A stretch of 46,977 bases of DNA. Origin: a virus. This document shows positions 1 through 46,977 of the stretch, piece after piece (position 1 is the first letter of the stretch; every line of letters begins with the position of its first letter). The notes beneath the pieces are model-generated. The model searched no databases and was not told the DNA's origin. It saw only the letters and a program-made list of their open reading frames with translations. The position numbers and the translations under genes were made by a program. The stretch is from IMG/VR virus record IMGVR_UViG_3300014556_000001. One strand, given 5' to 3'.

Positions 1-77
1 GAGTTTACTATCGATATTCTAAAAGACGATATGGAAACAGCCGTAAGAGAGTGGCTGGACTACGGCAGGCTGAGAGG
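1..77. repeat. Terminal direct repeat copy A, identical to 46901-46977. Either a circular-assembly overlap or a short DTR.
   Basis: 77/77 identity read directly. One reading frame runs through the junction uninterrupted. Confidence 0.95.
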
Positions 78-141
78 TATCGGTCAGTGGCGTAACAGCG
101 GCAAAGGCCGTTTTGAGTGGGAGGAAATCGAGAATGAATAA
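1..141 (+). CDS. 3' end (46 codons plus stop) of the junction-spanning early protein that starts at 46442. It has a RAMP-like glycine-rich C-terminus.
   Basis: Frame 1 is open from base 1: EFTIDILKDDMETAVREWLDYGRLRGIGQWRNSGKGRFEWEEIENE, with TAA at 139-141. It is in frame with 46442-46977 through the overlap, for a total of 199 aa. Confidence 0.8.
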   Translation, partial: EFTIDILKDDMETAVREWLDYGRLRGIGQWRNSGKGRFEWEEIENE

Positions 142-700
142 GAAATTCACTGACGAGGAAATCGTAAAGGCGGCGGAATGCTGTGTAGAAAATGACTGTG
201 GGAATTGTCCCATTTTCGGGACCAGTGGTTGTAGACTCTTTTTTGCAGAGTACATAATCAATACCACCAAACCAGCATTTGATTGGGACGGATTTATAGC
301 TGGCAAGTTTACAGTTCGTCTAAAGACACAGACAGATTATGACACGTTTATGCGAGAATGCGAACAGCGTGAACTAAATTGGGGTCCAGAAAAACCTACG
401 GAAGTTAATACTTGGCCGTACTATCGTGACAGTACCTCAATACATTGCTGGTCAAAGGATAAAAAATTATCATATGGCGATTATTTATCTTCGCAAGTCC
501 CAGTTGTTGCATATTCTGATAAACAGACAGACTCACACGCAAAAGTCGGCCTAATTGGCAAGGAATTCAATAAATTGCTGTTGGATATTGCTGGATTGCT
601 TTCCACTATGGACAAACAATGTACAGCTGCATATAATGCGGGCATAAGTTGCCAGAAGTTAAAATCATTGATAAGGTCGGATGGTGAGCATAGTGACTAA
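134..700 (+). CDS. Hypothetical early protein with a Cys-rich N-terminus
   Basis: ORF track 113-700. ATG 134 follows GGGAGGAA and overlaps the upstream stop. Cys cluster: ECCVENDCGNCPIFGTSGC. Confidence 0.75.
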   Translation: MNKKFTDEEIVKAAECCVENDCGNCPIFGTSGCRLFFAEYIINTTKPAFDWDGFIAGKFTVRLKTQTDYDTFMRECEQRELNWGPEKPTEVNTWPYYRDSTSIHCWSKDKKLSYGDYLSSQVPVVAYSDKQTDSHAKVGLIGKEFNKLLLDIAGLLSTMDKQCTAAYNAGISCQKLKSLIRSDGEHSD

Positions 701-857
701 CTACTCTTGCCTTGATTGCAAGCACCTGAAAGGCTGTTTGGAGAGTAGCAGGCGTTACCCATGTAAAGATTTTAAGCTGGCAGAGCCAGCGTTATTGGAA
801 AGGAGAGGGCGAAATGACAGCAATCGAAAAGTTGAACAGCATAATCACAAGCGTTGA
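693..857 (+). CDS. Possible 54-aa Cys-rich mini-protein (NYSCLDCKHLKGC...PCKDF)
   Basis: GTG 693 to TGA 855-857, read by hand. Weak RBS, and it overlaps the next gene by 44 nt. The motif resembles 10326 and 11846. Confidence 0.25.
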   Translation: MTNYSCLDCKHLKGCLESSRRYPCKDFKLAEPALLERRGRNDSNRKVEQHNHKR

Positions 858-1113
858 TACTCTTGCACAAGTAGCCGATGATTGCAACTTCCCTGCCGTC
901 AGAGCAATATACAATGCAACCGCAAGCGGACGTATTGAACTTTTCGCACGCGATGACGATTTCAAGGCACTTGCAGATGCAGTATATTCGCCACTGCACA
1001 CTGTTACATCATACAACCATATTGGTGATGATGTTTACAAAACAACCGAGATGTGGTTTTGCTACAAAGACCACATATTCACAATGATAAGAGAGGAGAA
1101 ATATAATGGATGA
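814..1113 (+). CDS. Hypothetical early protein
   Basis: ORF track. Strong RBS GGAAAGGAGAGGG upstream of ATG 814. Confidence 0.75.
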   Translation: MTAIEKLNSIITSVDTLAQVADDCNFPAVRAIYNATASGRIELFARDDDFKALADAVYSPLHTVTSYNHIGDDVYKTTEMWFCYKDHIFTMIREEKYNG

Positions 1114-1747
1114 AATCATCGACATAAATCAGGCGGAAATCAGACAGATACCTACTCAGACACAGACACAGCTTGCATCGCATACTGACACGGGAATTAT
1201 CTCAGACTTCCGCAAATATTTCAAAATGGCAAGCGAACTGTGCAAAGCGGACATCATACCGCAGGCGTACAAGGGCAAGGTCGCTGATACCGCAATAGCC
1301 ATTGACATGGCTAACCGCATGGGCGTAAGCCCGATGATGGTCATGCAATCAATGTACGTGGTCAAAGGCAAGCCAAGTTGGAGCGGACAAGCTTGCCTGA
1401 GCTTTATCCGAGCAAAATTTACAGACGTAAAGGTTATTTACGTCGGTGCAAAAGGTACTGATGACAGAGGCTGTTACGTCAAGGCAACTGACAAAGACGG
1501 CGATGTACTTGAGGGAACGACAGTTACAATGTCAATGGCAAAGGCTGAGGGGTGGTACTCGAAGAAAGATAAGTACGGAAACGAAACGTCAAAATGGCAG
1601 ACAATGCCCGAACAGATGTTAGCATATCGTGCAGCATCGTTCTTTGCGAGGGTTCACTGCCCTGAAACATTAATGGGTGTGCAGGTCGAAGGCGAAGTTG
1701 AGGACTCTTCAAAGCCTGCAATGAGAGAAGTGGAGGATGTACTGTAA
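1106..1747 (+). CDS. RecT-family single-strand annealing protein
   Basis: IAIDMANRMGVSPMMVMQSMYVVKGKPSWSGQACLSFI and C-terminal SKWQTMPEQMLAYRAASFFARVHCPE match the RecT pattern as I recall it. It lies next to the nuclease and SSB genes. Confidence 0.7.
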   Translation: MDEIIDINQAEIRQIPTQTQTQLASHTDTGIISDFRKYFKMASELCKADIIPQAYKGKVADTAIAIDMANRMGVSPMMVMQSMYVVKGKPSWSGQACLSFIRAKFTDVKVIYVGAKGTDDRGCYVKATDKDGDVLEGTTVTMSMAKAEGWYSKKDKYGNETSKWQTMPEQMLAYRAASFFARVHCPETLMGVQVEGEVEDSSKPAMREVEDVL

Positions 1748-3178
1748 ATGAAAACTACGAGAATTCATATAAAAAATCTGTTCGGCATTTCTGAAACAGA
1801 ACTGGACGGACGCTCAATAGAAGTTACCGGCTCGAACGGCGTAGGTAAGACATCTATAATCGACAGCATAAAGTACGCTCTGACAAACGACAGCAGCCGT
1901 GATTATGTCATTAAGAACGGCGAGAATGAGGGCGAAATCTTCATTGAGACCGACACTGGTCTCACTATTGACCGCAAGAAGCGTGTCAATCAGGCAGATT
2001 ACAAGAACATCAGACAGGACGGCAAGCCTGTTCAGAGCCCCGAAGCATTTGTCAGAGAGCTGTTCACGCCACTGCAGATTGACCCCGTTAAGTTTACACA
2101 GATGTCAAGGCAGGAGCAGAACAGAATTATTCTTGACCTCATTGAGTTCAATTGGGATTTGAACTGGATTAAGGAGAAGTTTGGCGAAATTCCGCAGGGT
2201 GTTGATTATCAGCAGAATATATTGCAGGTCCTGAACGATATCCAGTCCGAAAAGGGCGTTTACTTCCAGACAAGGCAGGATATCAATAGAGAAATACGCA
2301 ACAAAACAGCGTTTATATCTGATATCGCAAAGGATATCCCGCAGGGCTTCCAGTCTGAAAAGTGGGAAGCATATGACCTGTCCGAAGCCTATACGAAGAT
2401 AACAAAGGCGCAGGAATACAACTCTCGCATCGAGAGGGCGAAGCTCTTCAAAGATAGCTATGACAACAAGGTCAGAGGTTATCAGGCTGAAATGGAAATT
2501 GCAGTAAGCAATCTGAAATCTGCTATCGCAGCAGAACGTGAGCAGCTGACTAGCGAAATCGAGCGCAAAAAAGCCGAAATCAAGGCGGCTGAGGACAAGC
2601 TCAATTCGCTTTCAGACAAGATAGCAGACAAGACTAAGATTTTTGAAAGCGAATACAGGGAGAAAGTCGCAAAGCTTGACAGCGACATCAAGGTAGCCGA
2701 TGAATACACAGGCAAGCAGCTTGTTAACATATCTGCAATGCAAGCTGAGGTCAAGACAGCTGAGGAAATGAAAAAGCACCTCAACGAATACAAACGTATG
2801 AAGTCGATGCAGGACGAGCTTGAAACACTCGAAGAACATTCTAAGGCGCTCACAAGCAAGATTGAGCTTGCAAGAGAGCTTCCAGGCGAGATACTTAAGA
2901 CAGCAACAATACCTGTTAAGGGGTTGACAGTTAAAGACGGCATACCTCTCATAAATGGACTTCCCGTCAGTAATCTGTCAGAGGGCGAACAGTTACAGCT
3001 TTGCGTTGATGTTGCCCTCAGCAAGCCTAACAGCCTACAGATAATTCTGATTGACGGAGCTGAGAAGCTTTCCGAAAAGAACAGGCTTGCACTTTATGAG
3101 AAGTGCAAGGAAAAGGGCTTGCAGTTTATCGCAACTCGCACAACGGACAGCGATGATCTGGAGGTGACATATCTGTGA
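1748..3178 (+). CDS. SMC/Rad50/RecF-like ABC-type ATPase with a central coiled coil
   Basis: Walker A GSNGVGKTS, a long Glu/Lys-rich coiled-coil middle, signature-like LSEGEQLQL and Walker B IILIDGAEKL. Confidence 0.8.
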   Translation: MKTTRIHIKNLFGISETELDGRSIEVTGSNGVGKTSIIDSIKYALTNDSSRDYVIKNGENEGEIFIETDTGLTIDRKKRVNQADYKNIRQDGKPVQSPEAFVRELFTPLQIDPVKFTQMSRQEQNRIILDLIEFNWDLNWIKEKFGEIPQGVDYQQNILQVLNDIQSEKGVYFQTRQDINREIRNKTAFISDIAKDIPQGFQSEKWEAYDLSEAYTKITKAQEYNSRIERAKLFKDSYDNKVRGYQAEMEIAVSNLKSAIAAEREQLTSEIERKKAEIKAAEDKLNSLSDKIADKTKIFESEYREKVAKLDSDIKVADEYTGKQLVNISAMQAEVKTAEEMKKHLNEYKRMKSMQDELETLEEHSKALTSKIELARELPGEILKTATIPVKGLTVKDGIPLINGLPVSNLSEGEQLQLCVDVALSKPNSLQIILIDGAEKLSEKNRLALYEKCKEKGLQFIATRTTDSDDLEVTYL

Positions 3179-3957
3179 TACAGCTTACAAGTGAGAACTA
3201 CTTCTCCCAGCAGGCAAACCTTGAGTACATGAGCTGCTCACAGTTCAAGAGCTTCTGTGACTGTGAGGAAAGAACCCTTGCGGATATCGCTGGTGATTAC
3301 AAGCGTGACAGTTCAACTGCTCTGCTCGTAGGCTCATACGTTGACGCTCACTTCGAGGGAACGCTTGACGTTTTCAAGGCTCAGCACCCAGAGTTGTTTA
3401 AGCGTGACGGAACGCTTAAGGCTGATTATGTACAGGCTGAGAGTATTATCCAGCGTGTGGAGAATGACAAGCTGTTCATGAAGTATATGGCAGGCGAAAA
3501 GCAGGTCATTATGACGGGTAAAATCGCAGATGTACCATACAAGATAAAGATAGACAGCTATCACCCTGACAAGGCAATCGTTGACCTAAAGGTCGTCAAG
3601 GACTTTGAAAAGCTTTGGAACGATACAGAGAAACAGAAACAGAGCTTCATTCGATACTGGGAATATGACATTCAGGGAGCTATCTATCAGGAAATAGTTC
3701 GTCAGAATACAGGCAAAAAGTTGCCGTTCTTTATAGCCGCCGCCACAAAAGAAAAACACACAGATTTTAACGTGTTCGCTGTTCCGCAGGAATGGCTTGA
3801 CGAAAAGCTTGCATTTGTCGAGGAACGCACACCGCACTTTGCAAGGTTGAAAACAGTCGAGGATCCAGCCGAAAGGTGTGAGAGGTGTGATTGGTGCAAG
3901 GACACCAAGATACTTGACAGAATAGTTGACGCAAGAGATTTGGAGGACGGCATATGA
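3175..3957 (+). CDS. PD-(D/E)XK exonuclease (RecE/ExoVIII- or Cas4-like) with candidate Fe-S cysteines
   Basis: GTG start overlaps the upstream stop. Motifs: IVDLKVVKD, YDIQGAIYQ, N-terminal CSQFKSFCDC and C-terminal CERCDWC. Confidence 0.75.
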   Translation: MIQLTSENYFSQQANLEYMSCSQFKSFCDCEERTLADIAGDYKRDSSTALLVGSYVDAHFEGTLDVFKAQHPELFKRDGTLKADYVQAESIIQRVENDKLFMKYMAGEKQVIMTGKIADVPYKIKIDSYHPDKAIVDLKVVKDFEKLWNDTEKQKQSFIRYWEYDIQGAIYQEIVRQNTGKKLPFFIAAATKEKHTDFNVFAVPQEWLDEKLAFVEERTPHFARLKTVEDPAERCERCDWCKDTKILDRIVDARDLEDGI

Positions 3958-4194
3958 GAAAGTAGGAAGTCTTGCTGATATCGTGTAGCGTGAAAACACT
4001 TGGACACAACCTCAACCTGCTAATTGGTGCAGGTGCAAAAATATGTCACATAGAAAGAGCGTCAACTTTTGGCCGCTTTTTGGGAGATGAGTTTGCAGGA
4101 TATGTAATCATTTATGAAATTTCTTTTTGCAAGCGTCATAGCAAAAAGTATATGCAGACTATTAAACACTTGCGCGGAAGATTGGAGGATACAA

Positions 4195-4674
4195 ATGCTT
4201 AACAAAGTCATTTTAATGGGTAGAATTACCCAGGAGCTTGAACTCAAGCAAACAACAAACGGAACAGCAGTGCTGTCATTTAACGTAGCCGTTGACAGAA
4301 GCTACACTAAGCAGGGCGAAGAGAGACAGGCGGATTTTATCACCTGCGTTGCGTGGAAAAAGACTGCTGAATTTATCAATAACTATTTCGGCAAGGGTAG
4401 AATGATAGCCCTTGAGGGACAGCTAAGAAGTCGTACATACGATGATAAAAACGGCACAAAGCACTATGTGACAGAAGTTTACGTTGATAACGTTTCATTC
4501 ACAGGTGAACCAAAGCAGGACGGAAACAGCTCAGCTTCGTCACAGAGCGCACCACAGCAGAATACACCGCCACAAAATCAGCCTGCACCAAGTCAGAATA
4601 ACTCACCTGCAACGCAGAGTCTTGGTATTGACGGATTTGAGGAAATATTCAATGGCGACGATGTACCGTTCTGA
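4195..4674 (+). CDS. ssb: Single-stranded DNA-binding protein
   Basis: MLNKVILMGRITQELELKQTTNGTAVLSFNVAV OB-fold start, a Gln/Pro/Ser-rich linker and an acidic tail DDVPF. ATG 4195 follows GGAGGA. Confidence 0.9.
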   Translation: MLNKVILMGRITQELELKQTTNGTAVLSFNVAVDRSYTKQGEERQADFITCVAWKKTAEFINNYFGKGRMIALEGQLRSRTYDDKNGTKHYVTEVYVDNVSFTGEPKQDGNSSASSQSAPQQNTPPQNQPAPSQNNSPATQSLGIDGFEEIFNGDDVPF

Positions 4675-4708
4675 TATGAAGCGATAGTTAAAAACTTTGG
4701 AGAACACA

Positions 4709-4810
4709 ATGCTAACTTTAAGAAACTATCAAAACAGAATTATTAATGAAGTAAGGAGGCTTATGAGTACAGGGCGAAAGCGCATTTGCGCAGTTGCGCC
4801 CTGTGGTTAG
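4709..4810 (+). other. Orphan 33-codon frame encoding a helicase N-terminus, ending in TAG inside motif I
   Basis: MLTLRNYQNRIINEVRRLMSTGRKRICAVAPCG*. The GSGKT continuation lies in the -1 frame (ORF 4786-6081). Confidence 0.5.
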
Positions 4811-6081
4811 GCTCTGGTAAGACAGCCATATTCGCATATATGGCTGACAAGTCGCAGGACAAGGGCAACACAGTGTGGTTTTTGGTACACAGAAAAGAAC
4901 TGCTCGATCAAACCATAGCAACATTTGACCGCTTTGGTATTCAGCGCAACACAATTCTTGTAGGCATGGTTGCCACACTTGCAAATGCTCTTGACAAGCA
5001 CCCAGAACAGTACAAATCACCTGACTTCATTGTCATTGACGAGTGCCACCATATAACGGCTAGGACGTATCAGAAAATACTTGAACGCTTTCCAAAGGCA
5101 TTCGTAGTTGGGCTGACTGCAACGCCAAGCAGACTTGACGGCAAGCCACTTAAAGATTGCTTTGACGATATGGTGGTAGGCATTACCGCCAAAGAGCTTA
5201 TTGCTCAGGGATATTTATCCCCTTATAGGTACTTTGCACCAAGCGTAGCTGACCTATCGGCACTCAAACGCAAGGGCAAGGACTTTGACCCACAGCAAGC
5301 AGCTGAGCTACTTTCCACGAGAGCGGTGTTTGGCGATGTTATAGCGAACTATCGCAAATATGCTGACGGGCTTCAAACGATATGCTATTGTTCTTCCGTT
5401 AAGCACTCTGAGAGCGTTGCAGAAGCGTTCAGAGCGGTTGGAATTAATGCTGTACACTTTGACGGCAATACACCTAAGAGCGAGCGAGAACGCATTACAG
5501 ACGATTTCAGGGCAGGAAAAATAAAAATCCTTTGCAACGTTGATTTGATATCAGAGGGTTTCGATTGCCCTGACTGCGAGTGTTGCATACTGTTAAGACC
5601 GACAATGAGCTTAACGCTGTTTATCCAACAATCGATGCGTTGTATGCGCCCGAAAGAGGGCAAGACGGCAATAATTCTCGATCACGTCAACAACTACAAG
5701 CGACACGGCTTGCCTGATGATGACAGAGAGTGGAGCTTAAACAGCGTTCCGAAACCTGAAAAAGAATATAACGCAGACGGCACGCTACAGATACGGCAGT
5801 GTTCAAAATGCTTTGCTACGTATAGACCAACGTCTGCAAAGAAATGTCCATATTGTGGAGCGGCTGAGGAACTGACCAGGCAGGAAATAAAAAATATCAA
5901 GCAGATAGAACTTGAAGAAATAAAGGAAAGCAAACGCAGAGAAGCAGATGACAAAGTCAAGGAATACAAATCCGCAAAGGATTGCAAGACGCTTCAAGAA
6001 CTGTTTGCGTTTGCAAAAATGAGAGGATATAAGCCACAATGGGCATATGTCCAAGCAAAACAGAGAGGATGGTTTAAATGA
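4786..6081 (+). CDS. SF2 (DEAD/DEAH-type) helicase with a C-terminal zinc ribbon. Its N-terminus is displaced into another frame.
   Basis: LGSGKTAIF (motif I), VIDECHH (motif II), GLTATP (motif III) and CSKC...CPYC. See 4709-4810. Confidence 0.8.
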   Translation: MRSCALWLGSGKTAIFAYMADKSQDKGNTVWFLVHRKELLDQTIATFDRFGIQRNTILVGMVATLANALDKHPEQYKSPDFIVIDECHHITARTYQKILERFPKAFVVGLTATPSRLDGKPLKDCFDDMVVGITAKELIAQGYLSPYRYFAPSVADLSALKRKGKDFDPQQAAELLSTRAVFGDVIANYRKYADGLQTICYCSSVKHSESVAEAFRAVGINAVHFDGNTPKSERERITDDFRAGKIKILCNVDLISEGFDCPDCECCILLRPTMSLTLFIQQSMRCMRPKEGKTAIILDHVNNYKRHGLPDDDREWSLNSVPKPEKEYNADGTLQIRQCSKCFATYRPTSAKKCPYCGAAEELTRQEIKNIKQIELEEIKESKRREADDKVKEYKSAKDCKTLQELFAFAKMRGYKPQWAYVQAKQRGWFK

Positions 6082-6371
6082 TGAGAGGTAGCCAGGCAAT
6101 TGGTATTGACACCAATCCTGTAAATTCAATTGCAATTACGCTTGCTAATGCCAACGTAAATACGCTCAAGGCAATTGATATTATCACAAGCGAGATCACA
6201 AAAGAAGCACACATCAACCGGTATGACGTTCCGTTCTGGATACTGGCATTTGAAATGCTTACCAATGCGCTCAAGGAAACCATGAGCAAAGATATGCTCG
6301 AGGTGTATGAAGATGCTAAGGAACATTTCTCATACTCTGCTATTACTATGGGAGAGCCTAGAAATGAGTAA
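6078..6371 (+). CDS. Hypothetical protein
   Basis: ORF track. The ATG overlaps the helicase stop (TAAATGATG). Confidence 0.6.
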   Translation: MMRGSQAIGIDTNPVNSIAITLANANVNTLKAIDIITSEITKEAHINRYDVPFWILAFEMLTNALKETMSKDMLEVYEDAKEHFSYSAITMGEPRNE

Positions 6372-6729
6372 GTCAGAACACGAGATACAGAACGAAATCC
6401 GCCTTGCGTTATCTTCACAAGATAGTGTTGTATTCAGAACAAACGCAGGCACATTCTATCAGGGGAAAATGGTTTACTCAAAAGAATATAAATCAATGGT
6501 GCTTCTCAACCCTCGCAGGGTTGACGGACTTCCTAAAGGCTTTTCAGATTTGGTGTGCTTTACTAAAGGCGGAAAAACGGCATTCATAGAGTGTAAGAAT
6601 GCCGACGGAAAACTGAGAGAAGAACAGAAAATATTTATTGACCGTATGCGTGACCTCGGCTTTGTTGCTGGGGTCGCAAGGTCCGCTGAGGAGGCGAAAC
6701 TACTATGCCAACAACTGATGAAAGATTAA
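6364..6729 (+). CDS. VRR-NUC domain nuclease
   Basis: MSKSEHEIQNEI...GLPKGFSDLVCFTKGGKTAFIECKNADGKLREEQKIFIDRMRDLG fits the VRR-NUC pattern. ATG 6364 is in frame within track ORF 6307-6729. Confidence 0.8.
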   Translation: MSKSEHEIQNEIRLALSSQDSVVFRTNAGTFYQGKMVYSKEYKSMVLLNPRRVDGLPKGFSDLVCFTKGGKTAFIECKNADGKLREEQKIFIDRMRDLGFVAGVARSAEEAKLLCQQLMKD

Positions 6730-7163
6730 AGCAAATCGAAATCGTTGCTTTGAAAGAAGAGGGCGATTTGCCCGAAAATATGTCAATGTCGGAAAATATG
6801 TTCTACGAAGAGATGCACTGCTTGTACGCTAGATACAAAATGAGTTGTCTTGTAAGCAAGCTCCCCGCTGATATACAGAACAAAGTCCCTATCGTGACAA
6901 AAGACGAGGCTTCGGTATTAAAGAAGAAATACCTTGCAGGTGTTAAGAATATGCAGATGTGGGAAGATATCTTCAAGACAGAGATACACATTGCAAACGA
7001 GATAAACAAGGTCATTTCTCCTACATCTGAGCTGAGCGGAATGACAAAGGAACAGCTGCTTGACAAGACTATACGAATGATAGGTGTTATCCAGGGACTT
7101 ATGAATGCTGATGACAGAATTCCGAAGTTTCTGGAAGGTCTAAGGGGAGATAAGGCAAAATGA
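6705..7163 (+). CDS. Hypothetical protein
   Basis: ORF track. Packed in the operon with short overlaps to both neighbours. Confidence 0.65.
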   Translation: MPTTDERLKQIEIVALKEEGDLPENMSMSENMFYEEMHCLYARYKMSCLVSKLPADIQNKVPIVTKDEASVLKKKYLAGVKNMQMWEDIFKTEIHIANEINKVISPTSELSGMTKEQLLDKTIRMIGVIQGLMNADDRIPKFLEGLRGDKAK

Positions 7164-7336
7164 GAACGAGGACAGGAAGATGCAAGAAAACAGGCAAGTG
7201 CATATATGCGACTGAAATATATGGTGAGAAGTGTTGCGGATATTTGCTTGCAACGGGTGAGAAAAGAAACTGCCCTCCCGATAACTGCAACAAGTTCAAG
7301 AGCATAAAACAGTTTGAAAGGAGATTTGACAGGTGA
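7160..7336 (+). CDS. 58-aa Cys-rich mini-protein (too short for the ORF track)
   Basis: ATGA overlap with the upstream stop and GTGA overlap with the downstream start. MRTRTGRCKKTGKCIYATEIYGEKCCGYLLATGEKRNCPPDNCNKF. Confidence 0.5.
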   Translation: MRTRTGRCKKTGKCIYATEIYGEKCCGYLLATGEKRNCPPDNCNKFKSIKQFERRFDR

Positions 7337-9855
7337 AATACTTAGATTTTCTGAAATCTAAAATGGCTATTGCTACCGACAGCGGTTTTGACGTTCTTGA
7401 CAAGAAAATAAACACGGCACTCAAGCCCCACCAGCGTGACATTGTTAAATGGGCTGTAAAAGGTGGCAAGCGTGCTGTGTTTGCCAAGTTCGGACTAGGC
7501 AAGTCAGTTATACAGCTGGAATGGTGTACACAGGTCATAGTTCATGAAGGTGGCAAAGCCCTAATAATATGCCCTCTGGGTGTTAAGCAGGAATTTGTTC
7601 ATGACGCTGTTGAGATACTTGGCTATGACGCACCTACATATGTTAAAACCATGGCAGAGGTGAGGACGTGTTCAGCTGATATCATGATAACGAACTATGA
7701 GAGAGTCCGTGACGGAGATATTGATGTAAAGTATTTCACAGCTACTTCCCTTGACGAAGCGGCCGTATTGAGAAGTTTCGGTAGCAAAACCTATCAAGAA
7801 TTTCTGAAGAAGTTCAACGGCGTTCCATATAAGCTTGTGGCAACCGCAACGCCTGATCCTAACAAGTATAAAGAACTTATCCATTACGCTGGATATCTTG
7901 AAATCATGGACACAGGGCAGGCTCTGACGCGTTTCTTTCAGCGTGACAGCACAAAGGCTAACAACTTGACATTGTACCCTCACAAGGAAGAAGAGTTTTG
8001 GCTATGGGTAAGCTCATGGGCGGTATTTGTTTCAAAGCCGTCAGATGTCAACCCCACATATTCTGACGAGGGATATGATTTGCCTGAGCTAAAAATCAAC
8101 TATCACAGGCTTGCAGTCAGAAAAGACGAGTTGTCAGTCGATAAGTTCGGCCAGAGCAAACTGTTCGATGAAGCTACAGCTAGCTTGCAGGACGAAGCAA
8201 AGATTAAGCGTGAAAGTATATCTCAGCGTGTTGCAGAAGCAGCTAAAATAATAGCTGAAAATCCAGAGGATAGCTTTATTATCTGGCATGACCTTGAAGA
8301 AGAACGCCACGAGATAAAGCGACAGATACCAAATGTTGTTGATATCTATGGTTCTATGGATATCGACTTGCGAGAACGAAGAGCTATCGACTTTGCTAAC
8401 GGCAAAATAAAGCTGTTTGCGACAAAGAAGATACTTTCCGGAAGTGGCTGTAACTTTCAGAAACATTGTCACAGGGCAATATTTATCGGTATCGACTACA
8501 AGTTTAATGACTTCATTCAGGCTGTTCACCGCATATATAGGTTTCTGCAAACTGATGAAGTGACAATCGACATAATCTACATGGACGAAGAAGACGAGAT
8601 AAAAAAGCAGCTGCTTGACAAATGGAAACGTTTCGACTATCAATCTGAGAAAATGGCTGAGATAGTCCGCAAAAACGGCTTGTCTAGCGTTGACAACATC
8701 TCTGACAAAATGAAAAGAAGCATAGGAGTGAAAAGAGTGGTAGTAGAGGGCAATCACTACAAATACATAAACAATGACTGCATATGGGAACTTGAACAAA
8801 TGCCTGACAACAGCGTTGACGAGATAGTAACCTCAATCCCATTTGGTAATCATTACGAGTACACGCCCAGCTACAATGACCTTGGGCACAACGAGGATAA
8901 TGACAGATTCTTTGAGCAAATGGACTATTTGACGCCTAATCTACTGAGAGTGCTGAGACCTGGCAGAGTAGCTTGCATACACGTTAAGGACAGAATTTTA
9001 TTTGGTAATGCAACAGGCGACGGAATGCCGACTGTTGACCCGTTCAGTGACTTGACTGTTATGCACTACATGAAACACGGCTTCCGCTATATGGGCAGAA
9101 TTACAATTACAACTGACGTTGTTCGTGAGAACAATCAGACATATCGCCTTGGTTGGACAGAACAGTGCAAGGACGGCTCAAAAATGGGAGTGGGTTGTCC
9201 AGAGTATGTCCTGCTCTTTAGAAAGCTCCCTACAGATACAAGCAAGGCTTATGCAGACACGCCTGTTACAAAGAGCAAAGCTGATTACAGCAGAGGACGT
9301 TGGCAGATTGACGCTCACGCTTACTGGAGGTCCAGCGGTGATAGGCTCGTGACAAAGGACGAGCTAAAAGAAGTTTCGGTGAACAAGCTTCAAAAGGTAT
9401 ACACGCAGTTTTCAAAGAGCAATGTTTACAACTATGACGAACACGTTGCCTTGGCAGAAAAGCTTGACAAGGAAAACAAATTACCAGCGTCGTTTATGGT
9501 AATCGCCCCTGCAAGCTGGAACGATACAGTCTGGGACGATATCAACCGAATGAGGACGCTCAATGCTGAGCAGCGTAGACGTGATATGCAAATGCACGTT
9601 TGTCCTTTACAGCTCGATATAATCGAACGCCTTATCATTAGGTACTCCAATGAGGGCGATGTTGTGCTTGACCCATTCGGTGGAATAGGTTCAACTCCTA
9701 TGACTGCAATTAAAATGGGGCGATATGGAATAGGCATTGAGCTTAACCCCGACTATTTCCGTGACGGCGTAGGATACTGCAAAGCGGAAGAAGATAAGAT
9801 AGACGTACCAACGTTGTTTGACTTTATGGATAATAAAGAAAAAGCCGCCCCATAG
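7333..9855 (+). CDS. Fusion of an SNF2-type helicase (N-terminal) and an N6-adenine/N4-cytosine DNA methyltransferase (C-terminal)
   Basis: Helicase: LKPHQRD, GLGKS, SLDEAAVLRS, VATATPDPN. MTase: TSIPFGNHYEY (motif IV-like) precedes LDPFGGIGST (motif I), which is the beta-class order. Confidence 0.85.
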   Translation: MKYLDFLKSKMAIATDSGFDVLDKKINTALKPHQRDIVKWAVKGGKRAVFAKFGLGKSVIQLEWCTQVIVHEGGKALIICPLGVKQEFVHDAVEILGYDAPTYVKTMAEVRTCSADIMITNYERVRDGDIDVKYFTATSLDEAAVLRSFGSKTYQEFLKKFNGVPYKLVATATPDPNKYKELIHYAGYLEIMDTGQALTRFFQRDSTKANNLTLYPHKEEEFWLWVSSWAVFVSKPSDVNPTYSDEGYDLPELKINYHRLAVRKDELSVDKFGQSKLFDEATASLQDEAKIKRESISQRVAEAAKIIAENPEDSFIIWHDLEEERHEIKRQIPNVVDIYGSMDIDLRERRAIDFANGKIKLFATKKILSGSGCNFQKHCHRAIFIGIDYKFNDFIQAVHRIYRFLQTDEVTIDIIYMDEEDEIKKQLLDKWKRFDYQSEKMAEIVRKNGLSSVDNISDKMKRSIGVKRVVVEGNHYKYINNDCIWELEQMPDNSVDEIVTSIPFGNHYEYTPSYNDLGHNEDNDRFFEQMDYLTPNLLRVLRPGRVACIHVKDRILFGNATGDGMPTVDPFSDLTVMHYMKHGFRYMGRITITTDVVRENNQTYRLGWTEQCKDGSKMGVGCPEYVLLFRKLPTDTSKAYADTPVTKSKADYSRGRWQIDAHAYWRSSGDRLVTKDELKEVSVNKLQKVYTQFSKSNVYNYDEHVALAEKLDKENKLPASFMVIAPASWNDTVWDDINRMRTLNAEQRRRDMQMHVCPLQLDIIERLIIRYSNEGDVVLDPFGGIGSTPMTAIKMGRYGIGIELNPDYFRDGVGYCKAEEDKIDVPTLFDFMDNKEKAAP

Positions 9856-9861
9856 GGCGGC
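9844..9861 (-). terminator. GC hairpin (GCCGCCC-cata-GGGCGGC), followed on the minus strand by a T-rich run. It overlaps the last codons of the methyltransferase.
   Basis: Stem read directly. The minus-strand reading is GCCGCCCTATGGGGCGGCTTTTCTTTATT. Confidence 0.5.
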
Positions 9862-9867
9862 ATAAGA

Positions 9868-10023
9868 TTATATTCGATAACGTTTCTTGATAAATGTATA
9901 AAGCCCAACGGCAATCGATACTATGAGCAGACCACCAAGGACAGGGACGGTATCAACGAGTTTCACAAAGGCAAATGCAAAAATCTTAATCGTTGACCAC
10001 ATAGACTGCAATAGTTGTAACAT
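9868..10023 (-). CDS. 51-aa small membrane protein, the only minus-strand gene in the early block
   Basis: MLQLLQSMWSTIKIFAFAFVKLVDTVPVLGGLLIVSIAVGLYTFIKKRYRI. RBS GAAAGGAGTG lies upstream of ATG (10023). Hand-translated. Confidence 0.55.
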   Translation of the reverse strand: MLQLLQSMWSTIKIFAFAFVKLVDTVPVLGGLLIVSIAVGLYTFIKKRYRI

Positions 10024-10138
10024 TTTATCACTCCTTTCTTGAAATTTTATACATTATAACACCATAGGATATGATTGTCAATGGACATAACAAACAAAAC
10101 GCAGGACTTTCACACATTGAACACAAAAGGAGGAACAT

Positions 10139-10321
10139 ATGAGTAAAATAAAAATTTTTAAAGAAATTCTAACAGCAGTTGGTATATGGAGTTTGGTCGG
10201 CTTATCATGGCAAATACTTGAGATTTTGATGTATGGTGAGATACAGCCGCGAGGTGTAGACACAATTGTTACCGCTGTGCTGAGTCTATCTATATATATA
10301 AACTTAGAGATGTTGGAGTGA
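10139..10321 (+). CDS. 60-aa small membrane protein
   Basis: ORF track. RBS AAAGGAGGAA upstream. Two hydrophobic segments. Confidence 0.55.
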   Translation: MSKIKIFKEILTAVGIWSLVGLSWQILEILMYGEIQPRGVDTIVTAVLSLSIYINLEMLE

Positions 10322-10325
10322 TAAC

Positions 10326-10721
10326 ATGGGTAACAACAAATTTTGTACCAGTTGCAAGTATTTTGAAAAAGCACCTGACAACTGCGGCAGAAAGAACGGA
10401 AAATACGGGCTATGCGTTCGTCAAATGAAATTCGGCCTAAAACCAATGGTAGTCAACTATCATCATTCTGTATGTGAAGAATTCAAAGACAAGATAGAGG
10501 CTGTAAAATGCAGTGCTGCTACGACGCTTTGTTGGTACTGCAAACACGCAGTGCCAAAGAGCGACAAGCGGACAGGTGAGCAGATAACAGGGTGCAGTTG
10601 GTCGATAGACAGACAGCCTGTGCGTGGTTGGAAGACGCACTGTCATAGGGTTTATAAGGGACAGAAAGGCACGTTGCAGTCATACACTGTGACGGAGTGC
10701 CCTGAGTTTGAGGAGGGGTAA
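10326..10721 (+). CDS. Cys-rich hypothetical protein (putative zinc-binding)
   Basis: FCTSCKYFEKAPDNCG and CWYCKHAVP motifs. ORF track. Confidence 0.65.
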   Translation: MGNNKFCTSCKYFEKAPDNCGRKNGKYGLCVRQMKFGLKPMVVNYHHSVCEEFKDKIEAVKCSAATTLCWYCKHAVPKSDKRTGEQITGCSWSIDRQPVRGWKTHCHRVYKGQKGTLQSYTVTECPEFEEG

Positions 10722-10722
10722 A

Positions 10723-11397
10723 ATGAAGGTATTAGTAGCCTGCGAAATGTCGCAAGAGGTCTGCAAGGCATTTCGTGCAAAAGGTCACGAAGCATACAGC
10801 TGCGACATTCAGACGTGTTCAGGCGGCCACCCTGAATGGCATATCTTAGGCGACGCTCTGGCTGTTATCAACGGCAATGCAGATTTTACTACTTGTGACG
10901 GGCAGACACATACAGTAGACAAATGGGATTTGCTGATAGCTCATCCGCCGTGTACATATCTTAGCAACGCAGGGGCAGTACGGCTGTACAAAAAAATTAA
11001 TGAAAAAAGATACATTGATCTTGAAAGATTTGAAAATGGACAAGACGCAAAAGAATTTTTCCTGAAATTTATTCATGCACCTGTTGAAAAAATAGCTGTT
11101 GAAAACCCGATACCATCTGGTGTATATCGGTTGCCAAAATACACGCAGATTATACAGCCGTATGAATACGGACACCCGTACAGTAAAAAAACGTGTTTGT
11201 GGCTGAAAAATCTGCCTAAATTGACACCGACAAATATTGTTAAACCCATATGTTCATGGGTGTCAGGAGGTAGCAAAAAGTCGGACGGCACTGCACGCAC
11301 AAACTGTGGAATGATTCATGACAGCAAGACTAGATCCAAAACATTTTCAGGCATAGCACAAGCAATGGCTGAACAATGGGGAGGCGAGGAGAAATAG
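10723..11397 (+). CDS. DNA cytosine-C5 methyltransferase-like protein (divergent; no canonical motif I seen)
   Basis: MKVLVACEMSQEV..., IAHPPCTYLSNAG (PC motif IV-like) and IAVENPIPS (ENV motif VI-like). ATG 10723 follows GAGGAGGGG. Confidence 0.6.
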   Translation: MKVLVACEMSQEVCKAFRAKGHEAYSCDIQTCSGGHPEWHILGDALAVINGNADFTTCDGQTHTVDKWDLLIAHPPCTYLSNAGAVRLYKKINEKRYIDLERFENGQDAKEFFLKFIHAPVEKIAVENPIPSGVYRLPKYTQIIQPYEYGHPYSKKTCLWLKNLPKLTPTNIVKPICSWVSGGSKKSDGTARTNCGMIHDSKTRSKTFSGIAQAMAEQWGGEEK

Positions 11398-11398
11398 C

Positions 11399-11548
11399 AT
11401 GACAAAAATCAAGCCCGAATACATCTTCCCACTTCTGCTGATTTTACTGGACGTGGGAGCGGCAATTATATATGCCGTACAGAAAGACTACAAAAAGGCT
11501 GTCTACTGGTTAGCGGCGGCAGTGCTGAATGTGACAGTGACGTTTTAG
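11399..11548 (+). CDS. 49-aa small membrane protein (too short for the ORF track)
   Basis: MTKIKPEYIFPLLLILLDVGAAIIYAVQKDYKKAVYWLAAAVLNVTVTF. It starts 2 nt after the upstream stop. Confidence 0.5.
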   Translation: MTKIKPEYIFPLLLILLDVGAAIIYAVQKDYKKAVYWLAAAVLNVTVTF

Positions 11549-11559
11549 GAGGTATAACA

Positions 11560-11853
11560 ATGGCAAGATATATTGACGCAGACAATCTGATTAACGAACT
11601 ATCGGCGGCGTGTATGCCGATATACGAAAAGGGCATAACAGGCATTCTGGGTGATAACAGTAGCATTGCCGATATAATCAACGAACAGCCTACCGCAGAC
11701 GTGCAGGAGGTACAGCATGGAGAATGGAAAAATCAAGAACCAGGATATCGTGCTGCAGACTTTATGTGTAGTGTTTGTCATTCTGAGAGTGATAAATTAT
11801 TTGATTACTGCCCTGACTGCGGAGCTAGAATGGACGGTGACAGAAATGGATAA
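11560..11853 (+). CDS. Hypothetical protein with a C-terminal zinc ribbon
   Basis: RBS AGGAGG upstream. CSVCHSES...YCPDCG. Confidence 0.65.
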   Translation: MARYIDADNLINELSAACMPIYEKGITGILGDNSSIADIINEQPTADVQEVQHGEWKNQEPGYRAADFMCSVCHSESDKLFDYCPDCGARMDGDRNG

Positions 11854-12022
11854 AACCTGTTCAAATTGCAAACACGCAATAGGCTTCGGTCCTCAGCATG
11901 ACAAGGTACTATATACTTTTTGCGCAAAGCGAAGTGATGTCGCAAAGATCAAATTTCTCGTAGTGAACAGAAAGAACAAATGCTATGCGTGGGAGAAAAG
12001 GAGTGATGAAGACAATGCGTGA
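11846..12022 (+). CDS. 58-aa Cys-rich mini-protein
   Basis: MDKTCSNCKHAIGF... The ATG overlaps the end of the upstream gene and is in frame within track ORF 11717-12022. Confidence 0.5.
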   Translation: MDKTCSNCKHAIGFGPQHDKVLYTFCAKRSDVAKIKFLVVNRKNKCYAWEKRSDEDNA

Positions 12023-12407
12023 AATACTTTTTAGAGGAAAACGTGTAAATAATGGTGAATGGTTTCAGGGCTATCCATGCCACTATGGTTGGATAGGAAA
12101 AGAAAAAGACTATATCATACCCGATTATGCAAGTGCGTTATATACAGCCGAAGTTGACCCTGAGACAATCGGTCAGTACACAGGTCTTACCGACGTGAAC
12201 GGCAATAAGATTTTTGAGGGGGATGTTGTACGGTACGATTACGAAGAAGAACGAGGTATTGTACAGTGGGATAATGATACAGCCAGATTTATCATAACCT
12301 GTTCTACATTCATAAGTGATTTTGACAGCGTTTATGGCGAAGAACTAGAAATTATCGGAAACGTTTATGACAATCCTGAACTTTTGGAGCGAGGTAATTC
12401 CATATGA
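12006..12407 (+). CDS. YopX-family protein
   Basis: REILFRGKRVNNGEWFQGY...IGQYTGLTDVNGNKIFEGDVV...EIIGNVYDNPELLE is the typical YopX pattern. Confidence 0.8.
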   Translation: MKTMREILFRGKRVNNGEWFQGYPCHYGWIGKEKDYIIPDYASALYTAEVDPETIGQYTGLTDVNGNKIFEGDVVRYDYEEERGIVQWDNDTARFIITCSTFISDFDSVYGEELEIIGNVYDNPELLERGNSI

Positions 12408-13048
12408 CCAACAGAAAAATCAGAGATTACCAGCGAAACCGCAAACTCAAAGGCATTGTCGACGCAAACTTCAAGACCTTTGCGACTGTGGTAATTGCTC
12501 TCAAACACCTGTTCCCACACGACTGGTACAACAAAACCATAACCGACTTTACAACATCGTATGCCGAATTTACGGCACATATGAACGACTATGATGCAGA
12601 AGCATACGATTTCCGCGTTGAAGATTCTTGCCGCAAGCTGAACATCAGCGACAGCGACACCTACGATATTATTTTCAGGCTTAACGGCAAGCTCCCTGCT
12701 GAAATTTTTCTAGCGTTACAAAACAACTTGAAATGTATGCTGATACATTTGCGCTTGAATTGCAGCATCGGCTCACAGAGATATGCAAAACTAATTGCAT
12801 ATCTCAAATCAGATGCCAAGATATGCGGACAAGCAGATCTTACAGCACTCGGCTTATCGTTCGACGACGACGTTGACTATCGTAAACTCAAATCTAAAAC
12901 CGAGCAACCGACTTATTCCGACGGAATTAAAGCTCAGCAAATACTGAAAGCACTGAAAGCATACCAAGACGAGGTGATTAAATGTCAGCAACAGCTTTCG
13001 AGCAAATCAAAGAGCGACTTACCTGCGTCGAGTACGCACGCAGGATAG
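12404..13048 (+). CDS. Hypothetical protein. Its 3' end overlaps the primase start by 67 nt.
   Basis: ORF track. ATGA overlap with the YopX stop. Confidence 0.65.
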   Translation: MTNRKIRDYQRNRKLKGIVDANFKTFATVVIALKHLFPHDWYNKTITDFTTSYAEFTAHMNDYDAEAYDFRVEDSCRKLNISDSDTYDIIFRLNGKLPAEIFLALQNNLKCMLIHLRLNCSIGSQRYAKLIAYLKSDAKICGQADLTALGLSFDDDVDYRKLKSKTEQPTYSDGIKAQQILKALKAYQDEVIKCQQQLSSKSKSDLPASSTHAG

Positions 13049-15477
13049 GTCTTGCAATAAACAAACCAGGTGACAGATGTGTATCCCCTTTGCGGTCCTC
13101 AGCAAACAACAAGTCATCGTTCGTTGTCTACGACGATTATTACTATGACCACGGAGACTCCAAGGGCGGTGACGTTATCGACTTCTGCGCCAACTGTGAG
13201 TTCAACGGGAACCGATCAGAGGCACTCCATAAACTCGCAGATCTCACAGGAGTAACCCTCAACTATCAGACGGACAATTGGAAATCCGCACTTGATTCTC
13301 GTACAAAACTCGTTGAGAAGTGGCACTCTCAGCTGCGCCCCGAGGATATCGACTATCTGCATGGCCGTAACATTAACGATCAGACCATTAACCGCCTGAA
13401 AATCGGCTACACAGGCGAGGGCTATCGCGTAGAACTCCCCGACAAAATAGCCGAACACTATGCTGCTAATCGTATATGTATCCCCTATTTCAAGAACGGA
13501 TATATAGCTTCCTGGAATGCTCGTGCAACGTCAGATAAGCAGAAGGTCAAGTATCTCAAGCCACCAGCCTCAGACAACTCTGACCGAGCTGTCATCTGGG
13601 GTATGCACACACTCAATCGCACGTCGAGCAACCTCCCTCTCGTTATCTGTGAGGGAGCGTTTGACGCTTTAAGCTATGAGCAGGAAAACTATCCGATACT
13701 AGCGACTATGGGCGGAGCTTTCAGCAAATCTAATCGCGAACAGCTTCCTGTGGTAATTTCAGCCGCTAAGCAGTTTCCATACGTCCTGCTTAGTTTCGAC
13801 ACCGACGAGCCTGGCAGAAAATTCACTCTTAAACTTGGCAAGCAGCTATTCTCGCACCGCATACCTTTCAAGGTAGCGGCTATACCGCCTGCATTCAAGG
13901 ACGTGTCAGAGTATTACTCGCACGGCTATCCGCTTGCAGATATCATTGACAATGCCACCCCAGGTGTCAACGAACTTGCCAAGCGACTTACGGACCGCGA
14001 GGAACTCAAGCAGTTCTGCCACGAAGCCGCACGCTGGGTAGCCAAGCCTGAGCTATCAGATTTATTCTCTGCTATCCGTGAGAACATCTCAATATACCGC
14101 CCTGAGATGTCAAGCGACTATCTCAACGAATTGCGCAAGTCCTGCTTCGCATCCCCTAACGAGGATATCATAGCAAAATACGTTGCCAAGCGACATAATC
14201 TCAGATACCTTGCCAACGTGGGCTTCTACGAATATTCGCATGGCTACTGGCAAGCTCTCGATGATGATGTAATCGGCGGCTACATATCCCGTGAGCTGGG
14301 TTCATATCGCACAGGCAGCAAGCTCACATCAATTACGAAGCTTCTCCGCACCGACTGTATCACGCAGGAACAGTTCAATAAGCAACCTCTCTTGAGCTTC
14401 ATCAACGGCACGCTAGACCTCAGAGACCTCACATTCCGTGAGCACTCCCCGTCTGATATGCTAACGGTACAGTTCAATTTTCCATACGTCCCCGGCACAA
14501 CGTCTGAACGCTGGAACAAATTCATATACGATGTTTCAGCAGGCGACGCCAAACGTATGTCCCTCTTGCAGGAGATAGCGGGATATATTCTCTATACAGA
14601 TTGCTCCTTGCAGTCATGTGCTTTTCTTCTCGGAGAGGGCTCAAACGGCAAGTCCGTGTATATTGAAACCCTGCAATCCATTTTCCCGAAAGACGCTCAA
14701 ACGACTTTCGAGCTGTCAGGCCTTGTTGAGGACTTCAAACGCATTAAGTTGATGAATTCTCTCGTCAACTTCGGTGAGGAAACAAACACGGACGTTAAGG
14801 GTGCAGAGTCTGTTTTCAAGCAAGTCGTTGCAGGCGGTGCAATCTCAGGCTGTTTCAAGCATAAGGACTTTGTAGACTTTATCCCACGGACGAAATTTAT
14901 CTTTGCGTGCAACAATATTCCGCACTTTAAGGACTTCTCATATGGCCTTGAACGTCGTATGCTGTTCGTTAAATTCTCACGCCGCTTTGTGGACGAGCCA
15001 GACCCCGGCAAGCCGAACGAAATGAAAGCTGACCGTACTCTCAAGGACAAGCTCCTTGCGGACAAACCTGCAATCTTCAACTGGATACTCGAAGGTTATA
15101 ACCGCCTCAGACAAACTAGCGCATTCACTGTAACGGACGACTCTGAGGACCTCAAACAATCCTTCCGTGAGGTTATCAACCCTGTTTCGGAGTTTGTTTC
15201 CGAAGAGCCGTATGCTGAGTTTTTTAATACTCAAAGCACCGACTATATCAGCAACACAAAGCTGTATCAGTTTTACCGCACATGGTGTGAAGAAACAGGT
15301 CATCACGCCAAAGCACTTTCGTCATTCAGCAGAGAGTTTAAGCGACTTACCGAAGATAAGTTAATTGCCGTGCGCAGAACGAAAGAGCGAGGCTATCAAC
15401 TCAAGGATTCTCAGCTCAAGGATTCTCAGCAGAAAATCAGCATCTATAACGGCGACGGCTTTGATGAACTTCTCTGA
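12982..15477 (+). CDS. DNA primase / D5-P4-type replicative helicase (zinc-binding N-terminus, Toprim, SF3-like NTPase)
   Basis: Toprim-like LVICEGAFDALS and LLSFDTDEPG. Walker A LLGEGSNGKSV. Walker B-like NFGEE. RBS GAGGTG upstream of ATG 12982. Confidence 0.85.
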   Translation: MSATAFEQIKERLTCVEYARRIGLAINKPGDRCVSPLRSSANNKSSFVVYDDYYYDHGDSKGGDVIDFCANCEFNGNRSEALHKLADLTGVTLNYQTDNWKSALDSRTKLVEKWHSQLRPEDIDYLHGRNINDQTINRLKIGYTGEGYRVELPDKIAEHYAANRICIPYFKNGYIASWNARATSDKQKVKYLKPPASDNSDRAVIWGMHTLNRTSSNLPLVICEGAFDALSYEQENYPILATMGGAFSKSNREQLPVVISAAKQFPYVLLSFDTDEPGRKFTLKLGKQLFSHRIPFKVAAIPPAFKDVSEYYSHGYPLADIIDNATPGVNELAKRLTDREELKQFCHEAARWVAKPELSDLFSAIRENISIYRPEMSSDYLNELRKSCFASPNEDIIAKYVAKRHNLRYLANVGFYEYSHGYWQALDDDVIGGYISRELGSYRTGSKLTSITKLLRTDCITQEQFNKQPLLSFINGTLDLRDLTFREHSPSDMLTVQFNFPYVPGTTSERWNKFIYDVSAGDAKRMSLLQEIAGYILYTDCSLQSCAFLLGEGSNGKSVYIETLQSIFPKDAQTTFELSGLVEDFKRIKLMNSLVNFGEETNTDVKGAESVFKQVVAGGAISGCFKHKDFVDFIPRTKFIFACNNIPHFKDFSYGLERRMLFVKFSRRFVDEPDPGKPNEMKADRTLKDKLLADKPAIFNWILEGYNRLRQTSAFTVTDDSEDLKQSFREVINPVSEFVSEEPYAEFFNTQSTDYISNTKLYQFYRTWCEETGHHAKALSSFSREFKRLTEDKLIAVRRTKERGYQLKDSQLKDSQQKISIYNGDGFDELL

Positions 15478-15496
15478 CCGCCCATGGCAGCCGCCT

Positions 15497-15791
15497 ATGA
15501 CAGATGTATCTGCGCAATCCGACATGTTATCCGTCATAATCCGTCATGGGCTCTCACTTGTTAATAATTAATTCGCAAAACGCACGTTCGTTCTGGTTCA
15601 TGACAGATATAAAACCACATCTGTCATGGGTAATCCGTCATCTGTCATAGCCCCTATATTCCTAGCTTTGCAGGGTGCTTATGACAGCATGACAGATACT
15701 TTTAACAAAGTACAAATATTAATAAATATAAATACATATAGAAAAAACGAAATTTTGTCATAAAGTCATGTCATTCTGTCATATCCGTCAT
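15497..15791. repeat. Iteron-like array: 14 copies of a GTCAT core, as (C/T)(C/T)GTCAT or its complement ATGACAG
   Basis: GTCAT starts at 15533, 15543, 15623, 15637, 15644, 15757, 15765, 15770, 15778 and 15787. ATGAC starts at 15497, 15600, 15681 and 15689. Non-coding and AT-rich. Confidence 0.7.
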
Positions 15792-15805
15792 AAGGAGGTT
15801 TTATA

Positions 15806-16009
15806 ATGTCCAATTACGCCGATTATCTCAGCTGCATTTCAGACCCGCATATCTATGCTGTGATGAAATGTATTTACGTTCAAAAGCTCACGCAGGAACA
15901 AACTGCCGAGCAACTTTGTATCTCACCTTCGACTGTCTATCGCGTTCACAAGGTAGGCTGTCGCACAATCAATGAAATTATCCAAGGAGGTGTTCAGAAT
16001 GGCAAATGA
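15806..16009 (+). CDS. Small sigma-70 region-4-like / HTH protein (candidate late-gene activator)
   Basis: LTQEQTAEQLCISPSTVYRVHKVGCRTINEII. RBS AAGGAGG. It lies immediately upstream of terS. Confidence 0.65.
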   Translation: MSNYADYLSCISDPHIYAVMKCIYVQKLTQEQTAEQLCISPSTVYRVHKVGCRTINEIIQGGVQNGK

Positions 16010-16565
16010 TGTTGTAAAAGGCAGAGGCGGTAAAAATAACTTCGGTACGTCCAACAAGGCAGCTCTTGCGAAAGATAGCGCTTTTGTCGGAAAAATGGTC
16101 AGAGAAGTCTATGTTGCTTACAAACAGCCAAAAGTTAAATCAAACGCTGAACTCGTAGATAGACTCGATAAGTATTTTAAACACTGTGCTGAAAATAATA
16201 TCATTCCTACCGTTGAGGAAATGTGCCTGTTCACGGGTTACTCAAATAAGACTGTTTGGGATTGGGAGAAAGGCAGATCACACCCGTTTGACGATGGAGA
16301 GTTGAACGTTTCGACGTCCGAAATTATAAAAAATGCCAAGAGTTTTATGTGTGCTTTTGATGCAAAATTGGTGCTGGCAGGCAAGCTAAATCCTGTGACT
16401 TACATCTTCCGTGCAAAGAACTACTACGGTATGAGTGACAGGCAGGAAGTCGAGATCACAAAGACCAATCAGCTTGGCGACAATCTGACCGATGATGAGC
16501 TTGCAAAGAAGCTCATGAAAGAAACTGAGGTCATAGACGTTGAAGCTTCTGAAGCTGAGGAATAG
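15999..16565 (+). CDS. terS: Terminase small subunit
   Basis: IPTVEEMCLFTGYSNKTVWDWEKG HTH as in Terminase_2-type TerS. ATG 15999 follows AAGGAGG. Acidic C-terminus. Confidence 0.7.
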   Translation: MANDVVKGRGGKNNFGTSNKAALAKDSAFVGKMVREVYVAYKQPKVKSNAELVDRLDKYFKHCAENNIIPTVEEMCLFTGYSNKTVWDWEKGRSHPFDDGELNVSTSEIIKNAKSFMCAFDAKLVLAGKLNPVTYIFRAKNYYGMSDRQEVEITKTNQLGDNLTDDELAKKLMKETEVIDVEASEAEE

Positions 16566-16568
16566 CAA

Positions 16569-16640
16569 GCGACTATCACTCACACGCTGAGCGACTATCA
16601 AACGACTATCAAACGACTATGAAACGCACACGGAAACGTA
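16569..16640. repeat. Four CGACTATCA-type repeats merging into AAACG phased about every 11 bp
   Basis: GCGACTATCA at 16569 and 16591, CGACTATCA at 16603, CGACTATGA at 16614. AAACG at about 16600, 16611, 16622 and 16634. Confidence 0.6.
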
Positions 16641-16707
16641 AAAGTTTTCACACGCAATAGTCGAAATAAATATGAATAGAAAATCGGTAAGAAAACAGCT
16701 GAAAATA

Positions 16708-16748
16708 CGCCGCCTGAGGGGTTGACCTTTGGGCGGCGGTGATTTTAT
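16708..16748 (+). terminator. Candidate intrinsic terminator after terS
   Basis: 7-bp all-GC stem CGCCGCC (16708-14) / GGCGGCG (16732-38), followed by GTGATTTTATCG. The 17-nt loop makes it atypical. Confidence 0.4.
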
Positions 16749-17053
16749 CGAAAAATCATGCACACACCACAAGGCGGCCAGCAAGCCCCGTATGACGTTT
16801 TAATGCTTATGACGGAAGTTTATAGGTAACACATTGAAACGTCATAGGGTGCACGCTAGGGGCATTGTAGAACGTTATAACAATAACAATGCTGCAAAGA
16901 TATCACCGCTAGGCCGTCCAGTGCGTCGCAAGAGCCGTCGGACAGCATTGAGCAGTAAAGATATAGGGGTATGATATCGGACCGCATATGCGGGCGAATG
17001 GGCGGCAAGGGGTGGGATAAAAAAGCAACGCCCACCCCACAATCAGCGGAGCA

Positions 17054-17125
17054 GGCAAAAAAGCCCGCCAAAGCCGGAGCCTTGGCGGGTAAAAATATAG
17101 GGGGCTGATACCGTCAACCCCCTAG
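17054..17125 (-). terminator. Two tandem intrinsic terminators for the minus-strand three-gene operon
   Basis: CCCGCCAA/TTGGCGGG (17064-71/17082-89) followed on the minus strand by CTTTTTTG. GGGGG/CCCCC (17100-04/17118-22) followed by TATATTTTTA. Confidence 0.55.
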
Positions 17126-17192
17126 AGCGGCTATTTGTAACGCTTTGCCGTTCTGATAACCACCAGAACAGGGAACAGAAACAGTGCAATTA

Positions 17193-17429
17193 TTAGCATG
17201 CGGTCACCGCCTCCGCGTCGGAAAAACGCGCGCCAAAAAAGAAATACGTGCGTTTTTTAGAAATGCTGACGCGTTCAAATACTGCATCTGTGCAATTTAT
17301 CTTTGACCGCTCGCAGGCGGTCAAGAGTTCGTTTCCTATCAATATCCCGTCAAAAATATGACGTCCGCAGCTGTCAGTTTTGTAAATTTTTTTTTGGTCA
17401 TACTGCGGTTTTACACGGAAATACGTCAT
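17193..17429 (-). CDS. Hypothetical 78-aa protein, third gene of the cassette operon
   Basis: ORF track. RBS-like GGGGGGTGA 5 nt upstream. The ORF contains a hairpin, so its coding status is uncertain. Confidence 0.5.
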   Translation of the reverse strand: MTYFRVKPQYDQKKIYKTDSCGRHIFDGILIGNELLTACERSKINCTDAVFERVSISKKRTYFFFGARFSDAEAVTAC

Positions 17430-17441
17430 GTAATCACCCCC

Positions 17442-17666
17442 CTATTCTGCCAGTCCGTCAAGATATGCGGCGCAGGCTTTCGGCGTTTCTCCACCGCCGA
17501 ACAATCGGCGGACGCCACCGTCTGCATTTATGCGGCGGTCAACGGCATAGCCGTATATATCACGGTATATCTGTATAGCACCGATATCACCAGCGCCAAG
17601 GTTATGGGCGGCGTTGATTGTTGCCGCCCTGCGTTTCAGTTCGTTAAATGTGATACGTGTTCTCAT
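17442..17666 (-). CDS. Hypothetical 74-aa protein
   Basis: MRTRITFNELKRRAATINAAHNLG... GGAGG RBS upstream of ATG 17666. Visibly GC-rich codons compared with the rest of the phage. Confidence 0.6.
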   Translation of the reverse strand: MRTRITFNELKRRAATINAAHNLGAGDIGAIQIYRDIYGYAVDRRINADGGVRRLFGGGETPKACAAYLDGLAE

Positions 17667-17682
17667 AGTGTTGTACCTCCTG

Positions 17683-17868
17683 TTATTCATTAATCGTGTA
17701 ACTGTATGGTTTGCCGTCCTCGGCTCTGCGTGCGGCGCATATTGGGATGCCGTGCATATTCGTTATTAACACGCTGTCTCCGCCGAGGTTCTGCAGGTGT
17801 TTCGCTGCGTTTCTGCTGGTGCTGATGATCGTGTTTCTGTAACCGTAATGTACTAGATAGTTTTTCAT
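17683..17868 (-). CDS. Hypothetical 61-aa protein, first gene of the cassette operon
   Basis: ORF track. RBS GGCAGGAGGTAAAAC upstream of the ATG. Confidence 0.6.
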   Translation of the reverse strand: MKNYLVHYGYRNTIISTSRNAAKHLQNLGGDSVLITNMHGIPICAARRAEDGKPYSYTINE

Positions 17869-17921
17869 GTTTTACCTCCTGCCCTGTGGGCTGTCTTGCC
17901 GTGGTTTTTGTTTCTGTTATT

Positions 17922-17950
17922 ATAATATCACGATTTCGTGATATTGTCAA
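17922..17950 (-). promoter_or_regulatory. Sigma-70-type promoter (TTGACA-17-TATTAT) whose spacer is a 10-bp-arm palindrome operator
   Basis: Minus strand reads TTGACAATATCACGAAATCGTGATATTAT. Palindrome AATATCACGA/TCGTGATATT at 17924-17945. An extra half-site lies at 17969-17978. Confidence 0.6.
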
Positions 17951-18171
17951 TAGGTTTTTATCATGTTTTCGTGATATTTTTTATCTTTGTTGAATGTGTA
18001 CAAAAAATCAAAAGATATTGAACACATTTGTACAAACAAGATCATGATAAACGGCCGCTATTATTATATATACCTTTATAAACGGGAAAAATGACCCACC
18101 CCCAGGGGTCTTACAGGACGGACCCACCCCCTTCACTCAACCCCCCGACTAGAAAAAATATAAAAAAGGGG

Positions 18172-18200
18172 TTGACAATATCATGAATAGGTGATATAAT
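18172..18200 (+). promoter_or_regulatory. Consensus promoter (TTGACA-17-TATAAT), a near-copy of the 17922-17950 promoter in the opposite orientation
   Basis: TTGACAATATCATGAATAGGTGATATAAT. The spacer carries ATATCA..TGATAT half-sites. It lies 27 nt upstream of HTH gene ATG 18227. Confidence 0.7.
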
Positions 18201-18226
18201 GAAGCCAATGAAAGGAGCGACATTAA

Positions 18227-18487
18227 ATGATAATCACAACAGCTATTAAAGACATCATGAAAAAACGTGGAGTAACTCAAAATGAGCTTAAAGAAAAGCT
18301 AGGATACAGAACACAATCAGCTATAGCTGAACGTCTGAAGCAAAAAAGCATTGGCGTTGATAAAGCATTTGAAATGTTAGACGCAATGGGCTATGAAATA
18401 ATCATACAGCCAAAAAGCACGCGTGGCAAAAGAGCAACGGGATCATATGTGATAACAAAAGAGGACGAGCAGGAAGAAAAACAATGA
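18227..18487 (+). CDS. XRE-like HTH regulator with an acidic tail
   Basis: KKRGVTQNELKEKLGYRTQSAIAERLKQ helix-turn-helix. RBS AAAGGAG. Confidence 0.75.
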   Translation: MIITTAIKDIMKKRGVTQNELKEKLGYRTQSAIAERLKQKSIGVDKAFEMLDAMGYEIIIQPKSTRGKRATGSYVITKEDEQEEKQ

Positions 18488-18545
18488 ATGGAGAAACAGC
18501 AGGTCAGGCAGGGAGAACAGTAGGAAACATAAAGGGTGATGTGCA

Positions 18546-19115
18546 ATGGTATACGGATATGCAAGAGTCAGCTCCGTAGGACAGATAGACGGAAACAGCT
18601 TTGAGGACCAAGAGAAGCTTATAAAAAGCAACTATCCAAATGCAGAAATACATCTGGAACAGGGCTCAGGTGCAAAAGAGCGTAAAGTGTTGAATGAAAT
18701 AATGAATAAAGCAGTTTCAGGCGACACGATAGTAGTAACAAAGCTTGACCGCTTCTGCAGGTCAACAGCGTTAGGTTTGGAGTATATCGAGCGCATGAGA
18801 GCGAAAGGTGTCAAGATACACATTCTCAACATGGGTCTGATAGAAAACACACCGATAGGCAAGCTGATTGTCACAAACCTGTTGGCATTTGCCGAGTTTG
18901 AGAGAGCGATGATACTTGAACGAACGCAATCAGGCAAAGCTATTGCACGTCAAAAAGAAGGCTACCAGGAAGGCAGACCGAAAACTGTAAACATACCTGA
19001 TGAGGTAAAGCAAAAGGTCGATAGTGGTAAAATGACAGTAGCCGCCGCCTGCCGTGAACTTGGCATAAGCCGTTCAACGTGGTATAATGAAATGAGAGCA
19101 GCAAGAACAGAATGA
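18546..19115 (+). CDS. Small serine recombinase (resolvase/invertase family) with a C-terminal HTH
   Basis: [13 protein letters not shown] (catalytic Ser), [28 protein letters not shown], and C-terminal [14 protein letters not shown]. Confidence 0.9.
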
Positions 19116-19148
19116 TATAACAGCAGAACGATAATAAAAAAATAGAGC

Positions 19149-19176
19149 GTGCCAAGTGCCGAGTGCCAAGTGCCAC
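19149..19176. repeat. Four tandem heptamers: GTGCCAA GTGCCGA GTGCCAA GTGCCAC
   Basis: Read directly. The last unit pairs with TGTGGCACT at 19205-19213, enclosing the terL RBS and start codon. Confidence 0.8.
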
Positions 19177-19201
19177 ATAGCTGACGATGAAAGGAGGCTA
19201 G

Positions 19202-20920
19202 TTGTGTGGCACTATTTTTATGCCATGCAGAAAAAGTATGATAGATCTGACAGTAGTAGGCAACAGAGCATTAAGCAAAGAAGATATGTTTAAGCTTGCA
19301 CAAAAGCAGGCAAATGGTGAGTTGAAAACAGAACAGCTCCTGCTTGAAACGTTGAAAGTACAGGACGAAAAGAAGAAGCCGATGATAGAGGCGGCAAAGC
19401 ATAGCTATGAGAGCGCAATGAGAAAAACAAGCGAACTTGCAAAAGCAGGCAAAGCAAAACTCGCAAAAGAGTGGTATGACCTGGCTCACAAATTCGTACT
19501 GTGGGCAGGCGACAGCAATTTTGACGCATATATGCTGGCTTCCGAATGGAACAGAGAGCCAAGCGCTAAGTTCTGGGCACCAAGGAGAGCTGTTCTTGAG
19601 GGCAAGCACAAGTTGGCAACGCAGATACAAGAGTTCATAGACGATGAGGACGCCCTGTTTCTGAGCTTGAGCACGCCCCCAGGTGCAGGCAAGAGTACGC
19701 TTATAAAGTTTCTGCTGTCATACATTGCAGGACTGTTTCCGCAGTCTGCGAACATATACACATCATACTCAGACGGAATGTCGAAAATGATGTATGACAG
19801 TGTGGTATCAATGTTAACGGACACAAGTGAATATGGGCACAACGATATATTCGACAATGGTATGCCTACATTGAGTGCAGAGTACAACACTATATCGTAC
19901 CGAAAAAAAGGCGACTTCCCTACTATCGGAGTTATCTCCCTGGGCGGTTCGGTAACAGGTCGAACGAGAGCAAATAAGTTCATGATAACAGATGACCTCG
20001 TGAAGAATGCGGAAGTGGCAAGAAACCCGCAAAGGCTTGAAACACTGTGGCAGGATTACAGAGATACGCTGACAACCCGACAGATAGGCGATAATGTAAA
20101 GCAAATAATGCTCGGTACGATATGGAGTTTGCATGACCCTATCAGCCGAATGCGAACTGATCATGAGGGAGATCCGCGATATAGATTTATTGCGATACCC
20201 GTATGTGACGATAACGGCCATAGTAATTTCAATTACAACTGTGCGGACAGATACACAGATAAAAAAATACGTGACATAAAAGCAGACATAGATAATGTCA
20301 CATTTAGTTGCCTGTATATGCAGCAACCTATGGAACGTGAAGGTCTGCTCTTCCATAAGGACGAAATGAACTGGTATAACGGAACACTGCCTGACGGCTC
20401 TGCAAGAAGAATAGCTGTGTGTGATGTGGCGTGGGGCGGTGACTATCTGGCAATGCCGATAGGATATCTGTATGAGGACGGAAGTTTGTTTTTGCAAGAC
20501 GTGGTTTTCAGCAAGGGTGATAAAAAAATCACACAGCCAATGGTTGTGGCAAAGAGCATACAACATCAGATACATCAAGAGAGGTTTGAAGGTAATAACG
20601 GCGGAGATGAATATGCGAATGAGATAGATAAACAGCTGAGAGCACAGAACGTCCACATAAATATCAGCAGTAAACGTGCGTCGACAGCACAGAGCAAGCT
20701 TAGCCGAATATTGCAATATGCACCTGACATAAAACAGGTGTATTATCGCAACGATAACGGCAGAGGTGAGATGTACGATAAATTTCTGGAAAATCTGTTT
20801 GCATTTAATCAGAGCGGTAAAAACGCACATGATGACGCCCCCGACAGCATGGCACAGCTGTGTGCGTTTGCAACAAATGGCGTAGGCGCAAGTGTAGAAA
20901 TTATCAAGAGGATTATATAG
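19202..20920 (+). CDS. terL: Terminase large subunit
   Basis: Walker A LSTPPGAGKST, Walker B KFMITDDLV, and nuclease-domain C-terminus NAHDDAPDSM. Start is TTG 19202, or ATG 19220 or 19238. Confidence 0.9.
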   Translation: MCGTIFMPCRKSMIDLTVVGNRALSKEDMFKLAQKQANGELKTEQLLLETLKVQDEKKKPMIEAAKHSYESAMRKTSELAKAGKAKLAKEWYDLAHKFVLWAGDSNFDAYMLASEWNREPSAKFWAPRRAVLEGKHKLATQIQEFIDDEDALFLSLSTPPGAGKSTLIKFLLSYIAGLFPQSANIYTSYSDGMSKMMYDSVVSMLTDTSEYGHNDIFDNGMPTLSAEYNTISYRKKGDFPTIGVISLGGSVTGRTRANKFMITDDLVKNAEVARNPQRLETLWQDYRDTLTTRQIGDNVKQIMLGTIWSLHDPISRMRTDHEGDPRYRFIAIPVCDDNGHSNFNYNCADRYTDKKIRDIKADIDNVTFSCLYMQQPMEREGLLFHKDEMNWYNGTLPDGSARRIAVCDVAWGGDYLAMPIGYLYEDGSLFLQDVVFSKGDKKITQPMVVAKSIQHQIHQERFEGNNGGDEYANEIDKQLRAQNVHINISSKRASTAQSKLSRILQYAPDIKQVYYRNDNGRGEMYDKFLENLFAFNQSGKNAHDDAPDSMAQLCAFATNGVGASVEIIKRII

Positions 20921-21019
20921 GGGGACTTAAATAAGGAAAATTTATAGGCAGACGCTGAAATGAAAGCGAATTGTGCAACATGAACAAAAATGTTGAATAA
21001 TATTTTACATAGTGTGAAG

Positions 21020-21048
21020 TGGAAAAAGTTGAAAAGTAGTATTATAAT
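21020..21048 (+). promoter_or_regulatory. Possible promoter (TGGAAA-17-TATAAT) for the KTR-like gene
   Basis: TATAAT at 21043-48. The -35 element is weak. Confidence 0.3.
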
Positions 21049-21071
21049 AAGCTTGTCAGGAGGGATAGGTA

Positions 21072-21260
21072 ATGGATAATAGGCGCATACATAATAGGCG
21101 CATAGATGTATATTGTCCGAGCTGTGCGGCGGCAGGCATAAAGCGAAAGCTTATGGAAGTCGATAATGACGCAAAGGGCGTTATCTATCCATACTGCAAG
21201 GGCTGTAAGAAAAACGTTGCAGTTAAATTGCCCATAAGTGCTGAAAAGCACCTCCGTTAA
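21072..21260 (+). CDS. 62-aa cysteine-rich KTR-like zinc-ribbon mini-protein
   Basis: VYCPSCAAAGIKRKLMEV...YPYCKGCKKNVAVKL: two CxxC pairs spaced as in the Cys-rich KTR family. RBS AGGAGGG. Confidence 0.6.
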   Translation: MDNRRIHNRRIDVYCPSCAAAGIKRKLMEVDNDAKGVIYPYCKGCKKNVAVKLPISAEKHLR

Positions 21261-21261
21261 G

Positions 21262-21829
21262 TTAATTTACGGGGCGAAAGCCCCGTATGTTCCGCAAAGT
21301 CAGAGTGGGTGCAATTCCCACACGGAACACCAAGCCTGTTATAAGTCTGTCGGCCAAGGTCGATAACGAATAACTTAAAAACCACACATTGATGGCTGTG
21401 TGTCGCTGGGTAGAATAGCCTAGGGTACTTTTTTACAATGAATTTATTTTCCTTAAAGCTAAATTCATTTCGTCAGCTGGAACGAAATCCAGCCAACCAA
21501 CGGGTTAATGCTTAATCCCGTATCAAAAGGCATATCATTCCTTTACTCTGCCAACACTGATGAGTGTTCGGGCAGGATCGCAAAGCTGTATTGCAACAGG
21601 TACAGCTTTGAATTTGCAGGTTGAGAGCGTGCCAGCTCGAAGCCTGCTCCATTTGGCAGCTGCTATCCTCTCCAGGTATCACCCACAAAGCAGTTGCCAT
21701 GCAAGCTTGTCCAAGCTTGATCTCCTTTCTGTTTTTACAGCGGCGGTAACACGCCGCACATGTCGGCTGACAGTGTGAGCCTGAAAGTCGGCACCATAAG
21801 AATATTAAGTGCCAAGTGTTTAATTACCA
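21262..21829 (+). ncRNA. Candidate large structured non-coding RNA (about 570 nt). Class unknown; ROOL/GOLLD-like context.
   Basis: No credible ORF. At least 10 perfect helices, including a GAAA tetraloop hairpin at 21268-21287 and a 10-bp helix at 21581-21610. Ends at a strong terminator. Confidence 0.45.
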
Positions 21830-21877
21830 AGTGCCTATTAGTTATCTAAAAAAGATAGCTGATAGGCACTTTTTTTG
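21830..21877 (+). terminator. Strong intrinsic terminator
   Basis: 17-bp stem AGTGCCTATTAGTTATC / GATAGCTGATAGGCACT (two G-U pairs), loop TAAAAAA, then seven T. Confidence 0.75.
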
Positions 21878-21996
21878 TTGCACGGAGGTGAAACAATACG
21901 GAATTACACGGCAGACGAAAAATCCTTCTGAATGAAAGAGATATTACAGAAGAAAACATTATTGAAATAGTTCGGAGAGCGGTCGCAACTCACGAA

Positions 21997-23394
21997 TTGA
22001 ACCGAGAAGAAATTGAGTATCTCCACAACTATCTACGTGGGAAGCAACCAATTTTAAATCGTGTCAAAGAGGTTAGGCCTGAGATTAATAATAAAATCGT
22101 TGAAAACCATGCATTGGAAATAAACAATTTCAAGGTCGGTTTTATCTTTGGCGAACCTGTTCAATACGTCAAGCGTGGAAATTGCGAGCTTGATAATACA
22201 GGAAGCGATGCTCCATCAGATAATGGTGTGGCGGCTCTCAACGAGTATATGCAAGAGGACGATAAAGCTGCCAAGGACAGAGAGCTTGCTGAGTGGATAA
22301 ATCAGTGTGGCGTGGGATATAGGCTGGTACTTCCCTCTGATGTGGACGAAGATGTTCCGTTTGAAACATATATACTTGACCCTAGAAACACGTTTGTTAT
22401 CTACAGTAATGACTATAAACGCAAGCCTGTTATTGGTGTGACATACTCCAGCTACAGATTTGCAAATGCAGATATAACAAGCTACAGGTCATTTGACATT
22501 TACACCAATGAATGGTATTGGCGTATCGACTTCAAAAACGGCGAAGGCGTTGTGGCTAGATCACAGCCGAACAACATTGGATATATTCCAATTATCGAGT
22601 ATGAAAATAATCCTGAACGTTTAGGCTCATTTGAGACAGTTATAACACTTTGCGATGCTATAAACAACATTGACAGTAATGACATTGACGGAATTGAGCA
22701 GATAATACAGGCGTTTACATGGTTTGACAACATAGATATCGATAAAAAACAGCTGCAAGAGCTCAAAGAGCTTGGCGCAATAAAAACCCGTTCGCAAGAA
22801 GGGCGTCAAGCGTCAATAAAAAATATCGAAACAAAGCTCGATATTTCACAGACTCAGGTAGCTAAAGATGACCTATATGATCGAATGTTGACGATTGCGA
22901 GTGTGCCTGATCGTAGAGCAAGTGCAGGTGGCAACACAGGTCAAGCACTGATAATCGGTGAAGGCTGGGTAATGGCTGAAAGTGCTGCCAAAGCTTTTGA
23001 ATTGATGTTTGTAAAGCCTGAAAAGCAGTTTTTAAGAGTTGTTCTGAAAATCTGCAAGAACACTCGAAACTGCAAGCAGGAAGTCAAAGATATTAAACTT
23101 CACGATATTGATGTGAAGTTTACAAGAAACAAGACTGACAACCTGCTCACTAAGACGCAAGGTCTGATGAATATGTTGCAGGCAGGCATTCACCCAAGAA
23201 TAGCCATTCTGCACTGTGGATTGTTTTCTGATCCTGAACAGGTTTATCAGGATAGCAAGCCATACTTAGAAGCAACAACACAGCAACAGCAAGACACGGG
23301 TAATTTTGCCGTAAATACCACTGTAGCTGATGAAATGCTCAAGGCCATAGGAGCTATGGACAACAACGGCGGTGATAACAGTGGCAACGCTTAA
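21997..23394 (+). CDS. Portal protein (SPP1 gp6-like). The true start is probably upstream at about 21898, but it has no canonical start codon.
   Basis: EIEYLHNYLRGKQPILNRVKEVRPEINNKIVENHA. The frame is open from 21892, and RBS GGAGGTG lies at 21884-90. Confidence 0.85.
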   Translation: MNREEIEYLHNYLRGKQPILNRVKEVRPEINNKIVENHALEINNFKVGFIFGEPVQYVKRGNCELDNTGSDAPSDNGVAALNEYMQEDDKAAKDRELAEWINQCGVGYRLVLPSDVDEDVPFETYILDPRNTFVIYSNDYKRKPVIGVTYSSYRFANADITSYRSFDIYTNEWYWRIDFKNGEGVVARSQPNNIGYIPIIEYENNPERLGSFETVITLCDAINNIDSNDIDGIEQIIQAFTWFDNIDIDKKQLQELKELGAIKTRSQEGRQASIKNIETKLDISQTQVAKDDLYDRMLTIASVPDRRASAGGNTGQALIIGEGWVMAESAAKAFELMFVKPEKQFLRVVLKICKNTRNCKQEVKDIKLHDIDVKFTRNKTDNLLTKTQGLMNMLQAGIHPRIAILHCGLFSDPEQVYQDSKPYLEATTQQQQDTGNFAVNTTVADEMLKAIGAMDNNGGDNSGNA

Positions 23395-24046
23395 ATTTGA
23401 TGAGCTTAACGTGTTGTGGTTTAACAAAATGGAGCTTCCAACCGCTGAAAAGCTGTTGCGAATAGAAATGGCGGCAGTGTTTGAACGAGAGCTCAATAAG
23501 ATATTTTCCTCACAGCGTGAGCGTACTGACAGCGACAAATATCTGCTATATGCAACAGTGTATGCAACGATAATGTCAAGCACATACATCGAGATTACGA
23601 ACAATTATTTTTTAAAGTATGTTCTGACCATAGCAAGCAATGTAAAGGGGCTATCAGAATATTCCCAAAAATGGATTGTTAAGCACTCGGAACAGTTTGC
23701 AAAGGAAATTCAGCAGACAACCCAAAGGCTAATTGAAAGTGGTGATTATGACAACGCATTTTCGGTAAGCCGAGCTAGGACTATATCACGCACAGAAATT
23801 AATGCTCTGTGTGAGTGCGCAGCCCTTGAGGGATATTATCAAAGCGGTTACACAAAGAAAATGTGGGTATCGTTTAAGGACAACAAGGTCCGAGATACAC
23901 ACAAAGTCGCAGACGGACAAGTCAGGAGCTTGTTTGAACCATTTGACATTGGCAGCAGCCAGCTGATGTTTCCACAAGATAGTTCGCTGGGAGCATCGGC
24001 AAAAGAAATCGTTAATTGCAGGTGTGTTATGCAACCTGTGAAATAA
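23372..24046 (+). CDS. Head morphogenesis protein (Mu F / SPP1 gp7-like)
   Basis: ARTISRTEINAL...FKDNKVRDTHKVADGQV...VNCRCV. It follows the portal gene. Confidence 0.75.
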   Translation: MITVATLKFDELNVLWFNKMELPTAEKLLRIEMAAVFERELNKIFSSQRERTDSDKYLLYATVYATIMSSTYIEITNNYFLKYVLTIASNVKGLSEYSQKWIVKHSEQFAKEIQQTTQRLIESGDYDNAFSVSRARTISRTEINALCECAALEGYYQSGYTKKMWVSFKDNKVRDTHKVADGQVRSLFEPFDIGSSQLMFPQDSSLGASAKEIVNCRCVMQPVK

Positions 24047-24129
24047 ATTGTAGCTGTGCGTTAAACAGCAAACGTCAAGCCGAGCAACCGGCGTTAATAA
24101 GCGTAGACGTAGAAAAGGAGTGTTTCTTT

Positions 24130-24699
24130 ATGACAAGAGAAGACGTAAAGGGTATTTTCCCAAACGCAACAGACGAGGAAATCACAGCATTTCTGAACAA
24201 ACACAATGGCGAAGTCACAGCGGCCAAGTCCAGCGGTGTAAAAGCTGACGAGCTTGCAGCGCTCAGAGATAAGGCAAAGAAGTATGATGACTATGAAGCT
24301 GAGAAGCTGACAACTGAGCAGAAATTGAAAAAACTCACTGATGAAGCTGAGGCGGCTAAGATCACCAACCTGAAAATGCTGAACAAGACTAAAGCTGTTG
24401 CGGAGTTCGTAAACTGTGGCCTTAAAGAGGACGATTACAAGGGATTTATCGACAGCATTGTTTCAGACAATGAAGAAACTACAGTTAATTCTGCAAAGTC
24501 CATTGCCGCAATGCTCACATCTCAAAAGAAAGCCGTTGAAGATAAGCTTAAAGAAGACGGCCTAAAGAACACTCCAAAGCCTCAGGGAGCAGGCGGAAAC
24601 GACGGACTTACATCTGCTGAAAAGATAGCCGAGAAATTGGCTACAGACAGAGCAACCATTGCTAAAACTGCGGCGGAAGGTCTAAAAAAATACATATAG
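24130..24699 (+). CDS. Scaffolding protein
   Basis: Charged, Ala/Lys/Glu-rich helical sequence upstream of the capsid gene. ATG 24130 follows AAAAGGAG. Confidence 0.65.
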   Translation: MTREDVKGIFPNATDEEITAFLNKHNGEVTAAKSSGVKADELAALRDKAKKYDDYEAEKLTTEQKLKKLTDEAEAAKITNLKMLNKTKAVAEFVNCGLKEDDYKGFIDSIVSDNEETTVNSAKSIAAMLTSQKKAVEDKLKEDGLKNTPKPQGAGGNDGLTSAEKIAEKLATDRATIAKTAAEGLKKYI

Positions 24700-24710
24700 G
24701 AGGTAATTAA

Positions 24711-25037
24711 ATGGCTAATATGATGAAGTCTACAGCCGTAATTGCAGATAAGACAATTCTTGCGAACGGCGAATTTTTAGCAAGACCATATACAATCAAG
24801 GCAAGCGCTATCACAGCTGATAGCAACGGAAAGAAAATCGTTAAAGGTGGAACTCCATTTCCTGCAAACGATTCAACCGCTATCGGTCTTCTGCTTGACA
24901 CAGTTGACGTAACCGACGGCGATAAGACAGTAGCACTTGTGTATGCAGGAACAGTTTCAACCGCTAAGCTGACAGCTAACGGCGTAACAGTACAGACAGC
25001 GGCTAAGACAGCACTGCCTAGAATCACATTTTTTTGA
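24711..25037 (+). CDS. Small head protein (decoration-like; call based on position)
   Basis: 108 aa between scaffold and capsid. RBS AGGAGG. Confidence 0.55.
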   Translation: MANMMKSTAVIADKTILANGEFLARPYTIKASAITADSNGKKIVKGGTPFPANDSTAIGLLLDTVDVTDGDKTVALVYAGTVSTAKLTANGVTVQTAAKTALPRITFF

Positions 25038-25056
25038 ATAAGGGAGGCAATACATA

Positions 25057-26424
25057 ATGCAGAATTTTTCAGATGTTTTCACAGCTAAGGCATTTGCTAT
25101 GTACTGGACAAAGTACCTTGAGCAGGCAAATACAGAAGGCTATCTGGGAACTTCCCTGTTCCCACCTGTAAAGAAAAAGGGTATCGATATAAAGTGGATT
25201 AAGGGTAGGTCAGGCCTGCCTGTAACACTCAGCCAGAGTACGTTTGATACTGTAGCACCCGTCAGAGATAGAATTGGCGTAACTGCAATTCAGACAGAAA
25301 TGCCATTCTTCCGTGACAGCTTTATCATCAAGGAAAGCGACAGGCAGGAGATCCTGAGAGCACAGGACAGCAATGATCCATATGTACAGCCTGTACTTGA
25401 TAACATCTACAGCGATGCCAAGAACCTTACCAATGGTGCAAATGTTGTTCCAGAGAGAATGATCATGCAGCTTCTCTCACCGGCTGATGGTTCTCCTAAG
25501 ATTGAGTTGTCAGACGGTGCAGAGGTAAGCTGTCTGTATGAGTATGACGTTGACGGCTCATTCAAGACAAACAATTTCAAGGCCCTCACAGGTACAGCTG
25601 CATGGACAGACCATAAGAATTCAAACCCTGTACAGGACATTCTTGATGCTCAGGAAGCTGTTTATAAGCTTACAGGAAACGTTCCTACAATCGCCCTGAT
25701 GTCGAAGAAGACACTCAGAGACATCAGAGAGAATGAGAACGTCAAGGCATATATCGTTGCCAAAGCTCAGGCAGCAGGTGGGGTTGTTCTCATAACAGAC
25801 AAGCTCGTAAAGGAGTACATCTCTGAGGAAACTGAGCTCACAGTTGTTGTAAACAACAAGTCATTTATTGACGAAAGTGGCACAGCAAAGAAATTTTATC
25901 CAGATGATATGGTAACACTTCTCCCCGCACAGCCACTCGGTTCAACAGTTTATGGCACAACACCTGAAGAGGCTGACCTCATGGCTGACGGCAAGGCAGA
26001 TGTCGCTATCGTAAATACAGGCGTTGCAATTACAACAATCAAGCAGCAAAACCCTGTTAATATAAGAGTGCTTGCAAGCGAAATCGTCCTGCCATCATTT
26101 GAGGGCATGGATAACGTTTATGTTATCAACACAAATGCCAAAATCGGTGAACTTACAGTAAATTCTGTCGCTGGCACAAGTGCATCAGGCAAGACAAAGG
26201 TAACAGTATCACCATCTCTGTCAGCAGGCAACTCCTACAAGTATAAGACAGCATCAAGTGTAACTGTTCCTGAGTTTGGTGCAGAATGCAAGTCAGGCTA
26301 CACTGCATGGGACGGAGTATCCGAGATCACCGCAACAACAGGCAATAAGATACTCATCGTTGAGGTAGATGCAAACAACAAGGCTGTAAAGGCTGGTTCA
26401 GCTACAGTAACGTCTAAGGCATAA
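25057..26424 (+). CDS. Major capsid protein with a C-terminal Ig-like extension
   Basis: Largest head-module ORF after the scaffold gene. RBS GGGAGG. The C-terminal roughly 90 aa are beta-rich and Ser/Thr/Ala/Val-rich. Confidence 0.8.
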   Translation: MQNFSDVFTAKAFAMYWTKYLEQANTEGYLGTSLFPPVKKKGIDIKWIKGRSGLPVTLSQSTFDTVAPVRDRIGVTAIQTEMPFFRDSFIIKESDRQEILRAQDSNDPYVQPVLDNIYSDAKNLTNGANVVPERMIMQLLSPADGSPKIELSDGAEVSCLYEYDVDGSFKTNNFKALTGTAAWTDHKNSNPVQDILDAQEAVYKLTGNVPTIALMSKKTLRDIRENENVKAYIVAKAQAAGGVVLITDKLVKEYISEETELTVVVNNKSFIDESGTAKKFYPDDMVTLLPAQPLGSTVYGTTPEEADLMADGKADVAIVNTGVAITTIKQQNPVNIRVLASEIVLPSFEGMDNVYVINTNAKIGELTVNSVAGTSASGKTKVTVSPSLSAGNSYKYKTASSVTVPEFGAECKSGYTAWDGVSEITATTGNKILIVEVDANNKAVKAGSATVTSKA

Positions 26425-26438
26425 AAGGAGAGTGCAAA

Positions 26439-26744
26439 ATGGATATGATTGAGCTGTTTAAGGCAAGCGTTCCTGAGGAAAATTCCGAGGAATTGATTAT
26501 GCAGTATTTAGACACTGCTCAATCAATTATCCTTGCACATCGCTTCCCTTTCGGCACAGACCGCACAGAGGTTGAGCCACAGTACAAAGGCTTACAGTTG
26601 AGAATTGCCATAGACCTATACAATAAGCGTGGAGCTGAGGGCGAAAAGGCACACTCTGAAAACGGAGTAAGCCGTACATATGAAAGCTCGTGGGTATCTC
26701 AACAATTGCTTGACGAAATCGTTCCGAAAGCTGAGGTATTGTGA
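26439..26744 (+). CDS. Head-tail connector (gp6-like; call based on position)
   Basis: ORF track. RBS AAGGAG. Synteny. Confidence 0.6.
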   Translation: MDMIELFKASVPEENSEELIMQYLDTAQSIILAHRFPFGTDRTEVEPQYKGLQLRIAIDLYNKRGAEGEKAHSENGVSRTYESSWVSQQLLDEIVPKAEVL

Positions 26745-27115
26745 TGAGAAACCTAATGCGAAACGTTACAAAAATTAGCTATAAGCTGTATTTAGGTGAG
26801 CAAGATTTACTTGATGATGACGGCTATAGGACAGGCGAGAAAAGCATAAGTTACTCAGATTTTAGCGAGTGCTATATGTCGATATCAGGCAATAAAAGCG
26901 ACAGCGAAATGTCACAGTTTGGTCGAAACCTGGACTATGATAGAACAATGTCAACCGCAGATATGAAGTGCGACATTGACGAGCACTCACTGCTGTGGAT
27001 AGATATTGACGTCAATGGTCCTCACAATTTCATTGTAAAAAAACGCTCTGTTACGCCAAATCAAATACAGTTTGCCATAAAACAGGTGAATGTCAATGAG
27101 GAAGATAGCGTTTAA
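26741..27115 (+). CDS. Head closure / adaptor protein (call based on position)
   Basis: GTGATGA overlap with the upstream gene. Synteny only. Confidence 0.5.
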   Translation: MMRNLMRNVTKISYKLYLGEQDLLDDDGYRTGEKSISYSDFSECYMSISGNKSDSEMSQFGRNLDYDRTMSTADMKCDIDEHSLLWIDIDVNGPHNFIVKKRSVTPNQIQFAIKQVNVNEEDSV

Positions 27116-27608
27116 TCTGTCAGAAGATAGCTTGACAAAAGCCGTTGAGCAAATGAAAGCATATAAAGCTGAGATACACAAAAAAGCTCAACTACTTGTG
27201 GAGCGTCTGACTGATTATGGACTAACGATATGCAGAGCAAAAGTCATTGAAATGGATATCCCTGATACAGGACATTTGCTCAGTCAGGTTGACGGCTACT
27301 ATAGCCCATTGCTTAATGCTGGTTTCATTTTTTGTGGCTGTGATTACGCGGTGTTCGTTGAATTTGGAACAGGTGTAAAAGGTGCGTCACAGCCGTACGC
27401 AGGACAAGCCATAAGCGAATGTGGCTATCAATATATGGGTGGAACACATTATATCACGACGCAAGACGGACGCATAGGCTGGTTTTATCCTGCTGATGAC
27501 GGAACGTGGAAGTTTACACAGGGTATGCCAAGCAGGCCATTTATGTACGAAACAGGGTTGGAAATGCGAAATACTCTTGACAACATTATTAAGGAGGTTT
27601 TTAAGTGA
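27090..27608 (+). CDS. HK97 gp10-like tail component
   Basis: Size and position. VFVEFGTG motif. Confidence 0.55.
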   Translation: MSMRKIAFNLSEDSLTKAVEQMKAYKAEIHKKAQLLVERLTDYGLTICRAKVIEMDIPDTGHLLSQVDGYYSPLLNAGFIFCGCDYAVFVEFGTGVKGASQPYAGQAISECGYQYMGGTHYITTQDGRIGWFYPADDGTWKFTQGMPSRPFMYETGLEMRNTLDNIIKEVFK

Positions 27609-28009
27609 TTGACATTGAAAACAAGGTGTTTGACACAGTGTCGAAAGCACTTGAAAAAGTCTTCAAGGGTATATCTGTCAGAAGCATAAACACAGATAAA
27701 CCCGCAACATTTCCGTATGTATCAATCGTAGAAACAAGTAACTCGGTTGATCCTGCGTACATAGACAGTGGCAGAATTGAGAACGCAAGCAATCTACTGT
27801 ACACAGTGAATGTTTATAGCAATCTCGCCAAAGGCAAGAAAACGCAAGCCAAAAAAATCAGAAACCTTGTGTCAGACGAGTTCGATAAAATCGGCATGAT
27901 GAGAACATTCTGCCAGCCTATTGAAAATCTATCTGACACATCAATATATCGTATCACAATGCGTTTCGAGTGCAAAGTTGATACGGACGAAATAATCTAT
28001 AGGAGGTAA
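27605..28009 (+). CDS. Tail completion / terminator protein (call based on position)
   Basis: GTG 27605 overlaps the upstream stop. Synteny. Confidence 0.5.
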   Translation: MIDIENKVFDTVSKALEKVFKGISVRSINTDKPATFPYVSIVETSNSVDPAYIDSGRIENASNLLYTVNVYSNLAKGKKTQAKKIRNLVSDEFDKIGMMRTFCQPIENLSDTSIYRITMRFECKVDTDEIIYRR

Positions 28010-28431
28010 TGAAATTGGAACACGCAACGATTGATACATATCTCGAATACAAAGAAGGCAGCATGAGCGGATTTGAGATACTGAGTGACATTACATCATA
28101 TCCAGATCTGTTTACCGCCCCTGAAAAGTTGGATATTTCTGACTTGTCAAGCAGACAGAAAAAATATGCTGAAGGTATGACAGATGTTCCTGACTATACA
28201 TTTGGAGCAAATTATGTCAAAGTTACCTATGACAAAGTCAAGAAACTTGAGGGCAAAACTGATATCGAGTTTAGGCTTCTTTTTGGCAAAACAGGCCAGT
28301 ATGGTGCTTGGGGCTGGACAGGCTCAATTTTTGCAAATGTTAAGGGCGGCGAAGTCGGTGGCAAGAGAGAAATGGAACTCACTTCTTATGTACAGTCAGA
28401 TGTAACACCTATAACAGTTTCAGATACATAA
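28009..28431 (+). CDS. Major tail (tube) protein
   Basis: RBS AGGAGG. 140 aa, immediately upstream of the chaperone pair and tape measure. Confidence 0.65.
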   Translation: MKLEHATIDTYLEYKEGSMSGFEILSDITSYPDLFTAPEKLDISDLSSRQKKYAEGMTDVPDYTFGANYVKVTYDKVKKLEGKTDIEFRLLFGKTGQYGAWGWTGSIFANVKGGEVGGKREMELTSYVQSDVTPITVSDT

Positions 28432-28450
28432 TTTTTAGGAGGATAAAACA

Positions 28451-28786
28451 ATGGCAAAGACAATCAATTTCAATTACGAAGGTCAGCATTACGTTCTTGA
28501 ATTTTCCAGAAGAACAGTAAGACAAATGGAAAATAACGGCTTCACTCTGAATGATCTCTCAGACAAGCCAATGAACACTCTGAACGAGCTTTTTGCAGGT
28601 GCTTTCAAGAAAAATCACCGCAACGTAAAGCCTGAACAGATTGACAAGATGCAGGCTCTTTTCGCTGATAAGGACAAGCTTATAGAGACTCTGTTCTCAA
28701 TGTACAGCGAAACTATCGAGACACTGACAACAAATGACCCTGCTGAGGATAGGGAAAATTTGATAACCTGGAGCGTTGGAGAGTAG
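28451..28786 (+). CDS. Tail assembly chaperone (gpG-like)
   Basis: RBS AGGAGGA. Precedes the tape measure. Slippery A_AAT_TTG at 28756-28762. Confidence 0.65.
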   Translation: MAKTINFNYEGQHYVLEFSRRTVRQMENNGFTLNDLSDKPMNTLNELFAGAFKKNHRNVKPEQIDKMQALFADKDKLIETLFSMYSETIETLTTNDPAEDRENLITWSVGE

Positions 28787-29169
28787 ACAACGTTCCAAAA
28801 GAGCAAACATATACTCAAACATTTCTAAAAGCTTTGCCATTGTATTTATCCATAGGCATGACTGCCAAAGAGTTTTGGGAAGGTGACTGTTGTTTGGCAG
28901 TTGCCTTTCGCAAAGCTGATGAGATGACACAAAAAGCAAAGAGAGAAAAGGACAATTTCAATGCATGGCTAACGGGACTATATGTTCAAGAAGCTATCAC
29001 AAGTTGTTTTTCAAAAGACGGCAAATATCCCGATAAACCGCATGACATTTTCAAAGCCGACAAGGATCCTGAAAAAACGTATGATGACATCATGCGAGAA
29101 AATGCGGAGAAATTCAGGAAATTTGCAGAATCATTTAATAAAGGAAGGGCGGCAAATAAGGGCAATTAA
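28753..29169 (+). CDS. -1 frame extension of the chaperone (gpT-like part of a G-T fusion)
   Basis: The -1 frame is open from 28753 and overlaps the last 34 nt of the G-like ORF. There is no RBS for an independent start (track ORF 28834-29169 uses TTG). Confidence 0.5.
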   Translation, partial: GKFDNLERWRVDNVPKEQTYTQTFLKALPLYLSIGMTAKEFWEGDCCLAVAFRKADEMTQKAKREKDNFNAWLTGLYVQEAITSCFSKDGKYPDKPHDIFKADKDPEKTYDDIMRENAEKFRKFAESFNKGRAANKGN

Positions 29170-29218
29170 ACAGACTTATTGCCACCCTTATTTTTTTTTA
29201 TATAGGAGGTGAAAAAGT

Positions 29219-32200
29219 ATGGGATTAGACATCGATAAGCTTAGTTTGAAAGTAGAAGCTTCGTCTGATAACGCTGAAAAAAAACTCGATAGGCTGATTG
29301 TTAGGCTCGAAACGCTAAAAAAGTCAGTGGGCAAACTTTCAGGGCTTGACAAGCTTTCCGAAAAGCTCAACAAAATAGCGGCAAGTGCCAATGCTATATC
29401 AGGTGTGGATAAGCTTGTAAAGCTTGTTGAAAGCGTTTCAAAGCTATCACAGATAAAGTCTCCGAATGTTACAAAGACCGTGAACAGCATCAAAAAACTC
29501 TCTGAGGCGTGCAATGCAGTAAGCGGCATGAGTAATGTGAGTGTGCTTAAAGAGAATATAACGGCTATTACAGAGGCGTGTAAGCCAATGCAGGAAATGG
29601 GTAAGAATAATCTTTCGCCATTCCTTAACAGCCTCAAAAAGATACCTGATATCACAAAGTCACTCGATACAGAGAAAATCAATGAGTTCGCAACGAGAAT
29701 ACGCCAGCTTACCACCGCTATAGAGCCGTTGACAATGCAGGTTTCAAAGGCGGAAAACGGACTTGTTGCACTAAATGGCATTATGAAGAGTTCAATTGCG
29801 AGAAATGGAAACCTTGCATCTGCAAATGCCGTAACTGTAAAATCCTATACCAGTTTGTCCTCAGTTTTTAAGGACGCAAGAATAAGAGCCGCCGCACTTT
29901 ACGTCACAGTCAATAGGGCTGCAGATGCACTCGCCGATTGCTTACAATCGTCAAACGAGTATGTCGAAAACATCAACCTATTTACAGTAGCTATGGGCGA
30001 TTATTCAGAAGAAGCATATAGGTATGCCGAAAAAGTAAATAGTCTGCTTGGTATTGATATTTCTGAGTGGATACGCTTTCAGGGCGTGTTCAAGCAGATA
30101 ACAACAGGCTTTGGAGTTGCGGCTGAAAAGTCAAACATAATGTCCAAAAACCTGACGCAGATAGGCTATGATATAGCATCATTCTTCAACATCTCCATAG
30201 AAGATGCTATGCAGAAAGTTGAATCTGGTATTTCTGGAGAACTTGAACCGTTGCGTAGATTGGGTTATGCCCTTGACGCCGCAACACTTCAGCAGATAGC
30301 CTATGATAATGGTATTCAGCAGAACATCAACACCATGACGCAGGCTCAGAAATCACAACTGAGATACGTCGCTATTCTTCAGCAATCTACAAATGTTATG
30401 GGCGACATGGCAAGAACCATCGTCACGCCTGCAAACTCTATGAGAATTTTGCAGCAACAGTTTGAACAGTTAAAGAGAGCCATAGGAAACATTGTGAGCG
30501 TGTTTGCTGTGAAGATGATACCATATGTGCAAGTGTTTGTAAGACTTCTCACAGACGCCGCTAATGCCATTGCAAAGTGGTTAGGCTTTGAGCTGCCAAC
30601 GATAGATTATTCTGAGGTTGGCAAAGGTCTAAGCAGTGTAACAGAGAACGCAGATGATGCAACAGAGTCTGTCAAGGAAACAAAGAAAGCGTTGCTTGCA
30701 CTTGCTAGCTTTGATGAGATAAATCAGCTCAATCTTGACAAGAACAACGGCAATGACAGCGGAGATACCACAGGCAACAAATATGATCTCGGCATTGATT
30801 TGCCTGAATATGACTTTCTTGCAGGACTTGACAAGCAGACGGACGCACTTTACAAAAAAGTCAAAGCTCAGCTGAAAGAGCTCTACAACTGGCTCAAAAA
30901 GCACAAGGATATGATTAAAGTCATTGCAGGACTACTGGCAACAGTATGGGCAGTAAATAAGCTTGCTAACCTGATTAATTGGGTGAAGAAGCTTAAAGGG
31001 GCGTTTGGAGCATTAAAAATTGTCAAAGATTGTACGAGTTGGCTATCAAAGCTTAAAGCGGTTGGAGTAGGAGCAATTTCAGGTATTGTCGGTGGTTTTG
31101 CAGGGTTTGATTTCTTCAAAAAGCTTGCGAAAGGCACGTTGGATTGGAACAGCGCACTTGTTGATACAGGCATAGCTGTTGGAGCTATTGCAGCGGCATT
31201 TGCAATCGGAGGGCCTATTGCAGGCGCAGTTGCTATAGTAGGAACGCTAACTGGTGCATTTATTGGTCTGTACAAAGGTGCAAGAGATGCCAAAATGGAA
31301 ATAGTCGGACTTTCTGACAATGGCGGTACTAAAATATCTGAAATTGCGGAAGCATTTGGAGCTCAGTGTGACAAAATCATTGAAGCCAAAAAAGCTGTTT
31401 CTGAATATAAAGAAACAATCACAAGCAATCAAGACAAAATAGATCAAGCTGTTGGCAATTTGAACGATTTTGGAGACAGGCTAAGTGGACTTAAAGGAAA
31501 GCTTACAGACGCCGATAAAGAAAATATAACATCTGGGTTTGAAACAATAGCCACCGCTATCAAGGACAATATTGGTGCAGAAACACAAGGCATTATCGAC
31601 AATTTTAAGTCTGCAATGGACGGATTACCTGATAATCTAAAAACAAACATACAAAGCAGTATCAGCGAGCTAAACGCTCTAAATTCTCAACTTTCAGGCA
31701 ATGTTGACAAGGCACAACAATCCATAAACGATTATTATAATACTATATGGAATGGTGGCACGCCAACAGACGAGCAAACCGAGAATTTCAACAAAGCGAC
31801 AAAATATTTTCTGTCAAAATCGGTTGAAACATCTGACGCATATAAGGAGTACAAGGAAAACTTATCAAAGATTGATTTATCCAAAATCGACTTTGAGGAT
31901 TTTGATACGTTCAAAAGTTCTATTCAAGACGTTCAGAACAATGCAAATTCAGCAATAACTGCAATAAGTAACGCAAAAAAAGACTCTCTTGATTATATCG
32001 AAAGCCTATACCAAGAGACGATAGAACAACATGATCTCGGTTGGGTATCTGATGCACAACTTGCACTTGCAAAAGAAACATTTGAAAATGCAAAAAAGAA
32101 CATCAACGATAGTGCAGATGAACAGACAAAATCAGTTAAGGACGGACTTGGAAAGATTTTAGGTCAGGCACAGTCGCAATTAAACACAGCTATTGATGAT

Positions 32201-33445
32201 CAAGCTCAGTTTTTTGCGCAGCAAGAAACTACGAATGTGTATGGCGATTATCTTCAGTGGACAGATGATGCTTGGAAGTATTTTAACGATAGCTATAGCA
32301 ATAACATTAAAGAGCAAAAGAAAAATTTCAGTGATCAGCAAGATGTAATAAAGAAAGCTGCCAAAGATACAAAAGTAAACCTTGGTGAATATGTCAAGGC
32401 GCTTAGCCCGTCAAACATTGACCTCAATCATGCTGACATAGGCGGTTGGGGCAAGGTAATTGCCGCCAAAAAAGGTGCAAAAACAGGCGATTGGACTGAT
32501 TACGGAAAAGAAATGGCCGCACAGCTATCAAAGGGAATTGAATTGGGTACTGACGGCACTATTAAATCTGTAAAAGGAATGACCAGCAGTTTGCTCAATG
32601 AATTCACTTTGGGCGGCGAAAATTGTGTTGCAGGTTTTGCAAACGCTTTGTCCGACAAGGAAAAGAAAGCGTTCGCAGCTGCAAATGACCTCGGACTTAG
32701 CAGCTTGAAGTCATTAAAGCTTGCACTTGATGAGCATTCTCCGTCAAGAGAAACGCACCAAATCGGTGTCTTTTTCCTCCAAGGCTTCATGAACGGCATA
32801 AAATCGCTGTCAACGTTTATGAACACTTACGTAGCAAAAACAGCAAAATCAGCCGTTACAACATTTGATACAAAGTCCACGACAACCTCAATTGGTATCA
32901 AATTTATAGACCGCTTTAAAAACGGAATTGACCTGAGAAAAAATAGCCTCATCAACGATATAGTTGACATTTTCAACACAATTCTCGACAAGGCAGATAG
33001 TTTCCACGTCCAGTTCTTCAATTCGTTCAATAGTGCGGTACCTGCAATACAGATAGCCTCAAATGGCATTCTCGCCGCTATGGGGCAAGCTGTATCTATA
33101 CCACAGATAAGCTATACAGCACCTGGATATCGTGTGCAGGGATATGCAAATGGCGGTTATCCTGCGACAGGTCAGCTATTTGTTGCAAGAGAAAACGGCA
33201 CACCTGAAATGGTCGGTTCTATCGGTAGCAGAAACGCCGTTGCAAATAACGATCAGATCACCGCGGCAATCAGTCAAGCAGTATATCAGGCAGTGCGTGA
33301 GGCAAACCGAGATACTCAGAACAGCGGTAGCAGAAACACTGAAATGACAGTTAAAATCGTGCCCGACAAGAACAGCTTCGTAAAAGTTGCTGTTGACGGG
33401 ATAAACGATACAACCAGACGGACAGGTAAAAGTCCGTTGCACTAA
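29219..33445 (+). CDS. Tape measure protein (1408 aa)
   Basis: Length, coiled-coil N-terminus, a Gly/Ala-rich hydrophobic segment (GVGAISGIVGGFAGF...), and position. Confidence 0.9.
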   Translation: MGLDIDKLSLKVEASSDNAEKKLDRLIVRLETLKKSVGKLSGLDKLSEKLNKIAASANAISGVDKLVKLVESVSKLSQIKSPNVTKTVNSIKKLSEACNAVSGMSNVSVLKENITAITEACKPMQEMGKNNLSPFLNSLKKIPDITKSLDTEKINEFATRIRQLTTAIEPLTMQVSKAENGLVALNGIMKSSIARNGNLASANAVTVKSYTSLSSVFKDARIRAAALYVTVNRAADALADCLQSSNEYVENINLFTVAMGDYSEEAYRYAEKVNSLLGIDISEWIRFQGVFKQITTGFGVAAEKSNIMSKNLTQIGYDIASFFNISIEDAMQKVESGISGELEPLRRLGYALDAATLQQIAYDNGIQQNINTMTQAQKSQLRYVAILQQSTNVMGDMARTIVTPANSMRILQQQFEQLKRAIGNIVSVFAVKMIPYVQVFVRLLTDAANAIAKWLGFELPTIDYSEVGKGLSSVTENADDATESVKETKKALLALASFDEINQLNLDKNNGNDSGDTTGNKYDLGIDLPEYDFLAGLDKQTDALYKKVKAQLKELYNWLKKHKDMIKVIAGLLATVWAVNKLANLINWVKKLKGAFGALKIVKDCTSWLSKLKAVGVGAISGIVGGFAGFDFFKKLAKGTLDWNSALVDTGIAVGAIAAAFAIGGPIAGAVAIVGTLTGAFIGLYKGARDAKMEIVGLSDNGGTKISEIAEAFGAQCDKIIEAKKAVSEYKETITSNQDKIDQAVGNLNDFGDRLSGLKGKLTDADKENITSGFETIATAIKDNIGAETQGIIDNFKSAMDGLPDNLKTNIQSSISELNALNSQLSGNVDKAQQSINDYYNTIWNGGTPTDEQTENFNKATKYFLSKSVETSDAYKEYKENLSKIDLSKIDFEDFDTFKSSIQDVQNNANSAITAISNAKKDSLDYIESLYQETIEQHDLGWVSDAQLALAKETFENAKKNINDSADEQTKSVKDGLGKILGQAQSQLNTAIDDQAQFFAQQETTNVYGDYLQWTDDAWKYFNDSYSNNIKEQKKNFSDQQDVIKKAAKDTKVNLGEYVKALSPSNIDLNHADIGGWGKVIAAKKGAKTGDWTDYGKEMAAQLSKGIELGTDGTIKSVKGMTSSLLNEFTLGGENCVAGFANALSDKEKKAFAAANDLGLSSLKSLKLALDEHSPSRETHQIGVFFLQGFMNGIKSLSTFMNTYVAKTAKSAVTTFDTKSTTTSIGIKFIDRFKNGIDLRKNSLINDIVDIFNTILDKADSFHVQFFNSFNSAVPAIQIASNGILAAMGQAVSIPQISYTAPGYRVQGYANGGYPATGQLFVARENGTPEMVGSIGSRNAVANNDQITAAISQAVYQAVREANRDTQNSGSRNTEMTVKIVPDKNSFVKVAVDGINDTTRRTGKSPLH

Positions 33446-33462
33446 AGTGAGGTGGTGACACA

Positions 33463-33819
33463 ATGCTAAAATTCGACGGTGTAGAAATGCCTGTACCTGC
33501 AGATTTGCAGGTACAGAACAACAAAATCTGGTCGGATAATACAGGACGTTCAGCAAACGGAAAGCTTGTTGGCGATATGGTGTGCATAAAGAAGAAATTA
33601 ATCATATCGTGGGTACACCTCACAGGTGAGCAAGCCGCATTGATAAATCAATACATTTCTAACGTAAGCAAGCCGTTTTTCAGCGTGACATTTACAGATG
33701 AAACATTTGTTGAGCAAACGTGCACCATGTATGCAGGTGACACAAAATATGATGTGCTAAAGTGGGTCTCACCGATGAAGTATCTGAAAAATGTTGCAGT
33801 AGACCTAATCGAATGCTAG
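33463..33819 (+). CDS. Small distal-tail protein (Dit position)
   Basis: ORF track. RBS GAGGTGG. Synteny. Confidence 0.5.
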   Translation: MLKFDGVEMPVPADLQVQNNKIWSDNTGRSANGKLVGDMVCIKKKLIISWVHLTGEQAALINQYISNVSKPFFSVTFTDETFVEQTCTMYAGDTKYDVLKWVSPMKYLKNVAVDLIEC

Positions 33820-33825
33820 GAGGCG

Positions 33826-34914
33826 GTGAATATGTATACTGTGCAGAATGAAACCGTCTCTCAGCGTATCGAGAGCTATTGCCGTACTTGGAGGTTGTGG
33901 ATAGAGAATGCAGAGGACATTATATCAGGCGACAGCATTATGTCAGCTGATAGCTCCATGCAGGCAACAAGCCTTTCCGATGACATCGAGCTGGGTGCCG
34001 TGTGTTCGCAATCGTGGAACGTGACCATAAGTGACATTGAAACAGCGTTTCTCGGCAAAGAGTATGACACATATCTGTATCTCGTAGACTACGAAACTAG
34101 CGGCATACTTGACGACGAAAAGATACCAATGGGACATTTCACCTGCGTTAAGTCGAAAAAGTCGGGCGGCAGTGTTCAGCTGACAATGGCGGATAGATTA
34201 TATTTTTCCGACAAGCCATATGTGCCGCATATTCCTATGCCAAACTGGAATAAAGCTGTTGAGGACGACATTTGCAGACAGCTTGGTTTGCAGAATGGAA
34301 ATGATTATACGGAAGTCAGGCTACTGCGTGACAAGAACGGCAGGCGGTTGATAGATAAGAACGGCAAGGTGCTGTACTCAAAGTATTTCTATTTCAAAGT
34401 CAGCTCCGTGCCAAAAGACGTGACCATGCGCCAAATGCTGTCCTATCTGGCTTCTGCACAAGGTCAGTTTGGTTATGTTGACAGGTACGGAAAGTACGTC
34501 CGCAAATGGTACGGCTCGAGCGTGAAAACGTTGGATAACAACACAATAGACCTGCCCACACTCAGCGAACGGCAGAACGTTATCGTGGGCATTATCTGCA
34601 AAGTGAGTGATGATGTAACGCTGTCGCTTGGTGTGACAGATACAACACAGGGACGTGTGCTAGAGTTTGAAAATCCATACATGACCGAATCACTGCTTCA
34701 ATCTCTGTGGCGCAGAATAGGAGGATTTTCATGGTACACTACCGAATTGTACCACAGACTTGGTGACCCACGTTTCGACATAGGTGACGTGGTGACCTAC
34801 ATCAACGGCGTAGACAGCTATGATATACCAATAACGAATTTAGGATTTACCTTTGACGGCGGACTGAGTGCTGATATTTCGGCGGTAGGTTTGTCGGTAG
34901 AAGAACAGCTTTAA
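33826..34914 (+). CDS. Tail-associated / baseplate protein (Tal position)
   Basis: ORF track. RBS AGGAGG. Synteny. Confidence 0.55.
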   Translation: MNMYTVQNETVSQRIESYCRTWRLWIENAEDIISGDSIMSADSSMQATSLSDDIELGAVCSQSWNVTISDIETAFLGKEYDTYLYLVDYETSGILDDEKIPMGHFTCVKSKKSGGSVQLTMADRLYFSDKPYVPHIPMPNWNKAVEDDICRQLGLQNGNDYTEVRLLRDKNGRRLIDKNGKVLYSKYFYFKVSSVPKDVTMRQMLSYLASAQGQFGYVDRYGKYVRKWYGSSVKTLDNNTIDLPTLSERQNVIVGIICKVSDDVTLSLGVTDTTQGRVLEFENPYMTESLLQSLWRRIGGFSWYTTELYHRLGDPRFDIGDVVTYINGVDSYDIPITNLGFTFDGGLSADISAVGLSVEEQL

Positions 34915-34926
34915 GGGGGCGAGATA

Positions 34927-35295
34927 ATGGCTGATGAAAATTTCACATTGGCGCAGGATATCACTGAAAATGACTATCCTATGCAACACGCAGGCGAGGA
35001 AATCGATGAGATACTGAGCCGAGCCGGCAAGATACACTATGGCACTGTGGAACACAAGATGACGGGAGCAAATGCGCTTATGCGGATACCGCTTGAACTG
35101 ACCTTTGCGCCTAAGCAGGTCATAGCAACGCTACGGCAGACAGACACACCAACACCATACAAGACGTTCTGTACTCACGTTAATGGGTCGGGAAAGTCGT
35201 ACTATCTGAACGTTTGCATGGGAGCTACTAATGGGTCAACAGTGGAAAACGTGCCAACAGGAACATACTATGTTGACTACATTGCAATAGAGTAA
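34927..35295 (+). CDS. Hypothetical tail-tip protein
   Basis: ORF track. RBS GGGGGCGAG. Confidence 0.55.
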   Translation: MADENFTLAQDITENDYPMQHAGEEIDEILSRAGKIHYGTVEHKMTGANALMRIPLELTFAPKQVIATLRQTDTPTPYKTFCTHVNGSGKSYYLNVCMGATNGSTVENVPTGTYYVDYIAIE

Positions 35296-35309
35296 AGAGG
35301 GGTGATTAA

Positions 35310-37856
35310 ATGACGATAACGCTAAACACAGATTACGATGTAACACTGAACACAGCCCTTTTGGGCTATGTTGGTGAAACTAATGCCCGTCCCGTGTCTG
35401 TCAAGGGCATGGAGGTAGACGGCGCAGACCGCTATGTGCTGACTATCGACTACGGTGACGGCACTGCCTATGAGGTCGATATCACAGGCGGACAGTGGAC
35501 ACCTACGGCAGATATACTGCGTTCAGCGCAGACAATATCGTGTCAGATATGTGCAAAAAAACTGTCAGGGCAGGAATATATCCTAGTAAAAAAATCACGC
35601 ATATTCCGACTGCGAATAGGTGCAGCTATCGGTGATACAGCTATCCCGTCACCTGATGTGGCGGTGGACGCACTAGACCGCATAGACGCCATAGGCAGAC
35701 AGGCGCACGCAGATATGCAGACAGCCGTCACCGCCGCAGAAACGGCGACAACAATGGCAAATAACGCCGCTAAATCTGCCACGGCCGCAGAGAAATCAGC
35801 TGATACGGCAACACAGGCGGCTGAACGTGCTGAGACCGCAAAAACAGCGGCTGAAACGTCCGCAACGCAGGCAGACGCTGCAAGGCAGGGTGCAGAAACT
35901 GCACGTGCTGAGGCGGTCACTGCACAGAACACCGCCAAGATATCCGCAGCGCAGGCGGCAACATCAGCACAGCAGACCACAGCCGACAAGAACATAACGG
36001 CAGGCTATGCTAAAACTGCAAAGACGGCGGCTGACAGCACTACGGCAGACAGACAGGCAGTGCAGGAAATGGCAACGCAGGTCACAGCCGACAAGGCTAC
36101 AGTGGCAGAAAACGCCGCACAGGTTGCCACAGACCGCAAAGCTGCTGAAACTGCTGCACAGACAGCGCAGGCGGTGGCTGACAGTCTGCCTGAGGACTAC
36201 GTGACGGCAGTCAGTAAGATAGCTGAAAATACAGCTGAAATAGGACGTATAAAGCTGACGGATAAAGAATTGACAAGACGTGTAAATGCACTGTACGACA
36301 TTGGTCAGGGTGTGACGCATAGGTTTGAAACGGACACAGATACGGCATATGCAAAGACAGTGCCTACGGGCGGTAAGCTGATGTCGGTGAAGAGTGTTGG
36401 TGGTAGGTCTATTGTATGGAACCAGCTAATATCACAGATTGTCGAAAAAACATCTAATGGTATTGCAACTACAAAAATTGATAGCAAATCGCTGCATATC
36501 AGTGGCACGTCGTCAGCGGTTTGTTTTATACCGATATCCCCGGTACAAACCGGAATTTCAAATCATAAATATTTATTCCATTCGCACGCCAGTGATACTA
36601 CTGCGCTGTCTAGTGGTACGGGTTTTTACAACGATAACGGCGGAAATAGGTGGCATGAATACGGCAAAGGTATAATATTTACAATGGATGGAAATGGTAC
36701 AATTGCAATTGCGTTCCGTGTAAATTCTAATATAACTGTAGATTTTTCAATCACGCCACAGATTTATGACCTCACCGCCATGTTCGGAAGCGAAAACGAA
36801 CCCACAAGCGTGGAAGAATTTGAGGAAATGTTTCCAGCCGATTACTACCCATACTGTGCTGGGGAGGTTGTCAGTGCTGGGGTTGAGAGCGTTGTGGAGC
36901 AGGGACGAAATTTGTGGGACGAAGTATGGGGAGTTGGTTCGATTAACGCATCTAGTGGCAATGACGAAGGTTCAAAAGAGGCTATATATTCAAAAAACTA
37001 TACGCCAATTATACCAAATTCAACCTATATCTTCGTGTACGCAGGTAGTGCCAAAATTGAAAATGTGAAAACCAGATTTTATGACCATAACAAAAAGTAC
37101 ATTGGCTATAACGACAACAACGGGCAAATTGTCTACCCAAACAAAGCATTTATAACCCCATTAAACGCATTCTATGTTCGTTTTACGCTTCCGCCAGACT
37201 ATGGCAATGTTTACAAAAATGATATAGCATTGATAGCTGATAGTTCGGGAACCTACGTCCCATATCACCGCAACGAACACCCAATCCCCGAAGCCATCAA
37301 AGCATTGCCTGGCTACGGCTGGTCGGCAGGAACGGCACGAAACTACGTTGATTATGAGAATAAACGATACGTTCAGTGCGTGAGCAGCGTTGATTTGGGA
37401 ACGCTGAATTGGGTTGCAGGTGACAGTGGGAAAGTAGGTTTTCAAACATCGCAAGTTACAGGGCAGAAATTGACAAAGAATTATAACATTCTGCCAAACA
37501 TCATCTGTTCAAAATATTTGGCGAAAACGCAGAATGCTATGTGGGGCAAAACCAGTGTAACAGGTATAACGACTAATGCTAGCGTTGACGGATATGTATA
37601 TGTCAACGATACGTCCTACACCGACGCCACCGCATTTAAACAGGCAATGCAGGGTGTTATCCTGTACTATGAATTAGCGAACCCTATCGTAACCGATATT
37701 TCAACCCTAATACCCGATGACTTCCTGCGAAACATGGAAGTCGAAGCAGGGGGTTCAGTGACATTCAAAAACAGCAATGGTGACAGCTATTGCATACCCG
37801 TGCCATCAGAGGAAGAGTACGTTGTAAAACTAAGTGAAGTAGGAGGTAGCGTATGA
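35310..37856 (+). CDS. Tail fibre / receptor-binding protein with an Ala/Thr/Gln-rich stalk
   Basis: 848 aa. Low-complexity helical stalk (AAETATTMANNAAKSATAAEKSADTATQAAERAETAKTAAE...) followed by a beta-rich C-terminal domain. Confidence 0.75.
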   Translation: MTITLNTDYDVTLNTALLGYVGETNARPVSVKGMEVDGADRYVLTIDYGDGTAYEVDITGGQWTPTADILRSAQTISCQICAKKLSGQEYILVKKSRIFRLRIGAAIGDTAIPSPDVAVDALDRIDAIGRQAHADMQTAVTAAETATTMANNAAKSATAAEKSADTATQAAERAETAKTAAETSATQADAARQGAETARAEAVTAQNTAKISAAQAATSAQQTTADKNITAGYAKTAKTAADSTTADRQAVQEMATQVTADKATVAENAAQVATDRKAAETAAQTAQAVADSLPEDYVTAVSKIAENTAEIGRIKLTDKELTRRVNALYDIGQGVTHRFETDTDTAYAKTVPTGGKLMSVKSVGGRSIVWNQLISQIVEKTSNGIATTKIDSKSLHISGTSSAVCFIPISPVQTGISNHKYLFHSHASDTTALSSGTGFYNDNGGNRWHEYGKGIIFTMDGNGTIAIAFRVNSNITVDFSITPQIYDLTAMFGSENEPTSVEEFEEMFPADYYPYCAGEVVSAGVESVVEQGRNLWDEVWGVGSINASSGNDEGSKEAIYSKNYTPIIPNSTYIFVYAGSAKIENVKTRFYDHNKKYIGYNDNNGQIVYPNKAFITPLNAFYVRFTLPPDYGNVYKNDIALIADSSGTYVPYHRNEHPIPEAIKALPGYGWSAGTARNYVDYENKRYVQCVSSVDLGTLNWVAGDSGKVGFQTSQVTGQKLTKNYNILPNIICSKYLAKTQNAMWGKTSVTGITTNASVDGYVYVNDTSYTDATAFKQAMQGVILYYELANPIVTDISTLIPDDFLRNMEVEAGGSVTFKNSNGDSYCIPVPSEEEYVVKLSEVGGSV

Positions 37857-38011
37857 CGGATTTACAAAAGAAAATGGCTGACAAGCTAGGGTTGACCCCT
37901 GATGATTTTCAGCCGAAAAAAGCCACGAAAGTTGACGAGCTAGAAGCACAGGTGCTATATACTGCGCTGATGACAGACACGCTGATCGAGGAGAGTGACG
38001 ACAATGTATAG
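37853..38011 (+). CDS. 52-aa hypothetical protein (too short for the ORF track)
   Basis: ATGA overlap with the fibre stop. MTDLQKKMADKLGLTPDDFQPKKATKVDELEAQVLYTALMTDTLIEESDDNV. Confidence 0.5.
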   Translation: MTDLQKKMADKLGLTPDDFQPKKATKVDELEAQVLYTALMTDTLIEESDDNV

Positions 38012-38147
38012 AAAAGTCAAACGTTTGTACGATTTAGGGCTGTACACTGCTGAACAGGTCAAGGATTTTGCTGACAGGGGCAAGATAACCCCTGAGCAGT
38101 ATGAAGAAATCACAGGGCAGAAATACGAAAGCGAGGTAGTAAAGTGA
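38004..38147 (+). CDS. XkdX-like 47-aa protein
   Basis: MYRKVKRLYDLGLYTAEQVKDFADRGKITPEQYEEITGQKYE matches the XkdX pattern. Overlaps both neighbours. Confidence 0.6.
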   Translation: MYRKVKRLYDLGLYTAEQVKDFADRGKITPEQYEEITGQKYESEVVK

Positions 38148-38521
38148 AGTACATAATAATGCTGATGATTGTGATAGGGCTTGCACTGGCTGATTTTGCC
38201 ACAGGCTGGATAAAAGCCTATTGCAAAGGTGACGTTAGGTCGTCAAAGATGCGCAAGGGCGGTCTGAACAAACTAGCCGAAATAGTTGTCATGGGCGTGG
38301 CTATCGGGTCTGAGATAGGATTTGAGCAGCTGGGTCACTACTACGGACATAGCGAACTGGCAGGCATTGCAGGCACTATCACCGCACTAGCCGTTTTCGG
38401 ATATATATTCACTATGGAAGTTGTTTCCATACTAGAAAACTATGGTGAAATTAATCCGCAGGCGCACTGGATAAACAAAATAGTGGCAAAATTTGGAGTT
38501 TTTAAGGATAAGGAGGACTAA
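38144..38521 (+). CDS. Holin
   Basis: 125 aa with 3-4 hydrophobic helices, directly upstream of the endolysin. GTG start overlaps the upstream stop. Confidence 0.75.
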   Translation: MKYIIMLMIVIGLALADFATGWIKAYCKGDVRSSKMRKGGLNKLAEIVVMGVAIGSEIGFEQLGHYYGHSELAGIAGTITALAVFGYIFTMEVVSILENYGEINPQAHWINKIVAKFGVFKDKED

Positions 38522-38523
38522 CT

Positions 38524-39204
38524 ATGGCAATAACATTCGACGAATTTGTAAAGAAATACAAGGGCAAAGGTGTTGATTTTGACAAAGCATATAATGTACA
38601 ATGCTTTGACCTGGCTAATCAGTATAACAGAGATGTTATCGGGTGCGGAATGTTCACAGGTATGTATGCGAAACAGATTTACGAAGATTTCGACAAGCAG
38701 GCGGTCAAGGGCTATTTCACAAAGATAAAAAACACCCCGTCATTCGTGCCAAAAAAGGGTGATATCGTGGTATGGGGCGGTAGTCTGAACGGCGGTATTG
38801 GCCACGTTGCCATAGCCACAGGCGAGGGCAACACAAAATATTTTTACAGCTACGATCAGAACTGGTTAGGCAGAAATGACCCATGCACAAGAACCTATCA
38901 CAACTATAACCATGTCTTGGGCGTTCTCCGTCCGAAAAATCAGAGCGTTATCAATCCACCCACACTGGAGACGAAAGGCTATAAGAAAGGTGCGAGCACA
39001 GACGGGTCGTATGCCCTGAAACAATTGCTAATCCTTGACGGCGCAAAGCTGGACGATAATGCAATCATCGGCAAGGGCACTGTCAGTGCTATCAACAGCC
39101 GACTGTCAGCATGGGGATACAGACCGAACGGCATTGCAGGCAAGAAATTCATCAAGAAACTGCGTGAAAAAATCAAAAAAAATAGTCGCATAAAATTCTC
39201 ATAA
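38524..39204 (+). CDS. Endolysin: N-terminal CHAP domain plus a C-terminal peptidoglycan-binding-like domain
   Basis: YNVQCFDLANQY (catalytic Cys), GGIGHVAIATGEG (His). C-terminal ...GKGTVSAINSRLSAWGYRPNGIAGKKF. Confidence 0.85.
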   Translation: MAITFDEFVKKYKGKGVDFDKAYNVQCFDLANQYNRDVIGCGMFTGMYAKQIYEDFDKQAVKGYFTKIKNTPSFVPKKGDIVVWGGSLNGGIGHVAIATGEGNTKYFYSYDQNWLGRNDPCTRTYHNYNHVLGVLRPKNQSVINPPTLETKGYKKGASTDGSYALKQLLILDGAKLDDNAIIGKGTVSAINSRLSAWGYRPNGIAGKKFIKKLREKIKKNSRIKFS

Positions 39205-39220
39205 AATTCGCACAAATTTA

Positions 39221-39254
39221 GCCGTCAGAGCGTTTGCCCTGGCGGCTTTTTTTA
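39221..39254 (+). terminator. Intrinsic terminator at the end of the late operon
   Basis: GCCGTCAGAG / CCCTGGCGGC stem followed by seven T. Confidence 0.7.
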
Positions 39255-39268
39255 TTGCGAATACACAG

Positions 39269-39472
39269 TTATTGCAGTACCTTATGGATCGTGCTGATAT
39301 CATTATCATCACGTTCAGCGTTCACAAAGATTGTATTTAGCCATTTCACCTGATAGCCGTTGTTGGTATGATATCCGTGGAAATGCGCACGTCTGATGTG
39401 TGGTGCTTTCGGTGCGCTGTGACCTTGTGGGCTATGCTGATCGCCGACAGCGAATTTTGTAGGATTGCACAA
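39269..39472 (-). CDS. Doubtful orphan ORF (67 aa), possibly a gene remnant
   Basis: TTG start, no RBS, isolated in the lysin-attP gap. Confidence 0.2.
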   Translation of the reverse strand: MCNPTKFAVGDQHSPQGHSAPKAPHIRRAHFHGYHTNNGYQVKWLNTIFVNAERDDNDISTIHKVLQ

Positions 39473-39615
39473 ATATAAGATTGATTTTTGTGCATATTTT
39501 CAGAGCGAAATTTCAGCGTGCACAAAATTCCGTGTCATATTTCATGTCATATATTTATTATTTTTGGTGGTATTTTATTATTTCTACGCATATTTTAGCA
39601 TTTTAGAACATAAAG

Positions 39616-39657
39616 AAAACCGCCTATCTACGCCATTTGACGTAAACAAGCGGTTTT
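39616..39657 (-). terminator. Hairpin plus T-run downstream (minus strand) of the tRNA fragment
   Basis: AAAACCGC (39616-23) / GCGGTTTT (39650-57). The minus strand continues TTTTCTTTATG. The 26-nt loop is long. Confidence 0.4.
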
Positions 39658-39662
39658 TCGTA

Positions 39663-39690
39663 TGGTGCGGGTGACAGGACTTGAACCTGC
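39663..39690 (-). other. tRNA 3' fragment (T-arm, acceptor strand, CCA), the likely attP core
   Basis: Minus strand reads GCAGG-TTCAAGT-CCTGT-CACCCGC-A-CCA. It lies 30 nt from the integrase stop. No matching 5' half is present. Confidence 0.65.
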
Positions 39691-39720
39691 TATAATCAGC
39701 TTTCAATGCACGATTTTACG

Positions 39721-40749
39721 CTATTTTGCATTTTTCGTGTCATGTTTTGTGTCATATACGCTTTGAAAATAGTCGTCGATAACCTTATCGACACGTTGGC
39801 GATCATCATCGAAAGTCTGCTGATAAACTGACCTTAGTGTGCTGGTATTACTCCAACCACCCCGCTCCATTGCGTATATATCGGGAATATTCAGCTTCGC
39901 CATAACGCTGGCGCTTATGTGTCTCAGGTCATGAAAAGTAATGCAATACCCTGCTGACCTTGTAATTTTTACGAGCTTGTCATATATTTGCTTAGGGTTG
40001 TACTGCACAACATAATCATCAAGGTTGAGCTCCAATGCGTCAATCAGCTCAACAAGTGGCTTGCCAAGTCTTACTTGTCGATTACTCTTATATGTTTTCG
40101 CTTGCTTCTTTACTGTCAGCTTATTGCCAACCATAACACGCACCTGTGACAGTGTTAAGATATCTCCAGCTATATCCTTGCGGCGTATTCCCTGTATCTC
40201 TGACATTCGCAATCCGCCCCACACTGCAAGCAACACTGGTATTTCAATATCTGTGCCACGAAACAGTTCAATAATTGTTTCGGCGTCAGGCAAGCTTTTA
40301 AACGTTCTAGTTTTTTGTGGCAAGCGTATTTTGCCCAATTTTATATCAACATCATGATAGGTCATTATCGCTGTGAAGAAGCCATATATATTTCTTACAG
40401 TTTTCGCAGATCTTACGACAGCAATGCTGTTCACCCAATCTTGCACAAGTTGTGGCGTAATATCATTTAACCGCATATTTGCAAATCTGTCAAAATGATT
40501 TTTAAGTTCCGACTTATATTCATGTATCGTGGTAGGCGATAGAACAGGTGTTTTAATCTCAATGTATTCCTCTGCAGCTTGCTGAAACGTTTTTTCGTCC
40601 TCGCTTTGTTGAGTGCTGTTCAGCCACTCTGCTGCCATTAACTCGGCTTCTTTCTTGGTTTTGGCCGTGAACGATTTGTACTTCCCTGTTGCTTTGTCAT
40701 ATGCCCTAACACGATAGTTTCCGCTAGGCAGTTTTTTTGCTGTTGCCAT
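39721..40749 (-). CDS. int: Tyrosine integrase
   Basis: N-terminal KLPSGNYRVRAYD SAM-like start, GLRMSEI (Arg), ITFHDLRHISAS (HxxR), GGWSNTSTLRSVYQQ (Tyr). Confidence 0.9.
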   Translation of the reverse strand: MATAKKLPSGNYRVRAYDKATGKYKSFTAKTKKEAELMAAEWLNSTQQSEDEKTFQQAAEEYIEIKTPVLSPTTIHEYKSELKNHFDRFANMRLNDITPQLVQDWVNSIAVVRSAKTVRNIYGFFTAIMTYHDVDIKLGKIRLPQKTRTFKSLPDAETIIELFRGTDIEIPVLLAVWGGLRMSEIQGIRRKDIAGDILTLSQVRVMVGNKLTVKKQAKTYKSNRQVRLGKPLVELIDALELNLDDYVVQYNPKQIYDKLVKITRSAGYCITFHDLRHISASVMAKLNIPDIYAMERGGWSNTSTLRSVYQQTFDDDRQRVDKVIDDYFQSVYDTKHDTKNAK

Positions 40750-40898
40750 GTAAAATTCCTCCTAAACATCTTGACAAAATTTTGATTTTATGCTAAGATA
40801 ATAGGGTACTACCCTACTGTCCATTTGCTGTGGTTTGTCGGTGTTGTACACGCCCTCACAGGTCGCACTGTGGGGGCATTTTTTTATTGCGGTATGTT

Positions 40899-41753
40899 TT
40901 ATCCGCCACACACCTTGCAAGGCTTATAGCCTGCATTTTGTGCGTCCTGTAGGTTCATTGGCGTGCAGGTATCATCATAGTATCTGCATGATTTGTTGTG
41001 ATACTTGTCGCCCGAAGCCGTGATATACACGATTGTTTCGGCTGGGTACTGCGTGGTAGTTGTCACAGGGGGTGCTTCGGTGGTGGTTTCAGGCTCTGCG
41101 GTGGTGGTTGTCGTCGTGGTGGTAGTGGTAACTTTTTCGCCCATATCCACTGTGATTGTGATAGGGTCAGATGTCACACCGTCATATGTGGCGGTCACGT
41201 CCGCAAAGCCGTCTTTCAGGGGGATCACCGCATATGTGATGTAGTATGTTGATTTTTTCAGATATGTTATTTGGCAGACGTCTGAATTGCTATTGATAAT
41301 CTTCACGTCTTTTGGGTCGATATCTTTCGCACGTTTTTCACCTTTGATTTTTAAATCAATTTCAAAATCTTTGTCATATCCTGTCATTGTGACCGAATAT
41401 TCATTTTTCTGCCATTCCACAGTGGTGGGGCGTTTATAGCCCAGCAGCCGTGATATGCCCACAACTATGACCGATATAACGCAGAACGCAACTATCATCA
41501 TCAGGCAACCGCCCTTTGACGTGCCACTCGTCTTTTGGCCGTGAGAACTACGACTTGACGACTTCCTGCCACCCGACGTTGATACATATGACAGCCCCGT
41601 TCCAGGTATACCGACAGACTTTGTGCGCCGCCCTGAGCTGTTGACAGTGTATCGTGCGCCCTTTCCACCGACACTCATGCTGACAGATTTTTTGCCGATG
41701 TTCAGCTTCGCGCCATTGCCAAGTTTGATTGATTTTCTAAAACGTAATCCCAT
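40899..41753 (-). CDS. DUF4236-type membrane protein with an extracellular Ig-like region, a poly-Thr linker and a C-terminal Cys/His zinc-binding tail
   Basis: MGLRFRKSIKLGNGAKLNIGKKSVSMSVGG...GIPGTGLSY, TM GGCLMMIVAFCVISVIVVGI, T9 run, and GDKYHNKSCRYY...GYKPCKVCGG. ATG 41753 follows AGAAGGAG. Confidence 0.75.
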   Translation of the reverse strand: MGLRFRKSIKLGNGAKLNIGKKSVSMSVGGKGARYTVNSSGRRTKSVGIPGTGLSYVSTSGGRKSSSRSSHGQKTSGTSKGGCLMMIVAFCVISVIVVGISRLLGYKRPTTVEWQKNEYSVTMTGYDKDFEIDLKIKGEKRAKDIDPKDVKIINSNSDVCQITYLKKSTYYITYAVIPLKDGFADVTATYDGVTSDPITITVDMGEKVTTTTTTTTTTAEPETTTEAPPVTTTTQYPAETIVYITASGDKYHNKSCRYYDDTCTPMNLQDAQNAGYKPCKVCGG

Positions 41754-41808
41754 GCTTATGCTCCTTCTTCTATGTAGTACAAAAATGCGGACAGGTTTAA
41801 AATTCCTA

Positions 41809-41837
41809 TTGACAATCGTCGTAATATAGGATATACT
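41809..41837 (+). promoter_or_regulatory. Promoter TTGACA-17-TATACT for the 41908 HTH gene
   Basis: TTGACA at 41809-14, a 17-nt spacer, and TATACT at 41832-37. Confidence 0.6.
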
Positions 41838-41907
41838 AGATACATCGAACAAATGTTCTGTAATAATTATATCAGCTCTGGGTATGCTAACCCCGAGGTG
41901 ATATAAA

Positions 41908-42111
41908 ATGCCACTCTACGAAATTAAACTGAAAGAATTGCGAAAGAGAGCACGTCTAACTCTCGTTGAGCTTGCGGAAAGAACAGGTGTTAGCAAATCC
42001 GCCTTGTCGAAAATCGAAACAGGTGAAAGTGTACCAAGAATAGACACCATAGTGCTTTTGGTAATTTTCTTCAAATGTGAACTTGCAGATTTGGTTGTAA
42101 TTCACAAATAA
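41908..42111 (+). CDS. XRE-family HTH protein (67 aa)
   Basis: LKELRKRARLTLVELAERTGVSKSALSKIETGESVPRIDT. Confidence 0.75.
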   Translation: MPLYEIKLKELRKRARLTLVELAERTGVSKSALSKIETGESVPRIDTIVLLVIFFKCELADLVVIHK

Positions 42112-42191
42112 ATTCCTGTTTAGTGGAATTTTATTGCCAATATATTGGTCTTATTGTATTATTATGTGAAAAGGGAAAGGAATGGTCTAAT

Positions 42192-42338
42192 ATGAAGATA
42201 ACAGACGAAGAGCTAGAAATGATTGAAAAGCTGAGATCCTTATCCCCTGACGGGTTAGAAAAGGCGCTAAACAAATTAGTTGAACTCGCCAAGGAACAAG
42301 GAGAGGATCTAAAGCAAAAACAAATAAAAGGTACATAG
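42192..42338 (+). CDS. 48-aa acidic helical protein
   Basis: MKITDEELEMIEKLRSLSPDGLEKALNKLVELAKEQGEDLKQKQIKGT. ATG 42192 is in frame within track ORF 42123-42338. Confidence 0.5.
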   Translation: MKITDEELEMIEKLRSLSPDGLEKALNKLVELAKEQGEDLKQKQIKGT

Positions 42339-42369
42339 TTCTGAGCTGACTCATTTGAGTTGGCTTTTT

Positions 42370-42927
42370 TTATTTTACGTATTTATTTTTAAAATCATCA
42401 ATCGCTGCTTGATATTTGCTATCCGCACATGACACACCACTGAATGAATATGTGCCGTCCGCTTGTTTTTCACTTTTCGTAGCAAAAACTACTTTGTTAT
42501 CGCAGAAAACCCACCAATCTATATAATTTGGAGCACCATATTCACCAACCATGCCATCGCAAATGCCAGAACTCGTTGTTTCAAATCGTTGCATATTATT
42601 GTCTGCTGTATCGTTTGGGAGACTTACGTTGAATTGAATGCTATTTGAACCATTTGAATACGCCTTTACGTAAGTTCCATCGTCAGTTGAATAATCACCT
42701 AAAAACTCCATATCATTTGTTTCTGTAACTGATGAAGTCTCAGCTGCTGTAATTTCTGCAGTAGTAGTGACAGTAGTAGTTGTTGTTGACTCTGCGGTGA
42801 TAGCTGTCGTCGTAGTAGTTTCGGCTGCAGTTGACGTTGTTGTACTATTATTATCACTGCTATCACTGCAAGCCGCAAAGCTCATTGACATTATAATAGC
42901 TACAAGACTTGTGATAACTTTCTTCAT
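42370..42927 (-). CDS. Lipoprotein with a Thr-rich linker (superinfection-exclusion candidate)
   Basis: Signal peptide plus lipobox MKKVITSLVAIIMSMSFAAC, then a Ser/Thr/Ala-rich linker. Confidence 0.8.
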   Translation of the reverse strand: MKKVITSLVAIIMSMSFAACSDSSDNNSTTTSTAAETTTTTAITAESTTTTTVTTTAEITAAETSSVTETNDMEFLGDYSTDDGTYVKAYSNGSNSIQFNVSLPNDTADNNMQRFETTSSGICDGMVGEYGAPNYIDWWVFCDNKVVFATKSEKQADGTYSFSGVSCADSKYQAAIDDFKNKYVK

Positions 42928-43517
42928 AAATTTTTCTCCTTTGGCTTTTTATTCTCGACTATTTTCGTTCGTCTATAATTTATATCGGCTATCACGTTTT
43001 TGGCAGTAACCTTATTTGCTGTTACATCAAACAGTATATATTTTATTTCATCATCGCTCTTATAAGTGATAGCTAGTATGTATTTTTTGTCCGACTCTGT
43101 TATAGTCTTTGTGCCGCCGCCCAACAAAGCACCAGCTGCTCCCAAAAGCATTCCTCCGGCGATTGCTCCTGTAGCATTGTCAAGATAATGCTTTTTGAAT
43201 TGAGTTTGGTCAAGTATTTCAGCTTTTATTATTTTACTGTAAAACAGCGTTATTGGTGCACCGTAGTACATTACTAGCCGCTTACTGCATATCCAAACGC
43301 CACATTCTGCACCTTGTGGTATGTTTAAACCATATAAGTGTTCGAGAGTATATGACTTTTTACATTTGTACTTGTTCTTAAATTCGATTTCTTGTTCTCG
43401 TTCGGCAATTTGAGCGAGCTTTCTTTTCTTCCTTTGTTCCCTGGCATCGTCGTCAAAATACATAATGATACTGACAACAACTATAAGTGCTACAAAAAGA
43501 CCTAACCACCAAAGCAT
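42924..43517 (-). CDS. Membrane protein (N-terminal TM, internal glycine-zipper segment)
   Basis: MLWWLGLFVALIVVVSIIMYF, GAIAGGMLLGAAGALLGGG. Its stop overlaps the lipoprotein start. Confidence 0.7.
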   Translation of the reverse strand: MLWWLGLFVALIVVVSIIMYFDDDAREQRKKRKLAQIAEREQEIEFKNKYKCKKSYTLEHLYGLNIPQGAECGVWICSKRLVMYYGAPITLFYSKIIKAEILDQTQFKKHYLDNATGAIAGGMLLGAAGALLGGGTKTITESDKKYILAITYKSDDEIKYILFDVTANKVTAKNVIADINYRRTKIVENKKPKEKNL

Positions 43518-43544
43518 ATTTATCTATCCCTTCTTTGTATTGTT

Positions 43545-43778
43545 TTATGCATTTATTGCAACAATCACAGATATAGCAATGGTTGCTATACAGCCTACTA
43601 TAAGTAGCACTATTGCGGCAATTTGCTCACTTTTGTTCTTACGAATGTCACGTTTGTAAACATATTCTTCGTAATTTGCCCCGTCTTCTCTGATGTGTCT
43701 TTCCTGCACTTTTAAAATTACCATTGTCAACGCAAACGCCGCAACAATGATAAGCAACACAAGTATTGTTTGGAGCAT
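43545..43778 (-). CDS. 77-aa two-TM membrane protein
   Basis: ATG 43778 follows GGAGGTG. MLQTILVLLIIVAAFALTMVIL...IAAIVLLIVGCIATIAISVIVAINA. Confidence 0.65.
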   Translation of the reverse strand: MLQTILVLLIIVAAFALTMVILKVQERHIREDGANYEEYVYKRDIRKNKSEQIAAIVLLIVGCIATIAISVIVAINA

Positions 43779-43793
43779 AACTACACCTCCCAT

Positions 43794-44108
43794 TTAAAGT
43801 GAATTTAAAAATTTCTTGAAAATTTCCCTTTTCTCGTCTGAAAGACTCCTGATCAACTCAATTATTTTTATTTCCTCTGCAGATAGCTCAATGCCTGCAG
43901 AGGTTTTTTCTTTGCCTGTTAAAAGATAATCGGTAGAAACGCCAAAGTAATTGGCAATTAACTGTAGTGTTTCTGCATTAGGTACACTGCCACGCTTTTC
44001 CCAATTGACAAAAGAGTTTTTACTAAGCTTTAAATCTGTAAGCATTTTGTTCTTGCTTATTCCCTTTTCGTGAAGCAATTCTGTTAATGTACTTATAAAT
44101 TCATTCAT
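43794..44108 (-). CDS. CI-like XRE-family repressor
   Basis: MNEFISTLTELLHEKGISKNKMLTDLKLSKNSFVNWEKRGSVPNAETLQLIANYFGVSTDYLLTGK. Divergent from the Cro-like gene. Confidence 0.85.
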   Translation of the reverse strand: MNEFISTLTELLHEKGISKNKMLTDLKLSKNSFVNWEKRGSVPNAETLQLIANYFGVSTDYLLTGKEKTSAGIELSAEEIKIIELIRSLSDEKREIFKKFLNSL

Positions 44109-44180
44109 TTTTATGACCGCCTTGTAAATTATGTAACAAATGAACAAATATATCGGTCTTATTTTGTAATATACGCCAAT

Positions 44181-44234
44181 ATTTCATCAAATGATGAAAT
44201 AAGCCTTGACATTCCTCAATTGATGAAATATAAT
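44181..44234 (+). promoter_or_regulatory. Genetic switch: operator palindrome plus a rightward consensus promoter with a second operator in its spacer
   Basis: ATTTCATCA-aa-TGATGAAAT at 44181-44200. TTGACA at 44206-11, 17-nt spacer TTCCTCAATTGATGAAA, TATAAT at 44229-34. Confidence 0.6.
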
Positions 44235-44414
44235 AAGTTTGTAAAAGAAATTATACAAAAAAGACAACACAAAACCAAGCCATATTGAAAGTCCCAATTT
44301 TCAAAATAGCTCGTTTATATTATATTTGGTCGCACTTATATAATAGCTCAATTTGACTTGTTTGTCAAGGTTCTTTTACAAAATTTATGTGTTTTGGAGG
44401 TGAACATTTTAAGA

Positions 44415-44606
44415 ATGAACTATCAGAATTTCGTAGCAAAAGTCTATGCAGAACTTAAACTTCGTCGCATGACGAGAAAAGATCTCGCTAAGCTGACAGG
44501 TTACAGCGAGAACACAATAAACGTGTTCATGAGTAACACAGATAGCCGAGATCGCTCAGATAACGTGGCGAAAGCTATTTCAGCGGCTCTGCACATAGAG
44601 CTTTAG
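44415..44606 (+). CDS. Cro-like small HTH protein
   Basis: MNYQNFVAKVYAELKLRRMTRKDLAKLTGYSENTINVFMS. RBS GGAGGTG upstream of ATG 44415. Confidence 0.7.
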   Translation: MNYQNFVAKVYAELKLRRMTRKDLAKLTGYSENTINVFMSNTDSRDRSDNVAKAISAALHIEL

Positions 44607-44623
44607 AGAGGAGAGGGAGAACA

Positions 44624-44992
44624 ATGTACGGCAAGCTTATTGTCCACTATTGTCAGGACAATCACGTAACTTACAAGGAATTTGCTAAGCTGTGTGGCGT
44701 AAACGTGAGAAGCATTTATCGTTGGATAAACGGCTCAACGATAAAGGACAAGGCAACGGAACTCAAGCTTTGTGAACTTCTCGGTGTTGAGATACCACAA
44801 GCAAAAGAAATCTTTGACGACACATCAGACATATTCTACATCTTCCCCGAGGAAAAGCAACCGACAAAGGTCATTCAGATCGGTGAAGATTATTACGCAA
44901 TGCTCCGTGAACTTGCGTTCAAAAGCAAAACGTCACTGAGATATGTTGCGGAAATGTGCATTGACTTTGCTGCGGCAAGATACAGAGGGTGA
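44624..44992 (+). CDS. HTH-containing early protein
   Basis: VTYKEFAKLCGVNVRSIYRWINGS. RBS GAGAGGAGAGGGAG. Confidence 0.7.
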   Translation: MYGKLIVHYCQDNHVTYKEFAKLCGVNVRSIYRWINGSTIKDKATELKLCELLGVEIPQAKEIFDDTSDIFYIFPEEKQPTKVIQIGEDYYAMLRELAFKSKTSLRYVAEMCIDFAAARYRG

Positions 44993-44997
44993 AAACA

Positions 44998-45228
44998 ATG
45001 CCAGCAAAGAATAGCGAAGGACTTACAAACATGAAAAAAGGCGAGGCCGTAGAAAGGCATTACAAAAATGATACGATGTATGAGGTCTATGACAAAACAG
45101 ACCCTGCACACTGCATTTTCATAGGGCTTTTTGACACATTGGAGGAAGCCGCCAAGGCTGCAAAGAGGCACAAAGAAAGCTTCCCCAATGCAGAGATATG
45201 GGCATATGAAATGATAAGGGAGGACTAA
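44998..45228 (+). CDS. Hypothetical 76-aa protein
   Basis: In frame within track ORF 44989-45228. Immediately followed by an HTH gene. Confidence 0.6.
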   Translation: MPAKNSEGLTNMKKGEAVERHYKNDTMYEVYDKTDPAHCIFIGLFDTLEEAAKAAKRHKESFPNAEIWAYEMIRED

Positions 45229-45230
45229 AA

Positions 45231-45479
45231 ATGCCTGCAAAGAAAATGACAGCCAATGACGTGATGTCAAAACGGCTGAAATCTATCAGAGCCGACAACG
45301 ATATTACACAGGCAAAAATCGCAAAACGGCTGAGCATGACACAGACAGCCGTAAGCAGGTGGGAACGGCAGTTCGGCACCATGAACGCTGAACAAATCGT
45401 AACGTACTGCAAGATAATCGGGGCGAACCCCGAAGAAATCTTTGCGGAGTATTGCAAGGAAAGGAGTGTAAAAAAATGA
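45231..45479 (+). CDS. XRE-family HTH protein
   Basis: SKRLKSIRADNDITQAKIAKRLSMTQTAVSRWERQ. Confidence 0.75.
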   Translation: MPAKKMTANDVMSKRLKSIRADNDITQAKIAKRLSMTQTAVSRWERQFGTMNAEQIVTYCKIIGANPEEIFAEYCKERSVKK

Positions 45480-45685
45480 ACAGTCTAATAGCAGAATTGG
45501 AAATTATCAGACATGTGTCAGCCATAGCGTTGTGTGTGGCACTTTTCGCACTGGCGGTATATGGACTGTATCGAAACATCAAAGAAACCGCAGAAGACAC
45601 AGTTCGTGAAGAGCTGGAGCAGGCGATCAAGGAAGCTTCAAAGCCTGTTGTCAAGGTCGAGATTTCCACAAAGGGCAGGTGGTAA
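45476..45685 (+). CDS. 69-aa single-TM protein
   Basis: ATGA overlap with the upstream stop. RBS AAAGGAG. VSAIALCVALFALAVYGLY. Confidence 0.6.
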   Translation: MNSLIAELEIIRHVSAIALCVALFALAVYGLYRNIKETAEDTVREELEQAIKEASKPVVKVEISTKGRW

Positions 45686-45686
45686 A

Positions 45687-45860
45687 ATGGCGGATAGTAC
45701 ATTCATAGCCTGCATAATAGGCGCAACAATCGTGATTCTGGCGGTTTTCTATGCCGTGATACTGTTCATAGCATGTATTATAGACCAGCACAAATGGGAA
45801 CAGAAACGTAGTAGCTGTGATGATGATAGCCGTGACGAAAACAGCGATGGCATAGTTTAG
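45687..45860 (+). CDS. 57-aa single/double-TM protein with an acidic tail
   Basis: MADSTFIACIIGATIVILAVFYAVILFIACII. ATG 45687 is in frame within track ORF 45534-45860. Confidence 0.55.
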   Translation: MADSTFIACIIGATIVILAVFYAVILFIACIIDQHKWEQKRSSCDDDSRDENSDGIV

Positions 45861-46441
45861 ATTTGCAATGCAACGGATTTGCTATGAATAGCATTGGCTA
45901 TGGCAAAGCGAACCTGTGAACGACTGCGAAATGCGAAGGTGTTGATTTGAACAGCAAAGCAACGGCCTAGCGTCGATAAGCAACGGCAAAGCTGTGAGGT
46001 GAGGAGCTAGGGCTAGGTATGCACAGCACCGTTTAGATAGGCAAAGGCGAAGTTAAACTGAGTTTCGATAAGCAATGGCGAGGCGAAGTTTTGACACGCA
46101 ACGAGAGGTAAAGGCATAGCAGGGCGCAGATTGGCGGGGTTATGCAAAGGAAATGCAATTCGTGGAAACGCAATTCGATGAAACGCAATGGCCTGGCAAA
46201 GGATTGACACGCTAGGGCTAAGTACAGCGTAGTGCGGCTTTGATTAGCCATGGCATTGCTACACACGGTGCGGCCATGCATGACACAGCAACGGAATAGC
46301 AAAGGCATTGAGAAGCATAGCGACGCAAGGGCATAGCAGTGATTAGCAAAGGAACTGCAGTGACTAGCAAAGGCGTAGTTCGGCACAGTATGGCGTCGAA
46401 AAGCAAGAAAAAATAAATTTAACGTAACGGAGGTCAAAAAC
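45861..46441. repeat. Non-coding degenerate repeat array rich in GCAA(A/C/T)GG motifs (candidate iterons/origin, or a repeat RNA)
   Basis: 21 GCAA tetramers on the + strand in about 545 nt. 19-nt family at 46036, 46067 and 46362. Three tandem 15-mers at 46149-46191. T-poor. No + strand ORF. Confidence 0.85.
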
Positions 46442-46977
46442 ATGAAAAAAATCAAAGTAAAGTTGACGTTCACCGAAGAGATTCTGGGAACGGCAAACGC
46501 AACAACCACAATTCACGATGAGTACATCGCATCGAAAGCACCCGATGCAAAGAGCCGTGAGGAAGAGATAGCCGCGCTTGGCGTGGCTGAGGTAGTTGAA
46601 AAGTCTATGACGGTATTCCCGACACTGGAAGACGGCACACCATTTCTGTGGGACTATCAAATCAAAGGATTTTTCAAGGACGCTTGCGGTGTTCTGAAAA
46701 AGGTATCAGGCACGGCAAGCTCAAAAATCAAGGCGTACAAGAAAGAGATTGACGGGCTTGTCTTCGTCGAGGAGCGCAAGATACCATACGAATTCAAGGG
46801 CGGTATGGGCGAGTGTCAGAGGCCGTTGAGAGCAAGCACGCCACAGGGCGAACGTGTTGCACTGGCACATTCTGAGACAGTGCCTGCAGGAGCGACAGTC
46901 GAGTTTACTATCGATATTCTAAAAGACGATATGGAAACAGCCGTAAGAGAGTGGCTGGACTACGGCAGGCTGAGAGG
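46442..46977 (+). CDS. 5' part of the junction-spanning early protein (199 aa in total) with RAMP (Cas7/Csm3)-like sequence landmarks
   Basis: RBS ACGGAGG upstream of ATG 46442. MKKIKVKLTFTEEILG..., TPFLWDYQIKGFFKDA. Continues into 1-141. Confidence 0.8.
   Translation, partial: MKKIKVKLTFTEEILGTANATTTIHDEYIASKAPDAKSREEEIAALGVAEVVEKSMTVFPTLEDGTPFLWDYQIKGFFKDACGVLKKVSGTASSKIKAYKKEIDGLVFVEERKIPYEFKGGMGECQRPLRASTPQGERVALAHSETVPAGATVEFTIDILKDDMETAVREWLDYGRLR
46901..46977. repeat. Terminal direct repeat copy B (identical to 1-77)
   Basis: 77/77 identity read directly. Confidence 0.95.

Follow-up and report, generated by a model that had tools for sequence, protein, structure and literature searches.

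In the acr operons that carry Aca autorepressors, the Aca protein is an HTH regulator that binds palindromes in a very strong acr promoter and silences it once a first burst of expression has passed. In phage P1, the gene for the Cre recombinase and the start of packaging are at most a few kilobases apart, and loxP is close to pac; Cre belongs to the tyrosine recombinases, and the P1 prophage is a plasmid. In the par region of RK2/RP4, the parCBA resolvase operon is divergent from parDE, with the resolution site located in the control region and a toxin-antitoxin pair as the partner. Finally, morons and hypervariable hotspots have been described in the lambdoid phages, in P2/P4 (PMC9122126), and in a survey of phage hotspots (bioRxiv 10.1101/2024.10.15.618418).

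Here we describe the 2.6-kb interval that separates the genes for the small and large terminase subunits, terS and terL, in a phage from a large clade of siphoviruses, temperate and infecting gut Clostridia. With its 46.9 kb, the window (the whole stretch of DNA analysed, 46,977 nucleotides) is a complete circular assembly. Taken as a whole, the interval is probably an ancestral, lineage-typical, repressor-gated bay for accessory or anti-defence genes, situated where the transcription units of terS and terL meet. Its features, together with the two flanking genes, are as follows.

15972-16565, plus strand: terS, small terminase subunit (PF16677 GP3_package 6e-09; phrog_606 2e-13)
16570-16625: 11-nt direct-repeat array (CGACTATCAAA/G), immediately 3' of the terS stop codon
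16708-16738: GC-rich, bidirectional terminator-like hairpin, ~99% conserved among relatives
16769-16868, minus strand: long imperfect hairpin of ~100 nt (inverted repeat I2)
17029-17124, minus strand: three tandem intrinsic terminators at the end of the leftward cargo operon
17429-17193, minus strand: orf78, variable cargo gene with a good Shine-Dalgarno
17666-17442, minus strand: orf74, variable cargo gene with a good Shine-Dalgarno
17868-17683, minus strand: orf61, first cargo gene, with a good Shine-Dalgarno
17950-17922, minus strand: leftward promoter P(minus), TTGACA-17-TATTAT, 11/12 match, extended TG
17926-17943 and 17959-17976: predicted operators O1 and O2, 18-bp palindromes at a 33 bp spacing
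18172-18200, plus strand: rightward promoter P(plus), 12/12 consensus match
18179-18196: predicted operator O3, between the -35 and -10 hexamers of P(plus)
18227-18487, plus strand: Xre-type HTH regulator, 86 aa (HTH_3 9e-05), allele A of three
18546-19115, plus strand: serine recombinase (SR) of the resolvase/invertase type, 189 aa (PF00239 6e-30, residues 2-139; phrog_125 5e-43)
19060-19212, plus strand: terL leader, with a promoter-like site in the 3' end of the SR gene (19060-19088), repeats, and a hairpin
19202-20920, plus strand: terL, large terminase subunit (phrog_38 4e-57)

The terS gene is the last of a rightward transcription unit 5' of the bay, and terL is the first of the structural-gene transcription unit; between them lie non-coding DNA rich in hairpins, three small genes on the minus strand, a divergent pair of promoters, the HTH gene, and SR. 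Gene calls and profile matches thus bear out the anatomy given in the initial annotation, which had described terS and terL as split by inserted elements, among them an HTH regulator and a 189-aa serine recombinase. Several of its details needed revision. The region is indeed hairpin-dense (fold z-scores of -5.5 for the plus strand and -8.5 for the minus strand), and the length of the non-coding DNA is ~630 nt (16566-17192) rather than about 450 nt. The minus-strand operon does consist of three genes with their own promoter, whereas the two terminators ascribed to it are in fact one bidirectional and three tandem leftward structures. Likewise, what had been called a 220-bp control region measures 358 bp from start codon to start codon, 220 bp being the spacing between operators O2 and O3, and the real start of orf74, previously listed as an 82-aa ORF, is at 17666.

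This arrangement is widely shared. The non-coding stretch, control region, HTH gene, and SR occupy the equivalent position in all 31 close relatives, with the HTH gene and SR (94-100% identity) directly 5' of terL in every one. The backbone aligns without interruption from primase past terS as far as 17213 and again from 17660 or 17862, and the non-coding stretch, HTH gene, and SR diverge in step with that backbone. In ~40 distant lineages, in which SR is 28-68% identical, the order is terS, variable bay, HTH gene, SR, and terL; for example, L032, L034, L037, L038, L042, and L044 retain it at SR identities of 28-66%. Among 49 further IMG/VR loci, a gene of the HTH family lies 5' of SR in 38, and terL follows SR in each of the 30 of those 38 with enough downstream sequence. 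Only the minus-strand cargo varies among the relatives, within ~17213-17868 and at an insertion point at 17089-17100. No empty terS-terL junction was found in ~70 loci, with none in the 31 close relatives or in the ~40 distant lineages.

In 28 distinct control regions, each of three HTH alleles goes without exception with its own operator sequence at O1, O2, and O3, while the promoter hexamers are invariant across alleles, a pattern that strengthens the earlier claim of self-regulation. Palindromes O1-O3 are therefore predicted HTH operators, and the HTH protein is a predicted autorepressor. The same operator geometry (32-bp and roughly 215-bp spacings) with different operator sequences occurs in L032, and L034 and L037 have their own clustered, lineage-specific palindromes. 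The HTH family is marked by a conserved C-terminal GYE-I-I-P motif and is located 5' of SR in the distant lineages as well.

Within the non-coding stretch, the 11-nt array gives four matches against 0.6 expected by chance, with ~3 to 9 copies among relatives. Related arrays (CGACTAT, CGACTTT, or CAACTTT) lie immediately 3' of terS in eight further lineages, for nine in all, and we infer that this iteron array is a candidate terS-binding or pac site. The bidirectional hairpin at 16708-16738 is predicted to insulate the convergent terS and cargo transcripts. The long hairpin at 16769-16868 displays compensatory changes at two apical pairs and contains many G-U pairs that can form on the minus strand only. 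Finally, the insertion point at 17089-17100, the second for cassettes, falls inside the tandem terminators. It is occupied by a 406-bp insertion in L016 and L018 that encodes a 108-aa protein from its own TTGACA-17-TATAAT promoter, and the same gene is found in L002 from 17089-17100 onward. Placed between terminators and with a consensus promoter of its own, this gene is an independent moron.

The cargo itself is variable and turns over rapidly, supporting the initial view of an accessory module. The slot ranges from 83 to 1040 bp among relatives and accommodates at least seven alternative small proteins. For example, orf61 is present in ~22 of the 31 relatives, is found in this lineage only (dN/dS 0.11), is replaced by an 84-aa acidic protein in some relatives, and is cut by an irregular deletion in L010. 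Full-length orf78 occurs in only two of the 31 (L018 and L029), with a 78%-identical version in L008, and it matches nothing in Pfam, PHROG, PADLOC, or NCBIfam. The orf74 product matches phrog_15017 and phrog_15513 weakly, both families being without known function; its AlphaFold2 model (pLDDT 91.7) predicts a phage-specific small alpha-beta fold with no match in the PDB and with only uncharacterised phage proteins in BFVD (TM-score 0.8-0.86). As a group, the window's cargo proteins gave no informative match in either sequence or fold, including in PADLOC and among the toxin and antitoxin families of Pfam. Cargo types, HTH alleles, and flanks have been reshuffled among close relatives, and the cargo junctions at 17089-17100, 17213, 17660, and 17862 coincide with terminator stems, ribosome-binding sites, or start codons, with no common (attC-like) recombination core when compared across relatives. 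With variable genes, their own promoter and terminator, and conserved neighbours, the bay qualifies as a moron or accessory hotspot. One sister lineage carries the anti-restriction protein ArdA in the bay (PF07275; phrog_2059 3e-16) and another an SspH-like ATPase (3e-57). It is because of these two lineages, and of what is known about phage hotspots in general, that the cargo is labelled anti-defence, the window's own cargo being without informative matches.

By contrast with this cargo, which turns over, SR and the HTH gene are carried at this position by all 31 close relatives, one of the two findings that the initial annotation had itself named as speaking against its reading. Residues R7, S9, D68, R69, R72, E119, and R120 of SR are invariant in 15 homologues, and the enzyme looks catalytically intact. 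Its C-terminal HTH_7 match (9e-05) scores 23.0 bits, slightly below the 23.8-bit cut-off, and its alignment to Tn3 resolvase extends through residue 184; with a catalytic domain and a C-terminal DNA-binding domain both recognisable, it can be classed, from its sequence, as a small serine recombinase. Among solved structures, the best sequence matches of SR are Tn3 and gamma-delta resolvase (8e-18), to which it is closer than to Gin (1e-12). A dN/dS of 0.058 indicates strong purifying selection on SR, the values for terL and the portal gene being 0.028 and 0.027, respectively. No cognate recombination site (res, hix, or gix) was identified, the strong palindromes near the gene tracking the HTH allele and not SR, and at least 31 genomes showed no inversion, deletion, or circle junction that could be ascribed to SR. 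SR cousins (~57% identical) are found at the edge of elements adjoining tuf; therefore, the family is not bound to one role.

Downstream, the terL leader contains variable 15-16-nt repeats and an invariant, four-copy 7-nt repeat, GTGCCRA, the last copy of which is GTGCCAC. A 15-bp hairpin (19169-19212) encloses the terL Shine-Dalgarno and start codon, and in sister lineages the same position holds a consensus promoter with a terminator hairpin behind it. Thus, terL is a transcription unit separate from the bay.

Elsewhere in the genome, two features relate to prophage integration.

39663-39689: attP core, a tRNA 3'-end fragment
39721-40749, minus strand: tyrosine integrase (phrog_1 9e-50)

Homology to the window ends at 39660-39663 in 17 of 18 relatives, several of which then have 1-4 kb of unrelated DNA. 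Because of the tRNA-derived attP and the tyrosine integrase near 39660, SR was rejected as the phage integrase; the prophage junctions adjoin the tyrosine integrase and lie more than 20 kb from SR. The prophage evidently integrates into a tRNA gene via this separate enzyme, as judged from these junctions.

The way in which such a bay may operate can be outlined as follows. terS closes its transcription unit and is followed by the iteron array and then by stacked convergent terminators. The small Xre-type HTH protein is predicted to gate the divergent promoters, with O1 and O2 on the leftward promoter and O3 inside the rightward promoter. The former drives one to three small, fast-exchanged genes, in slots bounded by gene starts and terminator stems, and the latter the HTH gene and the conserved SR, with terL lying behind its own leader hairpin. 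Since this switch also produces its own repressor, entry of DNA into a naive cell would be expected to give cargo and recombinase in a short burst until the HTH protein silences both promoters. The cargo would comprise conflict genes, either anti-defence or defence/exclusion, and the iterons would form the site (pac) recognised by terS. SR may act on phage DNA near pac, cyclising terminally redundant genomes or resolving multimers, which would explain its lasting linkage to packaging genes. A Cre/lox-like role in cyclisation or resolution is a guess by analogy. It is tempting to go further and place the SR site just 3' of pac, within the headful terminal redundancy, where a repressor-timed burst shared with anti-defence cargo would cyclise the genome or resolve or build multimers, making SR a clade-wide serine counterpart of P1 Cre/loxP; this extended version is speculative and, on balance, doubtful. 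As a counterpoint, the phage also encodes RecT and an exonuclease, which could cyclise redundant ends without SR.

Several other explanations of the interval have to be weighed against the repressor-gated bay. The initial annotation saw a recently acquired, autonomous cassette of cargo, regulator, and recombinase, which would have been inserted between terS and terL by its own SR. The unit does have its own promoters and terminators, and SR cousins at the edges of integrated elements by tuf indicate that relatives of the enzyme can mobilise DNA. The left part (16700-17900) is also richer in G+C, as claimed (0.498 vs 0.435 for the genome; z = 2.0, top 2.7% of 1.2-kb windows), but this composition is not distinctive, being equalled by the primase gene (0.485-0.50) and surpassed by the tail region at 34.7-35.7 kb (up to 0.53). 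In tetranucleotide distance, the cassette taken whole does not stand out (z = 1.1), its control region and HTH gene are poor in G+C (0.37), and the modest excess stems largely from terminator stems, to which the GC-rich runs quoted in support (GGCGGCGG, CCCACCCC, and GCCCGCC) belong. Recent acquisition is contradicted by the conserved position in the 31 close relatives and in distant lineages with SR only 28-68% identical. Autonomous mobility fares no better: alignment of the relatives revealed no empty site, neither 16566 nor 19190 has a terminal repeat, no inversion was found, and only the small minus-strand genes turn over, while the non-coding stretch, HTH gene, and SR diverge with the backbone and SR is under purifying selection like that on core genes. 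Moreover, phage Maintenon (41% terL identity) has a 2.65-kb terS-terL gap without SR. This reading is already largely refuted, and we consider it very unlikely. A related proposal, in which SR promotes the exchange of cargo cassettes in an integron-like capture based on a serine recombinase, would account for the fact that in every lineage the hypervariable cargo directly adjoins a conserved recombinase, and for the reshuffling of this cargo with HTH alleles and flanks. Against this, the junctions lack a shared core sequence, the deletion that cuts orf61 is irregular, and RecT and the exonuclease suffice for mosaic exchange at short homologies. Cassette capture by SR is less likely than packaging-linked genome processing and, as an explanation of the interval, highly improbable.

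An invertase of the Gin/Hin/Cin type, which would flip a phase-variable segment of either the phage genome or the host chromosome of lysogens, is suggested by the best PHROG family of SR ("DNA invertase", 5e-43) and by a pair of 49-nt inverted repeats (17922-17970 and 18152-18200) around a 181-nt segment directly 5' of the operon. These repeats, however, are a duplicated promoter-operator unit, and flipping the inner segment would change neither promoter. A minus-strand alignment is absent in 33 relatives, the predicted inverted junction was not found in IMG/VR, and the phage genome, tail-fibre region included, has no other long inverted repeat; nor does SR resemble Gin as closely as it does the Tn3 and gamma-delta resolvases. 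Inverted sites in both orientations, as expected of an invertase switch, were thus not found within the phage genomes examined, and an invertase role is unlikely, if somewhat less so than cassette insertion or capture. More room remains for the suggestion that the leftward operon and HTH gene form a defence, superinfection-exclusion, or toxin-antitoxin module expressed from the prophage (i.e., lysogenic-conversion morons) rather than an early set of anti-defence genes, with SR an unrelated neighbour. Its anatomy is moron-like, with sigma-70-type promoters and terminators of its own opposed to late transcription; the SspH-like ATPase sits at the bay position in a sister lineage; and prophage hotspots often contain defence genes (PMC9122126). 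Conversely, the other sister lineage has ArdA, the window's cargo is without PADLOC or toxin/antitoxin matches, and its three proteins of 61-78 aa, with acidic alternatives, resemble inhibitors more than effectors. The pairing of HTH gene and SR is also too conserved for a chance neighbourhood, and we regard this module as possible but rather improbable.

If the repressor-gated bay is correct, one fixed landing site for short conflict genes, easy to find because it lies between terS and terL, is common to a large group of temperate phages of human-gut Clostridia. The genes would be exchanged there under a repressor switch that is simple and specific to the allele, making the site a practical place to mine for new anti-defence or defence proteins. 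Being naturally orthogonal, the three HTH/operator pairs could serve as regulatory parts, and the clade-wide linkage of SR with the terminase could point to a step of genome entry or packaging that is assisted by a recombinase. An easy annotation error, namely calling the interval a mobile element because a recombinase is present, is also corrected.

Like phage morons and hotspots, the bay consists of small genes, equipped with a promoter and a terminator of their own, at a fixed place between core genes, swapped among otherwise near-identical phages and with anti-restriction or defence-like content in sister lineages; unlike them, it lies inside the packaging module and has a dedicated, allele-switching repressor and a permanently coupled SR. 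It is also acr-aca-like in silico, with tiny hypervariable proteins and a conserved HTH protein predicted to repress its own synthesis from promoter palindromes. Here, the HTH gene is divergent from the cargo, not 3' in the same operon, and also controls the recombinase, and searches of the cargo against Pfam, PHROG, PADLOC, and NCBIfam returned no family, neither the cargo nor the HTH protein matching a known Acr or Aca family within these libraries. SR is similar to Tn3 and gamma-delta resolvase in domain layout and catalytic residues, although there is no transposase, no terminal inverted repeats, and no recognisable three-subsite res 5' of the SR gene, the palindromes there belonging to the HTH protein. 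The resolution site in the control region and the toxin-antitoxin partner of RK2/RP4 par have no demonstrated counterpart in the bay, which nevertheless shares with par a pair of divergent, autoregulated operons on one short control region, a resolvase-family gene facing small accessory proteins. Finally, SR is not of the tyrosine type, and pac, packaging direction, terminal redundancy, and SR site are all putative in this phage, unlike in P1; yet, as with Cre/loxP, the recombinase gene is kept near the predicted packaging start, and its site could therefore fall within the terminal redundancy, allowing RecA-independent cyclisation and multimer resolution.

Throughout this clade of phages, the interval between the terminase genes terS and terL holds a repressor-gated accessory bay, in which small minus-strand genes vary, together with a conserved serine recombinase (SR). 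The anatomy of the interval in the window is real: the five elements that the initial annotation had placed between terS and terL were all located, in the order claimed.

15972-16565: terS, the upstream border of the interval
16566-17192: non-coding stretch, ~630 nt without a convincing ORF
17429-17193, minus strand: orf78, good ribosome-binding site
17666-17442, minus strand: orf74, good ribosome-binding site
17868-17683, minus strand: orf61, good ribosome-binding site
Between orf61 and HTH: control region, 358 bp
17950..17922 and 18172..18200: divergent promoters, near-perfect in promoter scans
18227-18487: HTH, an 86-aa Xre-type regulator
18546-19115: SR, 189 aa (PF00239, 6e-30; phrog_125, 5e-43)
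19202-20920: terL, the downstream border, 2.6 kb from terS

The genes and promoter of the minus-strand operon were confirmed, but the 82-aa ORF initially proposed starts too early, the start of orf74 lying at 17666. Likewise, the control region and the hairpin-dense non-coding DNA are present but larger than first described (358 rather than 220 bp and ~630 rather than ~450 nt, respectively). Scans found three leftward terminator hairpins in tandem, plus one that is bidirectional. The claimed G+C richness of the left part (16700-17900) holds weakly (0.498 vs. a genome-wide 0.435; z 2.0, within the highest 2.7% of windows) but is not unique, as the primase gene equals it and the tail region exceeds it; the runs quoted as examples are GC-rich, but they are terminator stems. 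The cassette's right half is GC-poor, and tetranucleotide usage over the whole cassette is ordinary.

The interpretation of this region as a recently acquired mobile cassette is not supported by sequence comparisons across the clade. Scanning IMG/VR with terL retrieved 31 close relatives (terL 97-100% identical) and two at 56%, and every one of the 31 carries SR (94-100% identical) and an HTH gene directly upstream of terL. Nucleotide alignments run unbroken from the primase gene through terS and the entire non-coding stretch to 17213, and restart at 17660 or 17862, from where they extend across the control region and the HTH and SR genes into terL; therefore, only the small minus-strand genes are variable. 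Alignment to relatives, which had been suggested as a means of finding empty terS-terL junctions, revealed none among those examined, and neither flanking repeats at the cassette borders in the window nor signs of inversion were found. Across the 31 relatives, dN/dS for SR is 0.058, a value comparable to those for terL (0.028) and for the portal gene (0.027).

The same order, consisting of terS, a 1.2-4.4-kb variable interval, a small HTH, SR, terL, and an SPP1-type portal, recurs in five more distant loci with SR 61-66% identical (L034, L037, L038, L042, and L044), and in locus L032 despite identities of 28% for SR and 56% for terL. Among 49 further viral contigs (SR identity 51-68%), 38 possess an HTH-family gene upstream of SR, and terL follows SR in all 30 of these 38 that have enough downstream sequence. 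In Clostridium phage Maintenon (terL 41% identical), a 2.65-kb terS-terL gap contains small genes and two tRNAs without a recombinase; the terS-terL split is therefore older than the association with SR. In some sister lineages (L198, L202, L203, L206, L209, L211, L212, L218, and L219), the terL reading frame reaches ~890 aa (ORFs of ~2.7 kb) vs. ~550 aa, which suggests an inserted domain, an intein, or a gene fusion.

The non-coding stretch is the zone of convergent terminators that separates terS from the cargo operon, as well as a landing pad for cassettes. On either strand, its fold is far stronger than those of shuffled controls (z -5.5 and -8.5), and it opens with 11-nt direct repeats (CGACTATCAA; 16570-16625; four matches vs. 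0.6 expected), the copy number of which varies even between close relatives. Repeats of related core sequence (CGACTAT, CGACTTT, CAACTTT), in arrays that reach 12 copies, directly follow the terS stop codon in eight other lineages (L032, L037, L177, L180, L190, L196, L205, and L207), and we infer that the post-terS array is a candidate terS recognition (pac) site. In the window, no 8- or 9-mers are common to the post-terS and pre-terL repeats; in other lineages, the few common to both flanks are scattered and unrelated to the repeats. Downstream of the repeats lie, in order, a bidirectional terminator that hardly varies, a hairpin of 100 nt, and three leftward terminators. The hairpin has two compensated pairs and many G-U pairs that are workable on the minus strand only, which fits a function in the leftward transcript. 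One large structured RNA was also considered and rejected: the covariation that RNAalifold reported for 21 relatives was weak (-3.8 kcal/mol, 7 of 167 pairs), so that separate hairpins and terminators fit better than a single fold. Rfam returned nothing at gathering thresholds for this stretch, only chance-level matches (E >= 0.2), and a tRNA/tmRNA search found none.

Among close relatives, the slot ranges from 83 to 1040 bp. The first cargo gene is either orf61 or a gene for an 84-aa acidic protein; the next position holds orf74, a protein of 83-107 aa, one of 127 aa, or no recognizable ORF. A second insertion point lies between two terminators at 17089-17100, where two relatives (L016 and L018) carry a 108-aa gene with its own TTGACA-17-TATAAT promoter; in a third (L002), the same gene, from 17089-17100 on, stands directly downstream of the 84-aa gene. 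The window's three cargo proteins are essentially orphans, with only lineage-restricted homologues in word-based and full HMMER searches. For orf74, a confident AlphaFold2 model (pLDDT 91.7) has no neighbor in the PDB, and its BFVD neighbors are all uncharacterized proteins from phages of Mycobacterium, Gordonia, and Vibrio. Comparing the cargo alternatives of close relatives with Pfam, PHROG, and PADLOC produced no match. Functional hints come from sister lineages only, namely an ArdA anti-restriction protein in the bay of L037 and an FtsK/HerA-type ATPase matching the SspH C-terminus (3e-57) in that of L038. A second variable interval occupies the terL-portal gap (20921-21996), which measures about 1.0 to 1.8 kb among relatives; alignments break there at ~21333-21434 and restart at 21470-21802, and the window's copy contains a 62-aa zinc-ribbon-like ORF (21072-21260).

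Three 18-bp palindromes (O1 at 17926, O2 at 17959, and O3 at 18179) are arranged such that one sits between the -35 and -10 of each promoter and one further lies just upstream of the leftward -35. Relatives carry three HTH alleles that differ over the ~50 N-terminal, DNA-binding residues and share an identical C-terminal tail, and among 28 distinct sequences all three operators switch with the HTH allele, with no change in the promoter hexamers. With allele A, O1 and O2 read TATCAYG-N4-CGTGATA and O3 is the degenerate variant TATCATGAATAGGTGATA; with allele B, O1 and O2 read TATCACC/T-TTTAGGCGATA and O3 reads TATCACAAATAGGTGATA; with allele C, O1 and O2 read (T/A)ATCAGA-N4-TCTGATA and O3 is the diverged copy ACAGATATATCTGATA. 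The palindromes are predicted to be HTH operators rather than SR sites because SR is nearly invariant across alleles; binding by SR was rejected, since the palindromes follow the HTH allele while SR stays 94-100% identical. The HTH family, recognizable by a conserved C-terminal GYE-I-I-P motif, accompanies SR throughout the clade. Locus L032 has a different palindrome in the same geometry (a pair spaced by 32 bp, a third copy ~215 bp off), and L034 and L037 have their own clustered palindromes. Between O2 and O3, the control region (17995-18036 and 18093-18131) is highly conserved across all HTH alleles and contains two TGTACA-centered palindromes spaced by 32 bp, a pair of GACCCACCCCC direct repeats, and, on the minus strand, a hairpin resembling a terminator (18110-18093).

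The gene content of the phage is typical of temperate siphoviruses that infect low-GC Gram-positive hosts, and an exact 77-nt terminal direct repeat (1-77 = 46901-46977) identifies the window as a complete circular assembly of ~46.9 kb. Its genes include those for RecT, an exonuclease, SSB, helicases, methyltransferases, and primase; a small sigma-like or RinA-like protein; terS, terL, and an SPP1-type portal; a tape-measure-sized 1408-aa ORF, holin, and endolysin; and a minus-strand tyrosine integrase with CI-like and Cro-like regulators. The CI/Cro intergenic region (44226-44394) carries a 42-nt imperfect inverted repeat pair, probably the immunity operator set of the lysogeny switch. Close SR homologues occur in Clostridia genomes and gut metagenomes. 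No GenBank phage record is near-identical to the window, and the nearest SR-bearing phages there, the phiCD38-2 group, have the SR gene elsewhere.

The catalytic residues of SR are all conserved, and in sequence it resembles Tn3 and gamma-delta resolvase more closely than Gin; no NCBIfam equivalog matches it, and neither a target site nor a rearrangement came to light. A role as integrase was rejected, as the attP/tRNA junction adjoins the tyrosine integrase instead. Specifically, in 17 of 18 relatives retrieved with that integrase, similarity to the window ends at 39660-39663, ~60 nt past the integrase stop codon, and several contigs (e.g., L125, L126, L128, and L141) continue into 1-4 kb of unrelated, probably host, DNA; positions 39663-39689 are the 3' end of a tRNA gene, the standard attP core of a tyrosine integrase. 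Elsewhere, SR cousins (~57% identity) lie at the edge of elements adjoining tuf (EF-Tu) in Lachnospiraceae genomes. In L048 and L052 (~8840-10570), and also in L047 and L058, the cousin is the element's first gene, with a DnaJ-like gene and then small phage-like genes behind it, as if this enzyme family served there in the manner of an integrase.

We tentatively favor the hypothesis of a Cre/loxP-like role, in which SR would cyclize terminally redundant DNA or process multimers, because its gene is constantly linked to the candidate pac site, terS, and terL and is predicted to be co-expressed from a switch expected to fire on entry, i.e., when phage DNA reaches a repressor-free cell. Action as a DNA invertase is less likely, given that no minus-strand alignments to relatives were obtained and that the predicted inverted junction is absent from IMG/VR. 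Capture of cargo cassettes by SR is also less likely, as the cassette junctions fall at start codons, ribosome-binding sites, and terminator stems and share no common core.

Downstream of SR, variable 15-16-nt repeats precede a 7-nt repeat, GTGCCRA, that is present in four copies (GTGCCAC being the last) and is invariant; the Shine-Dalgarno site of terL and its TTG start codon are then enclosed in a 15-bp hairpin, the leader lying within 19116-19212. The 3' end of SR contains a promoter-like site (11/12 match), and several sister lineages (L205, L207, L213, and L217) have, at this place, a sigma-70 promoter of perfect consensus and behind it a terminator hairpin. The arrangement resembles a late leader of the lambda PR'/tR' type, which would need antitermination. 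Together, these features indicate that terL opens its own transcription unit, which explains how accessory DNA can accumulate in front of it. The codons (TGG TAT AAT) of the conserved Trp-Tyr-Asn motif in the HTH of SR form an extended -10 element (19074-19088), found likewise in L180, L183, L188, L194, and L196, which may be an exapted terL promoter or a coincidence. Full-text literature searches yielded no account of an SR with a fixed place between the two terminase genes; the components of the bay are of known kinds, and their fixed combination and position are, to our knowledge, new.

What the first reader, a model, noticed from the sequence alone, without database searches (positions are those of the whole stretch)
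21262..21829. About 570 nt of helix-dense non-coding sequence with its own terminator: a candidate large structured RNA in the terL-portal gap
No credible ORF lies between the KTR-like stop (21260) and a strong terminator (21830-21877). The 62- and 72-aa track ORFs there lack an RBS and cross the stems. The tract is packed with perfect short helices: 21268-21287 (8 bp, GAAA tetraloop); nested GTTCCG/CGGAAC 21289-21328 around GTGGG/CCCAC; 21383-21402; 21437-21469; 21476-21493; 21500-21521; 21553-21568; a 10-bp helix at 21581-21610; and 21740-21757. It interrupts a junction that is normally tight. Its size, phage location and Firmicutes-like host recall the ROOL/GOLLD class of giant ornate RNAs. 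I cannot confirm membership by eye, so it may be a new RNA class.
Basis: partly seen in the sequence, partly recalled or inferred. Interest (0 to 1): 0.75.

Follow-up and report, generated by a model that had tools for sequence, protein, structure and literature searches.

The report
Phage array of tRNA-like hairpins
The tract is real, non-coding and structured, but it is neither a ROOL nor a GOLLD RNA: it is a shuffled array of small RNA hairpins, three of which mimic the end of a tRNA, and closely related gut phages carry a true ROOL RNA at its 3' end.

Summary
Window 21262-21880 has no conserved ORF, contains all the listed helices, ends in a 19-bp terminator, and folds far better than shuffles (z -9.2 on the + strand, -4.35 on the - strand).

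No Rfam family matches the tract, including ROOL, GOLLD, tRNA and introns. About half of the 95-100% identical sibling phages carry a genuine ROOL RNA (300-305 bits) inserted at window 21802/21803. This window lacks it.

The tract is not one large fold. Across 32+ variants it is a mosaic of swappable modules, including one optional ORF.

Its recurring unit is a hairpin with U(-1), a G1:C72 closing pair, a stem of 6-7 base pairs, any base N, then an invariant CCA. Copies lie at 21288-21332, 21615-21651 and 21761-21796. Three of the six such motifs in the whole window (both strands) fall in these 568 nt.

In unrelated phages ROOL sits in tRNA arrays, with a tRNA ending 18-20 nt upstream. Here the third unit occupies that position.

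My best reading is a co-transcribed cassette array punctuated by tRNA acceptor-arm mimics that RNase P probably cleaves. Cleavage is inferred, not shown. It counts as a new variant of a known kind.

The parts
21020..21048 (+). Promoter-like site (TGGAAA, 17 nt, TATAAT) upstream of the small ORF. It may start the transcription unit that ends at the 21829 terminator.
   Evidence: Consensus scan only, 10 of 12 matches. Not tested further.
21072..21260 (+). 62-aa ORF with an Arg-rich N-terminus and a CxxC...CxxC zinc ribbon. It is a conserved phage gene lying between terL and portal.
   Evidence: Homologues at 55-97% identity keep terL-ORF-portal synteny. No Pfam family matches.
21268..21287 (+). 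Hairpin 1: an 8-bp GC-rich stem with a GAAA loop, directly 5' of the first tRNA-like unit. Its proposed role is to stabilise the 3' end of the upstream mRNA after cleavage.
   Evidence: Fold. One pair covaries GC/GU/AU across 26 variants. The same arrangement occurs in the distant relative L042 with a GCAA loop and a G.U pair. The role is inferred.
21288..21332 (+). Unit M1, a tRNA-like minihelix. It comprises U(-1) at 21288, an acceptor-like stem 21289-21294/21323-21328, a 10-nt linker, a 5-bp arm 21305-21309/21317-21321 with the 7-nt loop UGCAAUU, N73 at 21329, and CCA at 21330-21332.
   Evidence: CCA is invariant in 26 of 26 distinct variants while N73 varies (A/U/G). The UGCAA part of the loop is invariant and the last two loop bases vary. 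The stems are almost invariant, so they have no covariation support. The best Rfam resemblance is Tymo_tRNA-like at 16.9 bits, E 0.99, which is not significant.
21333..21546 (+). Variable cargo slot. Hairpins lie at 21338-21374, 21383-21402, 21406-21423 (followed by a U run at 21427-21432, terminator-like), 21437-21469, 21476-21493, 21500-21521 and 21526-21544.
   Evidence: Fold and terminator-like scan. In sibling phages this segment is replaced in part by non-homologous hairpins that contain another NCCA unit, or by a 115-aa ORF.
21547..21610 (+). Two conserved hairpins that always precede unit M4. The first is 21547-21576, whose tip varies in length. The second is 21581-21610, with 12 bp.
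   Evidence: Alignment A1. Helix 21581-21610 is 100% paired in 31 variants and two of its pairs changed on both sides (CG/GC and UA/CG). The inner stem of the first hairpin changes from AACACU/AGUGUU to AACGCC/GGCGUU, with tip insertions of 10-27 nt.
21615..21651 (+). Unit M4, an acceptor-arm mimic. It comprises U(-1) at 21615, a 7-bp stem 21616-21622/21641-21647, a GA/GA internal loop, a 4-bp stem 21625-21628/21635-21638, N73 at 21648, and CCA at 21649-21651.
   Evidence: CCA is invariant in 31 of 31 variants. Stem positions vary GC/GU/AU and UA/UG/CG. Paralogous copies occur in the optional 148-nt module and in the L031-type replacement segment.
21654..21757 (+). Cargo slot between M4 and M6, with hairpins at 21654-21699, 21702-21719 and 21740-21757.
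   Evidence: Fold. A 10-nt indel at about 21668-21677 in many siblings is tolerated inside the loop of the first hairpin.
21761..21796 (+). Unit M6, an acceptor-arm mimic with the same build as M4. It comprises U(-1) at 21761, a 7-bp stem 21762-21768/21786-21792, a GA/AA internal loop, a 3-bp stem, a 7-nt loop, A73 at 21793, and CCA at 21794-21796.
   Evidence: In ROOL-carrying siblings its CCA ends 13 nt before the start of the ROOL model match. That is the position a tRNA holds in other phages, at 18-20 nt.
21802..21803 (+). Empty ROOL site. Sibling phages carry about 550 nt, a complete ROOL RNA, between these two bases.
   Evidence: The junction shows AGAA microhomology and a TTAAGT duplication.
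21807..21835 (+). Two copies of the AAGUGCC heptamer (21807-21813 and 21829-21835). The second copy forms the base of the terminator stem.
   Evidence: Sequence. One to four such repeats are conserved ahead of the portal gene in nearly all relatives, down to 58% protein identity.
21829..21878 (+). Intrinsic terminator with a 19-bp stem, a 5-nt loop and a U7 run. It closes the unit before the portal gene (21997-23394).
   Evidence: Relatives keep a terminator here with different inner stems but the same AAGUGCC/GGCACUU base.

Best explanation
The tract is a + strand, non-coding cassette array carried by phages of gut Oscillospiraceae.

Proposed mechanism: it is transcribed together with the upstream small ORF and ends at the 21829 terminator. 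Between those points lie independent structured modules, called cargo here. Cargo can be small hairpin RNAs, sometimes an ORF, and in many siblings a ROOL RNA.

The cargo is separated by short mimics of the tRNA acceptor/T arm. Each mimic has U(-1), G1:C72, a stacked hairpin of about 12-13 layers, then NCCA. This window has three of them.

These features are those reported for model hairpin-loop substrates of bacterial RNase P. The host tRNA-processing machinery would therefore cut 5' of G21289, G21616 and G21762 and trim to CCA. That would release the cargo RNAs. It would also leave the upstream mRNA ending in hairpin 1, a stable stem that should protect its 3' end.

The array thus plays the role that real tRNA genes play around ROOL in other phages.

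What is shown: the structure, the mosaicism, the motif enrichment and conservation, the ROOL linkage and the positional equivalence to tRNAs. What is inferred: co-transcription, RNase P cleavage and release of the cargo.
For: Structure and strand:
- z is -9.2 on the + strand and -4.35 on the - strand.
- G.U is the commonest pair at two helix positions.

Conservation of structure:
- 94.8% of cells are paired in 31 variants, with 4 pairs changed on both sides, and 0 of 500 shuffles reach the covariation score.
- Hairpin tips and terminator stems are swapped while the fold is kept.

Modular build:
- There are 32 distinct gap variants among 42 loci whose flanking genes are 95-100% identical. They differ by replaced, duplicated and deleted segments.
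- Arrays hold 3-5 units.

The unit:
- Three of the six U|G...C-N-CCA hairpins in 94 kb (both strands) lie in these 568 nt.
- Across variants, 34 distinct hairpin sequences carry CCA at this position, against at most 8 for any other trinucleotide.
- CCA is invariant in 26/26 and 31/31 variants, while N73 and the 3' flank vary.

Functional equivalence of unit types:
- In the distant relative L042, hairpin 1 is followed by an M4-type unit where the window has M1.
- A second unit there, with one mismatch in its stem, sits just before the AAGUGCC repeats.

Link to tRNAs:
- ROOL in 12 unrelated phage loci is mostly embedded in tRNA arrays.
- A same-strand tRNA ends 18-20 nt before it, or starts 0-26 nt after it.
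- Here M6-CCA ends 13 nt before it.

Literature:
- ROOL and GOLLD lie near tRNA islands and may be co-transcribed with them (PMC5737381, PMC12286853).
- Bacterial RNase P cleaves acceptor/T-stem hairpin models 5' of G and uses the 3' RCCA-P15 pairing (PMC11143913, PMC12710915).

Mobility:
- The same array, at 84-98% identity, ending at M4 and its own terminator, lies in a different phage backbone upstream of terS, or upstream of HNH-portal.
Against: - There are no expression or cleavage data.
- M1's own stems are nearly invariant and carry a few uncompensated C.A mismatches.
- Covariation elsewhere rests on a few haplotypes, so on few independent events.
- I defined the NCCA motif after seeing the sequence, so the enrichment figures are post hoc. 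Without the U(-1)/G1:C72 constraints, CCA is no commoner after stems in the window tract than CTG (4 each).
- Most of the roughly 16 hairpins have no CCA, and this model does not explain them.
- Processing signals alone do not explain why the array is so variable between near-identical phages.
- CCA-containing units are not RNase Z substrates, so how the downstream cargo gets its 5' end is left open.
- Some ROOLs have their own promoter and need no flanking tRNA.
Confidence: 0.5

Rival explanations
1. The acceptor-arm mimics are themselves the product. They act as decoys or sponges for host factors that act on tRNA 3' CCA ends or acceptor stems. Candidates are tRNA-targeting defence toxins, the CCA-adding enzyme, or, in siblings, partners of the ROOL cage. 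Fast turnover of the modules would reflect an arms race.
For: - The array is hypervariable between phages whose flanking genes are 95-100% identical, with units duplicated up to 5 per array. This is the pattern typical of accessory or counter-defence loci (own knowledge).
- CCA is strictly conserved.
- The cassette moves between phage backbones.
- The ROOL structure paper speculates that the cages may hold phage tRNAs (PMC12286853).
Against: - No defence system or binding partner has been identified.
- The units lack anticodon arms and any obvious aminoacylation identity element. None has a G3:U70 pair (my reading of the sequences).
- A decoy still needs a free CCA end, so this reading depends on the same processing as the best explanation rather than excluding it.
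Confidence: 0.15
2. The tract is a long cis-regulatory leader. Its hairpins and terminators (21406-21432 and 21829-21878), together with the AAGUGCC repeats, gate read-through from the packaging genes into portal and the head genes. An antiterminator would control this, and the Arg-rich zinc-ribbon protein encoded just upstream is a candidate.
For: - A strong terminator sits inside the late operon.
- AAGUGCC repeats overlapping the terminator base, and the upstream zinc-ribbon gene, are conserved in nearly all relatives.
- In the second phage group the array also ends in a terminator just before the packaging genes.
Against: - The conserved regulatory core (repeats plus terminator) exists in relatives that have no tract at all, with gaps of about 100 nt. 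The roughly 540 nt upstream of it is therefore dispensable for that function.
- Cargo such as ROOL and an ORF does not fit a leader.
- The invariant NCCA is left unexplained.
Confidence: 0.12
3. The tract is a single large ornate RNA of a new class. It would have one global fold and its own function.
For: - It is about 570 nt long, has an extreme folding z-score and a terminator of its own.
- It matches no known family.
- It lies beside ROOL in siblings.
Against: - Whole internal segments are exchanged for non-homologous sequence or an ORF, duplicated, or absent in near-identical phages.
- Only local hairpins are predicted consistently.
- The one long-range helix is not conserved, and the ROOL insertion would fall inside it.
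- The second phage group carries only the first two thirds of the tract.
Confidence: 0.07
4. The hairpins work at the DNA level (pac/cos site, recombination hotspot, replication element), or the tract is decaying filler with no function.
For: - Both locations lie next to packaging genes.
- The mosaicism shows frequent recombination here.
Against: - Pairing is strand-specific. Many G.U pairs on the + strand would be C.A mismatches on the other strand, and the z-scores are asymmetric.
- Compensatory changes and retained terminators point to selection on an RNA.
- Distant relatives package without the tract.
Confidence: 0.06

Closest known systems
ROOL RNA (Rfam RF03087) and its tRNA-island context
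   Same: - The locus is the same. Sibling phages carry a full ROOL (model positions 1-574, 300-305 bits) inserted at window 21802/21803, inside this tract and before the same terminator.
- It is phage-borne and non-coding, and the length is similar.
- ROOL elsewhere is flanked by same-strand tRNAs (PMC5737381, PMC12286853). Here it is flanked by a tRNA-like unit.
   Different: - The tract gives no ROOL or GOLLD match, even at E<=10.
- ROOL is 98.5-100% conserved among the siblings, whereas the tract is mosaic with blocks at 75-100% identity.
- The tract has no global fold and no pseudoknotted multistem core.
Model hairpin and other non-tRNA substrates of bacterial RNase P (acceptor-stem/T-stem-loop minihelices with 3' RCCA)
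   Same: - A stem of 6-7 bp whose first base is G, paired to C.
- A further stacked short helix and loop, a single-stranded 5' leader ending in U, and N73 followed by CCA.
- These are the features reported as sufficient for cleavage 5' of G, with RCCA pairing to the P15 loop (PMC11143913, PMC12710915).
   Different: - Cleavage has not been shown here.
- M4 and M6 have a tandem purine internal loop instead of a continuous 7/5 helix, and no clear T-loop.
- Three to five copies are arranged as an array in a phage late region.
tRNA punctuation of polycistronic transcripts (mitochondrial tRNA punctuation; phage T4 multimeric tRNA precursors)
   Same: tRNA-shaped elements separate other RNAs in one transcript, and tRNA-processing enzymes release the neighbours (PMC3790967, PMC11143913).
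   Different: The punctuation marks here are not tRNAs. ARAGORN and the Rfam tRNA model find none. They are 31-40-nt acceptor-arm mimics with no anticodon arm.
Viral and bacterial tRNA-like structures (tymovirus TLS, tmRNA tRNA-like domain, bacterial Y-RNA-like YrlA)
   Same: M1 has an acceptor-like stem, a 5-bp arm with a 7-nt loop of the form U-G-C-A-A-N-N, and a 3' NCCA. Its weak best Rfam resemblance is Tymo_tRNA-like.
   Different: That match is not significant (16.9 bits against a threshold of 40, E 0.99). There is no pseudoknotted acceptor arm, no D-arm mimic and no tmRNA. The elements are internal to a transcript, not at its 3' end.

Membership tests
ROOL RNA (RF03087) | A match to the Rfam covariance model at or above the gathering score of 99.1 bits (multistem junctions, three pseudoknots, conserved motifs such as AAUAGACG and GUGAAA). 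| tested here: not met
   No hit in the window at gathering score, and none in 20850-22050 at E<=10. The same search scores sibling loci at 300-305 bits over model positions 1-574.
ROOL RNA (RF03087) | Genomic context: phage or prophage, next to tRNAs or tRNA-like elements. | tested here: met
   The context is shared. The empty ROOL site lies at 21802/21803, and tRNAs flank ROOL in the unrelated phages L111-L140. Context alone does not make the tract a member.
GOLLD RNA (RF01998) and other large structured RNAs in Rfam (OLE, raiA, group I/II introns, HEARO, tmRNA, RNase P RNA, 6S) | A match to the family covariance model. | tested here: not met
   All 4227 Rfam 15 models were scanned. None reaches gathering score. 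At E<=10 only sub-threshold microRNA or sRNA noise appears on the terminator and on hairpin 1/M1.
tRNA | Cloverleaf with an anticodon arm, detectable by ARAGORN or Rfam RF00005. | tested here: not met
   ARAGORN finds 0 tRNA and 0 tmRNA in the window and in 17 related loci. RF00005 gives no hit at E<=10.
RNase P minihelix-type substrate (acceptor/T-arm mimic) | A stem of about 7 bp that starts with G(+1) paired to C(+72), with a single-stranded 5' leader. | tested here: met
   M1 has 6 bp (a 7th U-A pair is possible). M4 and M6 have 7 bp. All three have G1:C72 and U(-1).
RNase P minihelix-type substrate (acceptor/T-arm mimic) | A 3' N73-CCA directly after the stem, under selection. | tested here: met
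   ACCA, UCCA and ACCA in the window. CCA is invariant in 26/26 and 31/31 distinct variants while the neighbouring bases vary. CCA is the top trinucleotide in this position by 34 to at most 8.
RNase P minihelix-type substrate (acceptor/T-arm mimic) | A coaxial stack of about 12 bp ending in a T-loop-like loop. | tested here: inconclusive
   M1 has a 6-7 bp stem plus a 5-bp arm with loop UGCAAUU, but one unpaired A lies between the helices. M4 and M6 stack 7 + 2 (purine-purine) + 3-4 layers, with no clear T-loop. No 3D test was possible.
RNase P minihelix-type substrate (acceptor/T-arm mimic) | Actual cleavage by RNase P at the -1/+1 junction. | not testable with these tools
   This needs in vitro cleavage assays or 5'-end mapping in vivo.

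The most novel reading that the evidence does not exclude
Gut phages carry a previously undescribed, mobile class of non-coding element: arrays of tRNA acceptor-arm mimics with encoded CCA ends. These would be more than processing marks. They would be active molecules, such as decoys for host enzymes or defence toxins that act on tRNA 3' ends, or cargo or partners of the ROOL nanocage. That would give the first functional handle on ROOL.
Probability: 0.15. Interest if true: 0.85.

Novelty: new variant of a known kind. Interest (0 to 1): 0.6.

Why it matters
ROOL and GOLLD are abundant giant phage RNAs that form cages and have no known function. Their unexplained habit of sitting among tRNAs is one of the few clues available.

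This locus adds three things:
- An Rfam-unmatched family of tRNA-end mimics takes the place of tRNAs next to ROOL. That argues the link is about tRNA-type processing or tRNA-end recognition, not about decoding.
- There are natural pairs of phages, 95-100% identical in the flanking region compared, that differ by a precise presence or absence of ROOL. These are ready-made knockouts for testing what ROOL does.
- The non-coding cassette array is exchanged between unrelated phage backbones. This shows that structured-RNA cargo can be mobile in the way accessory genes are.

For annotation, it warns that long helix-dense phage spacers may be arrays of small elements rather than single large RNAs.

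Tried and rejected
- Rfam. No family matched at gathering score over the whole window. At E<=10 over 20850-22050 there was only sub-threshold noise.
- BLASTN of the tract. No match in 50,697 phage records or 72,556 plasmids. The tract plus ROOL from L001 gave only one 38-nt match in the phage records.
- tRNA and tmRNA search. None found.
- Coding reading. The 72-aa and 62-aa ORFs match no Pfam family and are broken by a 10-nt indel and a 148-nt insertion in siblings.
- Single global fold. Rejected on the mosaicism and on the non-conserved long-range helix.
- First crude stem-plus-CCA counter. It was too noisy, finding 107 'stems', and was replaced.
- Plain NCCA-after-stem count within the window tract. 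Not distinctive on its own (CCA 4, CTG 4). It becomes distinctive only with the U(-1)/G1:C72 constraints and across variants.
- First structure string for alignment A2. It was mis-registered and the count was repeated.
- MAFFT alignment A1. It misaligned the variable-tip hairpin, so that hairpin was judged by eye only.
- Scan with an 18-mer from hairpin 21740-21757. It gave three chance hits (L102, L104, L107).
- Genome scan. It gave one real host hit (Hominimerdicola aceti) and one 22-nt match in a 67% GC genome that fits chance expectation.
- Covariance model of the 35-nt unit. Not built, because the information content was judged too low.
- 136-aa protein upstream of the array in the second phage group. 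It has no Pfam hit, so calling it a late activator is only my reading of its C-terminus.
- Literature searches. None found a description of such arrays.

Full report
**1. The observation**

Window 21262-21880 lies between a 62-aa zinc-ribbon ORF (21072-21260) and an SPP1-type portal gene (21997-23394; PF05133, E 9e-69). It is downstream of a 572-aa ORF I read as the large terminase (terL), which has no significant Pfam hit.

The 19-bp terminator at 21829-21871, followed by a T run, was recovered by the scan.

The + strand folds at -231 kcal/mol against -169 +/- 6.8 for shuffles (z -9.2). The - strand gives z -4.35. Four consecutive 150-nt windows give z between -2.4 and -4.9, against a window-wide mean of -0.88.

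Gene callers placed no gene in this gap in ten sibling contigs. The 72-aa and 62-aa ORFs have no Pfam hit and are not conserved.

**2. Known families**

No Rfam 15 family reaches its threshold anywhere in the window. At E<=10 the tract yields only noise. ARAGORN finds no tRNA or tmRNA. BLASTN against the phage and plasmid collections finds nothing.

**3. Relatives show what the locus is**

The exact 62-aa protein occurs in 482 collection blocks. In loci whose flanking genes are 95-100% identical, the gap between this ORF and portal measures about 727, 737, 1273 or 1437 nt.

The extra ~550 nt is a complete ROOL RNA: RF03087, model positions 1-574, 300-305 bits, E about 1e-69. It is inserted at window 21802/21803, just before the same terminator. 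The junction shows AGAA microhomology.

Seventeen of 32 distinct gap variants carry ROOL, and it is 98.5-100% conserved among them. This window is a ROOL-minus variant.

The tract upstream of the ROOL site is quite different. It is a mosaic in which blocks are 75-100% identical, or are replaced by non-homologous sequence, duplicated or deleted:
- Tract nt 1-73 is present in all variants.
- Nt 74-209 is replaced in one group by a 115-aa ORF. Its DUF4406 match is weak and below the Pfam cut-off.
- Nt 175-302 is replaced in another group by about 170 nt of other hairpins.
- A 148-nt module is optional.
- A 10-nt indel sits in a hairpin loop.

This pattern excludes a single conserved global fold. 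It also breaks the two ORFs.

**4. The hairpins are under selection as + strand RNA**

In a 31-variant alignment, helices 21581-21610 and 21616-21647 are 94.8% paired. Four pairs changed on both sides, and no shuffle out of 500 reached the covariation score. Sliding the partner columns drops pairing to 30-41%.

G.U is the commonest pair at two positions. That fits only the + strand.

The inner stem of hairpin 21547-21576 changes from AACACU/AGUGUU to AACGCC/GGCGUU, with tip insertions of 10-27 nt. Hairpin 1 has one GC/GU/AU pair.

Two caveats apply. The sequences fall into a few haplotypes, so the independent events are few. And M1's own stems barely vary.

**5. The recurring unit**

Three hairpins in the window share the same features: U(-1), a G1:C72 closing pair, a 6-7 bp stem, N73, then CCA. 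They are M1 (21288-21332), M4 (21615-21651) and M6 (21761-21796).

M1 also contains a 5-bp arm with the loop UGCAAUU. M4 and M6 share one build: 7 bp, a GA/GA or GA/AA internal loop, 3-4 bp, and a 6-7 nt loop.

In the whole window, both strands, the constrained motif occurs six times. Three of those are in this 568-nt tract. Across all variants, 34 distinct hairpin sequences carry CCA at this position, against at most 8 for any other trinucleotide. CCA is invariant in 26/26 (M1) and 31/31 (M4) variants, while N73 and the following bases vary.

Further copies lie in the optional 148-nt module and in the replacement segment. Arrays therefore hold 3-5 units.

I defined the motif after seeing the sequence, so these figures are post hoc. 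Without the U/G:C constraints, CCA is not distinctive within the window tract alone.

**6. Independent support**

L042 is a more distant phage, with a zinc-ribbon protein 78% identical. There, hairpin 1 (GCAA loop, one G.U pair) is followed by A-U|G and an M4-type unit ending ACCA, in the place where the window has M1. A second unit sits just before the AAGUGCC repeats. Its 7-bp stem carries one A.C mismatch, so I read it by eye rather than with the motif scanner. Two unit types are thus interchangeable at a conserved position.

Still more distant relatives (58-72% identity) have no units. Most keep 1-4 AAGUGCC repeats before the portal gene, and the three such gaps I read in full also end in a terminator. 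The tract is therefore an add-on to a conserved core.

A scan for M1 found 22 further viral contigs with a different backbone. In these the array, running from hairpin 1 to M4 at 84-98% identity, ends in its own terminator. It lies upstream of terS-terL-portal or of HNH-portal. The cassette is mobile.

One such copy is in a Hominimerdicola aceti genome (Oscillospiraceae).

**7. The link to tRNAs**

In 12 unrelated ROOL-carrying phage loci, ROOL is usually embedded in tRNA arrays. A same-strand tRNA ends 18-20 nt before the start of the ROOL model match (L111, L118), or a tRNA starts 0-26 nt after ROOL (L113, L118, L122, L115). Others have a TTGACA/TATAAT promoter of their own.

In the present lineage there are no tRNAs. 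M6-ACCA ends 13 nt before ROOL.

The literature notes that ROOL and GOLLD lie near tRNA islands and may be co-transcribed with them (PMC5737381, PMC12286853). It also reports that bacterial RNase P cuts acceptor/T-stem hairpin models 5' of G, helped by pairing of the 3' RCCA to the P15 loop (PMC11143913, PMC12710915).

**8. Interpretation**

The best-supported reading is a co-transcribed array of structured cargo RNAs, punctuated by tRNA acceptor-arm mimics that the host tRNA-processing machinery cuts. Hairpin 1 would be left as a protective 3' end on the upstream mRNA.

The structure, mosaicism, motif conservation, ROOL linkage and positional equivalence are shown. Transcription, cleavage and release are inferred (confidence 0.5).

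The rivals are:
- Decoys for factors that act on tRNA ends (0.15). This is compatible with the same processing.
- A regulatory leader (0.12). That role probably applies only to the repeats and terminator.
- A single large new RNA (0.07).
- A DNA-level element or filler (0.06).

**9. Verdict**

The finding is real and worth follow-up. It is not a ROOL/GOLLD member and not one giant RNA.

It is a new variant of a known kind: tRNA-like processing or punctuation elements, and phage non-coding RNA islands. Its value for ROOL biology is that it supplies tRNA-end mimics in the tRNA position and natural ROOL-plus and ROOL-minus sibling phages.

Noticed in passing
window 21802-21803; L001 3899-4418; L008 3729-4247: Phages whose flanking genes are 95-100% identical differ by a precise presence or absence of a complete ROOL RNA (about 550 nt). 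The junction shows AGAA microhomology and a TTAAGT duplication. Seventeen of 32 distinct gap variants carry it. These are natural ROOL knockouts.
   Followed up: yes
window 21807-21813 and 21829-21835; L043 4370-4400; L047 4180-4210; L049 4165-4195: The heptamer (A)AGUGCC is repeated 1-4 times just before the portal gene in nearly all relatives of this phage family, down to 58% protein identity. Where I read the gap, the last copy forms the base of the terminator stem. The Arg-rich zinc-ribbon ORF is always immediately upstream. This may be a protein-controlled terminator.
   Followed up: partly
window 16560-17200 (+): A second helix-dense stretch with no credible ORF (z -7.85). It has iteron-like direct repeats (CGACTATCAAA, 3-4 copies, at 16560-22) and a 24-nt inverted repeat enclosing 386 nt. 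No Rfam match at E<=5. It may be a replication origin.
   Followed up: partly
L024 about 2616-2943; L061 and L096 (replacing window 21334-21470): Some variants carry a 115-aa ORF (MKIFISQPMRGKTDEEIL...) in the first cargo slot, directly after M1-CCA. It has only a weak DUF4406 match (E 1.3e-3, below the Pfam cut-off).
   Followed up: partly
window 21287-21289, 21614-21616, 21760-21762; alignment A1 columns 139-145: Every unit begins with AUG or UUG (U at -1, G at +1). In the second phage group the M4 unit ends CCACCA in most variants. I do not know whether either feature means anything.
   Followed up: no
window 18546-19115: A serine recombinase (Resolvase PF00239, E 6e-30, with an HTH_7 domain) sits directly upstream of the large terminase, where a small terminase would be expected. 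The same synteny is seen in L001-L010, L042 and L047. No Terminase_2-type small-subunit gene lies between it and terL.
   Followed up: no
window 15562-15711 (-), 2212-2361 (+), 40762-40911 (+): Other 150-nt windows with strongly negative folding z-scores (-7.9, -5.7, -5.4) in the sliding scan. Not examined.
   Followed up: no
L118 1911-2226: An unrelated ROOL-carrying phage contig of 133 kb encodes a tmRNA (RF00023, 120 bits) within its large tRNA array.
   Followed up: no

Follow-up and report, generated by a model that had tools for sequence, protein, structure and literature searches.

A probable one-G VIPR locus in a temperate phage of gut Clostridia

Described systems and the locus

VIPR (Viral Interference Programmable Repeat) systems were first described in 2026 as a minimal, one-protein form of RNA-guided DNA binding, and were proposed to predate CRISPR (10.64898/2026.04.26.720920). 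They are mostly encoded by phages and consist of Vipr, an ancestral RAMP protein of ~20 kDa, and of vrRNAs, in which 9–16 YNNGG pentamers with conserved GGY and hypervariable NN are followed by a structured 3′ tail; these RNAs are encoded in long intergenic regions flanking vipr (10.64898/2026.04.26.720920). VIPR binds double-stranded DNA, where each NN pairs and one target base is skipped, and its natural targets are competing phages and satellites (10.64898/2026.04.26.720920). Seven types have been distinguished, with the repeat variants NNNGG, YNNNG and NNNNG and with different array layouts, including 'staggered' and hammerhead-interspersed ones (10.64898/2026.04.26.720920). The discovery paper collected 2,664 Vipr proteins from NR and established experimentally that the system of Escherichia phage SUSP1 is a programmable DNA binder (10.64898/2026.04.26.720920). 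In cryo-EM, one protomer occupies each repeat, with six protomers per turn and five when DNA is bound; SUSP1 Vipr contacts G1 by H17 and D177 and G2 by R138 and W178, and its pocket for Y3 includes R179 (10.64898/2026.04.26.720927).

Here we analysed a stretch of viral DNA of 46,977 nucleotides (IMG/VR record IMGVR_UViG_3300014556_000001, called the window below), in which a first-pass annotation, made from the letters of the sequence, had described a non-coding repeat tract ahead of a RAMP-like gene. The window is a circularly closed phage contig. Bases 1–77 repeat 46901–46977 as a 77-nt direct overlap, and the genome measures 46,900 bp once this terminal overlap is removed. The phage is temperate, with integrase, CI-like and Cro-like genes present in the window. 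In our reading, the tract and the gene following it are very likely a VIPR locus, in which a guide-RNA array lies beside a small Cas7-like protein (Table 1). The locus is very probably a one-G (YNNNG-type) variety of this system, carried by a temperate phage of gut Clostridia, and the system class itself has already been published.

Table 1. Features of the putative VIPR locus and of its surroundings in the window
Feature	Position	Strand	Remark
Integrase gene	39721–40749	−	
CI-like repressor gene	43794–44147	−	faces the consensus promoter at 44206–44234
Early promoter, sigma-70-type, TTGACA-17-TATAAT	44206–44234	+	12/12 consensus match
Putative vrRNA-type array	45861–46405	+	~105 degenerate units, one continuous tract of ~545 nt
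A-rich leader with RBS GGAGG (46429–46433)	46406–46441	+	RBS 8 nt before ATG
vipr-like gene, first 536 nt	46442–46977	+	199-aa single-domain Cas7-like RAMP (modelled fold)
vipr-like gene, end	1–141	+	across the circular junction; stop at 139–141
Gene of 188-aa Cys-rich protein	134–700	+	start overlaps the vipr-like stop by 8 nt

The closest exemplars are the type II VIPR systems of SUSP1 and of a Pseudomonas fulva prophage. With these the locus shares a ~20-kDa single-RRM RAMP protein with G-loop and thumb, tandem pentanucleotide tracts that directly flank the gene on the same strand, and a conserved G-pyrimidine scaffold with variable bases in between. Conservation extends to W and R in the G-loop and to R-P in the thumb, and there is neither a CRISPR array nor any other cas gene. 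Other features differ. The window repeat keeps one G (x-G-Y/NN, that is YNNNG) where type II repeats have GGY/NN, and the array is continuous, with 170–730 nt in the clade, whereas VIPR arrays are built of tail-capped units of 9–16 repeats. Moreover, an extra G occurs every ~5–6 units and the period is 5.16 instead of 5.0 nt. No pseudoknot, tail or vap homologue was recognised in the window, and the hosts are gut Clostridia.

The Cas7, Csm3 and Csf2 backbones of class 1 CRISPR systems have the same fold and provide the closest solved structures, and we propose that the window protein would likewise polymerise along a guide RNA, with a thumb that breaks the guide at a fixed period. However, class 1 systems combine a 6-nt period with an arbitrary spacer, whereas here a period of ~5 nt is written in the RNA sequence itself. 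They also need repeat-spacer arrays, Cas6/Cas5 processing and multi-subunit effectors, in contrast to the single protein of the window. Assignment to class 1 CRISPR-Cas was rejected: there is no fixed-length repeat-spacer array, only one RAMP gene is present, and its neighbours are recombination genes. The first-pass annotation had called the tract not CRISPR-like, which is right in form, since the window holds no repeat-spacer array and no other cas-like genes, but this description misses what is probably the guide array of a CRISPR-related VIPR system. Filaments of type IV-B Csf2 also resemble the proposed system, as a Cas7-like protein on non-crRNA RNA, encoded by a mobile element and acting without nuclease; these filaments reportedly form together with a Cas11 partner, on cellular RNA of heterogeneous kinds, whereas the window has a dedicated periodic RNA sequence beside the gene (PMC7937560).

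The array and the RAMP protein

The tract at 45861–46441 lies between a 57-codon ORF ending at 45860 and the start codon (ATG) at 46442, upstream of which stands GGAGG. As first described, it contains no + strand ORF, and the three + frames have 14, 13 and 12 stops. A hidden gene with TAG or TGA reassigned was considered and excluded, because all three kinds of stop codon break each + frame. ORFs of 65, 158 and 62 aa run across the tract on the minus strand; these are a composition artefact, because this strand is A-poor and has few stop codons. The T-poor and purine-rich character of the tract was confirmed (A 33, G 30, C 18 and T 19 %), whereas the 7–10 T per 60-nt line that had been given for 46081–46380 are actually 9, 11, 16, 7 and 10.

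The observation of an unusual tract is real and far beyond chance. GCAA occurs 21 times on the + strand, where its copies had been placed, against 3 occurrences of TTGC, and this is the highest count of all 581-nt spans (mean 5.9, sd 2.9); the assumed expectation of ~2 was too low, as it ranges from 3.5 by region composition to 5.9 by window density. Several longer motifs had also been proposed. A 19-nt consensus fits at 46036 and 46362, but its copy at 46067 has a 5-nt insertion, and of three tandem 15-mers two follow the proposed consensus and one does not. TRF found a 15-nt array at 46148–46189 (2.8 copies) and a 21-nt array at 46325–46378. The motifs GCTAGGGCTA(G/A)GTA (46006, 46211) and TTGACACGC (46091, 46204) are present as reported, and both are absent from the rest of the window.

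These motifs lie within a much more regular pattern. Autocorrelation of the tract gave peaks at lags of 5, 10, 15/16, 21, 26, 31, 36 and onwards, with z up to 7.3. In Fourier spectra, the power of G at 5.14 nt was 30x the mean, and the power at a period of 5.16 nt was 23x baseline, with no power at the 6.0-nt period of Cas7 or at the helical 10.3–10.5. When the whole window was scanned in 120-nt steps, only 45840–46420 passed the periodicity threshold. Segmentation into units by dynamic programming anchored on G, applied to 45846–46440, yielded 98 pentamers and 17 hexamers, with C (54 %) or A (24 %) prevailing at position 1. The phase begins at 45846, a few codons inside the upstream ORF. The consensus of the array is [C/A]-N-N-N-G, or x-G-Y-N-N in VIPR notation, and 16 units between 45861 and 46405 carry an extra G, mostly as CAA[A/C/T]G-G.

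Because segmentation yields [C/A]NNNG units together with extra-G hexamers, GCAA(A/C/T)GG, which had been taken as the repeat unit, turns out to be the commonest unit (CAANG) plus an extra G in a degenerate NNNNG pentamer array. The mean period is 5.16 nt because an additional G is inserted about once in 5–6 units. Spacings of around 10, 21 and 31, which had drawn attention, are indeed present, but they are multiples of this 5.16-nt period. Among hexamers pooled from 111 arrays, 88 % start with the extra G; they are 4x likelier after a CAANG unit, and their commonest recurrence is every 5 units. This regular extra G may correspond to the 'staggered' 1-nt arrays of the VIPR preprint (fig. S18) or to a register shift once per turn.

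Comparison with relatives of the window array showed that the positions of the unit do not vary equally. The fractions of polymorphic sites at positions 1–5 were 0.44, 0.57, 0.51, 0.65 and 0.22; thus polymorphism is lowest at G (0.22), higher at C (0.44) and highest at the three N (0.51–0.65). Among close relatives this 5-periodic variability is not visible site by site, and it emerges only after polymorphic sites have been pooled according to their place in the pentamer. In very close relatives, changes of the array mostly concern whole blocks and not point substitutions. Mosaic breakpoints against relatives lie near 45985/46005, 46155, 46206, 46294 and 46405, and this suggests that the array is composed of modules of ~110–150 nt. 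Discrete vrRNA units, a conserved 3′ tail, a pseudoknot or a recurring long element were looked for in the tract and not found. In addition, Rfam at gathering threshold gave no family in the window, and no hammerhead or other ribozyme; the tract had no excess RNA structure (folding z −0.27 on the + and −0.12 on the − strand), and its DNA matched none of 50,697 phage records.

The leader between array and gene (46406–46441) is conserved at 80–100 % in relatives with differing arrays. Behind it, the reading frame joined from 46442–46977 and 78–141 encodes 199 aa. Searches with this gene against Pfam, PHROGs, NCBIfam and PDB sequences returned nothing, or only a 13-bit hint of Csm4. An AF2 model based on an alignment of 75 diverse members reached pLDDT 89.7 and pTM 0.82. 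It has a beta-alpha-beta-beta-alpha-beta core, a long beta-hairpin at 125–149 and a G-loop GIGQWRNSGKG at residues 179–189. The best PDB matches in Foldseek were all of Cas7-type backbone, with type VII Cas7 (8z4j_J, E 1e-8, TM 0.58) followed among the top matches by III-A Csm3 and IV-A Csf2 (6ifl_F, 8s37_E). The top match in BFVD was a gut-phage protein labelled 'Cas system-associated RAMP superfamily protein' (TM 0.9). As judged from the model, the 199-aa protein is a RAMP of Cas7/Csm3-type fold, and the early description of the adjacent gene as RAMP-like was correct. The family is large: over 8000 clusters at 90 % identity share words with the protein, and 1752 clusters at 50 % identity match it at E <= 1e-3. 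Two members, P0170 (458 aa) and P0214 (432 aa), have twice the normal length, with two stretches in each that match the query, and may be Vipr-like proteins that arose by tandem duplication or fusion.

The SUSP1 locus itself was examined in NC_028808.2, where vipr lies at 28474–29061 (−) with YNNGG tracts on both sides. The period of these tracts is 4.94–5.02, against 5.16 in the window. By tblastn, no link was found between the 199-aa family and SUSP1 Vipr. In hhalign, the profile of the window family aligned with SUSP1 Vipr (YP_009199429.1) at E 3.4e-5 (prob 72 %, 173 columns) and with a 39-member SUSP1-family profile at E 4.9e-5 (prob 68 %, 183 columns). Both alignments are full length and colinear and include the G-loop G-x-G-[QD]-W-R...G-R-F. 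Hence, the profiles argue for homology of the 199-aa protein to SUSP1 Vipr with moderate, not overwhelming, strength.

The aligned positions also suggest how the two proteins differ in RNA recognition. At the G1 contacts of SUSP1, the window family has T/S in place of H17, and Q in place of D177 in 72 of 75 members. The equivalents of W178 and R179 are retained in 74/75 and 69/75, respectively. The thumb R-P arginine is found in 75/75; it is equated with R138 by the R-P motif common to both proteins and by the position of this motif in the hairpin of the model, and not by hhalign columns. The loss of first-G contacts fits the one-G repeat (x-G-Y/NN), a consistency check that is reported for this clade in neither preprint.

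The early promoter is the likely source of a transcript that would run through the array and the vipr-like gene, as predicted from sequence: no terminator-like site was found on the + strand between the promoter at 44206–44234 and position 46442, and the tract contains neither an internal promoter of consensus quality nor a terminator on this strand. The RAMP gene of the window is surrounded by a recombination and replication module with RecT, exonuclease, SSB and helicases. The 188-aa gene that overlaps its stop is a possible accessory (vap-like) candidate. This overlap and the N-terminal CCx4-5Cx2CP motif are retained in the close clade only; the protein has 20 homologues in total, family searches with it gave no match, and its AF2 model is unusable (pLDDT 52). 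No accessory gene conserved across the RAMP family was found, and the neighbours in distant relatives are unrelated.

Some other features of the genome were recorded in passing. The 840-aa protein encoded at 7333–9855 matches a SNF2/DEAD-type helicase (phrog_16) and, in the C-terminal half, DNA methyltransferases. A short distance outside the integrase gene, an AT-rich array at 39538–39597 contains three 20-nt tandem units (TATTTCAGGTCATATTTTAT) and may represent attP or arm-type integrase binding sites. The late region has near-perfect intergenic tandem repeats at 16592–16626 (11 nt x 3.2) and 21076–21104 (15 nt x 1.9).

Relatives, target searches and alternative readings

Comparison with related phages, which the first-pass annotation had proposed, gave a consistent picture, with the tract kept beside the RAMP gene in 80 viral loci and in 33 of 37 loci from bacterial genomes. 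In all 80 IMG/VR relatives (L001–L080), a T-poor tract lies ahead of the RAMP gene. Array length ranges from 170 to 730 nt among phages whose RAMP proteins are 97–100 % identical, and blocks of ~110–150 nt have been gained or lost between the arrays of near-identical phages. All 51 distinct viral arrays tested peak at 5.10–5.22 nt or at the harmonic of 2.58, and none at 6.0 or 10.3. Moreover, the same phase profile (G, not-T, A-rich) is common to lineages at 70 % protein identity whose arrays are unalignable.

The bacterial-genome loci, with proteins of 41–70 % identity, come mostly from MAGs of gut Clostridia (prophage-like regions), and in addition from Coriobacteriia, Planctomycetota and others. 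In 33 of these 37 a periodic tract lies directly upstream and/or downstream of the gene, at −675..−1 or +550..+1200, and such tracts hardly occur elsewhere within 2.5 kb on each side. All of 135 tracts are G-rich on the strand of the RAMP gene, and the tract is located downstream of the gene, and not in its leader, in roughly half of the diverse relatives. Neighbouring genes vary, with a DnaC-like gene in L063, Gp157/Erf/SSB/RusA in L082 and the beta clamp in L081. Because the tract follows the RAMP gene by flank and strand whatever the neighbours are, the two appear to form one module of RNA and protein.

Variants of this arrangement were also seen. In some close relatives (L004, and similarly L006 and L009 among others), a 68-aa gene with its own RBS (2433–2639 in L004) sits in mid-array and divides it in two; this gene may have an accessory role or be a moron-like insertion. 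In L081, whose protein is 46 % identical and whose gene lies near the beta clamp, the T-poor flanks at 3354–3518 and 4170–4482 have no clear pentamer periodicity, and the same holds for L110, L114, L120 and L123. In some members of the RAMP family the repeat may be more degenerate, or the array may have been lost.

Searches for targets gave no signal. When 111 arrays were compared by seed-and-extend with DNA of related phages and prophages (1.05 Mb), allowing NN or NNN pairing and skips of 0–3 (nine rule/skip combinations), scores in this small database equalled those of shuffled arrays. A search of local DNA (0.57 and 1.05 Mb) with exact gapped k-mers returned only unmasked array homologues or chance 16-mers without extension. 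Exact-pattern scans of IMG/VR, a weak test as they demand an exact match, gave 10, 0, 101 and 0 hits, none of them extending and all at chance level.

This outcome would suit a leader RNA that binds protein and has no guide function, in which the Cas7-like protein coats its own 5′ leader and reads no target; such a complex could serve in autoregulation of translation, in protection of the early transcript or as a scaffold filament. The array of the window does lie directly ahead of the RBS of the RAMP gene. In addition, near-invariant CAANG makes up ~17 % of units, which is odd for a guide, and type IV-B Csf2 filaments reportedly assemble on heterogeneous non-CRISPR RNA (PMC7937560). However, a downstream tract, as in about half of the diverse relatives, is no leader of the gene. 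Moreover, the N positions vary and the arrays turn over by blocks, as an array carrying specificity would, and the homologous SUSP1 system is experimentally a programmable DNA binder. We consider this reading improbable, although it is the strongest of the competitors to a guide array.

Still less probable is an iteron-type origin or a centromere-like site for partition, whose double-stranded DNA would be recognised by an initiator of the phage or a ParB-like protein; this had been the leading candidate role at first. Iterons are 17–22 bp long and helix-phased, adjoin AT-rich DNA and are tied to an initiator gene. Like the iteron arrays of plasmid and phage origins, the tract consists of degenerate direct repeats in a non-coding stretch close to genes for replication; it heads a RecT/exonuclease/SSB/helicase module, and some of its spacings are near 10, 21 and 31 bp. 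However, it has none of the helix phasing, the AT-rich DNA or the initiator linkage of such arrays: its period is 5.16 without power at 10.3–10.5 bp, and neither an AT-rich unwinding element nor notable inverted repeats were found at the tract. Above all, the tract travels with the RAMP gene, on either flank but always on the strand of the gene, and not with the neighbouring replication genes, which argues against a role in replication or partition. In L071, direct and inverted repeats of GGTAACC / CTCGGTTAC flank an AT-rich stretch at 2230–2440, upstream of a small gene and the tract. Because this origin-like iteron and AT-rich region adjoins the pentamer tract, the tract and the likely ori of L071 are separate.

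A functionless minisatellite, grown by replication slippage in an intergenic gap, would account for the local 15- and 21-nt tandem duplications and for the wide length variation among close relatives, but it is scarcely credible, since period, phase, strand and the link to the gene are retained at protein identities as low as 41 % and in several bacterial phyla, even where array sequences are unalignable.

A one-G clade and its implications

Among these readings, a VIPR locus is the one that we prefer. Joint action of a transcribed repeat RNA and the neighbouring RAMP-like protein had been the fallback idea of the first-pass annotation; the present analysis supports this idea, in which transcription itself is predicted. 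By analogy with the systems of the VIPR preprints, the array would be transcribed on the + strand, probably within the early transcript that runs rightward. Molecules of the 199-aa Vipr-like RAMP would then polymerise on this RNA, with one protomer per ~5-nt unit, and each protomer would grip the conserved G of its unit and the following C/Y. The variable bases between the grips would be presented for gapped base-pairing with double-stranded DNA. Targets would most likely be competing phages or prophages, which may be silenced or otherwise interfered with.

More speculatively, this very large clade, carried for the most part by gut Clostridia phages, might represent a distinct VIPR architecture, defined by a one-G scaffold, the loss of first-G contacts, continuous tailless tracts and an extra G per 5–6 units; we put this forward tentatively and regard it as less likely than not. 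The spacing of the extra G (5–6 units) equals the 5–6 protomers per helical turn reported for the SUSP1 filament. Hence, the extra base might be a register correction made once per turn, or a boundary between short staggered guides. If this is true, the decoding rule and the functional guide length could differ from the published code of NN and a 1-nt skip.

For the family as a whole, the data extend what is known from NR. A VIPR-type locus proved recognisable to a reader working from raw sequence alone. The family is frequent among temperate phages whose hosts are Clostridia of the human and animal gut, and its size in metagenomes (1752 clusters at 50 % and >8000 at 90 % identity) far exceeds the 2,664 proteins from NR. 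Arrays of up to 730 nt, with turnover of blocks between near-identical phages, are the expected signature of conflict between phages. The VIPR class itself is already published, and it is the size of the clade, the architecture of its arrays and the matched change of protein and RNA that stand out. With a one-G repeat beside a protein devoid of the first-G contacts, the clade provides a natural experiment on the code, and it could broaden the rules by which programmable Vipr tools are designed.
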